64,000 nt of DNA from Octopus vulgaris. Taxonomy: Eukaryota. The position numbers and the translations under genes are program-made. The DNA lies in the NCBI GenBank assembly GCA_951406725.2, contig OX597814.1:100502001-100566000 (forward strand). The letters are read 5' to 3'. Below are positions 1-64,000 of this stretch, piece by piece. Below the pieces are notes generated by a model. That model had not been told where the DNA came from and searched no databases. It saw only the letters and a program-made list of their open reading frames with translations. How positions within the stretch are numbered: the stretch's first letter is position 1; the number at the start of each line of letters is the position of its first letter.

Positions 1-519
1 TACCTTTTTTCACAGTCTGTCTACATTCCTCTCTCCTTTCCAATCTGTTTTTCTCTCTTTTTAGCACTGGACTTTGCCTTTATCAGTGGATTCAAGGGTT
101 CACTTTTATGTGGAAAAGAAGAAAGGCGAGAAGGGAAATCAATAGCGACTTCGAAGGCATAAGGTAAGTAGATGAATTGTATGAATAGAGAGGTATTATC
201 AACATATCGTGGTATTGCTTCTTTCTGTGTTGTCATTACAGCTGAAAAGCAAATATTTCGAAAACAAAAAAAAGACAACAACTCTACAACACATTTTACA
301 AGAGCGGCGAAATGAGAAAATAAGCATCACATAAATGATAATTTTAGAATTGTAGGGCATGATTCTAAGCATAATAAACGTGGTGTTTGCAGAAGAGAAT
401 GCCAAATAGTGAAATTCTCCGTTGAAGTGTGGCTATAATACCTTAATTTTAAACAGGACATTTCGTTGCACGCATACAAATAAACAGATTCTATATTCAG
501 GAAACATTGTGTTACGGGT

Positions 520-760
520 GTTCGGTGCGTTGTGTCCCTCTGCAAAATACTTTATTTCACGTTGCTCTAGTCCACCCAGCTGGCAAAATTGAATACTATT
601 TTTATTGTCTGTGGCCAGTTGCCACACAACTGTCACGCTGAAACTTGAGTGCTTTAAATTTATATATCTGTCTCAGCCATTGCACGTAATTTCACAAAGC
701 AGGCTGTTCCGTTGATCGGATCAACTGGAACTCTTATCGTTGTGACCGACGGAATGCCCA
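520..760 (+). mobile_element. Degenerate SINE fragment (CORE-like body)
   Basis: GCGTTGTGTCC..AAAATACTTTATTTCACGTTGCTCTAGTCCACCCAGCTGGCAAAA aligns by eye with the SINE bodies at 16048-16305 (-) and 53525-53820 (+). Confidence 0.55.
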
Positions 761-1493
761 CTATTCTAATGACAATATAGCAAATTGGACCTAGTCAAAA
801 AGCACTATTTTTTCTATCTAGACATCTCCCGTGCATATAACTTGTGTAAAAAAAGCCTGTTTTTCTTATACAATCTGGAAGAAATTCATAATCTCCATTT
901 AATAGTTTCCTCCGGAGATTTCCTTCAAGTGCGGTGTAAAAGAAATTAGATTAGTATTGTTAGTGCTGTTTTTATTTTTCTGTAAAAGAGAGGAAGAAAC
1001 AGATAACCCTCTAATTACAGGAAACTGTCCTACTATGCTTATACATTAACAGCAGATTAATTTATTTCTTAATTACACGGAGGTTATTCTAGAAGAAATG
1101 AAAGACAAATGGTTTCGTAATTGAAAAGTTATTTGCCGAGTTACCACCACGATTTTGTTAAATGTTATATGATATGAATGTAATTAAAAAAGACATCAGA
1201 AATGTTATGTAAATATAGACAGAAATTCTTATGGCGTGGCGAGTTAATAAGTAAGAAACATAGTCATAAATATAATTATTTATGAGTTTAATATGCTGCA
1301 ATATATTTTCTGTTAAGTTAGACGTCCACTGAGAAAGAATTATGAACTCACATATTATTCTATTGTAACTAAGTTTACGATGTTTGCATCACTATCATTA
1401 AGATACAAGCCTATCTATCTATGTCTCTACCTCTTGCTGGGTGCGTGTACGCACACAACCGCACACAGTCAGACAAGCAGACACACACACTCA

Positions 1494-1563
<70 letters not shown>

Positions 1564-3255
1564 ATGTTTGCGTGTGTGTATGTGGTAAAGAATACTTCAT
1601 TCCTCTAGACACAGCAATTTTGCTGTACATTTTATACACACACACACACACACGCCCAAATACATATATGCAACGAAATTACTGTTTATTTGAGTGAAAT
1701 ACTGGTTTCTGATTCTTTATTGTTAAGATAAAGTGGACTTCTAAAATATCTCCCAAATTGGCTGCAGATTAATGGGAAATCGCAAACCGTGTAGACATAC
1801 GTGTATGTCTGAAAATTAGGAGAGAGATCTGAAAATGAAGAATTATAAATAAAAAGAGGCCCTGGCGGGTAAAATAGAGTGAAAACTTGAGTTAATATCA
1901 ACATTGAAAGATAAAAAATGGCATTATTTAAATACGAAAGAGTAGGAGTGAGGGAGTAGAAAGAAAACTTCTATTCAAACTTGTTATTACCTTGATTCTG
2001 GGATTTGAACTCTGTCTCTGAACAAATATTACAAATCAATTTCTCAGATGCTCTAATGACTCCGCCAATTCACCGATACCTTCATCATTTTGTTTTCATA
2101 TGAAGCACCATTTCTAACTGGGTCGTCTTCACCCCCAACTAAATCCGGTTGAATGAAATAATTAAAATTAACCACCTTGTTTCTTTGTTGGTAGATTTTA
2201 AATACCCCTGCAAGTATTTTATTTTTTTGCATTGATATTCGAAACTTAACTTTTCCGTTGCACTTTGTTCTATAAGTGAGATCCTACTAAATGTATCTTT
2301 CACATCATCCTTCCACTCATCCCTGTATTTTTCATCACATATATATGTGCATGTGTGTATGTCTATACTTTTATAGGTACACATGTATGCGTGTGCACTC
2401 GCATCATGCGCACACTCACACACAAAAGCGCACACATAATAGCCACACATACATGGAAAATCATATGCGCATATTTTTGGCAAACTCCGGTTCAAACCCC
2501 TCACATTAATATTTTGTAATACTATTTATTGATTGCGTTGTTTATAAGATTCATTTCCTCTTCACTCCATATTTTTTATGTATTATTCTCTTAACCGTCA
2601 AGTATCGATTCTCTAAAAACAGAAAAAAAATAGGAGGAAGGAAGACCATAGAAGAAAAGACCATTCTACAAAAGGATAGTCAATTGTATTGCCACTTAGT
2701 ATTTTTATCAGATATTTATTTTATTGAATATGGTAGCATGAACGGCAAAAATGCAAGTGAAATTCTCTAGAATGAATCTGTAAGCTTGTAGAGATCTTGC
2801 AGTCAATTATTTACTTACCAGCATTCAGGCTTATGCACGGTTTCTTACAATCAGTCTTTATTTATTTTCCTTGACTTGCAGTCTCTTCATCACGTTATCT
2901 AAGGGGAAAGACTGCTGATTCAGCTTGGCACAAGTGCCATCGCGGGCGTTGCTTTCAGAAAGCAAAATGCCAGAACAAAGCTAAAGTTAATCTTAGCGAA
3001 ATTTGAACTTAGTACCTAAAGAGCCAGAAGAAATTCTTTACCGCATTTGATACTGCACACTCATAATTCTCTGCCTTGGCAACTAGCTAAATGTTGTAAA
3101 TAAACATATCGACAGCACATTATTTTGGCTGCTACTTCTAGCATTCTTAATCCTTTTACACTGTCTATTTCTCGTCTCCACTGTTACGCCTTTCTAAAGT
3201 ATCATTTTCAATTGCAGCCTCTCTCTCCTTTCTCAATTTCCCCACTCCACCTTTT

Positions 3256-3314
<59 letters not shown>

Positions 3315-3715
3315 ATTTCATTCTCTCTCTTCCTCCCTCTCTCTGTCTCTCTCTCTTTCACTCTCTCACACTCCCTCTAATGTTTTGCACATTTCTGAAC
3401 AACGTTCCTATACCCTTCTCCTTCACGCCTTTCTCTTCAAATTATTACTTCAATATCCTTCGTACTTTTCATCCAATTTCCACTGGCCTTCATTTCTTCC
3501 TTTCTTCTCCTTATCTTGCCCTCTTTCTATCTTCCTCTCCTTGTTTCCATAACTCTCGCACCATCGCGTTCTCTAGTTCTCTCCATGTGACTAGTAAGTC
3601 TCCACTATATTGACGTCACATGCTCCATTCCTCCCCTCCCTCTATGCATAAATACAAACATACATCTAAGTACTTATGAGTATAAATAAATACATATATA
3701 TACACACACACACAC

Positions 3716-3804
<89 letters not shown>

Positions 3805-4284
3805 TGTATGTATGTATGTATGTGTGTGTGTATAAAAGAAAATACCATGTTGTGATAATGTCTGGTAATCCACACACACACACGCCCAAATACATATATG
3901 CAAATTTATTGCTGATGTTGAGCTTTCTGCCGTTGTGGTCTTATTCTTCATTGTTAAGTAACAGTGTGTGGACTTGGGAGAATAAAATTTTGACATTCTA
4001 TAAGATTGCCGACAAGTTATGAGGCTCTGTGTTGTGCACGGAGCATTTGCGTGTAGACCAGCATGTGGAGAACGACTGCGAACTGAAAGTAAAAGTGAAA
4101 AAGAAAAGAAAGGCAGAAAAAACGAAATAAAAACCTCGCATGTACTTACATGACTACATATGTAAGCATATATGCGATTATAGGGTTGGGGGTTAGTGTT
4201 GAGATACACTCTGACTCTATCTCTTTCACTCCTTATATCTCTCTCTCTCACTCTCGCTACTTATACATGTGTGTATGTGTCTGT

Positions 4285-4822
<538 letters not shown>

Positions 4823-5366
4823 TACACAATTACACTCGCATGCACTAACATATTTGCACATGCACACGCTATTCGTGTTGTGTTGATTTGCGCATTTTGA
4901 TATATTGCTACTGGCGCCCTTCTGTTCACAGTCTTACCCTGTTAAGAAGTAGTTTCAATATTTATCGTTTCCGTTATATGTTGCGTCTCCAATTATCATT
5001 TTATCTATGAGGTTAGTAAGTGTTAACATATTTAAGGCATGGTACATTCGAAAGATAACTAGAGCTAATTATGTGAAGAAGAAAAAAAGACAATTTTTGT
5101 CAGAGGCTAATGTTTTTTATTATTTGTTTTTGAAGCATACTGGGGAGGTAACTCAATCGATGTTCTAATCATATCATGATCTCCTCTACGAGGTAGTTAT
5201 TTCCAGTTAGATTTTTAGTGAATTCTCCTTTAACTATATTAACACGAATTAAATTGTTGTTTCGAAATCGATAGGCTGGAGTCTTATTGGCCACATTTTT
5301 CTTAAATCTTGTTTTCTAAGGTTTTGTTTTTGTACTTGTTGTAGTTGTTGTTTATTTATGTTATTA

Positions 5367-5580
5367 AGGCGGCGAGCTGGCAGAATCGTTAACACGCCGG
5401 GGAAAATTCTTAGCGGCGTTTCGCCCGTCGCTACGTTCTGAGTTCAAATTCCGCTGAGGTCGACTTTGCCTGTCATCTCTTCGAGGATGATGAATCAAGT
5501 ATCAATGAAACACTGCGGTCGATGTAGTCGACAAGTCCCCTCCTACAAAATTTCAGGCCTTGTAACTTTATTAGAAAGGA
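5367..5580 (+). mobile_element. tRNA-derived SINE, family B
   Basis: Head AGGCGGCGAGCTGGCAGAATCGTT..GAGTTCAAATTCC (A/B-box-like) followed by GTCGACTTTGCCT..CATC; many copies in the window. Confidence 0.85.
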
Positions 5581-5593
5581 TTATTATTATTAT

Positions 5594-5797
5594 CATTTCT
5601 TTTTATCACAGGTTTTGTCGGAACCTGCGGTGTCATACACGCGTAGCGGGCTTGCTGCCCGCTGCCTATAGTACCATGATTTCTGTTCTTTTCAACTATC
5701 TAATACTTTCCTGATTATTCTGGCCATGTCAGGGAGGCGGACCATTTGTAACAGTTCCACTGAGCACTCTATTCCGTTTTCCTTTATATTCCTCTAC
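5594..5797 (-). mobile_element. RLE-type (R4/Dong-like) non-LTR retrotransposon 3' end, family 1
   Basis: Minus strand translates IKENGIECSVELLQMVRLPDMARIIRKVLDS*, a degenerate form of the C-terminal QKxxLLGTAxIxRxxL motif; followed by a 3' UTR and flanked by (TAA)n on both sides. Confidence 0.7.
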
Positions 5798-5798
5798 A

Positions 5799-5861
<63 letters not shown>

Positions 5862-5863
5862 CA

Positions 5864-6266
5864 TTGAGTGAGAGAGCAGAGCATGCTATCAAAGCCTAGT
5901 ATAACCATCATGACTACACGTCTGATAAGGGTACACCAAGTACATGCATCACAATCATATGCGCGACAGAGTGATCTCATATCAAGATAAACACCTCATG
6001 ACCTTGCAGGTGGGGCCCTGTTAGGATTTTGTTCACGTCGAGTAGCCCATCCCGCACAAAAGGTCCCTGGATAAGGGTCGTTTAGGGAGGTTGAACAAAA
6101 CCTCCTTGTTTCCAAAGGTGAATTATCCAAACCCCAAAGAATTCCTCTCAACACATGGCTATGGTGCTCCCCTACTACGTCTGCTCGTGATCAGAGATGC
6201 GCATGTTGCGAGCCACTAAGGGACATGGTAGACTGGTTTAGATCAAACAACCGACAAGCAAATTGT
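5864..6266 (-). mobile_element. Non-coding (TAA)n-associated interspersed repeat, partial copy
   Basis: Reverse complement matches the copies at 12143-12700 and 30074-30456; ends in (TAA)n. Confidence 0.8.
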
Positions 6267-6606
6267 GCGTCCCCTAAAATTGTTTGCTTTGTATCAAAAT
6301 TTGAAACAATTATCATATAATTTAGCAGTTCGGCAAAATAGACTAGGCTTACAAAGAATAAGTCCTGAGGTTGATTTGCTCGACTAAAGGTGGTGCTCCA
6401 GCATGGCCACAGTCACATGCCTGAAACAAGTAAATGAGTAAGAGTAAAGAGATATACTTGTATATACATATATACACTTGTGTATATATATATGTATATA
6501 TATATGCACATATATATCCATGTGTATGCATATATGGATATATATATATATAAACACATATGTCTATACGTGTACATATATATATATGTATATACATGTA
6601 CATATA

Positions 6607-6642
<36 letters not shown>

Positions 6643-6647
<5 letters not shown>

Positions 6648-7781
6648 TATTATAAAAGGCAGATTTTATCTGCCTCCCTTTGGGAGTTATACAAATCTAC
6701 AATATAGGATTTCTTCAATTACAATTTACCTGGCAATTTTAAGAGTACAATGCATCGCGTCATGCCAGGTCCAGTTTTTAAAATTTAAACTCCAATTAAG
6801 CAAAATTTACAGAAAACTCACATTCTGGTGTGTGTGTCAAATGCTTTTCTTAGTCTGGTTTACACCACACGCAAACGCACACACACAAAGGGAGCGAATT
6901 GTTTCACTGACGCTATCACCCTTCTCCACCTTTGTCTTTGCAAGTTGGCAGCTATTAAAGTGAAAACAGTGAATCCGACAGCGATAAAGAAAACGAATTG
7001 GTACCTGAATGGAGTGAAAATTTAAAAACTGTTTCTTTCGGTGAGTTTTCTGAAGAAACTGGACCAAGCCACAGACTTTCCCAGAAGAGTAAAGCCTTAG
7101 ACTATTTCTATTTACTTTTTCGAATGAGCCTATTTGAAATCATTACGCTAAACGTAAACAAACCGAAAGAAAGGATAGTTTGTTATTTCCCACAATCTTA
7201 AATGAAATTAAGGCCTATTTTGCCATAAATATTATTATGGGTATCAGAAAGTTACCCAGAATAACAAATTCTATCGTAAAATGTTGTTGTATACCCAATT
7301 GAATATTAGCTAATAACCCATTTTCTATAGCGATGTTTGAACAAAATTTTAATAATTTTACAGAAAGTTACTCAGAATAACAAATTCTATCGTAAAATTT
7401 TGTTGTATACCCAATTGAATATTAGCTAATAACCCATTTTCTATAGCGATGTTTGAACAAAATTTTAATAATTTTACAGAAAGTTACCCAGAATAACAAA
7501 CGAGCCCTTCTGGGTATTAGCGCGCGTCTACGATGAGTCTACGATTTAAAAAAAAATTACCATCATATTTTTCCATTTTAATGCATTTTTTTCGCTTTTA
7601 TATAAGGGAAGTAACTCTCTAAAAATATCTACGATGTGTCAACGATTTAAAGAAAAATTTACCTTAATTTTTTTTTCAATTTTTAATGCATTTTTTTGCT
7701 ACTTTTTGGCTATAACTCTCTAAAAATGCTTATATAGTTATTTCCCTTACAAACCCGAGCAACGCCGGGCGATACTGCTAG
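6643..7781 (+). mobile_element. Non-autonomous Helitron
   Basis: A|TC 5' end (6643), subterminal hairpin CCCGAGCAACGCCGGG, CTAG|T 3' end (7778-7781), inserted between A and T in (AT)n with no TSD. The same 3' end occurs at 24848. Confidence 0.85.
7245..7500 (+). repeat. 116-bp tandem repeat (about 2.2 copies) inside the Helitron
   Basis: CAGAAAGTTA recurs at 7245, 7361 and 7477 with near-identical intervening sequence. Confidence 0.9.
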
Positions 7782-7849
7782 TATATATATATATATACAT
7801 ACTTTATGTATATATATTGTGTATATGTATATATATATGCATATATGTA

Positions 7850-8070
7850 TGAGTGTGTGTGTTTGTGTGCCTGTGTCTGTGTTTTTACCACCACCATCAC
7901 TGAATACCGGTGTTGCTGTGTTTCTATCCCCATAAGTTAGTCGGTTGCAAAAGACACCGATAGAATAAGTACTATGCTTACAAAGAATATATCCTGTTGT
8001 CAATTTCTTCGAGTAAAGGTGGTTCCCTATCATGGCCACAGTCACATGATTGAAGTAAGTAAGACAATAA
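7850..8070 (+). mobile_element. SINE family A, 3' half, degenerate; another 3' fragment at about 6322-6450
   Basis: GATAGAATAAGTACT..GCTTACAAAGAATA..CATGGCCACAGTCA matches the full-length copies. Confidence 0.75.
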
Positions 8071-8121
8071 AAAACTATGACGTTTTTTATGTTGAGCAAC
8101 GCCGGGTATCTCTGCTAATAT

Positions 8122-8200
<79 letters not shown>

Positions 8201-8674
8201 TGTCTAAATATCTATTATTGTATTTGTATATGCACGTGTATACACAAACGAACGACAAATATGAACGAGGGATGCGGAATTTCGATAAGTAGAAATACAC
8301 ACATACCTACATATTTGCATACATACATATGGACATATATATATACGTATATACATGTGTGATGTACGTATGTATATATGTGTGTAGGTATGCATTCACA
8401 CGAAGGTGGGTAGATATATAGACACAGGGAGAGAGAAAGAGAGTGGGAGAGAGAAAGAGAGTGAGATAGAGATAGAGAGAGATGGTGGGATTGGAGAAGA
8501 AAAAAATCCTCCAAGATAAATTTGCTTTCTATGAGTACGTAAGTAAATATATGTTTACGTTACATTTCTGCACATCTGTATGAATTTTCATTGACATGAC
8601 TTGAGGGCCATCCATTATAAATGTGTATGTATATATATGTATATACGTATGCATGTATATATATATACGTATGC

Positions 8675-8897
<223 letters not shown>

Positions 8898-9512
8898 TAT
8901 ATACATGGTGAGAGCACAGATATATATGTACACATTGTACTTACTTATATGCGGATGATGTGTGCATGCGTGTGAGTTAATTCGAGTTTGCTCGTTAATC
9001 TCTATTTAACGGAGTTATGAACTCGTCATATATTTTTTTTATAGGATTTTCTTCTTTTTCGTTTTTATAACATCTTAAATTCATCTCTAAAATAGTTGCC
9101 AGCTATTGACTAGGTCCTTATCATATTCTACTTGTACTTCTCCTTCTCACCCCACTTCTTTCCTCTTTCTTCTTTCGACTTTTTTTTCCTTCGTGCTACC
9201 TCACCATCATCGTTCTTCTCTTCTTCTTCTCCTCGGCACCATTGTCATAATCATCATCATCATTGTCATAATCATCATCATCATCATCATCAGCCATCGT
9301 TGTCCTCGTAATCGTCACCATTCTCCTAATTATTATCATCTTCATCGTAATGTCCATCATTAGTTTTCTTTCTGTTACCAACTTTGCCATAAACATCACT
9401 CTACAAAGGCATTGTATAAAACTCTGATTTGAAAATATTAAAGAGAAACGAAGACACACACACACACACACTGACAAACACACTTGCATTTACACACACA
9501 CACGTATACACA

Positions 9513-9571
<59 letters not shown>

Positions 9572-10551
9572 TAAAACAGTGTTCAGGCGTTTTCTTAGCT
9601 GCCGTAGCTAAGTAAATCATAGACCTAAATAACTGAACATAGAGAAAAATTACGTACTTAACTATATATATATGTGTGTGTGTGTGTGGTGGGGTACGTA
9701 GGGTGTGTAAGTGTATGTGTGCATATGTGTCTTTATATATCTATATATAGTTATATCTATGTATATATATATATAGTTATATTTATGTATATATATATAT
9801 ATATAGTTATATATATATGTATATATATAATTATAGATATATAGATAAGTATATATATATGTGTGTGTGTGTGTGTGTGAGTGTGTGTGTATGTATACGC
9901 TCGTACATTATACATTGAGCGCTTTTTTATGCTATGGTGATGATGCTTCTCCTCACTGACCTGACATTTGCCCCTTTCCACTTTACTTACGTGAAGGGAA
10001 CTTTGCTGCTACTAATTAAATCAAGAAGACCAAAGAAAACAAATATCACTTTTAAATTGGATCCACAAGCCGTCTTATGAAACATCTTGCTTACGGTCGA
10101 CAAGGTAGGAAGGCAAGCGGAGGTATTTGCAGGGCAAATAAACAAGTCAGCACCCTTCACCTTCCATCGTCATCATCTTCTTTGTCGTCGTCGTTGTCGT
10201 CGTCATCGTCGTCATCGTCGTCATCATCACCTCGATTATGCGCAAATGTAGTAACAAAAGCGAATAATCAAAATACTAATAGATTTATAATCATGACAAG
10301 TAGAAGAGAAAGAGTACGGGAAGAGAGTAGGATAATAGGGATGGCGGCGGTAGTGGTGATTGTGGTGGGGGTTGGGGGGGGGGGGGGTGACGGTGACAGA
10401 AGTAGTGTTGTTGATTATGATGATACTCTCTCTTCTTCATTTTCATCTACGTGAAACGTAATACCTGTTGCATTAATTATAAAGTGGATCCCGACATATA
10501 TACATGCGATGAATCCAAATGCCGCAAAGATCCTTTCCATTTTAGTAATAT

Positions 10552-10783
10552 ACTCTTTTACTCTTTACTCTTTTACTTGTTTCAGTCATTTGACTGCGGC
10601 CATGCTGGAGCACCGCCTTTAGTCGAGCAAATCGACCCCGGGACTTATTCTTTGTAAGCCCAGTACTTATTCTATCGGTCTCTTTTGCCGAACCGCTAAG
10701 TAACGGGGTCGTAAACACACCAGCATCGGTTGTCAAGCAATGCTAGAGGGACAAACACAGACACACAAACATATACACACACA

Positions 10784-10837
<54 letters not shown>

Positions 10838-11003
10838 TACGACAGGCTTCTTTCAGTTTCCGTCTACTAAATCCACTCACAAGGCATTGGTCGGCCCGAG
10901 GCTATAGCAGAAGATACTTGCCCAAGATGCCACGCAGTGGGACTGAACCCGGAACCATGTGGTTGGTAAGCAAGCTACTTACCATACAGCCACTCCTGCG
11001 CCT
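10552..11003 (-). mobile_element. tRNA-derived SINE family A, full length
   Basis: Minus strand: AGGCGCAGGAGTGGCTG..GGTTCAGTCCC head, CTTGGGCAAGT CORE-like motif, internal (AT)/(GT) tract and (GTAAAAGA)n tail; near-identical to copies at 17001, 33647, 38034 and 51466. Confidence 0.92.
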
Positions 11004-11053
11004 ATCAATATATTAGTATATATTAAATATATTATATATATTAATAATAATAA

Positions 11054-11254
11054 TGGTTTCAAATTTTGCCACAAGAGCATCAATTTTGGTGGTGGTGGGT
11101 ACCAGTTGTTCAACTGGTACCTTTTTTGATCGATCCCGATGGATGAAAGGCTAAGTCGACCTCATCAGTATTTGAACACAGAACGGAGCGGCGGGCAAAA
11201 TACCGCTCTAGTATTTTGTCCAGCGCGCTAACAATTCTGCCAGCTCGCTGCCTT
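11054..11254 (-). mobile_element. SINE family B; further copies at 11628-11800, 11838-12053 and 13225-13370 (all -)
   Basis: Reverse complement of the family B head and of the GCCTTTCATCC..GGGTCGAT..AGTACCAG body. Confidence 0.8.
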
Positions 11255-11292
11255 AACAACTACATCAATGACAACAACAACAACAATGTCAA

Positions 11293-11382
<90 letters not shown>

Positions 11383-11387
<5 letters not shown>

Positions 11388-11570
11388 GGACTTACAAACA
11401 CATATAACATACAGAAAATTGCACTACTAGGCACTGCACACATCCTACGCAGAACACTTTTCATACAATAACCATCAGAGCATCACAACAAATCACAGCA
11501 CATACCTAAGGCACACAGAGCTGCGCTCGGTAGTGAAGTGAAAGCACGCTATAAAAATAAAACTACTGAA
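11383..11570 (+). mobile_element. RLE-type (R4/Dong-like) LINE 3' end, family 2
   Basis: Translates GLTNTYNIQKIALLGTAHILRRTLFIQ*; 3' UTR ends AAAACTACTGAA then (TAA)n; near-identical copy at 22862-23065. Confidence 0.88.
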
Positions 11571-11572
11571 TG

Positions 11573-11628
<56 letters not shown>

Positions 11629-12075
11629 CTTTCCTGCTATAGGTTCAGAGCCTGAAAATTCCGGAGAGGAGACTAGTCGATTACATCGACTCCAGTGTTT
11701 CACTGCTACTTAATTTATTGACCCCGAAAGGATGAAAAGCAAAATGGACCTCAACGGAATTTGTACTCAAAACGTAACGTCGGGTGAAATACCGCTAAGC
11801 ATTATAATAATAATAATGATGATGATGATGATGATGATGGTTTTAAATTTTTCTACAAGGGCAGCAATTTTGGGGAAGGGGATAAGTCGATTATATAAAC
11901 CCCAGTGTTCAACTGGTACTTATTTTATCGACCCCGAAAGGATAACAGATAAAGTCGATCTCAGTAGAATTTGGACTCAAAACGTTGCAACGGGCAAAAT
12001 GGAGCTAAGAATGTTGCTCAACGTGCTAAGGATTCTGCCAGCTCTCCGCCTTAAAATAATAATAATAATAATAAT

Positions 12076-12131
<56 letters not shown>

Positions 12132-12142
12132 TTAATAATATT

Positions 12143-12700
12143 AAATGTTCTGATGAAGTACTAGGCAGTGTCTTTCATTGCTACTGATCTTAACTGGCTG
12201 GAAGTATTATCATGTATATATGGTTTGTCTCAGTATAAAAGATGGCCGACAGCAAATATTCTGCTTAATAATACAGATTTGATTGTCAGTTGCTTGACCA
12301 TAACCAGTTGAGTATGTCCTTTAGTGGGTAATGATATGTGCATCACTGATCACGAGCAGGAGCAGTGAGGAAGCATCATAGTCATGTGTTGAGAGAAATT
12401 TTATGAGATTTGAATAAATCAGCTCTAGAAGCATTGGCGCTTCGTTCCTTATCCTTAACCCTCATTCAGGGACCTTTTGAGCAGGATGAGCTGCTCAACA
12501 TGAAGAAAATTCTAACTGGGCCCCACTTGCAAGGTCATACGCTATTTATCTTGATACAAGCTCACCATATCGCTCACATATGGTTGTGATGCGTATGCCT
12601 GGTGTTCCCTTATCAGACGGGTAGTCATTATGGGTACATTGGAATTATTATATTTGTACACCAGTGTAACTTTTATGGCATCCATTGCTGCCTCACTGAA
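12143..12700 (+). mobile_element. Non-coding (TAA)n-associated interspersed repeat, longest copy (about 560 bp); partial copies at about 13390-13710
   Basis: Shared with 30074-30456 (+) and 5864-6266 (-); flanked by (TAA)n. Confidence 0.8.
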
Positions 12701-12789
12701 TAATACTAACAATAATAATGATGATGAATGAGGGGAGAATAAAAAGACAAACATACAGTGTGGGTATTTACATATAATGAACTGATAAC

Positions 12790-13208
12790 AAAAAATAAAG
12801 AGCAAGTGTAATTGGGATACAATGAAAAGAAAGGGTAAAATAGCGTATAAAGTTGAAAAGAAAAGAAAGGGAGGATATTAATATAGCCTTCCTAATACAG
12901 AAGGACCTCTAGAAAGAACCGGGGAAACCCACCATCCAAGATCTGCCCGAACACCAAGGGCAAATACCCTTACTAATTCCTTTTCTTAGATTCACAGTTC
13001 TACACTTAGAGAAGTACCATCCACTTTTGCCATTTTCACAACTTTCACCCACCTTTCAATGAACTCACTCGAGGACAACACTTCTCTCTCCACCCTCGGC
13101 TTCTTTTTCTTGAAAAAGTCAATGAGTCCTTTCCCAAGGAGGAATATATTTGTCTTCATGCCTTTCAGCCCCGTCCAGCAGACAACCTCTTACGCCACAG
13201 CCACCAAG
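12790..13208 (-). mobile_element. L1/Tx1-like LINE ORF2 3' fragment (pseudogenised)
   Basis: Minus strand translates LVAVA*EVVCWTGLKGMKTNIFLLGKGLIDFFKKKKPRVEREVLSSSEFIERWVKVVKM, resembling the Tx1-type ORF2 C-terminus (AKxxIWxxR...FxxRW). Confidence 0.6.
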
Positions 13209-14276
13209 TAAAGGAGAACTGCCTGGTTTCAAATTTTGGCCCCAGTACTCAACAGGTACTTATTTTATCGACCCTGAAAGGATGAAAGGCAAAATGCACC
13301 TCGGCAAAACTTGAACTCAGAATGTAGAAACAACAAAATGTTGCTAAGTATTTTGCCCGGCATGTTAAGAGGAATCCTTTGGCTTCCTGTAATTCACCTC
13401 TGGAAATATGGGTGTTTCTTTCATCATCTTTAAACAAACCTTATTCAGAGACCTTTTGAGCTGAATGGGTTTTAAAGCCTTAAGAAAATTCTAACTAGGA
13501 CCTACCTGCAATATCAAGCGTTGTTCATCTTGCTATGAGATCAGCATGTGCATCTCTACTCATAAGCAGGAGTAGCCATGTTCTTCGAGGTATGAATAAT
13601 TCGCCCCTAGAAATATGCATGTTTTTATTTATCATCCGTAAAAAAAAAAACTTATTCAGTGACCTTTTGAGCAGTATGGACTACTAGACATGAAGAAAAT
13701 TGTATTGGTTCAAATTACAAAAGTACATAAGACATATTTGAAAGAACTTTTGCCAAAAGCATCGAAAGAGGCTGATTCAAAGTAAGATAACAGCATTGAT
13801 GACAGCAACAGGAACCACAAATGCAGCAGGTCATAGAAACAGCTATTTTCAGAAAATCTCCTATGGAACTCAGAGGAGAACGAGTTGAAGCATTTGTTCA
13901 TCAGAACCAGAAGTATCTTTCTCTCTACTTATCCATACAATTTTTAAACTGGTGCAACTACATTCTTCCTCGCATTCATTATCATATCTGCTAACATTTA
14001 CGGTGTATAACGTCTCCGTATAATGAATGATCACATGCAAACATGCGCAATACATGCATTATGTGTACGTGTTTATGTTTCCCTTGTGCTAATGTCGGTG
14101 TGTCTTTATATAAATGTGTGGGGGGTGGGGCTGTATATACACTTTCACATGCACGTAGTAAGCTGTTCACTTAGGTCCGCCCTCCAATAAATCTCTCTTA
14201 TTTAACATGCGATCTTGATTATATGGACGTAACGACACAGGGAGAAATATTTATGTGTGTGCGTGTGTGTGCGTGC

Positions 14277-14377
<101 letters not shown>

Positions 14378-14743
14378 TATACATATACATACATATATAT
14401 ATGTGCATGTGTATGGATATGAAGATATACATATGAGGAGGGCGCATTTACAGGAAATCAATTAAGTCTACTTACATTTGTTTTCCATCAACGGAAATGG
14501 CCTCTACGTCATCAACAGGAAGCATATCGAAGATCTCACTCGTTAACATGACACGTGTCTAAATAGACATGCCACTAGTACAAAGATTCGAAACCCCAGA
14601 CAGAAAATTCTCTAGTTTTTGTGCTGCAAAGATACCTGTTCCCTCCTGCTGTCTAGCTACATCCGTTCTGTCTGTCACACTATTTACCTACGCCCTCCAT
14701 ATTTATAACCCTCTGCCTAATTATGTATCTATACATCCATCCA

Positions 14744-14792
<49 letters not shown>

Positions 14793-15008
14793 TTATCTCT
14801 CACATATACCCTCTCAGTAACAAAAAAAAGCATACGTAATATATAGAGTAGATAAAAACTGGTCTTTGGAAAGTATTTATTACTGCAGTTGTCAAGTGCT
14901 ATTCATATTCAATTAGAATTACTTGGAACAGCGGTATTAAGCGCTTAGAGTGAAAGAGTAAATGCAAAGCATTAATTTTCAATATGATGGAAATATGCAT
15001 CTGCTTAT

Positions 15009-15255
15009 TGAAGTAATTCTGGTTATCGAACCGGTGAGATTGTTGAATATATAAGACTGGAAATGATTGACCGTAAGTTGGCTTTACTCTTCTAAGAACG
15101 AAGGTATGGTATCCGTGATTAGTTGTATTAGTCTTGAACCTTTCTGAACAGGAGTCAGTCATGTTTAAATATAATTCCAAAACCGCGTTTTCGACTGGCT
15201 GGCAAGATAAGGGAAATAACGGTGAGTAGTGATAATAAAAGTAATTATTAACACA
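15009..15255 (-). repeat. 3' LTR (247 bp)
   Basis: Direct repeat of 16350-16586 with TG..CA ends. Confidence 0.85.
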
Positions 15256-15629
15256 TTCTACCCCGTTGCTCCAAACTGTACGTTCCACACGGTGAATTCT
15301 ACTCGGTGAGTTCGTAAAATTCTTATTCATCAAAATACATGTGTGTGTGTGAGAAGTGAATGTATGTATCCAGAGAATGGAAGGAATAATATGAGGTTTT
15401 AGACTATTTCGGATGGTTCGCGCCTTCCGGTTTCTCAAGTTGTATGAGTGCAGACGCTGTTAATCAGCTTTCAATTGCTCGAGATTATTAAGTTTTGTGC
15501 TTTTGGCTTCTTCAGAGTTGATAACACAGGATCCGGTCTCAACTGCCGGTGTTTCTGCTTCGAAATCTTTCACAGGATCCTGTTTGCACGATGAGGTATC
15601 ACGCTCGGTCGGTGTAAGGGAAAATAGCG

Positions 15630-16035
15630 CATCTTCCTCCAGAGCCAGATGTTTCAACGAAACCGTTTTCTCCTTGCCGCTCGATAAGCGTACAAGGGCG
15701 TACTGTGGATTGCATTTAAGTCCACCTCTTCAGCTGCTGGGTCGTATTTTGAAAACCGCGGTTTCTTCTTCAGGGACGCGGATCCACCCTTCCCTAGCCA
15801 TTTTGGTAGTGTGGTCCCATAAGTTGAGCGCCAGTGAAAACTGAACAGCTTCTCGTCAAGTATGGTGTTAGAGGCCGTACAGAGGATGCGAATAGAATGC
15901 ATCTGTTGTACGTGTCACAGTCTGCAATATACTCGAACACGTCGCGACCGGTTTCATTAGCGAGCAGCTGGAACTTACATTCTTCCGCTACCTTCAATTC
16001 TAGATAGTGAATTAAAATACCAATGTTTCTACCGT
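15630..16035 (-). pseudogene. Frameshifted gag N-terminus joined directly to the integrase C-terminus
   Basis: ORF track pieces 15794..16075, 15654..15902 and 15460..15657 carry the gag (VFEYIADCDTY) and IN (HSIR-LCTA-N, SKYDP, TVSLKHLA) motifs in different frames. Confidence 0.8.
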
Positions 16036-16047
16036 TTTCCGGAAGTA

Positions 16048-16305
16048 AAAAAAATAATCTTCCTTCTCGAGCCATGCCAGGCCCATAAGGGCCGGTTTCC
16101 CGGTTTCAGTGGCGTAAAAACCCCTTGCTGGACGGGACGCCGGTCCGTCGCAGGATTACTCATTTTTGCCAGCTCAGTGGACTGGATCAATGTGAAATGA
16201 AGTGTTTTGCTCAAAAACACAACGCATCGCCCGGTCCACGAATCGAAACCACAACCATACGATCATGAATTCAACAGCCTAACCACTAAGCCACGCGCCT
16301 CCACA
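16048..16305 (-). mobile_element. tRNA-derived SINE nested in the Gypsy gag
   Basis: Head GGAGGCGCGTGGCTTAGTGG..GGTTTCGATTC; 13-bp TSD TTTT(C/T)CGGAAGTA at 16035-16047 and 16306-16318. Confidence 0.85.
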
Positions 16306-16349
16306 TTTTTCGGAAGTAGGTAAGTGTTTTGTCCATTATAAGAGTAAAT

Positions 16350-16586
16350 TGTAGTAATTCTGCTTATAAAACTGGTGAGATTGTTGAACACAAAAGACTC
16401 GAAATGACTGGCTTTACTCTTCCAAGAACGAGGGTATGGTATCCGTTACTAGTTGTTTTAGTCGGGAACCTAGGCGGATCAGGTGTCAGCCATGTTTAAC
16501 TATCATTCCAAAGTCTCGTTTTCAACTGGCTGGCGAGATGGGGGAAATAACTGTGAGTACTAATAATAACAGTAATTATTACCGCA
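16350..16586 (-). repeat. 5' LTR (237 bp)
   Basis: Direct repeat of 15009-15255; followed on the minus strand by ATGGACAAA (probable gag start). Confidence 0.85.
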
Positions 16587-16590
16587 CTTA

Positions 16591-16752
16591 TACATTATTT
16601 ACATTAGACGGATATTTGTCCCCATCTTGTTTGTTGTTAAGACAACGTATCGTCAGATATACCCTCCAGCTTTCATCAGGTATCTTGGGGGAAATTTCGA
16701 ACCTAGGTTCTCATTCCTAAGGTATTTTTCGACGTTATTATTATTTTTATTA

Positions 16753-16824
<72 letters not shown>

Positions 16825-16989
16825 TCAATGCCTGGAATTGAACTCGGAATCTTGGGGTTAGTAGCACACGCTCTTAACCACTACGCCATATGCTCACGCG
16901 CATATGAAGGCTGGAGGGTATATCAGCCGAAACGTTGTGTTAACAACAAGCAAAATGAGGATAAATATCCATGAAATGTAAATAATGTA
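16591..16989 (-). mobile_element. tRNA-headed SINE-like element with a hammerhead-like 3' tail and an inverted copy of that tail at its 5' end
   Basis: A box TGGCGTAGTGG (16878-16888) and B box GAGTTCAATTCC (16834-16845) on the minus strand; internal (AAT)n; about 86-bp inverted repeats at 16591-16676 and 16904-16989 carrying (CTG)ATGA-A-GGCTG..CAGCC-GAAAC-GTT. Confidence 0.75.
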
Positions 16990-17000
16990 AATATATATAT

Positions 17001-17410
17001 ACTCTTTTACTCTTTTACTTGTTTCAGTCATTTGACTGCGGCCATGCTGGAGCACCGCCATTAATCGAGCAACTCGACCCCGGGTCTTATTCTTTTGTAA
17101 GCCCAGTACTTATTCTATCGTTCTCTTTTGCCGAACCGCTAAGTAACGGGGACGTAAACACACCAGCATCGGTTGTCAAGCAATGCTAAGGGGACAAACA
17201 CAGACACATAAACACACACACGCATATATATATATATACATATATACGACGGGCTTCTTTTAGTTTCCGTCTACCAAATCCACACACAAGGCTTTGGTCG
17301 GCCCGAGGCTATAGTAGAAGACAGTTGCCCAAGGTGCCACGCAGTGGGACTGAACCCGGAACCATGTGGTTGGTTAGCAAGCTACTTACCACACAGCCAC
17401 TCCTTCGCCT
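17001..17410 (-). mobile_element. SINE family A, full length
   Basis: Near-identical to 10552-11003. Confidence 0.92.
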
Positions 17411-17614
17411 ATATATATATATATATATATATATAATAGTTTTGTAAGATGGTGACTTTCATTCAAGATAAGGAAATGAAAGGCATCGTTTTTCTATAAA
17501 ACGCAAAACAGATGATGATAAATATTACAAGACATCTGTGTAGCTATATATTGCGTCGTAGAAACTCAATGCAAAAGACTGACGTTGAATATTACTCGAC
17601 TATTTGATAATATA

Positions 17615-17831
17615 TACATAACAGGGGGAGGTTCTAGCTTTGGGTAAAAGAAAATACAAGAGGATCAGTTAATTATGATTTTATTCGTCATATTCCTCTC
17701 TCAGATCTATATACATATCACATCAGTCCTTGGGTCTTTCTAAGCCCTGTAAACGAAGTCAGAATGTCGGATTTCCAGCCAGGACTTTCACGACACCCTT
17801 AAGTTCAGAAACTTTTCAGCACCCCCTCGTA
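17615..17831. mobile_element. mariner-like MITE
   Basis: The right end is the reverse complement of TA|CGAGGGGGTGCTGAAAAGTTTCTG, a mariner-type TIR; the left TIR is degenerate. Confidence 0.6.
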
Positions 17832-17887
17832 CATACGTACGTAAGTGCATATGCATGCATGTATACATACATACATACATACATACA

Positions 17888-17918
<31 letters not shown>

Positions 17919-18227
17919 GCATACATACATACGTACATACATACATACATACATACATAAGCAGATACGTACGTGCATATATACATAAGAGCATACATGC
18001 ATACATCCAAACATACATACTTAGGTACGTGCATATATGCATACATACACACACACACATCCATTCATCCATCCATACATCCATACATACATACATACAT
18101 ACATACATACATACATACATGCATGCATGCATGCATGCATACATACATACATACATACATACATACATACATACATACATACAGACATACATACATACAT
18201 ACATACATACATACATACATACATACA

Positions 18228-18261
<34 letters not shown>

Positions 18262-18389
18262 CATACATGCATACATAAATACATACATACATACATATAT
18301 ACAGGGTGATTTCCATTCCATTACTGAAGAATGCCATCTGTTATGCTTGTAAACGTCGTTACGAGAACTCATCACCGTCACAGGTGATG

Positions 18390-18695
18390 ATCACCGTGAC
18401 CGACCAGACTATCAGATGTTGCTACACATCGCTGGTAACAATGCGCTTCGCACTGTTTTAGCCTTCAAATGACGCCACCCCGCTGGCTAAGCGTGCAGGC
18501 CAACAGAGGAAAGAGTGAGAGAAAGTTGTGGCGAACGAGTACTGCAGGGATCGCTACCACCCCCTGCCGGAGTCTCGTAGATCTTTAGGTGTTTTCTCTC
18601 AATAAACATTCACAACGCCTGGTCTGGAAATCGAAACCGCGATCCTACAACTGCGAGTCCACTGCTCTAACCACTGGGCCATTGCACTTCTACAC
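18390..18695 (-). mobile_element. tRNA-derived SINE, family C
   Basis: Minus-strand head GCAATGGCCCAGTGGTTAGAGCAGTGGACTCGC..GGTTTCGATTTCC with A/B boxes. Confidence 0.75.
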
Positions 18696-19811
18696 GAAAA
18701 CTCATATGATTAGAAAATCCAGCTTTGGGTAAATAAACCCTACTGCACATGGTACAAAGATGAAGAGTGTCTAGGGCTGCAGACAAATGCTCGTTTGAAG
18801 ATGTAGCTTCCGATTCTACGTGTCTGAAATGCTTTATAAGTATTGTAAATCATTCTTTTCAAAATGATCAATGTTCCATCATCTTTTAGTTTTCAACTTA
18901 CCATAGCAAACTACATGCCCGCTTACTTGCTTTCCACTTATCTACCTACATACATACTCTACTTTACCTACTTACCTACCTACCTTCATACAAACATTCA
19001 TGCATATATGTATGTTCATACACTCATACATGCGTACATACATACATACATACATACATACATACATACATACATACATACATACATACATACATACATA
19101 CATACATACATACATACATACAAACATAGTATATACATGCTTACATACAACACAAAGGACGTATACTGTGTATGAAGCGTTATGTATTCGTGTGTCTATG
19201 TGTCTCTGTGTATGGAAGCAAATTATGTTAATTTACTTCAAGTACCGTTAAGTAAATTTTAGAAGGTGCATTATCGATTAAAAGCTAAAGAAATGCTGGC
19301 AAAAGGATAACATCGATTTTATTCGATAATTCGATCACAAACAACTAATGAATGCAATATCACAGGGAAGCGAAATGTAAAACCGGCAACGCAAAAGGAA
19401 ATTCGCAATAAAGTACATTGAATCGTAAACACAAAGTTTGAATGAACTGATGAAAGTAACACATTTTACCGCGGTTGTTAAGCTTCCTTTAATGGCGTTA
19501 GATAAAGCTTGTTTCTTTAAATGTAAGGGACATTTTGACCGTTCTTGATCTTAAATTGTCACTTTGACATTGTTAAGGCATGTTTTCGCTATGTTACATT
19601 CATATATAGAATTTTTTTCATATAAGTTTATAGTAGAAGAAAACTGCATCTTATACAATGGTTTCTGTGCAAATTGTTTGTAATATTATATACTACTAAA
19701 TGTTGAAAGTAACTCTCCCCCAGATTACACACCAATAGTCTTATAATGTATAAATACCAGAGAAAAGTTTGAGACGGATTTGAGTGCAACATGTCTGACT
19801 ATGCTGCTATT

Positions 19812-20200
19812 CTTTCGTTCTTTTATTTGTTTCAGTCATTTGACTGCGGCCATGATGGAGCACCACCTTGAAGGGCTTTAGTCGAACAATTCGCCTCCAG
19901 GACTTATTTTTAAGCCTATTATTTAATCTATTGATCTTTTAGGCCGAACCACTAAGTTAAAGGGGTGTAAACACACCAACGTCGGTTGTCAAGCTGTGAT
20001 GAGGGCCGATAAAAGTAGACACAAAGACATACATGCACGCGCGCATACGACGAGCTTCTTTCAATTTCCGTCTCCCAAATCTGCTCAAAAGGCTTTGGTC
20101 AGACCAAGGCTATCGTAGAAGCACTTGCCCAAGGCGCCACGTAGAGGGACTGAACCCGGAAGTCTGTGGTTGGGAAGGAAGCTTCTTATCACACAGCCAA
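19812..20200 (-). mobile_element. SINE family A, diverged; other diverged copies at 48200-48623 and 59750-60190 (-), fragment at 57016-57115
   Basis: Aligns by eye to family A along its length. Confidence 0.8.
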
Positions 20201-20339
20201 GCCAAGCCTACTATGCAGAAATTCCTTACTGAACAACGACAACAACGATATGACACAATTGATGATATGGGAATCACAGGTCACTATGAAAACTTTATCG
20301 AAATCAGGTGACCTGTATATTCGATGGCTTCTTCAATAC

Positions 20340-20672
20340 TAATGGTTCTCAACCATTTTTTATCTATGGGCCCTTTATTTATTATTTTATTCTAGTGAAC
20401 CCGTATAACCATTAAATCTTTATAAACAAGCTTTACAGATACTTATAAAATTTCTGTTTTATTTTTCACACATTAACTTGCGTAGGTTGAACTATGTAAA
20501 AGGTTAGAGAAAGAAACCTAGCTGTCTTTTGCAATAGCTGTATTTAAATCAAATTTTTACATTGTCCCTTAAAATACTTCTGTGGATCCCAATTCATTAT
20601 ACTGTAAGTGTGGACACCCAAAAATCTTAAATGGACCCTCAGGGGTTATGTGGATCTCAGTTGAGAATAGAA
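20340..20672. mobile_element. hAT/Charlie-like MITE
   Basis: Ends TGGTTCTCAAC...GTTGAGAA resemble CAGTGGTTCTCAAC-type TIRs; repeated GGACCC subterminal motifs. Confidence 0.55.
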
Positions 20673-21078
20673 TATATACAGTAATGTAATAATGTATTTA
20701 AACTGTCATCGTACATCGAAGTAGTTTAATACAAGATCGGACACCTGTGTTTAATACAAGATCGGACCTTACTGCTATTATCTATAGGAAAATTCGAAAC
20801 TATAAACATCTCATCCCTTATCAAGTTTTGTGTAAATTGGTGGCTGTTTTAAACATCTCGCCTAGTTTTACAGCATCTCACGGCAATTTGTTGTCTGAAA
20901 GGAGAGTACACTGGTATATATGTTTGGGGTCAAGTCACCAGTGTGAGGATGACTTTTTTTCCTCCCGTCATTCCCAGAACTCCTGAAAACGGAATATAAG
21001 TGCTACTCTTTTTCTATTTTCATCTTCTGAAACAGTTATGGCACAACACTTATAGCATTCGTTCAGTTATACATGTTT

Positions 21079-21290
21079 AAGGCAGCGAGCTGGCAGAACC
21101 TTTAGCACGCCAAACAAAATGCTTAGCAAAATTTGTTCTGACTTTATGGTCTGTGTTCAAATTCCGTCGACATCGACTTTCACTCCCTTCGGAATCGGTG
21201 AAATAAGGGTCAGGTGATCACTGGGGTCGATGTAATCAGCTAGCCCCCATCCCTCAAAATTTCGGGCTTTTTACCTATAGTATAAAGTAT
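21079..21290 (+). mobile_element. SINE family B
   Basis: AAGGCAGCGAGCTGGCAGAA..GTTCAAATTCC head and family B body. Confidence 0.8.
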
Positions 21291-21831
21291 TCCATATATG
21301 AGCGTGTGCAAGTGCGTGTGTGCGTTTGTGTGTATAGATTTTAAAATATTTATGTCTTTGAATGCATGTGACTGTACAATATGTATATGAAGATTTGTGG
21401 TTTTACTTGAGAAATATACAGTAATGTTTGACCATTGAATTCTGCTGCTATTCAGCCAGAAGCATTGGGCTTGTGTAATATGTTCATATCCCGTTGGGCC
21501 TGTACGACACATGTCTCAATTATGGAACTTTTCCTGCTACTAAATATTAATTGGAGCACTTGACAGGTAGTATCGTTCTAAGCCAGGGTAGTAGTAGTAG
21601 TAACTAAAAGGTAGCTGCACACCCCTAGTCACCTGAACACTTGAGTCGAAGCCAAAAAATACTCCGAGAACTATTAGAATGTGTTAGTTTCTGATGAAAG
21701 CATAATCTCATGAAAGCATAGTCTTTTTCAAACCAAAAAGCTCGTTTTAAATTTGATAATTTCTCTGCACAACTTCTTCCGAATCTTCGTTGGATCTTGG
21801 ACTCTTGAAAATTGAATCATATATTTAACTA

Positions 21832-22077
21832 TCATCATCATTGCTCGACCGTGGTCGAGACAATGGAATTTACCATGCTACGCCAGACTTCACGGTCCAT
21901 CATAGCATTATGGAGGTTCTGTTGCTGGATGTCTGTATCCCTGGAGATTACATCAGGGTAGGAGAGTGTGCGCCCTCTGGTATTGCGAGTAGATGGCTTC
22001 CAGAGGAGAAGAGTAGAAATTACTTCTTTTTTAGCTCTACAAGAATGTCCAGCAAACTGGACTCTCCTACCTTTAAA
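21832..22077 (-). mobile_element. RTE-clade LINE 3' fragment
   Basis: Minus strand translates KGRRVQFAGHSCRAKKEVISTLLLWKPSTRNTRGRTLSYPDVISRDTDIQQQNLHNAMMDREVWRSMV..* (RRxxFAGH, RGR and DRxxWR motifs), ending in (TGA)n. Confidence 0.85.
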
Positions 22078-22429
22078 TATATATGTATATGAATAAAAGT
22101 TTGCATATATGCATGTCTAAAGACATATGTCTGTATAGTCCCTCTGCACATATATTTTAGCATACAGGGGGATATATAAAACTGTGTATAACACCCATCA
22201 AATTTTCATTTCCCTTTCATTGAAACAAGATGTTTGCGCTATATTTACGTGATCATTTTCGTCGCCATCATCACCATTGCTATTATTCCTCTTCCTCTCC
22301 TCCGCCTCCACCTCCTCCTCATCATCATCATCATCATCGTCGTCGTCGTCGTCGTCATCGTCATCATCATCATCATCATCATGAATATGACTTCCACTAC
22401 TACCAACACCAATTCCGACCACAACCGAC

Positions 22430-22452
22430 AAATAATAATAATAATAATAATG

Positions 22453-22491
<39 letters not shown>

Positions 22492-22515
22492 GTAATAATA
22501 ATAGTAGTAGTAATG

Positions 22516-22575
<60 letters not shown>

Positions 22576-22599
22576 GTAATAATAATAGTAATAGTAATG

Positions 22600-22641
<42 letters not shown>

Positions 22642-22694
22642 TTATAATAATAATAATAATAATAATAACAGTAATAATAATAGTAATAGTAATG

Positions 22695-22736
<42 letters not shown>

Positions 22737-22760
22737 GTAACAATAATAGTAATAGTAATG

Positions 22761-22799
<39 letters not shown>

Positions 22800-22807
22800 T
22801 TAATAAT

Positions 22808-22838
<31 letters not shown>

Positions 22839-22858
22839 TTAATAATAATAATAATAAA
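22430..22858. repeat. Compound (AAT)n array with a higher-order unit (AACAGTAATAATAATAGTAATAGTAATGAT)
   Basis: The interruption pattern recurs about four times. Confidence 0.9.
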
Positions 22859-22861
22859 AAA

Positions 22862-23065
22862 AAATACATAACAAAAACACCAGGACTTACAAACACATAT
22901 AACATACAGAAAATTGCACTACTAGGCACTGCACACATCCTACGCAGAACACTTTCCATACAATAACCATCAGAGCATCACAACAAATCACAGCACATAC
23001 CCAAGGCACACAGAGCTGCGCTCGGTAGTGAAGTGAAAGCACGCTATAAAAATAAAACTACTGAA
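22862..23065 (+). mobile_element. RLE-type LINE 3' end, family 2
   Basis: KYITKTPGLTNTYNIQKIALLGTAHILRRTLSIQ*; near-identical to 11383-11570; embedded in (TAA)n. Confidence 0.88.
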
Positions 23066-23370
23066 TAATAATAATAATAATAATAATAATCTCTAGCATG
23101 ACCTCATAAAGTAATTGTTAATTAATAGAGAGGAACATGAACAAGACTAATACTAGTAATTGGTAAAATGTCTACGGCTGTTTTTCATTTATATGTGTGT
23201 GCGTCTGTGTTCCTGTGCGTCTATTGGTGCGTGCTAGTGTGCATGTGTGTGTGAGTGTGTGTACACATGTGTATATGTATATATGCACATATATACATAT
23301 ACATACGTATGCATATATGCATACATGCACAGATATATATATGCATATATACACAGATGTATATATACAT

Positions 23371-23415
<45 letters not shown>

Positions 23416-23456
23416 TATACACAGATATATAAATATATATATATACATATATGCAT

Positions 23457-23502
<46 letters not shown>

Positions 23503-23545
23503 GTACATATACACAGATATATAAATATATATATATACATATATG

Positions 23546-23591
<46 letters not shown>

Positions 23592-23888
23592 CATATACTT
23601 TATTGGTTTTTTATGTTAAATCTGCATTTCATTAGTTATCCGCCATCTTATGTCTAGTATTTGTTAAGTTAACTTTTACATAGTTTTCTTCCTTCCTTAT
23701 TATAATCTTATGTGTTCTTTATTTGCTTTAGTGCTTTACTTTATTTCAACTTCTGCTGTGCTGCCTACTTTTTCTCTACAATTTCACACTTTTGATATCA
23801 GAAATTATTCATTGTACACTAACACTCATTCTCTCACACACACATGATGTATGTTTAAATGCATGTATATATATATATATATATATAT

Positions 23889-23923
<35 letters not shown>

Positions 23924-24699
23924 ATATATTTCTTACTTTAGTATTTTGTTCTTTGTAAGTAATTATTTACTCATAGTGCATTTGTGTACTATTAAGTGTT
24001 TCAGTAAACCGCCTTTCCAACGATTTAGATTCTTCAAAATACAACTGAAAATTATCGGACGTTTCATAACAGTCGTCCTTATTCGTATTTCCTTTATTCT
24101 TATACGGTCGTTTATGTAGGTAATTGTACTCAAAAACTGATACATGACTGTATTTAGAGATAAGTTGTTAAAAAAAAATAAAGAGAAGAAAAGTTATAAA
24201 TGCTTATACCCTCACACAAATATACACACATACGTGTGTGGCTGGTAGGAAGTGAGCATGCGTGTGTATGTTTTTATATTTGGATACGTGTTAATTTATA
24301 TATAATACATGTGTGCGTAAACATTCTGTACTTATGTAGCAACTCATAAATTATTTAAACTGGAAATATATTTAAGTAGTATATAATTAAACACACGCAC
24401 ATATATACAAAGGCCCATTGCACATGTGGATAAGAATTTATGTGTAAAATAAAAACAAGGGTAATAGACAAACACACGCATATGCATGTATTATATGTGT
24501 GTCAATGTGTGCGTGTGCACTTGTATGTGGGTGTGTGTGCATGTCTGTATGTGTGTGCACTTGTGTGTACGTGTATGCGTTCTACGAAAATATTGGTATA
24601 TATTCTTTCTTTCTTGACAGAATTCACTTGTATTTAGTTATGTTATATATATTCTACGTATGTGTACACATACATAGATGCATGCACACATGCACTCTC

Positions 24700-24930
24700 C
24701 CCGAACCATGTGGTGAGAAGATTGCTTCCCGACCACATGTTTCCAGGTTCTGTTCCACTACGCGGTACCTTAGTCGAGCGTTTCAGCCAAAGCATTGAGA
24801 GTGGAATTCGTAAGCGAAAACTGAAAGGAGTCCGTCGTATATATATACTAGCAGTATCGCCCGGCGTTGCTCGGGTTTGTAAGGGAAATAACTATAAAGC
24901 ATTTTGTGAGTTATAGGCAAAAATGGAAAA

Positions 24931-24966
<36 letters not shown>

Positions 24967-25107
24967 CGCTGCGTTAGTTTTGAATTATGACATTGGGCTA
25001 TGTGTGTGTCAAGTTTCATCAGAATCGGTTGAAAGCCGTGGTCAGGTGAGGTACAACCTAACAGACACACAGAAACACACACAGACAAACTGCCGTTTAT
25101 ATATAGA

Positions 25108-25194
<87 letters not shown>

Positions 25195-25320
25195 GACGAG
25201 GTGTATAACTCTTTGTATTGTGCGTGTGTCTGTGTCTGTGTTTGTTTACTCATCCCCGTGTGACAGCCGCTGTTGGTAATTTTACCCCACCCTTGTAACC
25301 TAGCGGTTTGACAAAAGAGA
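24700..25320 (+). mobile_element. Diverged SINE family A interrupted by a Helitron in its internal (AT)n
   Basis: 5' half at about 24700-24840 and 3' half at about 25200-25320. Confidence 0.65.
24848..25109 (-). mobile_element. Short non-autonomous Helitron
   Basis: Minus strand begins TCTCTATATATAAACGGCAG and ends with the same CCCGAGCAACGCCGGGCGATACTGCTAG terminus as 6643-7781. Confidence 0.85.
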
Positions 25321-25669
25321 CCACCTCATTTCTAGGTTTGCTGACCATCCTTGGCTTCCTTGTCCTCTGAATTTTCCATTTGTGATTACCTCTTGTGGGG
25401 CAACTCAAGGCACGCGTGTATGCACGATTTAAAGGTACCTATTAGTGTGGAAGTCGCCCAAATGGACAAAGCAATGCTGGAGAGAGTGGAGGACAACTTC
25501 CAAGAACGCCTTCAGTAATGCAACAATGAAAATGGACACCAAAAAATGAATGTTCTTTTCCACCCTTGATTTTGACGAATGCTAATTCAATACGAGCATA
25601 TTGATGTCAATAAAATTTGTCTGCAGCTGGATTTTTCAAAAACGTCCATCCTCTTTGCCCCACCCTATA
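25321..25669 (+). mobile_element. Tc1/mariner superfamily transposase 3' fragment with right TIR (DD41D/rosa-like)
   Basis: Translates HLISRFADHPW..CDYLLWGQLKARVY...LKVPISVEVAQMDKAMLERVEDNFQERLQ*CNNENGH, matching the WPPRSPDLxPCDFFLWGxLK motif; ends CACCCTATA (CACCCTG|TA-like). Confidence 0.8.
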
Positions 25670-25944
25670 TCATGATTGAAATATTCCTTCACCAACTGGC
25701 ATTAAGGACAAGATCACCTCTAAACGTTATTGAACTTTATATTCGGAAGAAAAGATTTCATATCAAGGAAGTAGGAAGACAAAGTAAGAAGCTATATATA
25801 AAACATATGGTTTAATAAATCATATGTAAAAATGTATCCCTGTAATACTTTAGGTAACTAACGTCGTATGTTTAGACCAACATTTAAATTTTGTGACTTA
25901 GTAAGAAAGGCTGCGTCCACTAACGTTTTCTGAACCTATGAGAT

Positions 25945-26825
25945 TGATTAGATGAATTTCTCTTTAAACTAAAGATATCCTCCCAAATAATAGAACAGAT
26001 CATACTCGTCAGTCAATGTTGTCTAAGTGGTTACGCATACGTATATTTAGGCTAGGGTAAAAATTTTTGAGGAATACCAACAGTATGCAAGATACGCGTG
26101 CAAGTCTTCTCGCTCGTGGCTAGTGATATTTATCCAACGGAAAGGTGTCTGATTTAGGCCTATACTGCTTGGCATCTTTGTCGTCGTAGCCGTTGCTACC
26201 TGAAGGCATAAAGCCATGTCAGATACCGCAAAGTATATTTCGGAATAGCCTAATAATCCTGTTAATCTATCGTACTGGATTGATATTTATGAAGAACAAT
26301 GCCGATTTCGGTCGGATTTGAACTCAGAGTGCAGAATCTCAGAACATATGTCAAAATCTTTCTATCAAACGCTCTAATGACAGCTCTCTACCTTACTCAG
26401 TTGCATGCATCAAGGTAAGTAAGTTATTACCTGTTTAATGCTATGAAACCAAAGTCGAAACACCGTTTGCTTGCTTACCTTTAATTCGATAAATATATAA
26501 TGCATGTAAGGTTTCCGCCGGTCAACGTTGACTATACAGTTACACATATGTATCTTTAGGCTTGGACAAAATGTTTTAGGAATGCCAACAGTACTCTGTA
26601 CTTCCATGTCTTCTCGCTCCAAGCTAGCGCTATTTATCCAATAGTATGGTATCCGATTTGGGCCGATGCTGCTTCATTTGATGAGTTTCTCTTTAAACTA
26701 AAGATCTCTGAAAAAATGGAACTGACTATGCTCAGCAGCATGTATGACCTCAGTCGGTCAGTGTTGACTATACAGTTACATACATGTATCTTTAGGTTTA
26801 TGAACAAATTTTTGTGGAATACCAT
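25945..26825 (+). repeat. Degenerate local tandem repeat, unit about 236 bp
   Basis: CGGTCA..GTTGACTATACAGTTACA at 26519 and 26755; a related copy at about 26010-26170; TTTCTCTTTAAACTAAAGAT at about 25957 and 26686. Confidence 0.7.
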
Positions 26826-28200
26826 GATTACGTACTTTTGAAAGTTAGTCTAGACAAATGTATATAAAGTTAGTGAAGGTAAATGCTAATGACCACCTCG
26901 AATATCAGAAACAGATAAACACAAGATTGTGGCTGAAGAAAGGCTACGTATTACTTTAGAGAATTAGATGTCCACCTATTAAATTTGTTTGAAGAATATT
27001 TTTTTGAATAATTGGTTACAGATTTCCGATGCCAGGAGCTGTGGCTGATAAAGACGTTGGAAAACTGAGTTTATTTATTGAACAGATCAGAATACTAAAA
27101 TCGTCAAAGGAAAGTGCAAAACATAAGAATTCTTACATGTATACACACAAGTATATATCCGTAAAAGTACGGAAGCGTGTATACGTATATACATAAATGT
27201 ATACATACGCGCTTAAATGCCCAGAGCCAGAAGAAATATTTAAGAACTGCTTTCTTCATGCAGAAAAAAAAATAGAAGCGAACTTAATTTATGATATTAA
27301 TGAGCAACTTGTGGTTATTATTAAGGAATATATAAATAAATAATGAGGAAGGTCAGTAAAAAAAATGGAATCTTTGAAGTATTTTTATTTAATTATTTAT
27401 GAAAAAATAAACGAAGAACAAAAGAAAGTTTTGGAATAAATCTAATTCTTTAGCAGCCCGAGGATGATATCGTCTGAACGTGTGACTCTCCGAAAGAAGA
27501 AATTATGAGAATATTAAAGACAAAATATTTCATCAGTTTCATTCAGCTGACTCAAACTTTTGTACCTTGCGGCTTTATTTTACGCATTCCTTAAAAGGGA
27601 ATTTCTAGAGCAGAGATTTACAAACATCCATACACACTAACAAAGAAATAATACACGCACTGAAAAAGTAATAAATCTTCGCTTAGTCCATAATACTAGC
27701 AGTTGTTTAGAAGCAAGTGTTGTGTAACAAGGGCTAGCCTCAAGCAAATTCTAATTCTGATATGGCATTTATCTTTCATTGAATTATTTCAGTTTCATTA
27801 CTTTTTAACCAAAAGAGCGGCATGAATGCCACAAAACTCTATGCAACCAAACCTTAAATGTCCTTTGTGCTTTGTCGAAAAGATCCTTATTATCCTTAAA
27901 GATGGTAAACTATAATGGTCTATTTTATTTAAAGTATTGTATAGGCTAATGATGTCATTATTTGTAAAAGAAAATATCATGATTATATATTCGATACTTT
28001 AGAGTTATTGAACTCTTTTGCCTTTTATTTTGGTAGGCAGTCACAAATAGAGAGAATAAACAGGGTGAATCATTTAACTGGAGAGTTATTATTTTTATTT
28101 TCACGTACTTCATTCATTTAAGTTGTTTCTTTAAGCAGTTGCTAAAGGAAATATAACACACACACACACGCACACATACAAACAAACAAACAAACACATA

Positions 28201-28247
<47 letters not shown>

Positions 28248-29184
28248 GTATACGCATAAGCACACACAGGAGCACACGCACATACACACACACATAAATA
28301 TATATGCACGTACTTGCAAATTCCAATACATAGAGCATTATATCAGTATAGTTTAGTGAAATTACCCCGAATATAGCTGGTAGCCTAAATATTTTGCTAG
28401 TGAATGAAAGTCACTTGATCAGAATTTAAGAGAAGGAAACTAGATATCCTCATAGTCTACTCTTCCGCTGAAATTAAAATCAACATAAAAACCGGAAACG
28501 AATATATGTAAGACGTTGAATTCGCTAAATTTCATTCAGATTAAAATCACTTTATTAACTAATTTTCCGGTTATTTGATTTAGATACTGGCAACTATTAT
28601 GTTAATTTTTGTTATTAATTTAAATTAAATGGAAAGCGAAATGTTTTTTCGGTTACATGTAAAGAACTAAAACTGTTAAATAAAAGTTGAGTCATGTGAC
28701 TTAAGATTATATTACTAGTTCTAGTTTGCCAGAAATACTGACATTCTCGTTATCCCCATTAAAGTCGTTTCTGAATTGCGATGCTTCCGCATCTGCTTTG
28801 GTGTATTTCTTAAGCGTCTTTTATATCCATAGTTGAGCTTCGCTACATGCATGGTTTTGATCCGAGTATAACTCAATATCACCATACTCAGCACTGTGCT
28901 ACTCCTATTCTTATTTTGTGCTACTGTTTGTTTGAAGGCTGATGAGGATATAGCTTGTCAGAGAAAGCCGACTACCAATCCTATCTTCGTTTTGTTTGAT
29001 TTCAAATGGATTACGTAGAGGGATCGGAGTAGGGCTTAACAGAAATGTTTTAGCTGTTTTAATTCCTCTGGCTCTCTCACTAGTCTCAGAGACCATGAAA
29101 GTAGCATGGACGCTGCCTTCTTGTATCGACTAAATCATTCAAAATATCAACAAACACTTCTATATTTCCTAACTTATGTATGCA

Positions 29185-29245
<61 letters not shown>

Positions 29246-29272
29246 CTACTGAACAATAATAATAATAATAAC

Positions 29273-29353
<81 letters not shown>

Positions 29354-29399
29354 AAGAAGAAGAAGAAGAAGAAGAAGAAGAAGAAGAAGAGGAGGAGGA

Positions 29400-29970
29400 A
29401 TCACATTTCGCTCCTCTGGAACTTCATTATTCAAACTGAAAGAAAGATAGATGCGAATAGGCCAGACATTATATTGAAAGACTTCAGACAAAAACCATGC
29501 CTCCTCATTAATATGACTGTCCCAGTCGATATAAATGTATCTGTCAAGATGTACCCAAAACTGAGCATTTATAAAGATCTTGAAATGAAAATTGGTAAAA
29601 AGTGGAACCTCAAGACTAAAACAATATCTGCTGTCGCAGGTGCCCTTGGAATGATAGCAAAAGGGGTTGATTGCTACCTAGCTAAAACGAACAGGAAACA
29701 CCAAAATGGCAGAAATTCAAAGGATTGTGCTCATGGGAACTGCCCATATCCTGCGAAAAATACTGTATGTGTAATCTCAAATTGTACAACCAGCTCATAA
29801 TTTTCTTATATTTTCTTAAACAGTCTCTAGAACAACATTAAGTGCAAAACCAAATATATGACACCCTAGGCATACACCAACATGAACTTCTAACTTGTTG
29901 TCTCTTGAGGTTTCTGGGTGAGACATGGAGCCAACTTGTACAAATACAAAAGCAAAAGTCAAACATATAA
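29400..29970 (+). mobile_element. RLE-type (R4/Dong-like) LINE 3' fragment with restriction-like endonuclease domain, family 3
   Basis: ISLLWNFIIQTERKIDANRPDIILKDFRQKPCLLINMTVP..KLSIYKDLE..GALGMI shows the RPD..D..P..K..KY RLE signature (degenerate, later frameshifted); flanked by (AAT)n/(AAG)n. Confidence 0.9.
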
Positions 29971-29988
29971 TGATAATAATACTAATAC

Positions 29989-30042
<54 letters not shown>

Positions 30043-30073
30043 TAATAATAATAATAATAATAATAATGATAAT

Positions 30074-30456
30074 AAATGCCCTGATGCAGTACCAGGCAGT
30101 GGCTCTCGTGGCTTCTGATCTTAACTGATTGGAAGTGTTATCATATATATTGTTTTGTCTTGGTATAAATGATGGGCTACAGCAAATATTCTGCTCAATA
30201 CCACAGATTTGCTTGTCAGCTGTTTGACCGTAACCAGTTGAGCATGTCCCTTAGTGGCTGACGATATGTGCATCTCTGATCACGAGCAGATGTAGTGGGG
30301 AACATCATGGCCATGTGTTGAGAAGGATTCTTTGGGGTTTGAATAATTCACCTCTGGAAATATGGGTATTTTGTTCAACATCCTTATTCAACAACCCTTA
30401 CTCAGGGATCTTTTGAGCGGGATGTGTTACTCGACCAGAAGAAAATTCTAACTGGG
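30074..30456 (+). mobile_element. Non-coding (TAA)n-associated interspersed repeat, partial copy
   Basis: Matches the 5' two-thirds of 12143-12700; starts directly after (TAA)n. Confidence 0.8.
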
Positions 30457-30584
30457 TGGGACTCTATTAAACATGTTGTGTTACATCCATTTTGCAGTCT
30501 GGGTCTCACCAGGTACATCGATACATAAATTTGTTTCGCTAAAGATCCTGAGTTTTGGCTCTTATGTTCTTATGTGCCCGTCTG

Positions 30585-30955
30585 TTTTGGGAATGAAACA
30601 TTGCTACAATTTTCAATTATTATTATCTTTCTGTGAGGATCGCAAGCATTTGTAAACACAAGCAAATAACTATTGATAAAAATAAATTGCAGGGGAAGTA
30701 AATAGAAGGACAGGGGTGGATAGAGTCACATTGCGTCGAAGACAAAGGAATAGTGCTAGAAAAAAGAAAGAGAACGATATATTCAAACTAGAATGTCTAG
30801 AGGGCGAAAGATTGTTTAGCTAGGTAGCTTAGGTCGGGATTCGCAAACGCATGCTCGTACATACACTCAGCAGTTATTTGCCTGTATAAATATTTGCAAT
30901 TCTTATAGAAAGATAATACTAATTGGAAATTGTAGCAACATTTCATTTCCTAACC
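30585..30955. mobile_element. Unclassified MITE/foldback with about 90-bp imperfect inverted arms
   Basis: GGAATGAAACATTGCTACAATTTTCAATTA..GCAAATAACT (about 30585-30677) is complementary to AGTTATTTGC..TAATTGGAAATTGTAGCAACATTTCATTTCC (about 30868-30955). Confidence 0.6.
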
Positions 30956-31037
30956 AGACATTTCATTTCCTAAACACTTCAACACACTAATCGACATATA
31001 CCCATTAATCCAAAATATATATATATGCTTACATACG

Positions 31038-31093
<56 letters not shown>

Positions 31094-31381
31094 AGGAGAA
31101 TGTTCTTTGTGTTGTTTGTCTTGTACTCTGTTTTTTCGTTGTTAAAAAAAGTCCGTTTCGTTGTTTTGTTTTTGTTTTCGTTTCTCGTTGTGTTCTACGT
31201 TTATTTGTGGTGTCCTGTACCCATATATGCATGTATATATACATATAGATGTAGGTATGTACATATATGTATGTATGCATATGTTTTATTTATGAAATTG
31301 TTATATATATATATATACACACACATATGCATATATATATATATAAAACTCTACGTTTTTGTGTGTATGTATATATGTACG

Positions 31382-31451
<70 letters not shown>

Positions 31452-32174
31452 TGTATGTATGTATGTATAGATATGTGTTTATGCATGTATGTGTATGCAT
31501 ATACATATATATTTATATATATATATATATATTTGTGTGTGTGTGTATGTATGCGCGTATGTATGTAGGAATGTATGTATGTATGTATGTATGTATGTAT
31601 GTATGTATGTATGTATGTATGTATGTATGTATGTATCTTGCGGAAGTATCAATCGTTGCATTAAGTAACAGGATGTTAACAAAAGTTTATAATGTGATAT
31701 AATATATTTTGTGGTCATACCACATTCAACAATAACTAATAATTGTGTCTCTTTTAAAGAATTGATATTTTAATTAGCACTTTCAATTAAGCATAGATAT
31801 ATGATTGGGTGGCTTTAATACCTTTTAAAGAGATATTAACAGCTGAAGTGAAATATGTTATGTTAAACAGGAAACGAAACCGATTCTTAAAAAGTATTAA
31901 GCTGGGGAGGTACCCAGTTTTTGAAAAAACTAGTATTTCCTGAATTCAAATTAAAACACAACAGCACAGTTTATATCGGCCCGCCAATAGTTTTGGAGTT
32001 TTTTTAATTTTATGTATTTATTTTCATTTCATTTCATGCATTTTGTGAAGATTAATTTTGAATCCCTTCCTTTTTGTAGTTGCATTTGTTGTTGTTTTTG
32101 TTGTTGTTGTTGTAGTTCTTCTTCTTCTTCTTCTTCTTCTTCTTCTTCTTCTTCTTCTTCTTCTTCTTCTTCTT

Positions 32175-32265
<91 letters not shown>

Positions 32266-32267
<2 letters not shown>

Positions 32268-32672
32268 TTAATATCTCGGCGAAAGAGTTTGACAAGCTCA
32301 GAAAATATAAAGACCTGCTCATTGAAATAGAGAAAATGTGGCATCTCAAGGCGGTTACAATACCAGTGATCGTAGGAGCACTAGGAATGATCAAGAAGGG
32401 AACCGAAAATTATATGAGAATGATCCCTGGCTTACCATCCCAACAAGAAATGCAAAATATTCTCTTAGCTGGTACATCACACGTATTGAGAAGAGCATTG
32501 TCGCTGTGAGAGCTGTTACTGCCCATGTATTTTAATTTAACCTTAAAAAAATAAAAAAGAACGAACTATTGAGTTTGGTTTAATGGCCTACCAATGTATA
32601 CTATGAGTTTCTTTGCCCTAGGAGACGGGAAGACGCTCAGCAAGAAATGGAAGCAAATTTGAAAGAAGAAGA
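32266..32672 (+). mobile_element. RLE-type LINE 3' fragment, family 4
   Basis: NISAKEFDKLRKYKDLLIEIEKMWHLKAVTIPVIVGALGMIKKG..LLAGTSHVLRRALSL* (stop at 32509), uninterrupted; (TAA)n on both sides. Confidence 0.9.
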
Positions 32673-33646
32673 AAAAAAAAACAAAAAAAAAATAATAATA
32701 ATAATACCATTATTTATCTTTGCTATGTCGATAGTTGCGCTTTGCTTGCAAACACAGATTAAACTTAACCATTAATTCGTAGATTAAGAATGACAGATAA
32801 TCTTAATTTCTTGAAAATATCTCCTTTATTACTTTTGAAGTGCCGTATTTAATCTTATGACTGATGCACGAACATATTAGAGGCAGCCAAATATTAGCAG
32901 CACGTAGTCAAGAAAATGTTAGCGTCAGGGTTAAAATTAGAGTGGTGCAATTTTATGCCGCTTCGCTAATTTGCTTTCTTTCTCCATCAATAAAGGAATT
33001 TACAATTCATCAAGAACCTTTTTCGTACGTCATTCAGTATACCAGCTCTTTAGTGATAACAAAATTTTCTTAATAAAACATCAAAGTAAATTTTTAATCA
33101 CTACGCAATTGTTTATATTTTTGAAGTCTGTTAACAAGTTTTACATCTTTTTACTTCATGTAATTTTTAATTACATAGTTTTCAGTAGGTTTTCGGTTGA
33201 CCCTTTGTGACCTGATTTGAAGTACTGCCAAAGTAAACTTAAACCTTTCATCATCTCGAGATCCATAAAAAAAGAATTTGTCTACAGTCCATGGCACTAG
33301 AATGGTAGAACTCTAAGAATGTCTTTTCACTAAGTTAAACTCTTGCCACGGCTTACTTAGGAAGTAAACTTAATATATTGCCCGAAGTAACTTCATTATC
33401 TGGCACCTTGCGTGCTTTCAACAGTGTCCACCCTATTGCAAGTATTTGAGTCAGGTTTCTGGTTCAAGGATTCATTCCACCATTCCTCACTTCTCGTTGC
33501 TCTCGAAATGTACTATCAAAGGTCACGGGCTTTGATTTTCCCACTGAAGATGTAAAAATGCAAACATATTGCTATACATCATTAAATAATCTTTGGGTAA
33601 TTAACATTTTAGATGTAATTCAGAACACTTGAAATGGTTCTTTGAC

Positions 33647-33812
33647 AGGCGCAGGAGTGGCCTGTGTGGTAAGTAGCTTGCTTACCAACCATATGGTTCA
33701 GTCCCACTGCGTGGCACCTTGGGCAAGTGTTTTCTACTATAGCCTTGGGCCAACCAAAGCCTTGTGAGTGGATTTGATAGACGGAAATTGAAGGAAGCCC
33801 GTCATATATATG

Positions 33813-33846
<34 letters not shown>

Positions 33847-34062
33847 AGTGTGTGTGTATGTTTATGTGTCTGTATTTGTCCCCCCAACATCGCTTGACAA
33901 CCGATACTGGTGTGTTTACGTCCCCGTAACTTAGCGGTTCGGCAAGAGAGATCGATAGAATAAGTACTAGGCTTACAAAGAATAAGTTCTTGGGTCGATT
34001 TGCTCGACTAAAGGCGGTGCTCCAGCATGGTCGCAGTCAAATGACTGAAACAAATAAAAGAG
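33647..34062 (+). mobile_element. SINE family A, near full length
   Basis: Matches the family A consensus, with a small deletion in the head. Confidence 0.9.
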
Positions 34063-34525
34063 CAAAAAAATTATCACGCAAATTCTATATGAGAATGATG
34101 TCTAAATGAACTAAATTTATAAAAATATTTTGCTTCTCTAAATTCTTTAATCAAAAGCATCTTAACACTTGTAAACCTAATAATCTATTAAGCAATAACA
34201 CATTTCACTTCCGTTTTTCAAATCCTATGAAGAGTTATAGAGAAATGGTCAAACAAATTTTATGCTTAATTAAGTAATACGTTTAAGCCCTTGATTAGAT
34301 GATAAAATTAATAATTGTATAATTTAACATCATTTTGACTAATACTGTATTCAGAATAATGTCTGTAAATCCAACGCAAAGAATGTATCTGTGTGCATGT
34401 ATATAACCCTATATAATATGTGTGTATTTATATATGTATATAGACATATACATACAAATGAATGTACGGATATATATTTATATATGTATATATGTAAGTA
34501 AGAATATATAAGTGAGTGTGTATGT

Positions 34526-34592
<67 letters not shown>

Positions 34593-37346
34593 AATATATA
34601 AGTGCGTGTGTATGTGTACAAACACACGTGTGTATATATATATACATATATATATGTGTGTGTGTGAGTAAGTATATGTATACATGTAGGTATGAACGAA
34701 TGAATGTTTATAAGTATGTATTTTGTGCAATTACAATTACATTGCATCACAGAACATTTGACGGCAAATAATCCTCATTCGGTATCATGCTGTTAAACGT
34801 AAAGTTTGCTATTCATATAAGAATTATATAAATCTCGGTGAGGTTTTAACGTAGTTATGCAATTTGCATTAATTAATATACAGCAGTGTGCAAGATATGT
34901 CGTATTTGTGGTATTTTTATTTTGCAAATAACCAAGCAGTCCTGATTGGATTATTAGATCATTAATGTTTTATATTTTTGTAACACAGTTAGTTTCCTTG
35001 GATAAATCCCTTCACCTACTTACATCTAAGAGAATGTAATTAGTTGTTTGAACCTTTTACCAATGTTTCAATGTTACCAACACAAAATGCTTTTCAGTCC
35101 AAACTATGTAACAGCAAGCAGATCGATATTTTTGTTGTCATTGATTAGCACTAATCGAAGAGAACACTTATCAAGGACATCCCAGCTTTGTCTATTCCGA
35201 ATTTGAATAAATGTATATCCCAAACTACATCGTACAATGTGAGTATTCTTTTTAAAAATAAAAAAATTGTGTGCGCAAGGTCACTTCAAATATATTTGTC
35301 TGCTCTTCCTACGCATATGATACCACGGCACACATATTCTTTCGCTGGTTTTTCAAATATATTCTAAAAGTAACGGGAAAAATAACATAAAAATGTTTCA
35401 TTATTCTGAGTACTGCGTTTACATCCGCCAGCAGGAAAACTCTATATTAAAGTGATGTGGGTCGTATCCTATTTAGTTATCTCTATTCTAATTACTATCA
35501 AATCCGTGCTTAAGTTCCATGTGTTGAATTCAAAATCTAAATTCAAAATCTCACCAAGGTCAGCTTTACCACTCATCTTTCACGATGATACATTGGATGC
35601 AACATGTCTGGTATATTTGTCATAAATACAACTAAAATAACTGGGATTGCATTTGCAACCCTAGATCGTAACGAGTATTCTAATTAATAGCCGAACACCT
35701 TGTCATATCTAAAGTTTTGTATGTGTTTTTTGATTCCCAAATAACAAGCTATAACTCAAAATAAGATTTAGTTTCCACTCTACTTATATACAGGTGATTC
35801 TTTCTTTCTTAAACTCTTCACAACGAACTACCACAAGTAGTATGGGGTTCCCAAGTATTTAACACGATTGCTTACATCTGTTATAGTCTTAAATATATTT
35901 CCTCTATCACCTAATTTTTTAGATTTAACCATTCATGAATTAAATACATTGCACAATATTCTTCTCTTTCTTAAACTTCGTGTTTTTCTCTTCTCTTCAT
36001 TAATTGAAGCCAAAGCGGTATAATCTTTTATTATGGGTTAAGGATGATAAAGTTTAGGTTTCCTTCATAATAGAACAAAAAGAGAAGTTAGGTAATTTGA
36101 CAAATGTTCTTAGTTTAGTTAATGCCATCTCATTCAAATAGCACTAAGTGATGTGCTTCTGCTTCGGGTATTCTTCTAGTTGTTTAACTTTAATTCACCC
36201 GTCTATTGCATCACAATTTCTCACAGAATTTTTATTAAAAAAGCTAAAAAGCAGAGAAAGCATTTTGATGATTCTAGCAAATATTTTGTGAGTCTACAAA
36301 CACCCACGTACCCCCACGCATATATATATACATACATACAAACATACATACATATATATACATAAGTACTACTTATGGAAGTGTGTAAGCGTGTATGTAT
36401 GTATGCATACAAGCATGTATGCCTGTATGTATGTAAGCATGTATGTATATATGTATATAGAAGTATGTAGGTACGTATGTGTGCATACAAGTACGTATGC
36501 ATGTATTTAAGTTTAGATTTTTTATATATAAAGCGCACACATATATTTACACACATTTATACACAAATATGTATACACACACATACGCACCCGCACGAAT
36601 ATAAGCACATATATATGTTTTACACATTTCATTAATCGGGTTGCGTCCATGCTGGGGCACCGCCTGTATGCATATTTGTTTTTGTGTGTGCATAAAAATA
36701 CAGAGAGACAGAGAGAAAGCGGGAGTGAGAGAGTAAGTGAGAGAGAGGAGAGATTCTGAGATATATATGTTTATAAGGGAAGTATCCAATGCTATGAATG
36801 CTAGATTTGATTACCATATTTTCTCACCGCATAGTATTACGTTATCTAACCTGAAGTATGTCTCTGTATGTGTACGTTCGTTGAGTCATTGAACTCCGCT
36901 TCCTGCTTGATAGACAGAGGGTAGAACTTCTGTATGTTTATCCACGAACATATCACTGTATTGGTCACTGAGTTACCAAGGGGTACATGTACTTATATCA
37001 ATAATTATTCCACTGTTTAACATGGGATTAACAATAGATCATTAAATTATCTTGCTAGTGGATAAACAAGATATATTTTAATGATAATTTTAGGATTGAA
37101 TTCAAGGAGGACTCCCACAGAATTTGATATTGGAATGAAAAAACAAAATACCAGAAGATGGTTTGTTCGCTGCACTGCAGTTCACGCCTGCTTCCATGAC
37201 AACCATATCACTTGCTCTAAAATACATTCATGAAAAACTTATTAGGTGTGGCTATGCGATTGAGAAGCTCGCTTAGTTGCTACATGGTTTCGGGTTCAGT
37301 TCCACAGTGCGATACCATTGCATTTTTCACCTTCATTAACATGGCT

Positions 37347-37398
<52 letters not shown>

Positions 37399-38033
37399 AA
37401 ATATATAATTATATAAATATAATTATAATAAGGCCACTAATGAGTAGTGCCACATGCTAGAAATAGATGCCAAATGGCTCTAAGAACTACATTATTTATC
37501 ACATTGGCAAGGGCTGAAGGCGGGGGAAGTGAACAAAAAAGAATTTTTTTAAGTGTCTAACCATTGATCTATTTATAGTTTAAGGATATAACTCTCTTTA
37601 CTCTCATCAGTAGTGTACGACTCTATGTACATAATTATAAACACTTATACATATCCATACGAATTTCACCTATCCACAAGCGCATATACAAATGTTCACA
37701 TTTATATGGAAGCTAAATCTAATTCATTCACATTAGCCACGTGCGTATACGACCAAATGTAATACCGGGATGAATATATTGGTTGAAGTAGTTTATATTT
37801 GTATATCATTAAGGATAAAATATTTATAAGATTTCATAAGGTAGCCAACATGTAATAAGACCATATAGAAATCGATCTCTGGTTAATTTTGTTTTTCAAA
37901 TCCTTTTTGTTCACTTCCCTCGCTTTCACTCTGCGTCAATGTTTGTAAATAATGTATTTCTTAGAGCCGCTTGGTGACTATTTCTAGCATGTTGTGCTAC
38001 TCATTAATGGCCTTATTATAATTATATTTATGT

Positions 38034-38197
38034 AGGCGCAGGAGTGACTGTGTGGTAAGTAGCTTGCTTACAAACCACATTGTACCGGGTTCAGTCCCAC
38101 TGCGTGACACCTTGGGCAAGTGTCTTCTCCTATAACCTCGGGCCGACCAAAGCCTTGTGAGTGGATTTGGTAAACGGAAACTGAAAGAAGCCGGTCG

Positions 38198-38256
<59 letters not shown>

Positions 38257-38472
38257 ATGAGTGTGTGTGTATATGTTTGTGTGTGTGTCCCAACATCGCT
38301 TGACAACCGATGCTGGTGTGTCTACGTCCCCGTAACTTAGCGGTTCGGCAAAAGAGAACCGATAGAATACGTACTAGGCTTACAAATCCTGGGGTCGATT
38401 TGCTCGACAAAAAGCGGTACTCCAGCATGGCTATAGTCTAAATGACTGAAACAAGTAAAAGAGTAAAAGAGT
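38034..38472 (+). mobile_element. SINE family A, full length
   Basis: AGGCGCAGGAGTG head through the (GTAAAAGA)n tail. Confidence 0.92.
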
Positions 38473-39254
38473 AAGTAATTATATATTTTGTATTAATTGT
38501 TACTTATATGGTTTGATTTGTTTCAGTAGAAAATATAAGAAATTCCGTTTGTATCATCTAGAAACGACGTGTTTAAATTCGGTTTTTTTTTTTTCACTCG
38601 TTTATTCAAATACTGAAAGTGGTTCATAAACATGTGTTAGAAAGTAAACTACTGAATTACTCCCAGGGTAGCAGAGGTTGGATTTATACCTTAGTTTCAA
38701 ATTAAAATTTATCTTCTACTCCAAACTCACTAAGCATCTGCCCCAAGAGTCCTTTTCATTGGGGATAAGATATTAATTAACTTGTTTTGGAGGTAACATC
38801 CGTAAAAACTTTATCAACGGGGATTGAAACTAACTGCGATATACGAAACGCTAACTAATCGTAATATTTTTGACATGCTCAAAACCCATATACACACAAA
38901 GTCATATATTTTTGTGAATATATTTATTTGTTATTGTGTATAACAGATTTTTTTCTTTTTATCTATCTCTTGAAATATTTAATCATAGAGTAGTTTTTTT
39001 TCCGTGTGAGCGTATGTGTTGGTGGAATTCCCCTCCCTCATATATTAAGCTGAATTAATATTTAAGCATAAATTTTAGCTTAAATTACATCTAGATTATA
39101 CGGAAAAAACATGAATGAAGGATACATACATATTTATGTGTGTATGTATGTGTGTGAGAATGTACGTGCGTATTTATATGGGCACATACCATCTTTATAT
39201 ATATATTTATGCTTATATATGTTTTTGTGTGTATGCATGCATATATATGTATAT

Positions 39255-39320
<66 letters not shown>

Positions 39321-40091
39321 TCATATATATGTATATATATATATACACATAAATATATATATACATCTATACATACATATATGTGTGTGTGTGTATTATT
39401 TTCTTTTATTTATTTTTTATAATTTTTTATTTGTAAACTAATGTTTTTTCATGCAGAATTAAATTTCAACAAAAATTCTCTCCAAAATTGTATGTTTGAA
39501 AGATAAGGGGTGACAGTAAATTTTGCATTCTAAATATAGCTCAAAGAGGAGAAAAAGAAGGAATGAGGGGGAAAAAAGCAGAGATTTTTTCAGTGATGAC
39601 CACACCACACCTTTTTTTTCTTGAATAAGTCACCATCCTTAAACCCATTCCAATACAATGGTAAATGACTAAATAAATAAATGAATGGTGAATAGGAAGG
39701 AGGATCCTCCTTCTCTCTCTCCCTCTCTCTACCTATCTATCTCCCTGACTATCTATATATCTTTCTATCTATCTATCTATTTATCTATCAGCCTATCTAC
39801 CTACTTATATCTTTCTATATATCTTTCTATCTATCTATCTATCTCCATTGTCATGGAATCTCACCCCAAAAAGCAAAAAGAATATTCTCCTCTTCTAAAC
39901 AACTGCTCCCACCCCCAAAAAAAACAAACATCTACAAGTTATTCGTACATTCACAAAATTTTATTTGACAAGTTCGAGAAACGAACGAAACTCTAATAAT
40001 AATGAAGAAATAAAAAGATCTTTTCCAAAATCCTGACGACTTTCTTTCTCAATATCCAATTTCTGTACACCACACCTAACACACACACACA

Positions 40092-40137
<46 letters not shown>

Positions 40138-40151
40138 ATATATATATATAT

Positions 40152-40214
<63 letters not shown>

Positions 40215-40261
40215 TATACATTGTGTGTATGTGTGTGTGTACGTGCGTGTGTGTACTTTTG

Positions 40262-40605
40262 GTAGTTTAATCAGTGACTTGGGCTCCAAAATTAGTGTGA
40301 CTGCTGATGAATTCATTTGAAAGCGTAAATAACTATCGAAGTGTTCTTTACAGACCTCCATCTGTATACCTCGTACCTTTCAGAGATATTCTGATACAGT
40401 ATTTATATTCTGTCGGCCTGTTAACTGTGATAGTATTGTGGCCTTACTTGAGAGGGATAAAGGTAGCGTCTTTGGTAAGATGCACTAGCATTTAGTTTGC
40501 TGGTTAATGTATCTTTCAGTTCCACGGTTAGGCGCTAGTTTTTCCAGTATCTTCTATGCATTTATCACTGCGTATCTGCTGCGTCTTCTCTCTAATCCCA
40601 GGAGG
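40262..40605 (-). mobile_element. CR1-clade LINE 3' fragment, highly degenerate
   Basis: Minus strand translates LERRRSRYAVINA*KILEKLAPN, matching the CR1 ORF2 C-terminal SLERRRxRYxxIxxxKILxxLxPN motif. Confidence 0.65.
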
Positions 40606-42360
40606 TTGTGTGTGCATACATTTATATTATATATATATGTGTTTGTATGTATAGATGTACTAACATAATATACATAATATATATACACTTAAATATGTAC
40701 GTGTGTGTCCGTGTGTGTGAGTGTGTGTGTATGTATGTGCATGTGTGTGTGTTTGTGTGGCGTACTGAACCCTTCTGGAACACGTACGGCATTTCCTGGG
40801 CCAACTCCTCAATGATCCAAGGTTTAGCCATCGTGCCTACCGTCTCGATATAGGCAAGAGAGTTTCTTAATCAAGAATGACATGAAGTTAAAGACAAATA
40901 AATAAATAATTAAATAAATAAATAAATATTTAATAAATAAATAAATAAAAATCTAGCATGTTTTTGTTTTGCTAACCTAATCTGCTCCAGAAACATCGCT
41001 AGATTTTGATGTAGTGAATTCTATTGCAATATTATATTCGAAACATAATTTAATTAAATAAGTATTAAAATATAAGATGGTGAATTTTATTTAATTAACT
41101 AGTGGATACATTTGCAATGAGCCGTCTCTGCTTTGCAAAGAGGCTGAGCAGCAAATAAGAAACGGACTTACAATAGTAAAGTTTGTACCTTTCCTATAAA
41201 AACGTCAGGCACTTTCTCCATTGCATATAATGAAATATAACACTTGGAGAAAAAATTTTGAAAGCGATTATTAATTTAATATTTTAAATATATTCCTTGT
41301 AGTGAACTATTAGAGACAAGTAGATGATTAAATATGGCTTTCTGGTTTGAAAAATAATTCTATACACATTGTTTTGCATGTTCAAATGGTTTACTTCAAA
41401 ATAGACACAATAAATTCATTTTTGAAAAAGGTAAAAAATTTCAGTTTCCATGTCTTCGACACACAAAATACACTCGAGTTATTCCTGAAAATCTGTGGCG
41501 GAACAGCATGCACTACTGAGAATGATACATTCCAAAGTATGCTATTTACTGAAGTCCAAGCAATTATTTTTATATAGTATTTATGTAATCTATAAAAGGT
41601 AATATGATTATGTTGTAAGGTTAAACTGATCTGCTCCAACACAGTTTCTGAACAATTACATTTCGTATAATGCAGCCTGAGTTCCTAGTAACGTCAACGT
41701 TCTGACTGTTTCGTTGTTAATAAAGATTAAAATTAACACTTGGATCAATATTGTGTCTGATGTGGAGAAAGGACATAATGTTTAAATGCTTCCTAACGGC
41801 ATTGTTTTCAAACTGGAATATATGTACATACCGATTTCTCTATCAAATTCTTTCAAAGAAATTTTTTTTTCTACTCAGCAGATTAGCTTTATAGATCTCA
41901 AATTATTTAACACTTATTTTATTGTTGTTGTATATCTCACAATAGCTCTGCTTGGTCATACAGAGCGCATATGTAGTTTCGGTTGATCGAATACGTTTGA
42001 CGTCCAAATCTATTCTTAAAACATCATACTGTACACACCGGCACGCAGCAGAAGCTTACTTCTATGGAATGCAGAGTTGCTACGTGATAATATTTTATTC
42101 TCTTTATTGTCAGGTATTCCATACGATTTTTTACTGTCAGGTATTCCGTTGAATTTAAATGAATAAGAGCAGTAAAAGTTGTAAAAAAAAAATACTATTA
42201 CTTTGGCGTTAATTATATTGATAAAGAGATTCAAGTAAATTCCACCGCTTATCACTTATGTTGTTTTGCGATTCCTACCTAGACACTTGCCAAAATATTG
42301 CAAATTATTCTTTGCCTGACATCTGCGAATAGTTTTCACTAATTAATATTTCTAATAACT

Positions 42361-42863
42361 AAGGCAGCAAGGTGGCCGGATTGTTAGCGCGCCGGGCAAA
42401 ATGCTTACAGACATTTTCTACGTCAATACGTCCAAATTCTGCCGAAGTCGACTTTACCTTTCATTCCTTTGGACTAGTTAGAATAAGTACCAGTTGAGCC
42501 CGATGTAATCAACTTAATCTCTTACCCCGAAACTGCTGGCCTTGTGCAAAAATTTAAAACCAATATTTCGAATAACTAACAATTCATTAAAATTTAGCAA
42601 TTCCCTCCTTAAATAGGATAAACTTCCATGTTGAAATCAATAGTTGATATATTCTAAAGCGGTGAGCTGGCAGAGACGTTAGCACGCCGGGTGAGATGCT
42701 CAGCGGTATTGCGTCTACCGCTACGTTCTCAGTTCAAATTCCGCCGAGGTCGACTTTGCTATTCATCCTTTCGGGGTCGATAAATTGCGTATTAGGGTCG
42801 ATCTAATCGACTGGCCCTCTCCCCCAAAATTTCGAGCCTTGTGCCTAGAGTAGAAAAGAATAT
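42361..42863 (+). mobile_element. Two SINE family B copies (42361-42562 and 42657-42863)
   Basis: Family B heads; the first has an 18-bp TSD AATATTTC(T/G)AATAACTAA at 42345-42362 and 42562-42579. Confidence 0.85.
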
Positions 42864-43721
42864 TTAATATATTCTGATAAATGTTTTAGTTGAACGTTAT
42901 AGTTTCACACTTTTACCCCAGTTAATTGTATATAATTTTAATGTTGACATTTATATTTTTAACGGTGCTTATTTGTTTTGTAATTTTCTATATATACATG
43001 ACAGACGATTAATATCTTCTTAATTCTACATCTGTATAAAGCCTTCTCGCTCAGTAAAACAAAATTACTGGAATTTATACCATATCCCTTGTGTTGCTGC
43101 CGTAGCCAAAATTGATACTGCGACGTCGAGCGGAAGTAAAGCTTAAAGTCAATAAAATATACGAGGTGAAGCAATTTTCCTACCAGTTTAGTACCATTTA
43201 GCAGTTAATATGGTATTTTAACTTCCAGTATATTTATTCAGACTTTCTGTCTTTCTTTCCCTTTACTCTCTCTTAATGTCTTTAGGATTTTTATCACAGA
43301 GTTCTATAGCTATAACGAATTTCCTTTTTCGCAGAGACCACTGCTTTAATAATTAAATAATTAGATTTACTTTCAAATCTGTTATCGTGTATTAATTGAA
43401 TTTTTTTTTAAAATAAAATTGTGACTCTTTATCATTATTTACTGTGTAGTTATCTAAATTAGAAGCAACAGATATAGGGTTACAAATGGAACCAATTCTA
43501 AAGCAAATGGGAAATGTTTGCATACAGAAATAAACATGTCTAATTATATGTATGTTTCTGTGGATGTATATGAATATGTGTATGTATAGTTATATGCATG
43601 TATATATGTGTATGTATGTATATATATATATATGTACATACATATATGTATGCGTGAATACATGTATACATATATGTGTGTGTGTGTATGTGTGTATGCA
43701 GAGACAGAGAAAGAGACAAAG

Positions 43722-43801
<80 letters not shown>

Positions 43802-45251
43802 GTTCAAAGCAACCTCATTTGTTTTGAACATGTATCCATAATACACTAGTACGTTAATGTTTCGAAGTAGCAATGTTCGGTTGAATACCATTATTCCATA
43901 ATAGATGAATGAAAATAACGTTCGCACCAGTAAATTTACGTAACGATCAAGACTTAACGACATAATAATCAGTACCGTTACGAACGGTGAATGGGATAAC
44001 TATGCAGTGTCTTAGGCTTGACGTCAGGATGTCAGTTAAATAGTTGTGTTGCACAACTCATGGTACAAATGGAATGATATTTATATAAAACTTACACATT
44101 CTGAACGTTACCCATTAGACATTTGTTTGAATTGTACTATAAAGCATATCACCTAAATGGACCTTCTTTTTAAGAGAAGGAAATGTTAAAAGTCCCTATA
44201 CTATAGTTTCCCCAATGCTTGCTTAAAACGAAACGTTTTGAATTGCGAAGTTGTCTCATGACTCGTCTGTATATCTGCATTCTCTCACCCAATGCATTTC
44301 CGGTTTGTCCAATGTAAATATTTTTGCAATTGCTAAATTTTATAAAGCATATGATTCTTGCTTTAGCAAGTCACATCAGCGTCAAGACACGTAGTGGTAA
44401 CGAATATTGCCTTTAATTCACTACCGGTATGATTTCAGTGAGAATTACCTCGACGATTGCTATTATATATAGCGAATTTTAATCATGTTTCTAATATATT
44501 CCTCATCAAATATTACTCGGATCAATTACAGTTTCAGTTTTTCGACTATCTGTTGCTTTCAATTAAAATTTTCCTATTGATGTGGAGCTACTGATTCAGT
44601 ATCGCTTTCACTGTAAATGTGATCAGGTGACACCTTAAATCTTAACAACGATCAGGAAGTATTATATCGAGGAAATGTTTTATACCGACTCATTTCATCG
44701 ACAATTTGATTTTTGGAAACCTATGTATTGTAACACATAGTCTGTAGTCGATACATAGTCTGCAAATTTACACGTTCAAATATTTCTTTTAGAAACATTG
44801 ATATGAAATTACGCATACGATTTTCTCTATCAGCTAATTCGATAATGAATGGAAGATGATCCACAGTGATGCAAAGACGTGAAACATTCGTCCGCCCCAC
44901 TACGGGGAAAACAAAATTAAGTGGTTTAACCCTGTTAAATACTTAACAAAAGAAGCAAAGGTCTTTGAGCAGATTTCGATCTTCGAGAAATATAATGATT
45001 GTCAAAATTGTTTCAGATCCGCAAAGATTTCATATTGCATAGTAATTGAATTCTAAATTACAATTGCCCAGTGTATTCTATCATATTTCAAAGATATTTA
45101 AATAACATCCTTCAAGTTTTGCTTTAGCTTAATTTTGGAGCTAACTAGCCTTATCTCTCTTTCTCTTTCTCTCTTTCTCGGTCTGTATACACACACACAC
45201 ACATACATACATATATATATATATATGTATGTATATATATATATATGTATG

Positions 45252-45353
<102 letters not shown>

Positions 45354-45533
45354 TGAATAAATAAATAAATGGAGTTGATCGAAGATGTTATTAAAATTCT
45401 TTCACTTTCGACATATGTTTCGAAGACAACATGGTTTTGTTCCAAAGGAATAAACGGTGTAAAATGCAATCTTCTCATCAGGAAAGAAAGAATTTTCCAT
45501 GTTAACGGTAAACATAGGATATTTCATTCGTTC

Positions 45534-45584
<51 letters not shown>

Positions 45585-48386
45585 CATAGATACATTCATA
45601 CAGAGACAAAGAGAGAGAGAGAGAGAGATAGTATGATTGAATCCTTTTTAAAAGACAAGCAAGAAGGTCGAAAACTCTACGTCCACGTTAGAATGAAATT
45701 TATATCGAATGCTTTTGTAGAATGCCATTGTTGAATCTACTATTTTATGGGAGATTTCATAAGATAGTGAAAAAAATTTCCTCCACATTTCTGCAAAATA
45801 CTTTTGAGAAATTCACGAATAGCAGAACAGCAGAAGTTTGTTTGCTGGAACACCCTCTTATAATGCGTCTAAGCATTTGTTGAGTAAAAATTTTTCAATC
45901 TTTTCTGGTGTCTACGAAAAATTTCCTGAAACTTCGGTTGGGTATGTTTGTATCAATTATGTTGCAATCATAATTTAGAGTGTACGTTAGTGTTTCTGCA
46001 TTAAGCCTAAGTTATCTATTTTTAGAGCAACAAGCGATACACCTGTCAGTCCATTTATTGATTAGCTTTTGCTAATTCGGATTTGCAAAGAAATGTATCC
46101 TTAAATAAACGTGGAAACGTGTATCATTAAATGTCCTTGTCTTTCACACTTCAGGGAAGATGTTCTCCAAATAAGAAGCCTTCACGTTAATGATTTAGAC
46201 ATAGTCTCCGTTTGCTCACCTATTTAAAATTGATTCACTTTAATATTCGGTTTTTAGTTTATGTTAGCCTCTATAGTTTAAGTTAGCCTCAATGATAACT
46301 CACTGATAGACTCAAGGATAAACCATTGCCTATAAATCAACAAGTTCTAGATAACCAGGCTCTACAATAAGAGAAGCATATTATAGAGATGAATAGTTCT
46401 AACGTGAGATAAATTCTATAAACCATAATCTTGTTTCAGAGCGGTCAAGAAAATACCATAGAGGACAATGTTATGTATGTTAAACTTAGAAAAAGAATTC
46501 ATCGGATTCACTTTACAAGGTACAAATATTGATAATCTCAATAAATTTATTCACATGCGTACAGAGGTACATGTTAAGTTACATAACAGCAAAGAGGCTC
46601 TCAAAAGAGATTTCCATTATCTCTAACCAAATAGACTTGAAAATTTGCTAGATGATATAAAGGAATATCTACTAGAGTCATATTATTCTAGTTTCTACAG
46701 ACGTATCTCATAAGTTATTCGTTTTACCTGTTTTTATCTTCACAATATACAACAAGTCCTAGATACCAGGTTCAAAAATAACAAATGCAGATTACACGGC
46801 TGACTAAGACCTGGAAGGAACACGCTACAAGCATAAACATTCTAAAACAACTAATACAATAAGGTTTCTGAAACAAAATACAATTAAGAAATCAGTTCAC
46901 TTTGCTTGACACTGCCAGAGAAGGGAAGCTGGTTAACTACACCTCAAAATACAACATCGCATTAGTCACCTGTGAAAGTGTATGGCGATCAATGAACAGA
47001 TGACGCTTGGTAGAAGATAGAGATGAATGAAGGACCAGGATTATGCAAATCCGAAAGTGCTTGATTCACCGACGATAATGTTATTCATATATCAAAGAGA
47101 TCGTATACAATTTGTTTTAGGATGTTGCTTGTTTTATACATAGGCAGCCTCTTCAAGAGTGGTTGATTTATTGTAAGAAAGCACATCAAAATGGTTTGGT
47201 AACACTGAAAAATTTATAAACGAAGAGTAAATATTTCTATAACATGTCTTCAGGAAACGAATATTTTTCCATATGTACATATGTGTGTGCATATATAGAC
47301 ACAAACACACACACACTATATATATATACACACACAAACACACTATATATATGTATGTATGTGTGCATATATACATGTATTTATATATACTTACGTATAT
47401 TTTATGTAGATGTATACAAATATGTGTGTGTGTATGCCAGCAGCTATATCCATTCACACATTTATACATGTGTCTATGTTTTTGCCTGTCTTTCTCCATT
47501 TATATGTATGTATATGTGTATGTGTGCCAGTGCGTGTGTATATATGCCTGCGTCCGTGGGTGCCTGTGTATGTGCTTCTGTGCGCCTATGTGTGTGTGTG
47601 TATACATGCATATATTTACATATGATATAACTGCCATGTTTTATGGATGGAATTTTTGAAGTGGGATTGTCAACAGGAAGCAGGTGGGTGTTGAAGAGAG
47701 ACATCTGCAGCAAAATATTAGAAAGTATTCTGACACATAAGCATGTGTAAACTCAAAAAGAAAACAGTTGCGGTGTTGGTGTCTTGGTACGGTGGTAAGG
47801 GTGATTGTAGTCATATTAGTGTTCTTTTTTTCTTTTTTTTATAGTATGTAATATTTCCTTTTTTTTTATTTCTTATTTTTATCTTGTTACAATCAACATT
47901 AGTAATGTCGTTAATGGTGATGATTGTGATAACGCTAATAATAATAATAACAATGATGATAATGAGTAGGTGGAGAGGTGAGGAGAAGGAGGAGGGGGTT
48001 AGCAATAATAATAATTTCTTAATTGGACAAACTGTTTTATGAATAATTGCGGAAGGAAGACGAACAATTCTATAAAGTTGTTCTAATTAAAACGTATTTG
48101 CACATAAAATGAATTCGCGATCATTCGCAAAAAATCCAAATCACTTTATGACTTAGAATCCTTGTAATACTGTTGCATTCTTTATTCTTCCAGGTCTGTT
48201 ATCTTTTATCTTTTACTTGTTTGAGTCGAACAAATCGACCCTAAGTCTTATTAGTTTTTGAAACCTAGTTCTTATTCTGTCGCTCTCTTTTGCCGAACCA
48301 CTAAGCTACGGGGACGTAAACACACGAACACCTGTTATCAAGCGGTCGTTGGGGACAAAAACCGATACAAAGACACGCACACATAA

Positions 48387-48464
<78 letters not shown>

Positions 48465-49484
48465 CAACGATGAGCGTCTTTCAGTTTCCTTCAACCATAT
48501 TTACTCACAAGGCATCGGTCGGTCCGAAGCTATAGTAAAAGACACTTGCCCAAGATACCGTGGGACCGAACTCGGTACCATGTGGATGAAGACAAGCTTT
48601 TTACTACACAGCCACAACTGCCCCTTGCTCAATATAAATAAAAAATTCTCTTGTTTTACTCATCTACTTTTCAGACATCCTAAATTATCCCCTCCAGGCC
48701 TCTTAGATCATTACTAAAGTATATAATCCATTTGACTGCGTAGCGATATTTCACTCACCAACACGCTAAGAGTGGCTCAAAAGCATATGATTTATTTATT
48801 TATTCATTGCCTCTGCTATTGATTCTATAACGACTACTACTTTTCTAAATTAGATATGTGCGTAATTACTATGCATAGACAATCCCACCTCTTATACCTC
48901 TCTTTATCTCGTCACACTCCTTGTATTTAATCTCCCAAATACCGCACTACATATTTCGCACTGTTCTTCTGTAGGGCTATAACCTTTTGGACTCCACACC
49001 ATGCTACGTTGTTTTTTACAGTAACTGAATTACAAATGCTTAAAGTCAATCACTGAAAATCAGTCACATCAGTCTCATCGGAATATATGCAAATACAATA
49101 GTCTCAACACCTTAAGAGAACTTTCGCAATCCTTGATTTCAGTCTACTTCAGCTGAACCAAACACCAGCTCATACTCTACTGTGCTCACTTGAAATGCAC
49201 ACCGGCTCATACTCTAATATCCTCAACTGAAATAGGCATAGGTCTCCTTCTCTTTCTCTCTCTCCCTCTCTCTCACAGACAGCTGACATATCCTGGATGT
49301 TTTGCCGAGTCATGAGTAGGAAGGGCGAATTGGGGTCTATGCCAGCTGGCGGCTATTGAGGTACCTAAAAGAATTAGCGAAAGCAGGCTACTTATTGCCA
49401 AGTCATACTCGTTTGTGGATTAGGTCTTCGTTTTTATAAAGTATTTTGGAGCAAGCTTACAAATACATAGACAGTCATATATAG

Positions 49485-49908
49485 GTTTTAAATTTTGACT
49501 CAAGACCAGCCTTTTGATGGGAAAGGGGGAAGTCGATTACGTCGATTCCAGTACTCAACTAGTACTTATTTTACTAATCTCGAAAGGATGAAAGATAAAG
49601 GCGGAATTTGAGCTCAGAACGTAAAGTCAGAGAGAATGCCGCTAAGCGTTTTGCGATCTTACCAGTTCGCTGCCTTAGATATGGACAGTCATATATTAAT
49701 TAGTTTCACATTTTGGCATAAGGCCAGTAATTTAGGGGTAGGGATAAATCGATTACATTAATACCCCAGTGCTCAACTGGTACTTATTTTATTGACTCCG
49801 AAAGGAGGAAAGTAAAGACGATCTCGGCGGAATTTGAACTCAGAACTTAAGTACAAACAAAATACCGATGTGTTTTGCCCGGTGTGTTAACGACTCTCAG
49901 TTCGCCAT
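49485..49908 (-). mobile_element. Two adjacent SINE family B copies (49485-49677 and 49703-49908); another at 59532-59720
   Basis: Reverse-complement family B sequence, delimited by three copies of GACAGTCATATA. Confidence 0.8.
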
Positions 49909-49934
49909 AATATATGGACAGTCATATAGTATTA

Positions 49935-50168
49935 AAGTGATCCTTCGACATCGCAGGTGTTACGTTTCAAAAAACCTCCCATAGAAATAATTAAACTCTA
50001 AAAAAATATAAATACCTATAGGCTGCTGTAACCCGCGATATACTGAGTCAGCGATATAAATTTACATATATTAGCCAGAAAAATCCGCGATGTACTGAGT
50101 GCGTGATAGGTGAACCATAATATACTGAGTGCGCGATAGTTGAACCGCGATAACGTGAAGGATTACTG
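49935..50168. mobile_element. pogo/Tigger-like MITE
   Basis: TA-flanked imperfect TIRs AAGTGATCCTTCGACATCGC..GCGATAACGTGAAGGATTACTG with internal CCGCGAT repeats. Confidence 0.7.
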
Positions 50169-51323
50169 TAATTACAAAACTTCGTGTAATCGTGTTCCTT
50201 CAATATTTTACAGATTTTAACTTAATGCCTTCACGTTATACAGCTACAGTTCAATTGTTTGTAAGCGCTCATCATAAGGTTATTCAGTCAGGGAAAGTAT
50301 CAATTTTAAATGCACTAAAGATATTTCCTCCAAAATATAATATTTTATGGCAATATGTGTATCAATTGCATCGTTCGGGAAAATATTTGAAATAAATGCA
50401 GCGCTAGAAGCAATCTATAAAGACGTATTCTTATGTTGTTAGAGAAAAATTTTTAGAAATTTTTCTCAATTTCATTTTTTTCTTTTTGTCCGTTGTACTT
50501 TTTTGCTTTTTAATCATATTATTTTTTATTCACTTTTTATGCATTCGAAATTTATTACAATATCAGCTATTTTAACTTCTGGCTGATTACACACAATGAA
50601 ATTTTCCATCTCACAAACATACATACAAACATCACCCTTACATATACACTCACAAATATTTATATGCACATAGATACATAAATGCGCGCATACATATATA
50701 CTATACATTCATATCCATGTGTGTGTGTGTATTGTTAACTCTATATTTAGTCATGAATAATAAATCATTCTAGCGTCGTAAACGAAATGATTTGACTACC
50801 TTTCAGAAAAGAAATGACAAAAATGCTAAGAATATTATTGCTTCGTTTCTACTTAAAACATACTTTGATTTTGGACAATAATATCTGCTTTATGATACAT
50901 AAAGTAACATAAATACAAATTTAATTTCAACAATTTAAAATAAATCTAATTGTGAACTGTCAACATTATGTTCGGTTTCGAAAGGAAATCATATATAGAA
51001 TATATTTATTATGAAACAGAACTTGTGTTTGAACGAAATACGCTAATAGTAAAAACAACTAGAAATATTTTATAACAGTTAAGAAAAATATCCCCAAATA
51101 GGAAATTCTAACTTCCCGTCAACTGTTATAGATTATTTTGTCTCATATACGATTCTAAACACAGCAGTTTATAGGGAGAAAAGGTGAAATAGGAATATAT
51201 TTGATTTTAGCGGAAGTAAAATGGCAGAAACAAAATAAAAATCTTAATCTTAACTGTTGTACGCACATTTATAACACAGTACATACGCACGTGCATACAT
51301 ATATTTGTGCGTGTGCGCGTATT

Positions 51324-51448
<125 letters not shown>

Positions 51449-51465
51449 GGCTGCCTCCGTGAATT

Positions 51466-51866
51466 ACTCTTTACTCTTTTACTTGTTTCAGTCATTTGAC
51501 TGCGGCCATGCTGGAGCACCACCTTTAGTCGAGCAAATCGACCCCGGGACTTATTCTTTGTAAGCCCAGTACTTATTCTATCGGTCTCTTTTTGCCGAAC
51601 CGCTAAGTGACGGGGGCGTAAACACACCAGCATCGGTTGTCAAGCAATGCTAGGGGGACAAACACAGACACACAAACACACACATACATATATATATATA
51701 TACGACGGGCTTCTTTCAGTTTCCGTCTACCAAATCCACTCACAAGGCATTGGTCGGACCGGGGCTATAGCAGAAGACACTTGCCCAAGATGCCACGCAG
51801 TGGGTCTGAACCCGGAACCATGTGGTTGGTTAGCAAGCTACTTACCACACAGCCACTCCTGCGCCT
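51466..51866 (-). mobile_element. SINE family A, full length
   Basis: Near-identical to 10552-11003. Confidence 0.92.
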
Positions 51867-52025
51867 ATATTATAAGATATTTTAATTTTTTTCAGCATAT
51901 CGTACTTCAATGCGGAAAGAATCACAAACTTCGATCTCAGAAAACCACTATTGTTGCTTTTTATATTTTCTACGGATTCCTTGGAGCTAACCTTCTTCCT
52001 ACACCTCGATCCTTAAAACTTACAT

Positions 52026-52173
<148 letters not shown>

Positions 52174-52181
52174 ATCTATCT

Positions 52182-52234
<53 letters not shown>

Positions 52235-52522
52235 AATATACGCACACACCTACACACGTTCAAATATGTATACATATATTTATACAATATTACACACACA
52301 CTTATATTTGCGTATGCACAAAAATATATTTCTGTGAGTAACAAATAGATAGCAACAGGTTTGGCCCACTTGGGAGAAGGAAGAGTTGGTGTGAGTCCTA
52401 CTCTTTCTTAACTCAGACACGCGCATCAAAATTTATCGACCTATTTGATGCATATATCTACATACATATACAGACACACACACACACATATATATGTATG
52501 TATGTATCTGTACATATATGTG

Positions 52523-52679
<157 letters not shown>

Positions 52680-53063
52680 TGTGGTCATCAGTTAATAGCG
52701 ATAAGGCGCGGAATGTAGAGGAGGATATGTGAAATTAAGACACAAAAGTTCCGGTTACCATTTGTCATGGATGACTACATTAGAATCAAGAAAACTACTA
52801 ACTGAAACAGTGCATGCATCTTGATGAGATTTGGCTCCCCCTCTCATGCCTCTTGTATGTAGACCGCCGAAAATCACTTCAGACACTTCATTTCCACTTC
52901 TCATGGTTGTGAGTTCAAATGCGGTGAAATTCCCTTTAATCTTTTTTACTTTAGTGATAAGGTTAAATGTTTAATATTCAGTGTTGAAATCATCCGCGAT
53001 ATTGTGGTAGTAGTAGTAGTGGAGGTGGTGGTGGTGTTGGTGGTGGTGGTGGTGGAGGTAGTG

Positions 53064-53114
<51 letters not shown>

Positions 53115-53524
53115 TTTGTTGTTGTTATACTATGGAAGATCTAGAAACTTTTATACATGTACGCAGATGTTGGTGGTGGTGGTCCGTGTTGGCGGCATTT
53201 TGTCTATTTGAGTTTATCTTTCAAATTAAATTCGCTAAAGTTATAGTAAACTGAGTTTTTAGAGTCATATTACTTTATCTTTTTGTGCATAGCTTAAAAA
53301 ACGATATCAACCTTACGGCATGTTGTCTTGGTATCGCTCATTGAAAGGCGGCCATGCAGAGCTTTCCTTCAACGGGTTTGATGCAAGTATTTCGCGCCTC
53401 GCATTTAATGTTACCGACTTATATTCATTGATTCAATGAGTTTATCGCAAGTTATGCCCTTCGTTGGTTGTTATATTCTCTAAAATATATAACAGAGAAT
53501 TGACACTGGTTTACACATGCGTCT

Positions 53525-53820
53525 GAAGGTGCATGGTTCACTGGTTAGAGCGTCTGGCTCAGTCATGAGGATGTGAGTTCGACTTCCGGACCAGGCTGTG
53601 TATTGTGTTCATGAGCAAGGCACCTTATTTCGCGTTGCTCCAATTCACGCAGCTGTAGAAATTAGTGACGACGTCACTGGTGCCAAGCTGTATCGGCCTT
53701 TGTTTTTCCCTAGGATAACATCAGTGTTGTGGAGCGGAGAGGCTGGTATGCATGGGTAACTGCTGGCCTTCCATAAACAACATAGTCGGGACTTGTGCCT
53801 CGGAGGTGCAATCGTTCTAT
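53525..53820 (+). mobile_element. tRNA-derived SINE (family D), followed by a partial family A copy (53825-54182, -)
   Basis: Head TGGTTCACTGGTTAGAGCG..GAGTTCGACTTCC with a CORE-like TTGTGTTCATGAGCAAGGCAC body. Confidence 0.75.
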
Positions 53821-53919
53821 TTCCTGAACCGCTAAGTTACGGGGACGCAAACATACCAACTTTGGTTGTGAAGCAACGATGTTGGGGACAAACACAGACA
53901 CAAGACACACACACACATA

Positions 53920-53998
<79 letters not shown>

Positions 53999-54180
53999 AT
54001 ATATATGTATATGTATGAATGTATGTATATATATGCACGACTGGGTTCTGTCAGTTTCGGTCAACCACTCACAAGGCTTTGGTCGGGCCGTGGCTATAGT
54101 TGAAGACACTTGCTCAAGGTGCCACGCAGTGGGACTGAACCGATGACCATGTGGTTTTTAAGCAAGCTTCTTATCACACA

Positions 54181-54222
<42 letters not shown>

Positions 54223-54402
54223 TGTGTGATAAGAAGCTTGCTTAAAAACCACATGGTCATCGGTTCATCCCACTGCGTGGCACCTTGAGCAAGTGTCTTC
54301 AACTATAGCCAGGGCCCGACCAAAGCCTTGTGAGTGGTTGACCGAAACTGACAGAACCCAGTCGTGCATATATATACATACATTCATACATATACATATA
54401 TA

Positions 54403-54468
<66 letters not shown>

Positions 54469-54857
54469 CATATATATGTGTGTGTGTGTCTTGTGTCTGT
54501 GTTTGTCCCCAACATCGTTGCTTCACAACCAAAGTTGGTATGTTTGCGTCCCCGTAACTTAGCGGTTCAGAAATAGAACGATTGCACCTCCGAGGCACAA
54601 GTCCCGACTATGTTGTTTATGGAAGGCCAGCAGTTACCCATGCATACCAGCCTCTCCGCTCCACAACACTGATGTTATCCTAGGGAAAAACAAAGGCCGA
54701 TACAGCTTGGCACCAGTGACGTCGTCACTAATTTCTACAGCTGCGTGAATTGGAGCAACGCGAAATAAGGTGCCTTGCTCATGAACACAATACACAGCCT
54801 GGTCCGGAAGTCGAACTCACATCCTCATGACTGAGCCAGACGCTCTAACCAGTGAAC
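53536..54857. repeat. 1.32-kb near-perfect palindrome (inverted duplication) centred on (AT)19
   Basis: 54221-54857 is the reverse complement of 53536-54182; outside the microsatellites only about three differences are visible; the centre 54183-54220 is pure (AT)n. Confidence 0.95.
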
Positions 54858-55176
54858 ACTCTCTTATATTTATTTTGTGAAAATATTATAATATGTTATA
54901 AAATATTATAATAATCCAGGTTTCTCGTAGCACTAGGCCACTTGGTGTGGAATAAATATACTATTAAATTAGTATCTAATTCTCTCACCCTTATTAATTA
55001 ATTATAATTATGCTGCATTTATTTCTAAATGCTGTATTTGTTTTTCCGTGAGAGTTTGGCGCGCTGTTGGTTGGGGCATTTGAATTATAACGTCCGATGT
55101 AATCAATTGAACCGCACGCGTAATTATCGTTATGGTAAAATCTGGCGTGTGATTGAGTGGATTTCATCAAGATAGC

Positions 55177-55254
55177 CTTGGCTGAAGAGCTACAAATGGA
55201 TTACTGTAAGTAATATTACATTTAATTCATTAATAGCGAAACAATTGTCCCAAG
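55177..55254 (+). ncRNA. Type I hammerhead ribozyme, copy 1
   Basis: Stem I CTTGG/CCAAG; core CTGAAGA (55182-55188); stem II GCTA..TAGC; GAAAC (55238-55242); AATT loop; GTC cleavage triplet, predicted cut after 55249. Confidence 0.85.
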
Positions 55255-55711
55255 ATAATCTGTATTTTTGTTATTTTTTATTTGCCCTGTCCGTGTGAAC
55301 TAACAGTCGTACCGGCTTTCATGGGAAACATGTATTTTTCGTGGTTGAAACCTCTTGGATTAACTAGTGCTAGAGTGATCAATATAGTGAACACTCTCTT
55401 ATATTTATTTTGTGAAAATATTATAATATGTTATAAAATATTATAATAATCCAGGTTTCTCGTAGCACTAGGCCACTTGGTGTGGAATAAATATACTATT
55501 AAATTAGTATCTAATTCTCTCACCCTTATTAATTAATTATAATTATGCTGCATTTATTTCTAAATGCTGTATTTGTTTTTCCGTGAGAGTTTGGCGCGCT
55601 GTTGGTTGGGGCATTTGAATTATAACGTCCGATGTAATCAATTGAACCGCACGCGTAATTATCGTTATGGTAAAATCTGGCGTGTGATTGAGTGGATTTC
55701 ATCAAGATAGC

Positions 55712-55789
55712 CTTGGCTGAAGAGCTACAAATGGATTACTGTAAGTAATATTACATTTAATTCATTAATAGCGAAACAATTGTCCCAAG
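55712..55789 (+). ncRNA. Type I hammerhead ribozyme, copy 2
   Basis: Identical to copy 1; predicted cut after 55784. Confidence 0.85.
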
Positions 55790-56246
55790 ATAATCTGTAT
55801 TCTTGTTATTTTTTATTTGCCCTGTCCGTGTGAACTAACAGTCGTACCGGCTTTCATGGGAAACATGTATTTTTCGTGGTTGAAACCTCTTGGATTAACT
55901 AGTGCTAGAGTGATCAATATAGTGAACACTCTCTTATATTTATTTTGTGAAAATATTATAATATGTTATAAAATATTATAATAATCCAGGTTTCTCGTAG
56001 CACTAGGCCACTTGGTGTGGAATAAATATACTATTAAATTAGTATCTAATTCTCTCACCCTTATTAATTAATTATAATTATGCTGCATTTATTTCTAAAT
56101 GCTGTATTTGTTTTTCCGTGAGAGTTTGGCGCGCTGTTGGTTGGGGCATTTGAATTATAACGTCCGATGTAATCAATTGAACCGCACGCGTAATTATCGT
56201 TATGGTAAAATCTGGCGTGTGATTGAGTGGATTTCATCAAGATAGC

Positions 56247-56324
56247 CTTGGCTGAAGAGCTACAAATGGATTACTGTAAGTAATATTACATTTAATTCAT
56301 TAATAGCGAAACAATTGTCCCAAG
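56247..56324 (+). ncRNA. Type I hammerhead ribozyme, copy 3
   Basis: Identical to copy 1; predicted cut after 56319. Confidence 0.85.
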
Positions 56325-56602
56325 ATAATCTGTATTTTTGTTATTTTTTATTTGCCCTGTCCGTGTGAACTAACAGTCGTACCGGCTTTCATGGGAAACA
56401 TGTATTTTTCGTGGTTGAAACCTCTTGGATTAACTAGTGCTAGAGTGATCAATATAGTGAACACTCTCTTATATTTATTTTGTGTAAATATTATAATATG
56501 TTATAAAATATTATAATAATCCAGGTTTCTCATAGCACTAGGCCACTTGGTGTGGAATAAATATACTATTAAATTAGTATCTAATTCTCTCACCCTTATT
56601 AA

Positions 56603-56646
<44 letters not shown>

Positions 56647-56912
56647 CTGCCGAGATGGTAAGTTTATTTCTATGCTCGTAGCCCGATTTTTGTTGTGCTC
56701 TTTATTTTTCCAATGATTGCTGGTTGTCTTGAATGCTGGTACCGCGTGCGCCCTATTACAATTATCAATTCATTTAAAAATCTCGGATTTTGCCATTTAT
56801 AGGCTTTTCGTTGATGGCCACCAATATTATTGCTGTTATTATTCATTTTACTAACGATAATAATTAATGATAATATATATATAAAATTATTTTCGAATAT
56901 GTATTAATTAAG

Positions 56913-57018
<106 letters not shown>

Positions 57019-57606
57019 ACGGGCTCCTTTCAGTTTACGTCTACGATTTCCACTCACGAGGTTTTGTTCAGTTCGAGCTACAGTAGAAGACATTTTTCTA
57101 GGTGCAATGTCATGGTTATTCTTGACCGAACTGGGTTTTACCCTTTACCATTTTACACATGCGGACAGACATACACGTATATGTATATAAAATGATATAA
57201 CCTTTTAATTAAAATACCACGGTGCAGTTTTGTTGTTAGCGTATGTAAACCACAATACTCAAGCGGTAAACTGAAATAGTAAAGTTTTGTGGCACATATG
57301 AATATTTCCAGTAATCTAGATTAAAACTTTCAAGACGTGAAGCTCTTTGTACAAAACCGGCACGCGCGCACACGCACGCATAAACGCACACCTATACGTA
57401 CACACATATACGTATATATACATGCATATGTATGCGTGTATTTATGTATGTACGCATGCATTTTAACACATATACATTACGTTTCAGATTTAAATGTCTA
57501 GGGAGAGTCATTTTTTTTTGTGCCTTATACGACTATTGAAAAGGTTGCAAGACGCCAGAAAATGCTTCAACACACGAACTCATATAAAGAATCTTGCAAA
57601 TCAAAT

Positions 57607-57642
<36 letters not shown>

Positions 57643-58557
57643 AATACTTTTTTGAAGAAGTCATATTTCATATAAAATTTAAGAAGCATATTTTTCATGC
57701 TTCAATTTCATTTTATACAGTAAATGCAATGTACTTTAGAAATTGCTTTTTGTTGTGTAGTGGGAAGTGAAGATTATATTACTCATTAAATTATAGTTTT
57801 AATTTCTTCATAAGCATTTAACCTTTACATTATTATCTATCTATGAGATTATTATTATGTGTTCACTTTATGTGACTGTCTGCATTGTTTTTTTTATTTT
57901 AACTTTTTTTTACGCTAGGATATTTAGGGACAACGGAGAGGAAATGAAGAGATGAAAGAAGATGAAATAAAGAAAGAAAAAATAGAATGAGGAAAAGTGC
58001 GAACTAAAGAAAATAAAGAAATACTTGTAGAAACACTAAGGAACATATTTTTTCTTTATATTCGATTGTATTTTTATTTGTAAAAAAAAAACGGTACTTA
58101 TGATCCAAAAACAGGTTCTTGAAGACAATATTTCGCGTTACTGCACCCATATATACCGAAGACCAGATGTCCATCATTTATTAGTGGTCATCGTCCGTAT
58201 ATTTGCACTCAATGAACTCCATACATATTTCGTATAACAGCAGGTATTGCTTCCGTTCACATCCATCACTTCCGGGCTCATTAGAGCTCTTAATAGGGGA
58301 TATATATTGACCTTATTGACCTCTCATTCAGCAAAGCTACACTACATGTCTATATTCATTTCATTGACAAGAATTCTAGAGTTTTCTAAGAAAACAATGA
58401 AATACATTGGGGCTTTACGAAAGGATGTGAACATCCCCTGTAACGTTGTCAGGTGTCTTCCTTCTATCTCAATGTTGGATTTCTGCTCACACGTTTTTCT
58501 ATTTCGCACACACAAATACGCATGTGTATATTTTGTGTGTGAGTTTCTTTTAGGGGA

Positions 58558-58619
<62 letters not shown>

Positions 58620-58861
58620 TGGAAGGCACTGATGATTCATTCTGTCAGAGTTATCAACTTCCGCTAAATAGATAAATCGTTACTGTTGAGTACTTCTCTC
58701 CCATTTGTACCTAGTCCCACCTAAAACACGCATATGCACGCACGCGCACACAACAACCAACCTCACACGCACACATACATATACACACATTGAACGTGAG
58801 AACCTGATCCCATCTACAAGGTATGTGTATCGATATGTATTTCTATGCATGTGTATATTAA

Positions 58862-58905
<44 letters not shown>

Positions 58906-59035
58906 CAGAGAGAGAGAGAGAGAGAAAGAAGGAAACAGAGAGACAGAGTGAGAGAGGGAAGGAGACATACAGAGTGGGAAAATATTTAACTATCGATCTA
59001 TCTGTCTATACATCTATACACACACAACCATTTAT

Positions 59036-59115
<80 letters not shown>

Positions 59116-59974
59116 CCATAAATATATATACATACATATACATATATATATACATATATACATACATATATACATAAATGCACGCATGCATGCATACATA
59201 CATACATACATACACGTACACACATACACACATACACACACACATACACACATACGCACATACGCACATGCGCACATACATACATACATACATACATACA
59301 TACATACATACATACATACATACATACATACATACATTATATAGATACAAGAAAAAGAACAGATAGTATACTTGTTGATTTAACTTTATTTCTAAAATTA
59401 ATATCCATTGAAACCATTAATTACTTATAAATTTCTCCTAAATTTAGATATCAAATTTAACGTTGACTTAATAGTAGAGTCAATGTAGAGTCGTTGTTGA
59501 TATGAAGAAATATTTATGATAATGAATAATAGTTTCAAATTTTGGTACCAGCCCAGCATGTTCGGGGAGCGTTAAGTCGATTATACTGATCCCTGTGCTC
59601 AGTTGGTATATACGTTATCGACACTGAAGAATGAAATACAAAATCGACCTTGGCGGAATTCGAACTCAAAACTTAAAAACAAAGCGAAATGCCACTTAGC
59701 ATTTTACCCGGCGTGCTCACCGCATTATTTATGATACTGAATATCTTTTGCTAGTTACTTGTTTTAGACATTAGACGACAGCTATGTTTGAGCACAGCCT
59801 TGGAGGATTTTAATTGAAAGAAATCAACTCCAATAAGTGTGTGTGTGTGTGTGTGTGTGTTCAGTCTGGTACTTATACTATCGATTAACTATTACTGAAC
59901 AGCTAAGTTATAGGGACGCAACCAAACCAGCACTAACTGTCAAACAGTCAGAGGAAGAATAGACAGACACAAAG

Positions 59975-60008
<34 letters not shown>

Positions 60009-61237
60009 GCAGGCACACACACATTCAAACACACACAAAAGATATATATGAACTGTAGGCTTCCACACAGTTTCCACTAATTACAATAACAAGGCATTGA
60101 TCGTCCTGGGACTATTTTAGAAAATACTTTCTCACCCGAAACCACGTGAGTACAAAGCCAGCTTCCTAACCACAGAGCCATGTCTGCGCATATATTATAT
60201 TAGAATTTTAAACGTCTTTCGGTGATTTAGACTTTATTAATAGGCTTTTTGCAAGTTGTCATCATATGCCAACGAAAACGATGCCGAAGGAAATGGGGAG
60301 AAATGTAGTAATGTAGAAATACAATTTCAACTTAGATTATTTCCGGCTTAGTACGTTTGTTTTTCGGAGGTTTCATTTCAGCTATTAACATCTTATTGCG
60401 AGTAATAATTATTTCGATTTCCTTTCAGTGACTATTTAATGTTCGTCTGTGAAATATATTCTCTCAAAATGTCTCACACTCACAGCCATTTCAACTGTAG
60501 TTATTATGCATTCATAGACACAGACACACACACATATAAACACCCACAAACACGCAGACGCACATTCAAACACACATGCATAAACACTCACACACACGCA
60601 CATGCATACATACACAGGGGGCACACACCCGTGCATACACACACACAAACAGACGCGCACACACGCTCGCACAAATATACTTACGCACGCACATACACAC
60701 CTGCGTGCGTACCAGCTTGCAGATGGTTCTCTTTCTTTGCCCCACGTCTGAAGGTTACTTGAGCTTCTCGAGACATCAGCAACAGCCCGATGGAGAAGGT
60801 CAAATTTCCCAGGTCAGTGCTCTGTATTCCTTCCATGGTAGTGGGCGAACGCGTACCTGATCCCACCTGATTGACGGAGGATGATAAACACTACTACATT
60901 CACATAGCGGTCCTCCTCTGTTGAATTACGGATCCTTTGCACAGTGAGCTCTATCTTACTCCTGGTATGGGTGTTTTCCACATGTTTATGCTTTCATTGC
61001 CATGTCCTAACGCTCCTTGGCAGAATACTCCAACACCATCGTGATGTTTCTAGTATGTCCCTGCTTCCCGTGGCTTCCTGTTACTACTAAACTATATTTT
61101 CTTGTTGATATATACGTATATATAAATATGGATGTATGTGTATATGCATGTATGTGCGTGTGTATGTATGTACGTATGCATTTATGAATGTATTTATGTT
61201 TTCCTGGCAGCTGTGCAACCAGACGTATATATATATA

Positions 61238-62111
61238 TAGGTCTCATCAATAAGCATCTGCATTGTTGTCATAGTAACGAAGCTTAAGCACGCAGAGTAA
61301 ATCCGCTTGGCACAGATTGACCTTCAACACTGTTGTGCGTGTGCACTAAGTTTTAACGTTCTAAGCTCGCATCCACTGTTTACAGTAGTGCTTGGAATAT
61401 AGTATGTGACTTGTGATCGTCGCATTGACCATCATAGAGTAAGGCGTCATGGTGATACCTGCTCAGAGGCCTACGCAAAGGTGCAGAAAGCGTATGGAGA
61501 GGGTTGTGTGAGGCGTACACAAGGGTGCGAGTCGTTCAGACGTTTCCAAGATGGCCGAAAAAATTGTCTATATTGACGAACGTTCTGAGAGACCCGCAAC
61601 TAGTAGAACTGAGAAAGACATCGCAGAACTGAGAAAAACAGCTGTGAGGGGGAAACCGTCGAATCACCATCCGTGAGTTATCAGAGGATGTGTAGATTAG
61701 TTACCATTCAGTTCAGTCCATTGTTACTGACAATTTGTGTATGAGATGCGAGTCTGCCAAGTTTGTACCAAAACTGCTTTCAGCTGATCAAAAAGACTCG
61801 GGTTTCATTTGCACAAAATCTCCTTGATTGTGTCGAGAAAGATGAAAACTTTTGTGTAGGCCTGTGAGTAGGTATCGCCAAGCTTTTGGCAAAATTTGAT
61901 GCAGATTCTCTGCTCAGCTTTCTCTGTCGTGGTCAATGCGACCATCACACGTTACACACCTTCCTTCCAAGTACTGCTGTCACCAGCAGAAGTAAGTCAG
62001 AATGTTGAAAATTAGTGTGTGTGCACAGTAAAGTTTAAGATCAGTTTGTGCCAAGCGAATTTAATCTTCGTCCTTTAGCTTCGTTACTATAACAACAGTC
62101 CGGATACTTAT
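61238..62111 (+). mobile_element. mariner derivative with an inverted duplication of its 5' end
   Basis: Centre translates GDTCSEAYAKVQKAYGEGCVRRTQ..FRRFQDGR..DERSERPATSRTE..RITIRELSEDV..SAKFVPKLLSADQK (mariner HTH region and WVPK-like linker). About 61853-62111 is the reverse complement of about 61240-61475 and encodes EQRICIKFCQKLGDTYSQAY on the minus strand. Confidence 0.85.
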
Positions 62112-62112
62112 C

Positions 62113-62405
62113 AGATAAGCAGCACAGCCGGTCGGCCACATTCAAACGACAGAACAAGTAAAATATATAAGATAATACATATAGCAATGTAATTGAACTT
62201 GGGCCGTTGGCATTTTCTTCTCCTCCTTCTTCTTTGGACTTTTCCTTTTGCCTTTCCGACAAAGAGCTATGCTCGAAACGTTGAACTCTTTCCATGTACC
62301 GAGCGTCAAGCTAATACAGTTCTTGAGCACGTTCACACGATCGTTCTTTTTGTGATGTTTTTGTTTTTATTCGTTTATTTCAATTGTTTGTTTTTCTGAA
62401 TTGAC

Positions 62406-62408
<3 letters not shown>
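62113..62408 (+). mobile_element. Probable Penelope-like pseudo-LTR fragment with a decayed hammerhead
   Basis: CCGACAAA-GAGC-TAT-GCTC-GAAAC-GTT at 62256-62282, then a T-rich tail ending in (AT)n. Confidence 0.5.
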
Positions 62409-62452
<44 letters not shown>

Positions 62453-62484
62453 GTATATATATAAACATAGACAGATAGATATAT

Positions 62485-62556
<72 letters not shown>

Positions 62557-62861
62557 TGTAAATCTATAAATTTGCTTGTATATATTTGCGTATGTATGTG
62601 TGTGTATGTGAGTATACATTATATATAAAATTTAATTATAGTCGACAAATGTGGATAAAAGTATTTAATATATATTGTAGAATATATGTTTAATTTAAAC
62701 CGTTTCCTTTCTCACGTTTCAAATTTCAAATTGCAGCATGATGATAATTGTACGCTAAAGAAATTCGTGTGTGCGCGCGCATGTGTATATGCGTGTGTAT
62801 ATATACATACCTTCGTATGTAATACATTTATGTATGCATACAGACATACATTCACACATAT

Positions 62862-62949
<88 letters not shown>

Positions 62950-64000
62950 TCCACTCACTGGGAACGGTTGGTGAAATTCTTGTATCTTATCAGTGGAATT
63001 TCTTTACATGAAACGGTGCAGAAGCCTGCCGGTTTCAATGCACCAAAACTGAAATCTTTAATAAGTCTGATATAATTGCCTGAAATGTATGAATGCAACG
63101 TAACTAGTATGTCACTAATCTAAATACAAGTAAAACATCTTTTTTCCTTGTACCGATGACTCGGATCCTCTTATAATCTAATTTACAAGCAGGAATTTAA
63201 AATTCCCACGTTCTTCAGACTAGTTTACTAAGTGGCCCATTCGACAGTAGCTTGCACAGCACAGTATTAAAAAATCTCGCATCCTTTATACTAATGTATA
63301 AGTACCTGTATTCCATTCAATTATTTGAGTAAATTTGATATTTGTATAATTTAGCAGTAATCTCTACTTATTCGGCAAACTCAGTGAGTCGGAGAGGTTT
63401 TGGAATCAAAGGATCCAGAAACTATGAATTTTACCTGTATGCAATCAAGGAATTTTGTAGCATGTTTTATTCTCCTCCCTTATCCATGCAATCACCTCAA
63501 CAAACTAAATTCAATTGTAAACATTTCCAAGCTGCAGAAATTTTTTTTTGTGTATATGTGTGTTATTATTCGTTGAGAATGTCTTTGCTGGCAAATTCAT
63601 GATGAAGCCTTTACTCCTTCTCTTGGAAGACTGTAGATGGAAAAATACACCCACATACACGCAGTGTGTGTGTGCGCGCATGTGTGTATGTGCTCGTTTG
63701 TGTATATATACGAATATTTATGATCAATTTACTGGAGACTAAAGTGTTTAATGATTTATATATTTATAAGAGAGCTAATTCATATGTCAACACCTTATAA
63801 TACAGCATGATACAAACTTCCTTCCTCTCTTCATTCATTCGGGCGTACTAAAATTATAGCATACACATATCAATATTCTTAATGATATGTATATGTAGCC
63901 TACTCATATGCAATCGCTTGCTTGTAGTTTTGCCTGACGAAAAGAGAACAAACTGATTGTTAAGCCGTGCTTTGAAACTAAATGTTCAACTATTTGATTC

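What the first reader, a model, noticed from the sequence alone, without database searches (positions are those of the whole stretch)
53536..56644. Insertion footprint: flank copied in inverted orientation and joined to the ribozyme array by a 7-nt microhomology
Seen: the layout is A-(AT)19-inverted A-array-(AT)n. The inverted arm stops at AGTGAAC (54851-54857), which is both the reverse complement of flank GTTCACT (53536-53542) and the first 7 nt of the repeat phase. Inference: cDNA primed in an (AT)n tract copied the RNA 3.3 times, then switched template by microhomology to the flank about 650 bp upstream and ran back to the (AT)n, producing a 1.3-kb palindrome. Known: PLE insertions often carry inverted segments at their 5' ends, but these are usually element-derived; here host DNA (two SINEs) was duplicated. 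This would make such insertions a source of genomic palindromes.
Basis: partly seen in the sequence, partly recalled or inferred. Interest (0 to 1): 0.75.

Follow-up and report, generated by a model that had tools for sequence, protein, structure and literature searches.

The report
Ribozyme repeat insertion with folded-back flank
A young ribozyme-motif repeat sits in an AT microsatellite beside a 640-base mirror copy of the neighbouring DNA, likely made when the broken chromosome end folded back on its own AT run during the insertion, a rare outcome already described for human L1 elements.

Summary
The layout is real: flank A (53536-54182), (AT)19, a 637-nt inverted copy of A, a 7-nt overlap (chance 4e-4), 3.29 copies of a 535-nt unit with a type I hammerhead motif, then (TA)n. 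The unit is a young non-LTR retrozyme with 778 identical 3' junctions in (TA)n. In the first 100 of these, 67 carry an inverted piece of the element that starts at an AT-rich phase, so both ends of the break normally act as primers. A long host-flank copy joined to the array was found in 0 of 135 other loci. Independently of the array, AT-centred fold-back copies are common here (63 at one SINE motif, median arm about 20 nt; one about 1-kb example). Best reading: the left break end snapped back on its own AT run, copied the flank and joined the cDNA by microhomology (0.5). No read bridging the junction and no empty allele was seen. The same footprint is published for L1 and R2; I found no report for Penelope-type elements or retrozymes.

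The parts
53536..54182 (+). Arm A: original host flank (template of the copy)
   Evidence: contig of run X6 covers this sequence and carries 439 further letters on the side of the upstream flank (record 27)
53524..53806 (+). SINE-like repeat copy 1 (label SINE inferred from copy number and layout), 75-86% to other copies; its first 12 nt lie outside the duplicated arm
53815..54182 (-). SINE-like repeat copy 2: head 54182-54040, internal TA/TG microsatellite, truncated body; head lacks the first ~13 nt of the usual start (left boundary approximate)
54183..54220 (.). (AT)19: spacer-less centre of the palindrome, inferred left half of the target site and fold-back primer
54221..54857 (-). Inverted copy of arm A, 637 nt; derived state at 54312 and at the deletion opposite 54135
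54851..54857 (+). 7-nt microhomology shared by the inverted arm and the array
54851..56611 (+). Retrozyme array: 3.29 copies of a 535-nt non-coding unit, 100% identical to the youngest copies elsewhere
55177..55254 (+). Type I hammerhead motif 1 (5-bp stem I, long stem II, minimal palindromic stem III, predicted cut after 55249)
55712..55789 (+). Type I hammerhead motif 2
56247..56324 (+). Type I hammerhead motif 3
56608..56644 (.). (TA)n at the family's fixed 3' junction; inferred primer of the main cDNA
56645..56905 (+). Right flank B: fragment of an older repeat (44 matches, others 68-88% identical)

Best explanation
A 3.29-unit array of a hammerhead-motif repeat lies in an AT microsatellite and is joined by a 7-nt overlap to a mirror copy of the left flank, which likely arose in the same insertion when the left end of the cut folded back on its self-complementary AT run. 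Steps: (1) inferred: a Penelope-type endonuclease/reverse transcriptase cut both strands in (AT)n; (2) shown as a family footprint, inferred for this copy: the right end primed cDNA at the fixed AT-rich 3' phase and copied a circular or multimeric RNA for 1761 nt; (3) inferred: the left 3' end, which in most family members primes a second cDNA on the RNA, instead paired with itself and was extended along its own strand for about 640 nt; (4) inferred: the new 3' end was unwound, paired with the cDNA through the 7-nt match, and both strands were filled in (snap-back synthesis-dependent microhomology joining).
For: Fixed 3' junction in (TA)n at 778 places, control 0. Of the first 100 listed junctions, 67 have an inverted element segment at the left; of 65 with both arms resolved, 61 start at AT-rich unit phases 395-445 and 50 abut an AT run; 22 second arms are longer than the main arm and 7 share no unit position with it, so they are not copies of the main cDNA. 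A purified Penelope-like protein cleaves and extends both strands at AT-rich DNA and starts inside the RNA (PMC11167929). AT-centred inverted copies exist without arrays: 63 places at one SINE motif, 40 of 50 with matching variants on both sides against 35.6% expected, p=1.7e-10, 30 of 50 arms perfect, 37 of 50 resuming the SINE body. Overlaps of 7 nt or more occur at 4 of 31 young inner junctions. Arm and array are both very young, 3 point differences in 507 nt against 3 in 1761, p=0.13; two of the three arm differences are derived in the copy, the third is undetermined.
Against: No second case of a long host-flank copy joined to this array among 135 other loci, so the coupling rests on one locus. 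The arm is far longer than most background fold-backs (median 20.5, range 12-304 nt) and than those of L1 (52-220 bp). A ~1-kb-arm AT-centred palindrome with no array joined to it exists (L151), so long fold-backs do not need an insertion. The final sequence is equally compatible with the cDNA-invasion route. The mobilising element is not identified: the intact 781-aa Penelope-like family I examined shares the (AT)n target but no clear DNA similarity with the unit.
Confidence: 0.5

Rival explanations
1. One reading: the cDNA 3' end paired with the flank about 650 bp upstream through the 7-nt match, copied the flank back to the break, and its new AT end annealed to the left end.
For: Gives the same final sequence. 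R2-protein insertions show cDNA ends priming on nearby target DNA (PMC11371274); cDNA-mediated hairpins are proposed for L1 foldbacks (PMC11702581). L111 shows a fold-back on the element side of an AT run, so nascent element-side strands can also turn back.
Against: Needs the flank strand that 5' resection would remove, or invasion of a duplex (established knowledge, not tested). It ignores that the left end is usually a primer and that AT-centred fold-backs form with no cDNA present.
Confidence: 0.2
2. Two separate events: a background fold-back at the AT run came first and the array later inserted at its end with a small deletion, or the array inserted first and a later break at its left AT run was repaired by fold-back and microhomology inside the array.
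For: Long young AT-centred palindromes without a joined array exist (L151, about 420 nt of non-simple sequence per arm); AT repeats break and are repaired by microhomology joining in human cells (PMC13645644); about 6 of 99 other loci have a 5' junction to non-AT sequence (read by eye).
Against: Rough expectation from 1 such palindrome in 3312 AT tracts is a few hundredths of a case genome-wide among young arrays, against a few tenths if the L1 rate of 0.3% applied (my estimate, weak). Arm and array ages are not distinguishable.
Confidence: 0.2
3. Assembly or read artefact: a fold-back chimeric long read merged with an array read.
For: Two of three point differences are 1-nt deletions in the second arm. 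No independent read support was obtained.
Against: A fold-back read would run on into the flank upstream of 53536 rather than switch to the array at a 7-nt overlap (inference). The array ends at the family's canonical junction and the flanks are collinear. Many element-arm palindromes with consistent phases are assembled in the same genome.
Confidence: 0.08

Closest known systems
Foldback inversion (inverted duplication) 5' of L1 target sites (Nam et al. 2023, PMC10191854; 2 passages read); local inverted duplications at L1 sites (PMC11702581; 12 passages)
   Same: Inverted duplication of flank upstream of the target, joined to the 5' end of a retro-insertion; rare (4 of their insertions, 0.3% + 0.1%); occurs beside twin-primed insertions.
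   Different: Here a non-coding retrozyme in a presumably germline animal genome, arm about 640 nt against 52-220 bp, centred without spacer on a self-complementary (AT)n target.
Snap-back 5' junctions of R2-protein insertions (PMC11371274; 7 passages)
   Same: Antisense copy of nearby target DNA next to the cDNA end.
   Different: Engineered system; attributed to the cDNA end; mostly copies the cDNA itself.
Metazoan non-LTR retrozymes (PMC7229834, 10 passages; bioRxiv 10.64898/2026.07.22.740005, part 1 of 5 and 3 passages)
   Same: Non-coding tandem unit with one type I hammerhead each, dispersed arrays, strongly self-paired monomer (z = -7.7).
   Different: Unit of 535 nt, above the 170-400 nt quoted; the passages I read do not describe inverted arms, (AT)n targets or flank copies.
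Tandem/inverted insertion architecture of endonuclease-bearing Penelope-like elements (PMC8557442, 12 passages; PMC11167929, parts 1-2 of 4)
   Same: Microsatellite target, fixed internal start points, inverted 5'-truncated partner in most family members.
   Different: At this locus the inverted partner is host DNA, not element.
Snap-back SD-MMEJ (PMC5728401, 12 passages) and local foldback templated inversions at breaks (PMC11724301, abstract)
   Same: A 3' end primes on its own strand through an inverted repeat, makes an inverted copy and joins the other end by new microhomology; lengths of 5-34 bp match the background class here.
   Different: The copy at this locus is about 20-30 times longer and the other end is a cDNA.

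Membership tests
Metazoan non-LTR retrozyme | Tandem units each with a type I hammerhead | tested here: met
   Core, stems I-III and GUC triplet in all three full units; Rfam gathering search gave no match
Metazoan non-LTR retrozyme | Dispersed, mobile, many copies | tested here: met
   277 matches among 40 scored of 878 candidates; 778 exact 3' junctions
Metazoan non-LTR retrozyme | No protein-coding capacity | not tested
   No ORF scan of the unit was run; judged non-coding from its AT-rich sequence
Metazoan non-LTR retrozyme | Self-cleavage and circular RNA | not testable with these tools
   Only a folding prediction; no RNA run was laid
Penelope-mobilised element | Microsatellite target, fixed internal start sites, inverted 5'-truncated partner | tested here: met
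Penelope-mobilised element | Sequence shared with the terminal repeat of an autonomous Penelope-like element | tested here: inconclusive
   16 copies of one 781-aa RT + GIY-YIG family gave no clear match to the unit; other families were not examined
Retro-insertion-associated foldback inversion (L1 type) | Inverted copy of upstream flank directly joined to the insert's 5' end | tested here: met
Retro-insertion-associated foldback inversion (L1 type) | Copy and insertion arose together (absent from the pre-insertion allele) | tested here: inconclusive
   Empty allele not read; ages compatible
Snap-back SD-MMEJ | Inverted primer repeat at the break, inverted copy, microhomology to the other end | tested here: met
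   (AT)19 centre, 637-nt copy, 7-nt overlap
Snap-back SD-MMEJ | Dependence on polymerase theta or another host polymerase | not testable with these tools
   No experiment possible

The most novel reading that the evidence does not exclude
Penelope-type enzymes make symmetric double-strand breaks in (AT)n, and each 3' end then chooses a template: the RNA (twin-primed arrays, two thirds of insertions) or its own strand (fold-back). The many insert-free AT-centred fold-backs in this genome, thousands if the rate at one SINE motif (63 per roughly 89,000 sites) holds elsewhere, would be empty footprints of the same enzymes, and this locus would be the hybrid that links the two outcomes.
Probability: 0.2. 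Interest if true: 0.6.

Novelty: new member of a known kind. Interest (0 to 1): 0.33.

Why it matters
It extends a rare L1/R2 insertion footprint to a ribozyme repeat moved by Penelope-type machinery, whose second-strand and resolution steps are still undefined (PMC8557442, PMC11167929). More useful than the single locus is its context: both ends of a break in (AT)n act as primers, and AT-centred fold-back copies are a countable mutational signature in this genome. That gives a testable route to ask whether these breaks come from the retroelement endonuclease or from AT-repeat fragility. As a source of host-DNA palindromes the insertions themselves look minor.

Tried and rejected
Read support: contigs of runs X1, X2, X3, X6 laid on 54492-55380 listed no piece bridging 54851-54857, but 39,175 pieces were not shown and X2 and X6 carry a different allele at 54831, so this says nothing about the junction. 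Contigs of X1, X3, X5, X6 on 56575-56908: the tool skipped 56575-56653; one X3 contig matches 56654-56853 exactly and has 90 further letters on the left that were not shown, so the empty allele stays unread. Candidate host-flank inversions near other arrays (L084, L086, L088, L110, L132, L148, L063, L065) were rejected: they are inverted pairs of other repeats, not centred on the array's AT run or not joined to its 5' end. L235 looked like a second coupled case but source and copy were reversed; the automatic source/copy label was wrong there and probably for L223. Snap-back on the main cDNA as the general origin of the family's inverted arms was rejected. The three unit variants in the array are absent from the other loci or seen once, so they do not identify a donor array. 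Rfam found no hammerhead. Search for the autonomous partner through GIY-YIG gave an intact family without a match to the unit. PMC9977147 (12 passages) held nothing on this layout. Look-ups in earlier findings by words and by sequence returned nothing.

Full report
Observation. The sequence shows A (53536-54182), (AT)19 (54183-54220), an inverted copy of A (54221-54857), a 535-nt tandem array (54851-56611) and (TA)n (to 56644). The arms differ by two 1-nt deletions in the copy, one substitution, and changes inside the internal TA tract. The seven letters at 54851-54857 belong to both the copy and the repeat phase; a simulated blunt join gives an overlap that long in 0.043% of draws. The junction occurs once among 40 scored candidates and other copies of the SINE in the arm are at most 86% alike, so the arm was copied locally. 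Arm A holds two SINE-like copies; the second includes the internal microsatellite. The label SINE is my inference.

The array. Each unit has a type I hammerhead motif (55177-55254 and +535, +1070), not picked up by Rfam at gathering score. The monomer folds far better than shuffles (z = -7.7). The genome has 2.8 Gb in 227 contigs; size and about 30 large contigs fit an octopus (recalled; earlier notes also say octopus). Units 100% identical to this one lie on several chromosomes and the junction unit end + (TA)n occurs 778 times, control 0. This fits a young non-LTR retrozyme (PMC7229834, 10 passages; bioRxiv 10.64898/2026.07.22.740005, part 1 of 5 and 3 passages). Cleavage, RNA circles and coding capacity were not tested. 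Three uncut motifs and a 3' end away from the predicted cut site imply a circular or uncleaved multimeric template with an internal start (inference).

How the family inserts. I fetched 38 loci from the best BLAST matches and 98 further loci so as to cover the first 100 listed junctions, C1 and part of C2. Of the 100, 67 have an inverted element segment on the left, 6 a possible very short one, 12 a single arm on (AT)n, 15 a single arm on other sequence, this locus included. Of 65 with both arms resolved, 61 second arms start at AT-rich phases 395-445, 50 abut an AT run, 22 are longer than the main arm and 7 share no unit position with it. So the second arm is not a copy of the main cDNA; both break ends prime on the RNA. 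This agrees with a purified Penelope-like protein that cleaves and extends both strands of AT-rich DNA from internal start sites (PMC11167929, parts 1-2 of 4) and with the known tandem/inverted layout and microsatellite bias (PMC8557442, 12 passages). At 31 inner junctions with both arms at least 96% identical to the unit, 14 have overlaps of 2 nt or more, 4 of 7 or more (one of 31 nt in a symmetric AT-rich stretch, doubtful), 9 are blunt or 1 nt, 8 have inserted letters. Earlier notes on other retrozyme families in this genome reach the same two-ended reading; they are AI notes and not independent evidence. An intact 781-residue RT + GIY-YIG family also ends in (AT)n but shows no clear match to the unit, so the partner enzyme is unidentified.

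How often is host flank copied? In 135 other array loci (99 from the list plus 36 further young ones; L036 counted once, the all-repeat contig L068 left out) I found no inverted host copy of 25 or more informative letters joined to the array's 5' end. Copies confined to the AT run would be invisible. A scan of 3312 AT tracts in 1.42 Mb found, besides this locus, L111 (a 158-nt fold-back of the element side around (AT)10) and L151 (arms of about 965 nt, 95% alike, with about 420 nt of non-simple repeat sequence, 3 kb from the nearest array and not joined to it); the other top rows were simple repeats.

Fold-backs without arrays. A pattern for one SINE motif facing its mirror image across at most 38 letters found 63 places, control 0, against roughly 89,000 motif sites (extrapolated from 31 in 0.98 Mb). 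I examined the 50 listed: arms 12-304 nt, median 20.5 (12 is the floor set by the pattern), 30 perfect, 37 resuming the SINE body within 400 nt, none with the unit or the Penelope family on the copy side. Motif variants match across the centre in 40 of 50 against 35.6% expected from 49 background copies, p = 1.7e-10. Fold-back at an AT run is thus a background repair outcome here, like the 5-34 bp foldback inversions at yeast breaks (PMC11724301, abstract) and snap-back SD-MMEJ (PMC5728401, 12 passages). AT repeats are break-prone and repaired by microhomology joining in human cells (PMC13645644, 12 passages), so the breaks need not come from a retroelement.

Mechanism. Shown: the anatomy, the family's two-ended footprint, the background fold-backs. 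Inferred: one break in (AT)n; the right end primed 1761 nt of cDNA; the left end folded on itself and copied about 640 nt of flank; the two new strands joined at the 7-nt match (0.5). Two separate events remain possible because of L151 (0.2). Artefact is unlikely but unrefuted (0.08). Arm and array ages do not differ significantly (p = 0.13); the copy carries the derived state at two of three point differences, the third is unclear. Public contigs neither bridged the junction nor showed the empty allele.

Comparison and novelty. The same footprint is published for L1: foldback inversion of 52-220 bp upstream of the target in 0.3% plus 0.1% of somatic insertions (PMC10191854, 2 passages), inverted duplications and foldbacks in cell models (PMC11702581, 12 passages), and snap-back onto nearby target DNA for R2 protein (PMC11371274, 7 passages). 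Nine library searches listed no paper describing it for Penelope-type elements or retrozymes; the library lacks most subscription papers and I read no supplements, where such cases could be listed. Verdict: a real, probably single-event, rare variant of an insertion of a known class of element, with a footprint known from other retrotransposons; the length of the copy and the self-complementary target are the new details. Interest 0.33.

Noticed in passing
L201-L250 (50 of 63 places): Short inverted copies of the adjacent flank inserted at the internal AT run of one SINE family; a countable fold-back signature, about 0.07% of motif sites; L212 shows two rounds, L228 copies from both sides.
   Followed up: partly
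L151:5969-7901: 1.9-kb palindrome centred in a long imperfect AT tract, with two near-identical tail-to-tail copies of a 420-nt repeat fragment and mirrored microsatellite interruptions; no array joined.
   Followed up: partly
L111:3605-3946: Fold-back around (AT)10 that duplicates the short second arm and 120 nt of the main arm of a twin-primed insertion of this same family.
   Followed up: partly
L185-L200: Young Penelope-like family with an open 781-residue RT + GIY-YIG frame, fixed 3' ends in (AT)n, partial tandem end repeats, inverted 5' pieces in 2 of 16; my regex found no canonical hammerhead in it.
   Followed up: partly
L068 (contig C120, 6501 bp): A whole small contig made only of this unit, about 12 copies with an inversion near its end; unplaced long array or reads from an extrachromosomal form.
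   Followed up: no
L034 and L035 (C4, 14 kb apart); L073, L125, L127: Array insertions with the same flanks at several places, probably segmental duplications carrying the insertion.
   Followed up: no
window 56645-56905; L168, L170: Right flank is a 5'-truncated piece of an older repeat whose longer copies carry a hammerhead-like core upstream, so this AT run already bordered an older insertion of similar type.
   Followed up: partly
L086, L088, L110, L063: Large inverted pairs of other repeat families, some with hammerhead-like cores, sitting in the same AT tracts as this family; several families share the target.
   Followed up: partly
L065:2251-2930: Near-perfect 265-nt inverted duplication of a SINE with a complex centre, not centred on an AT run.
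   Followed up: no
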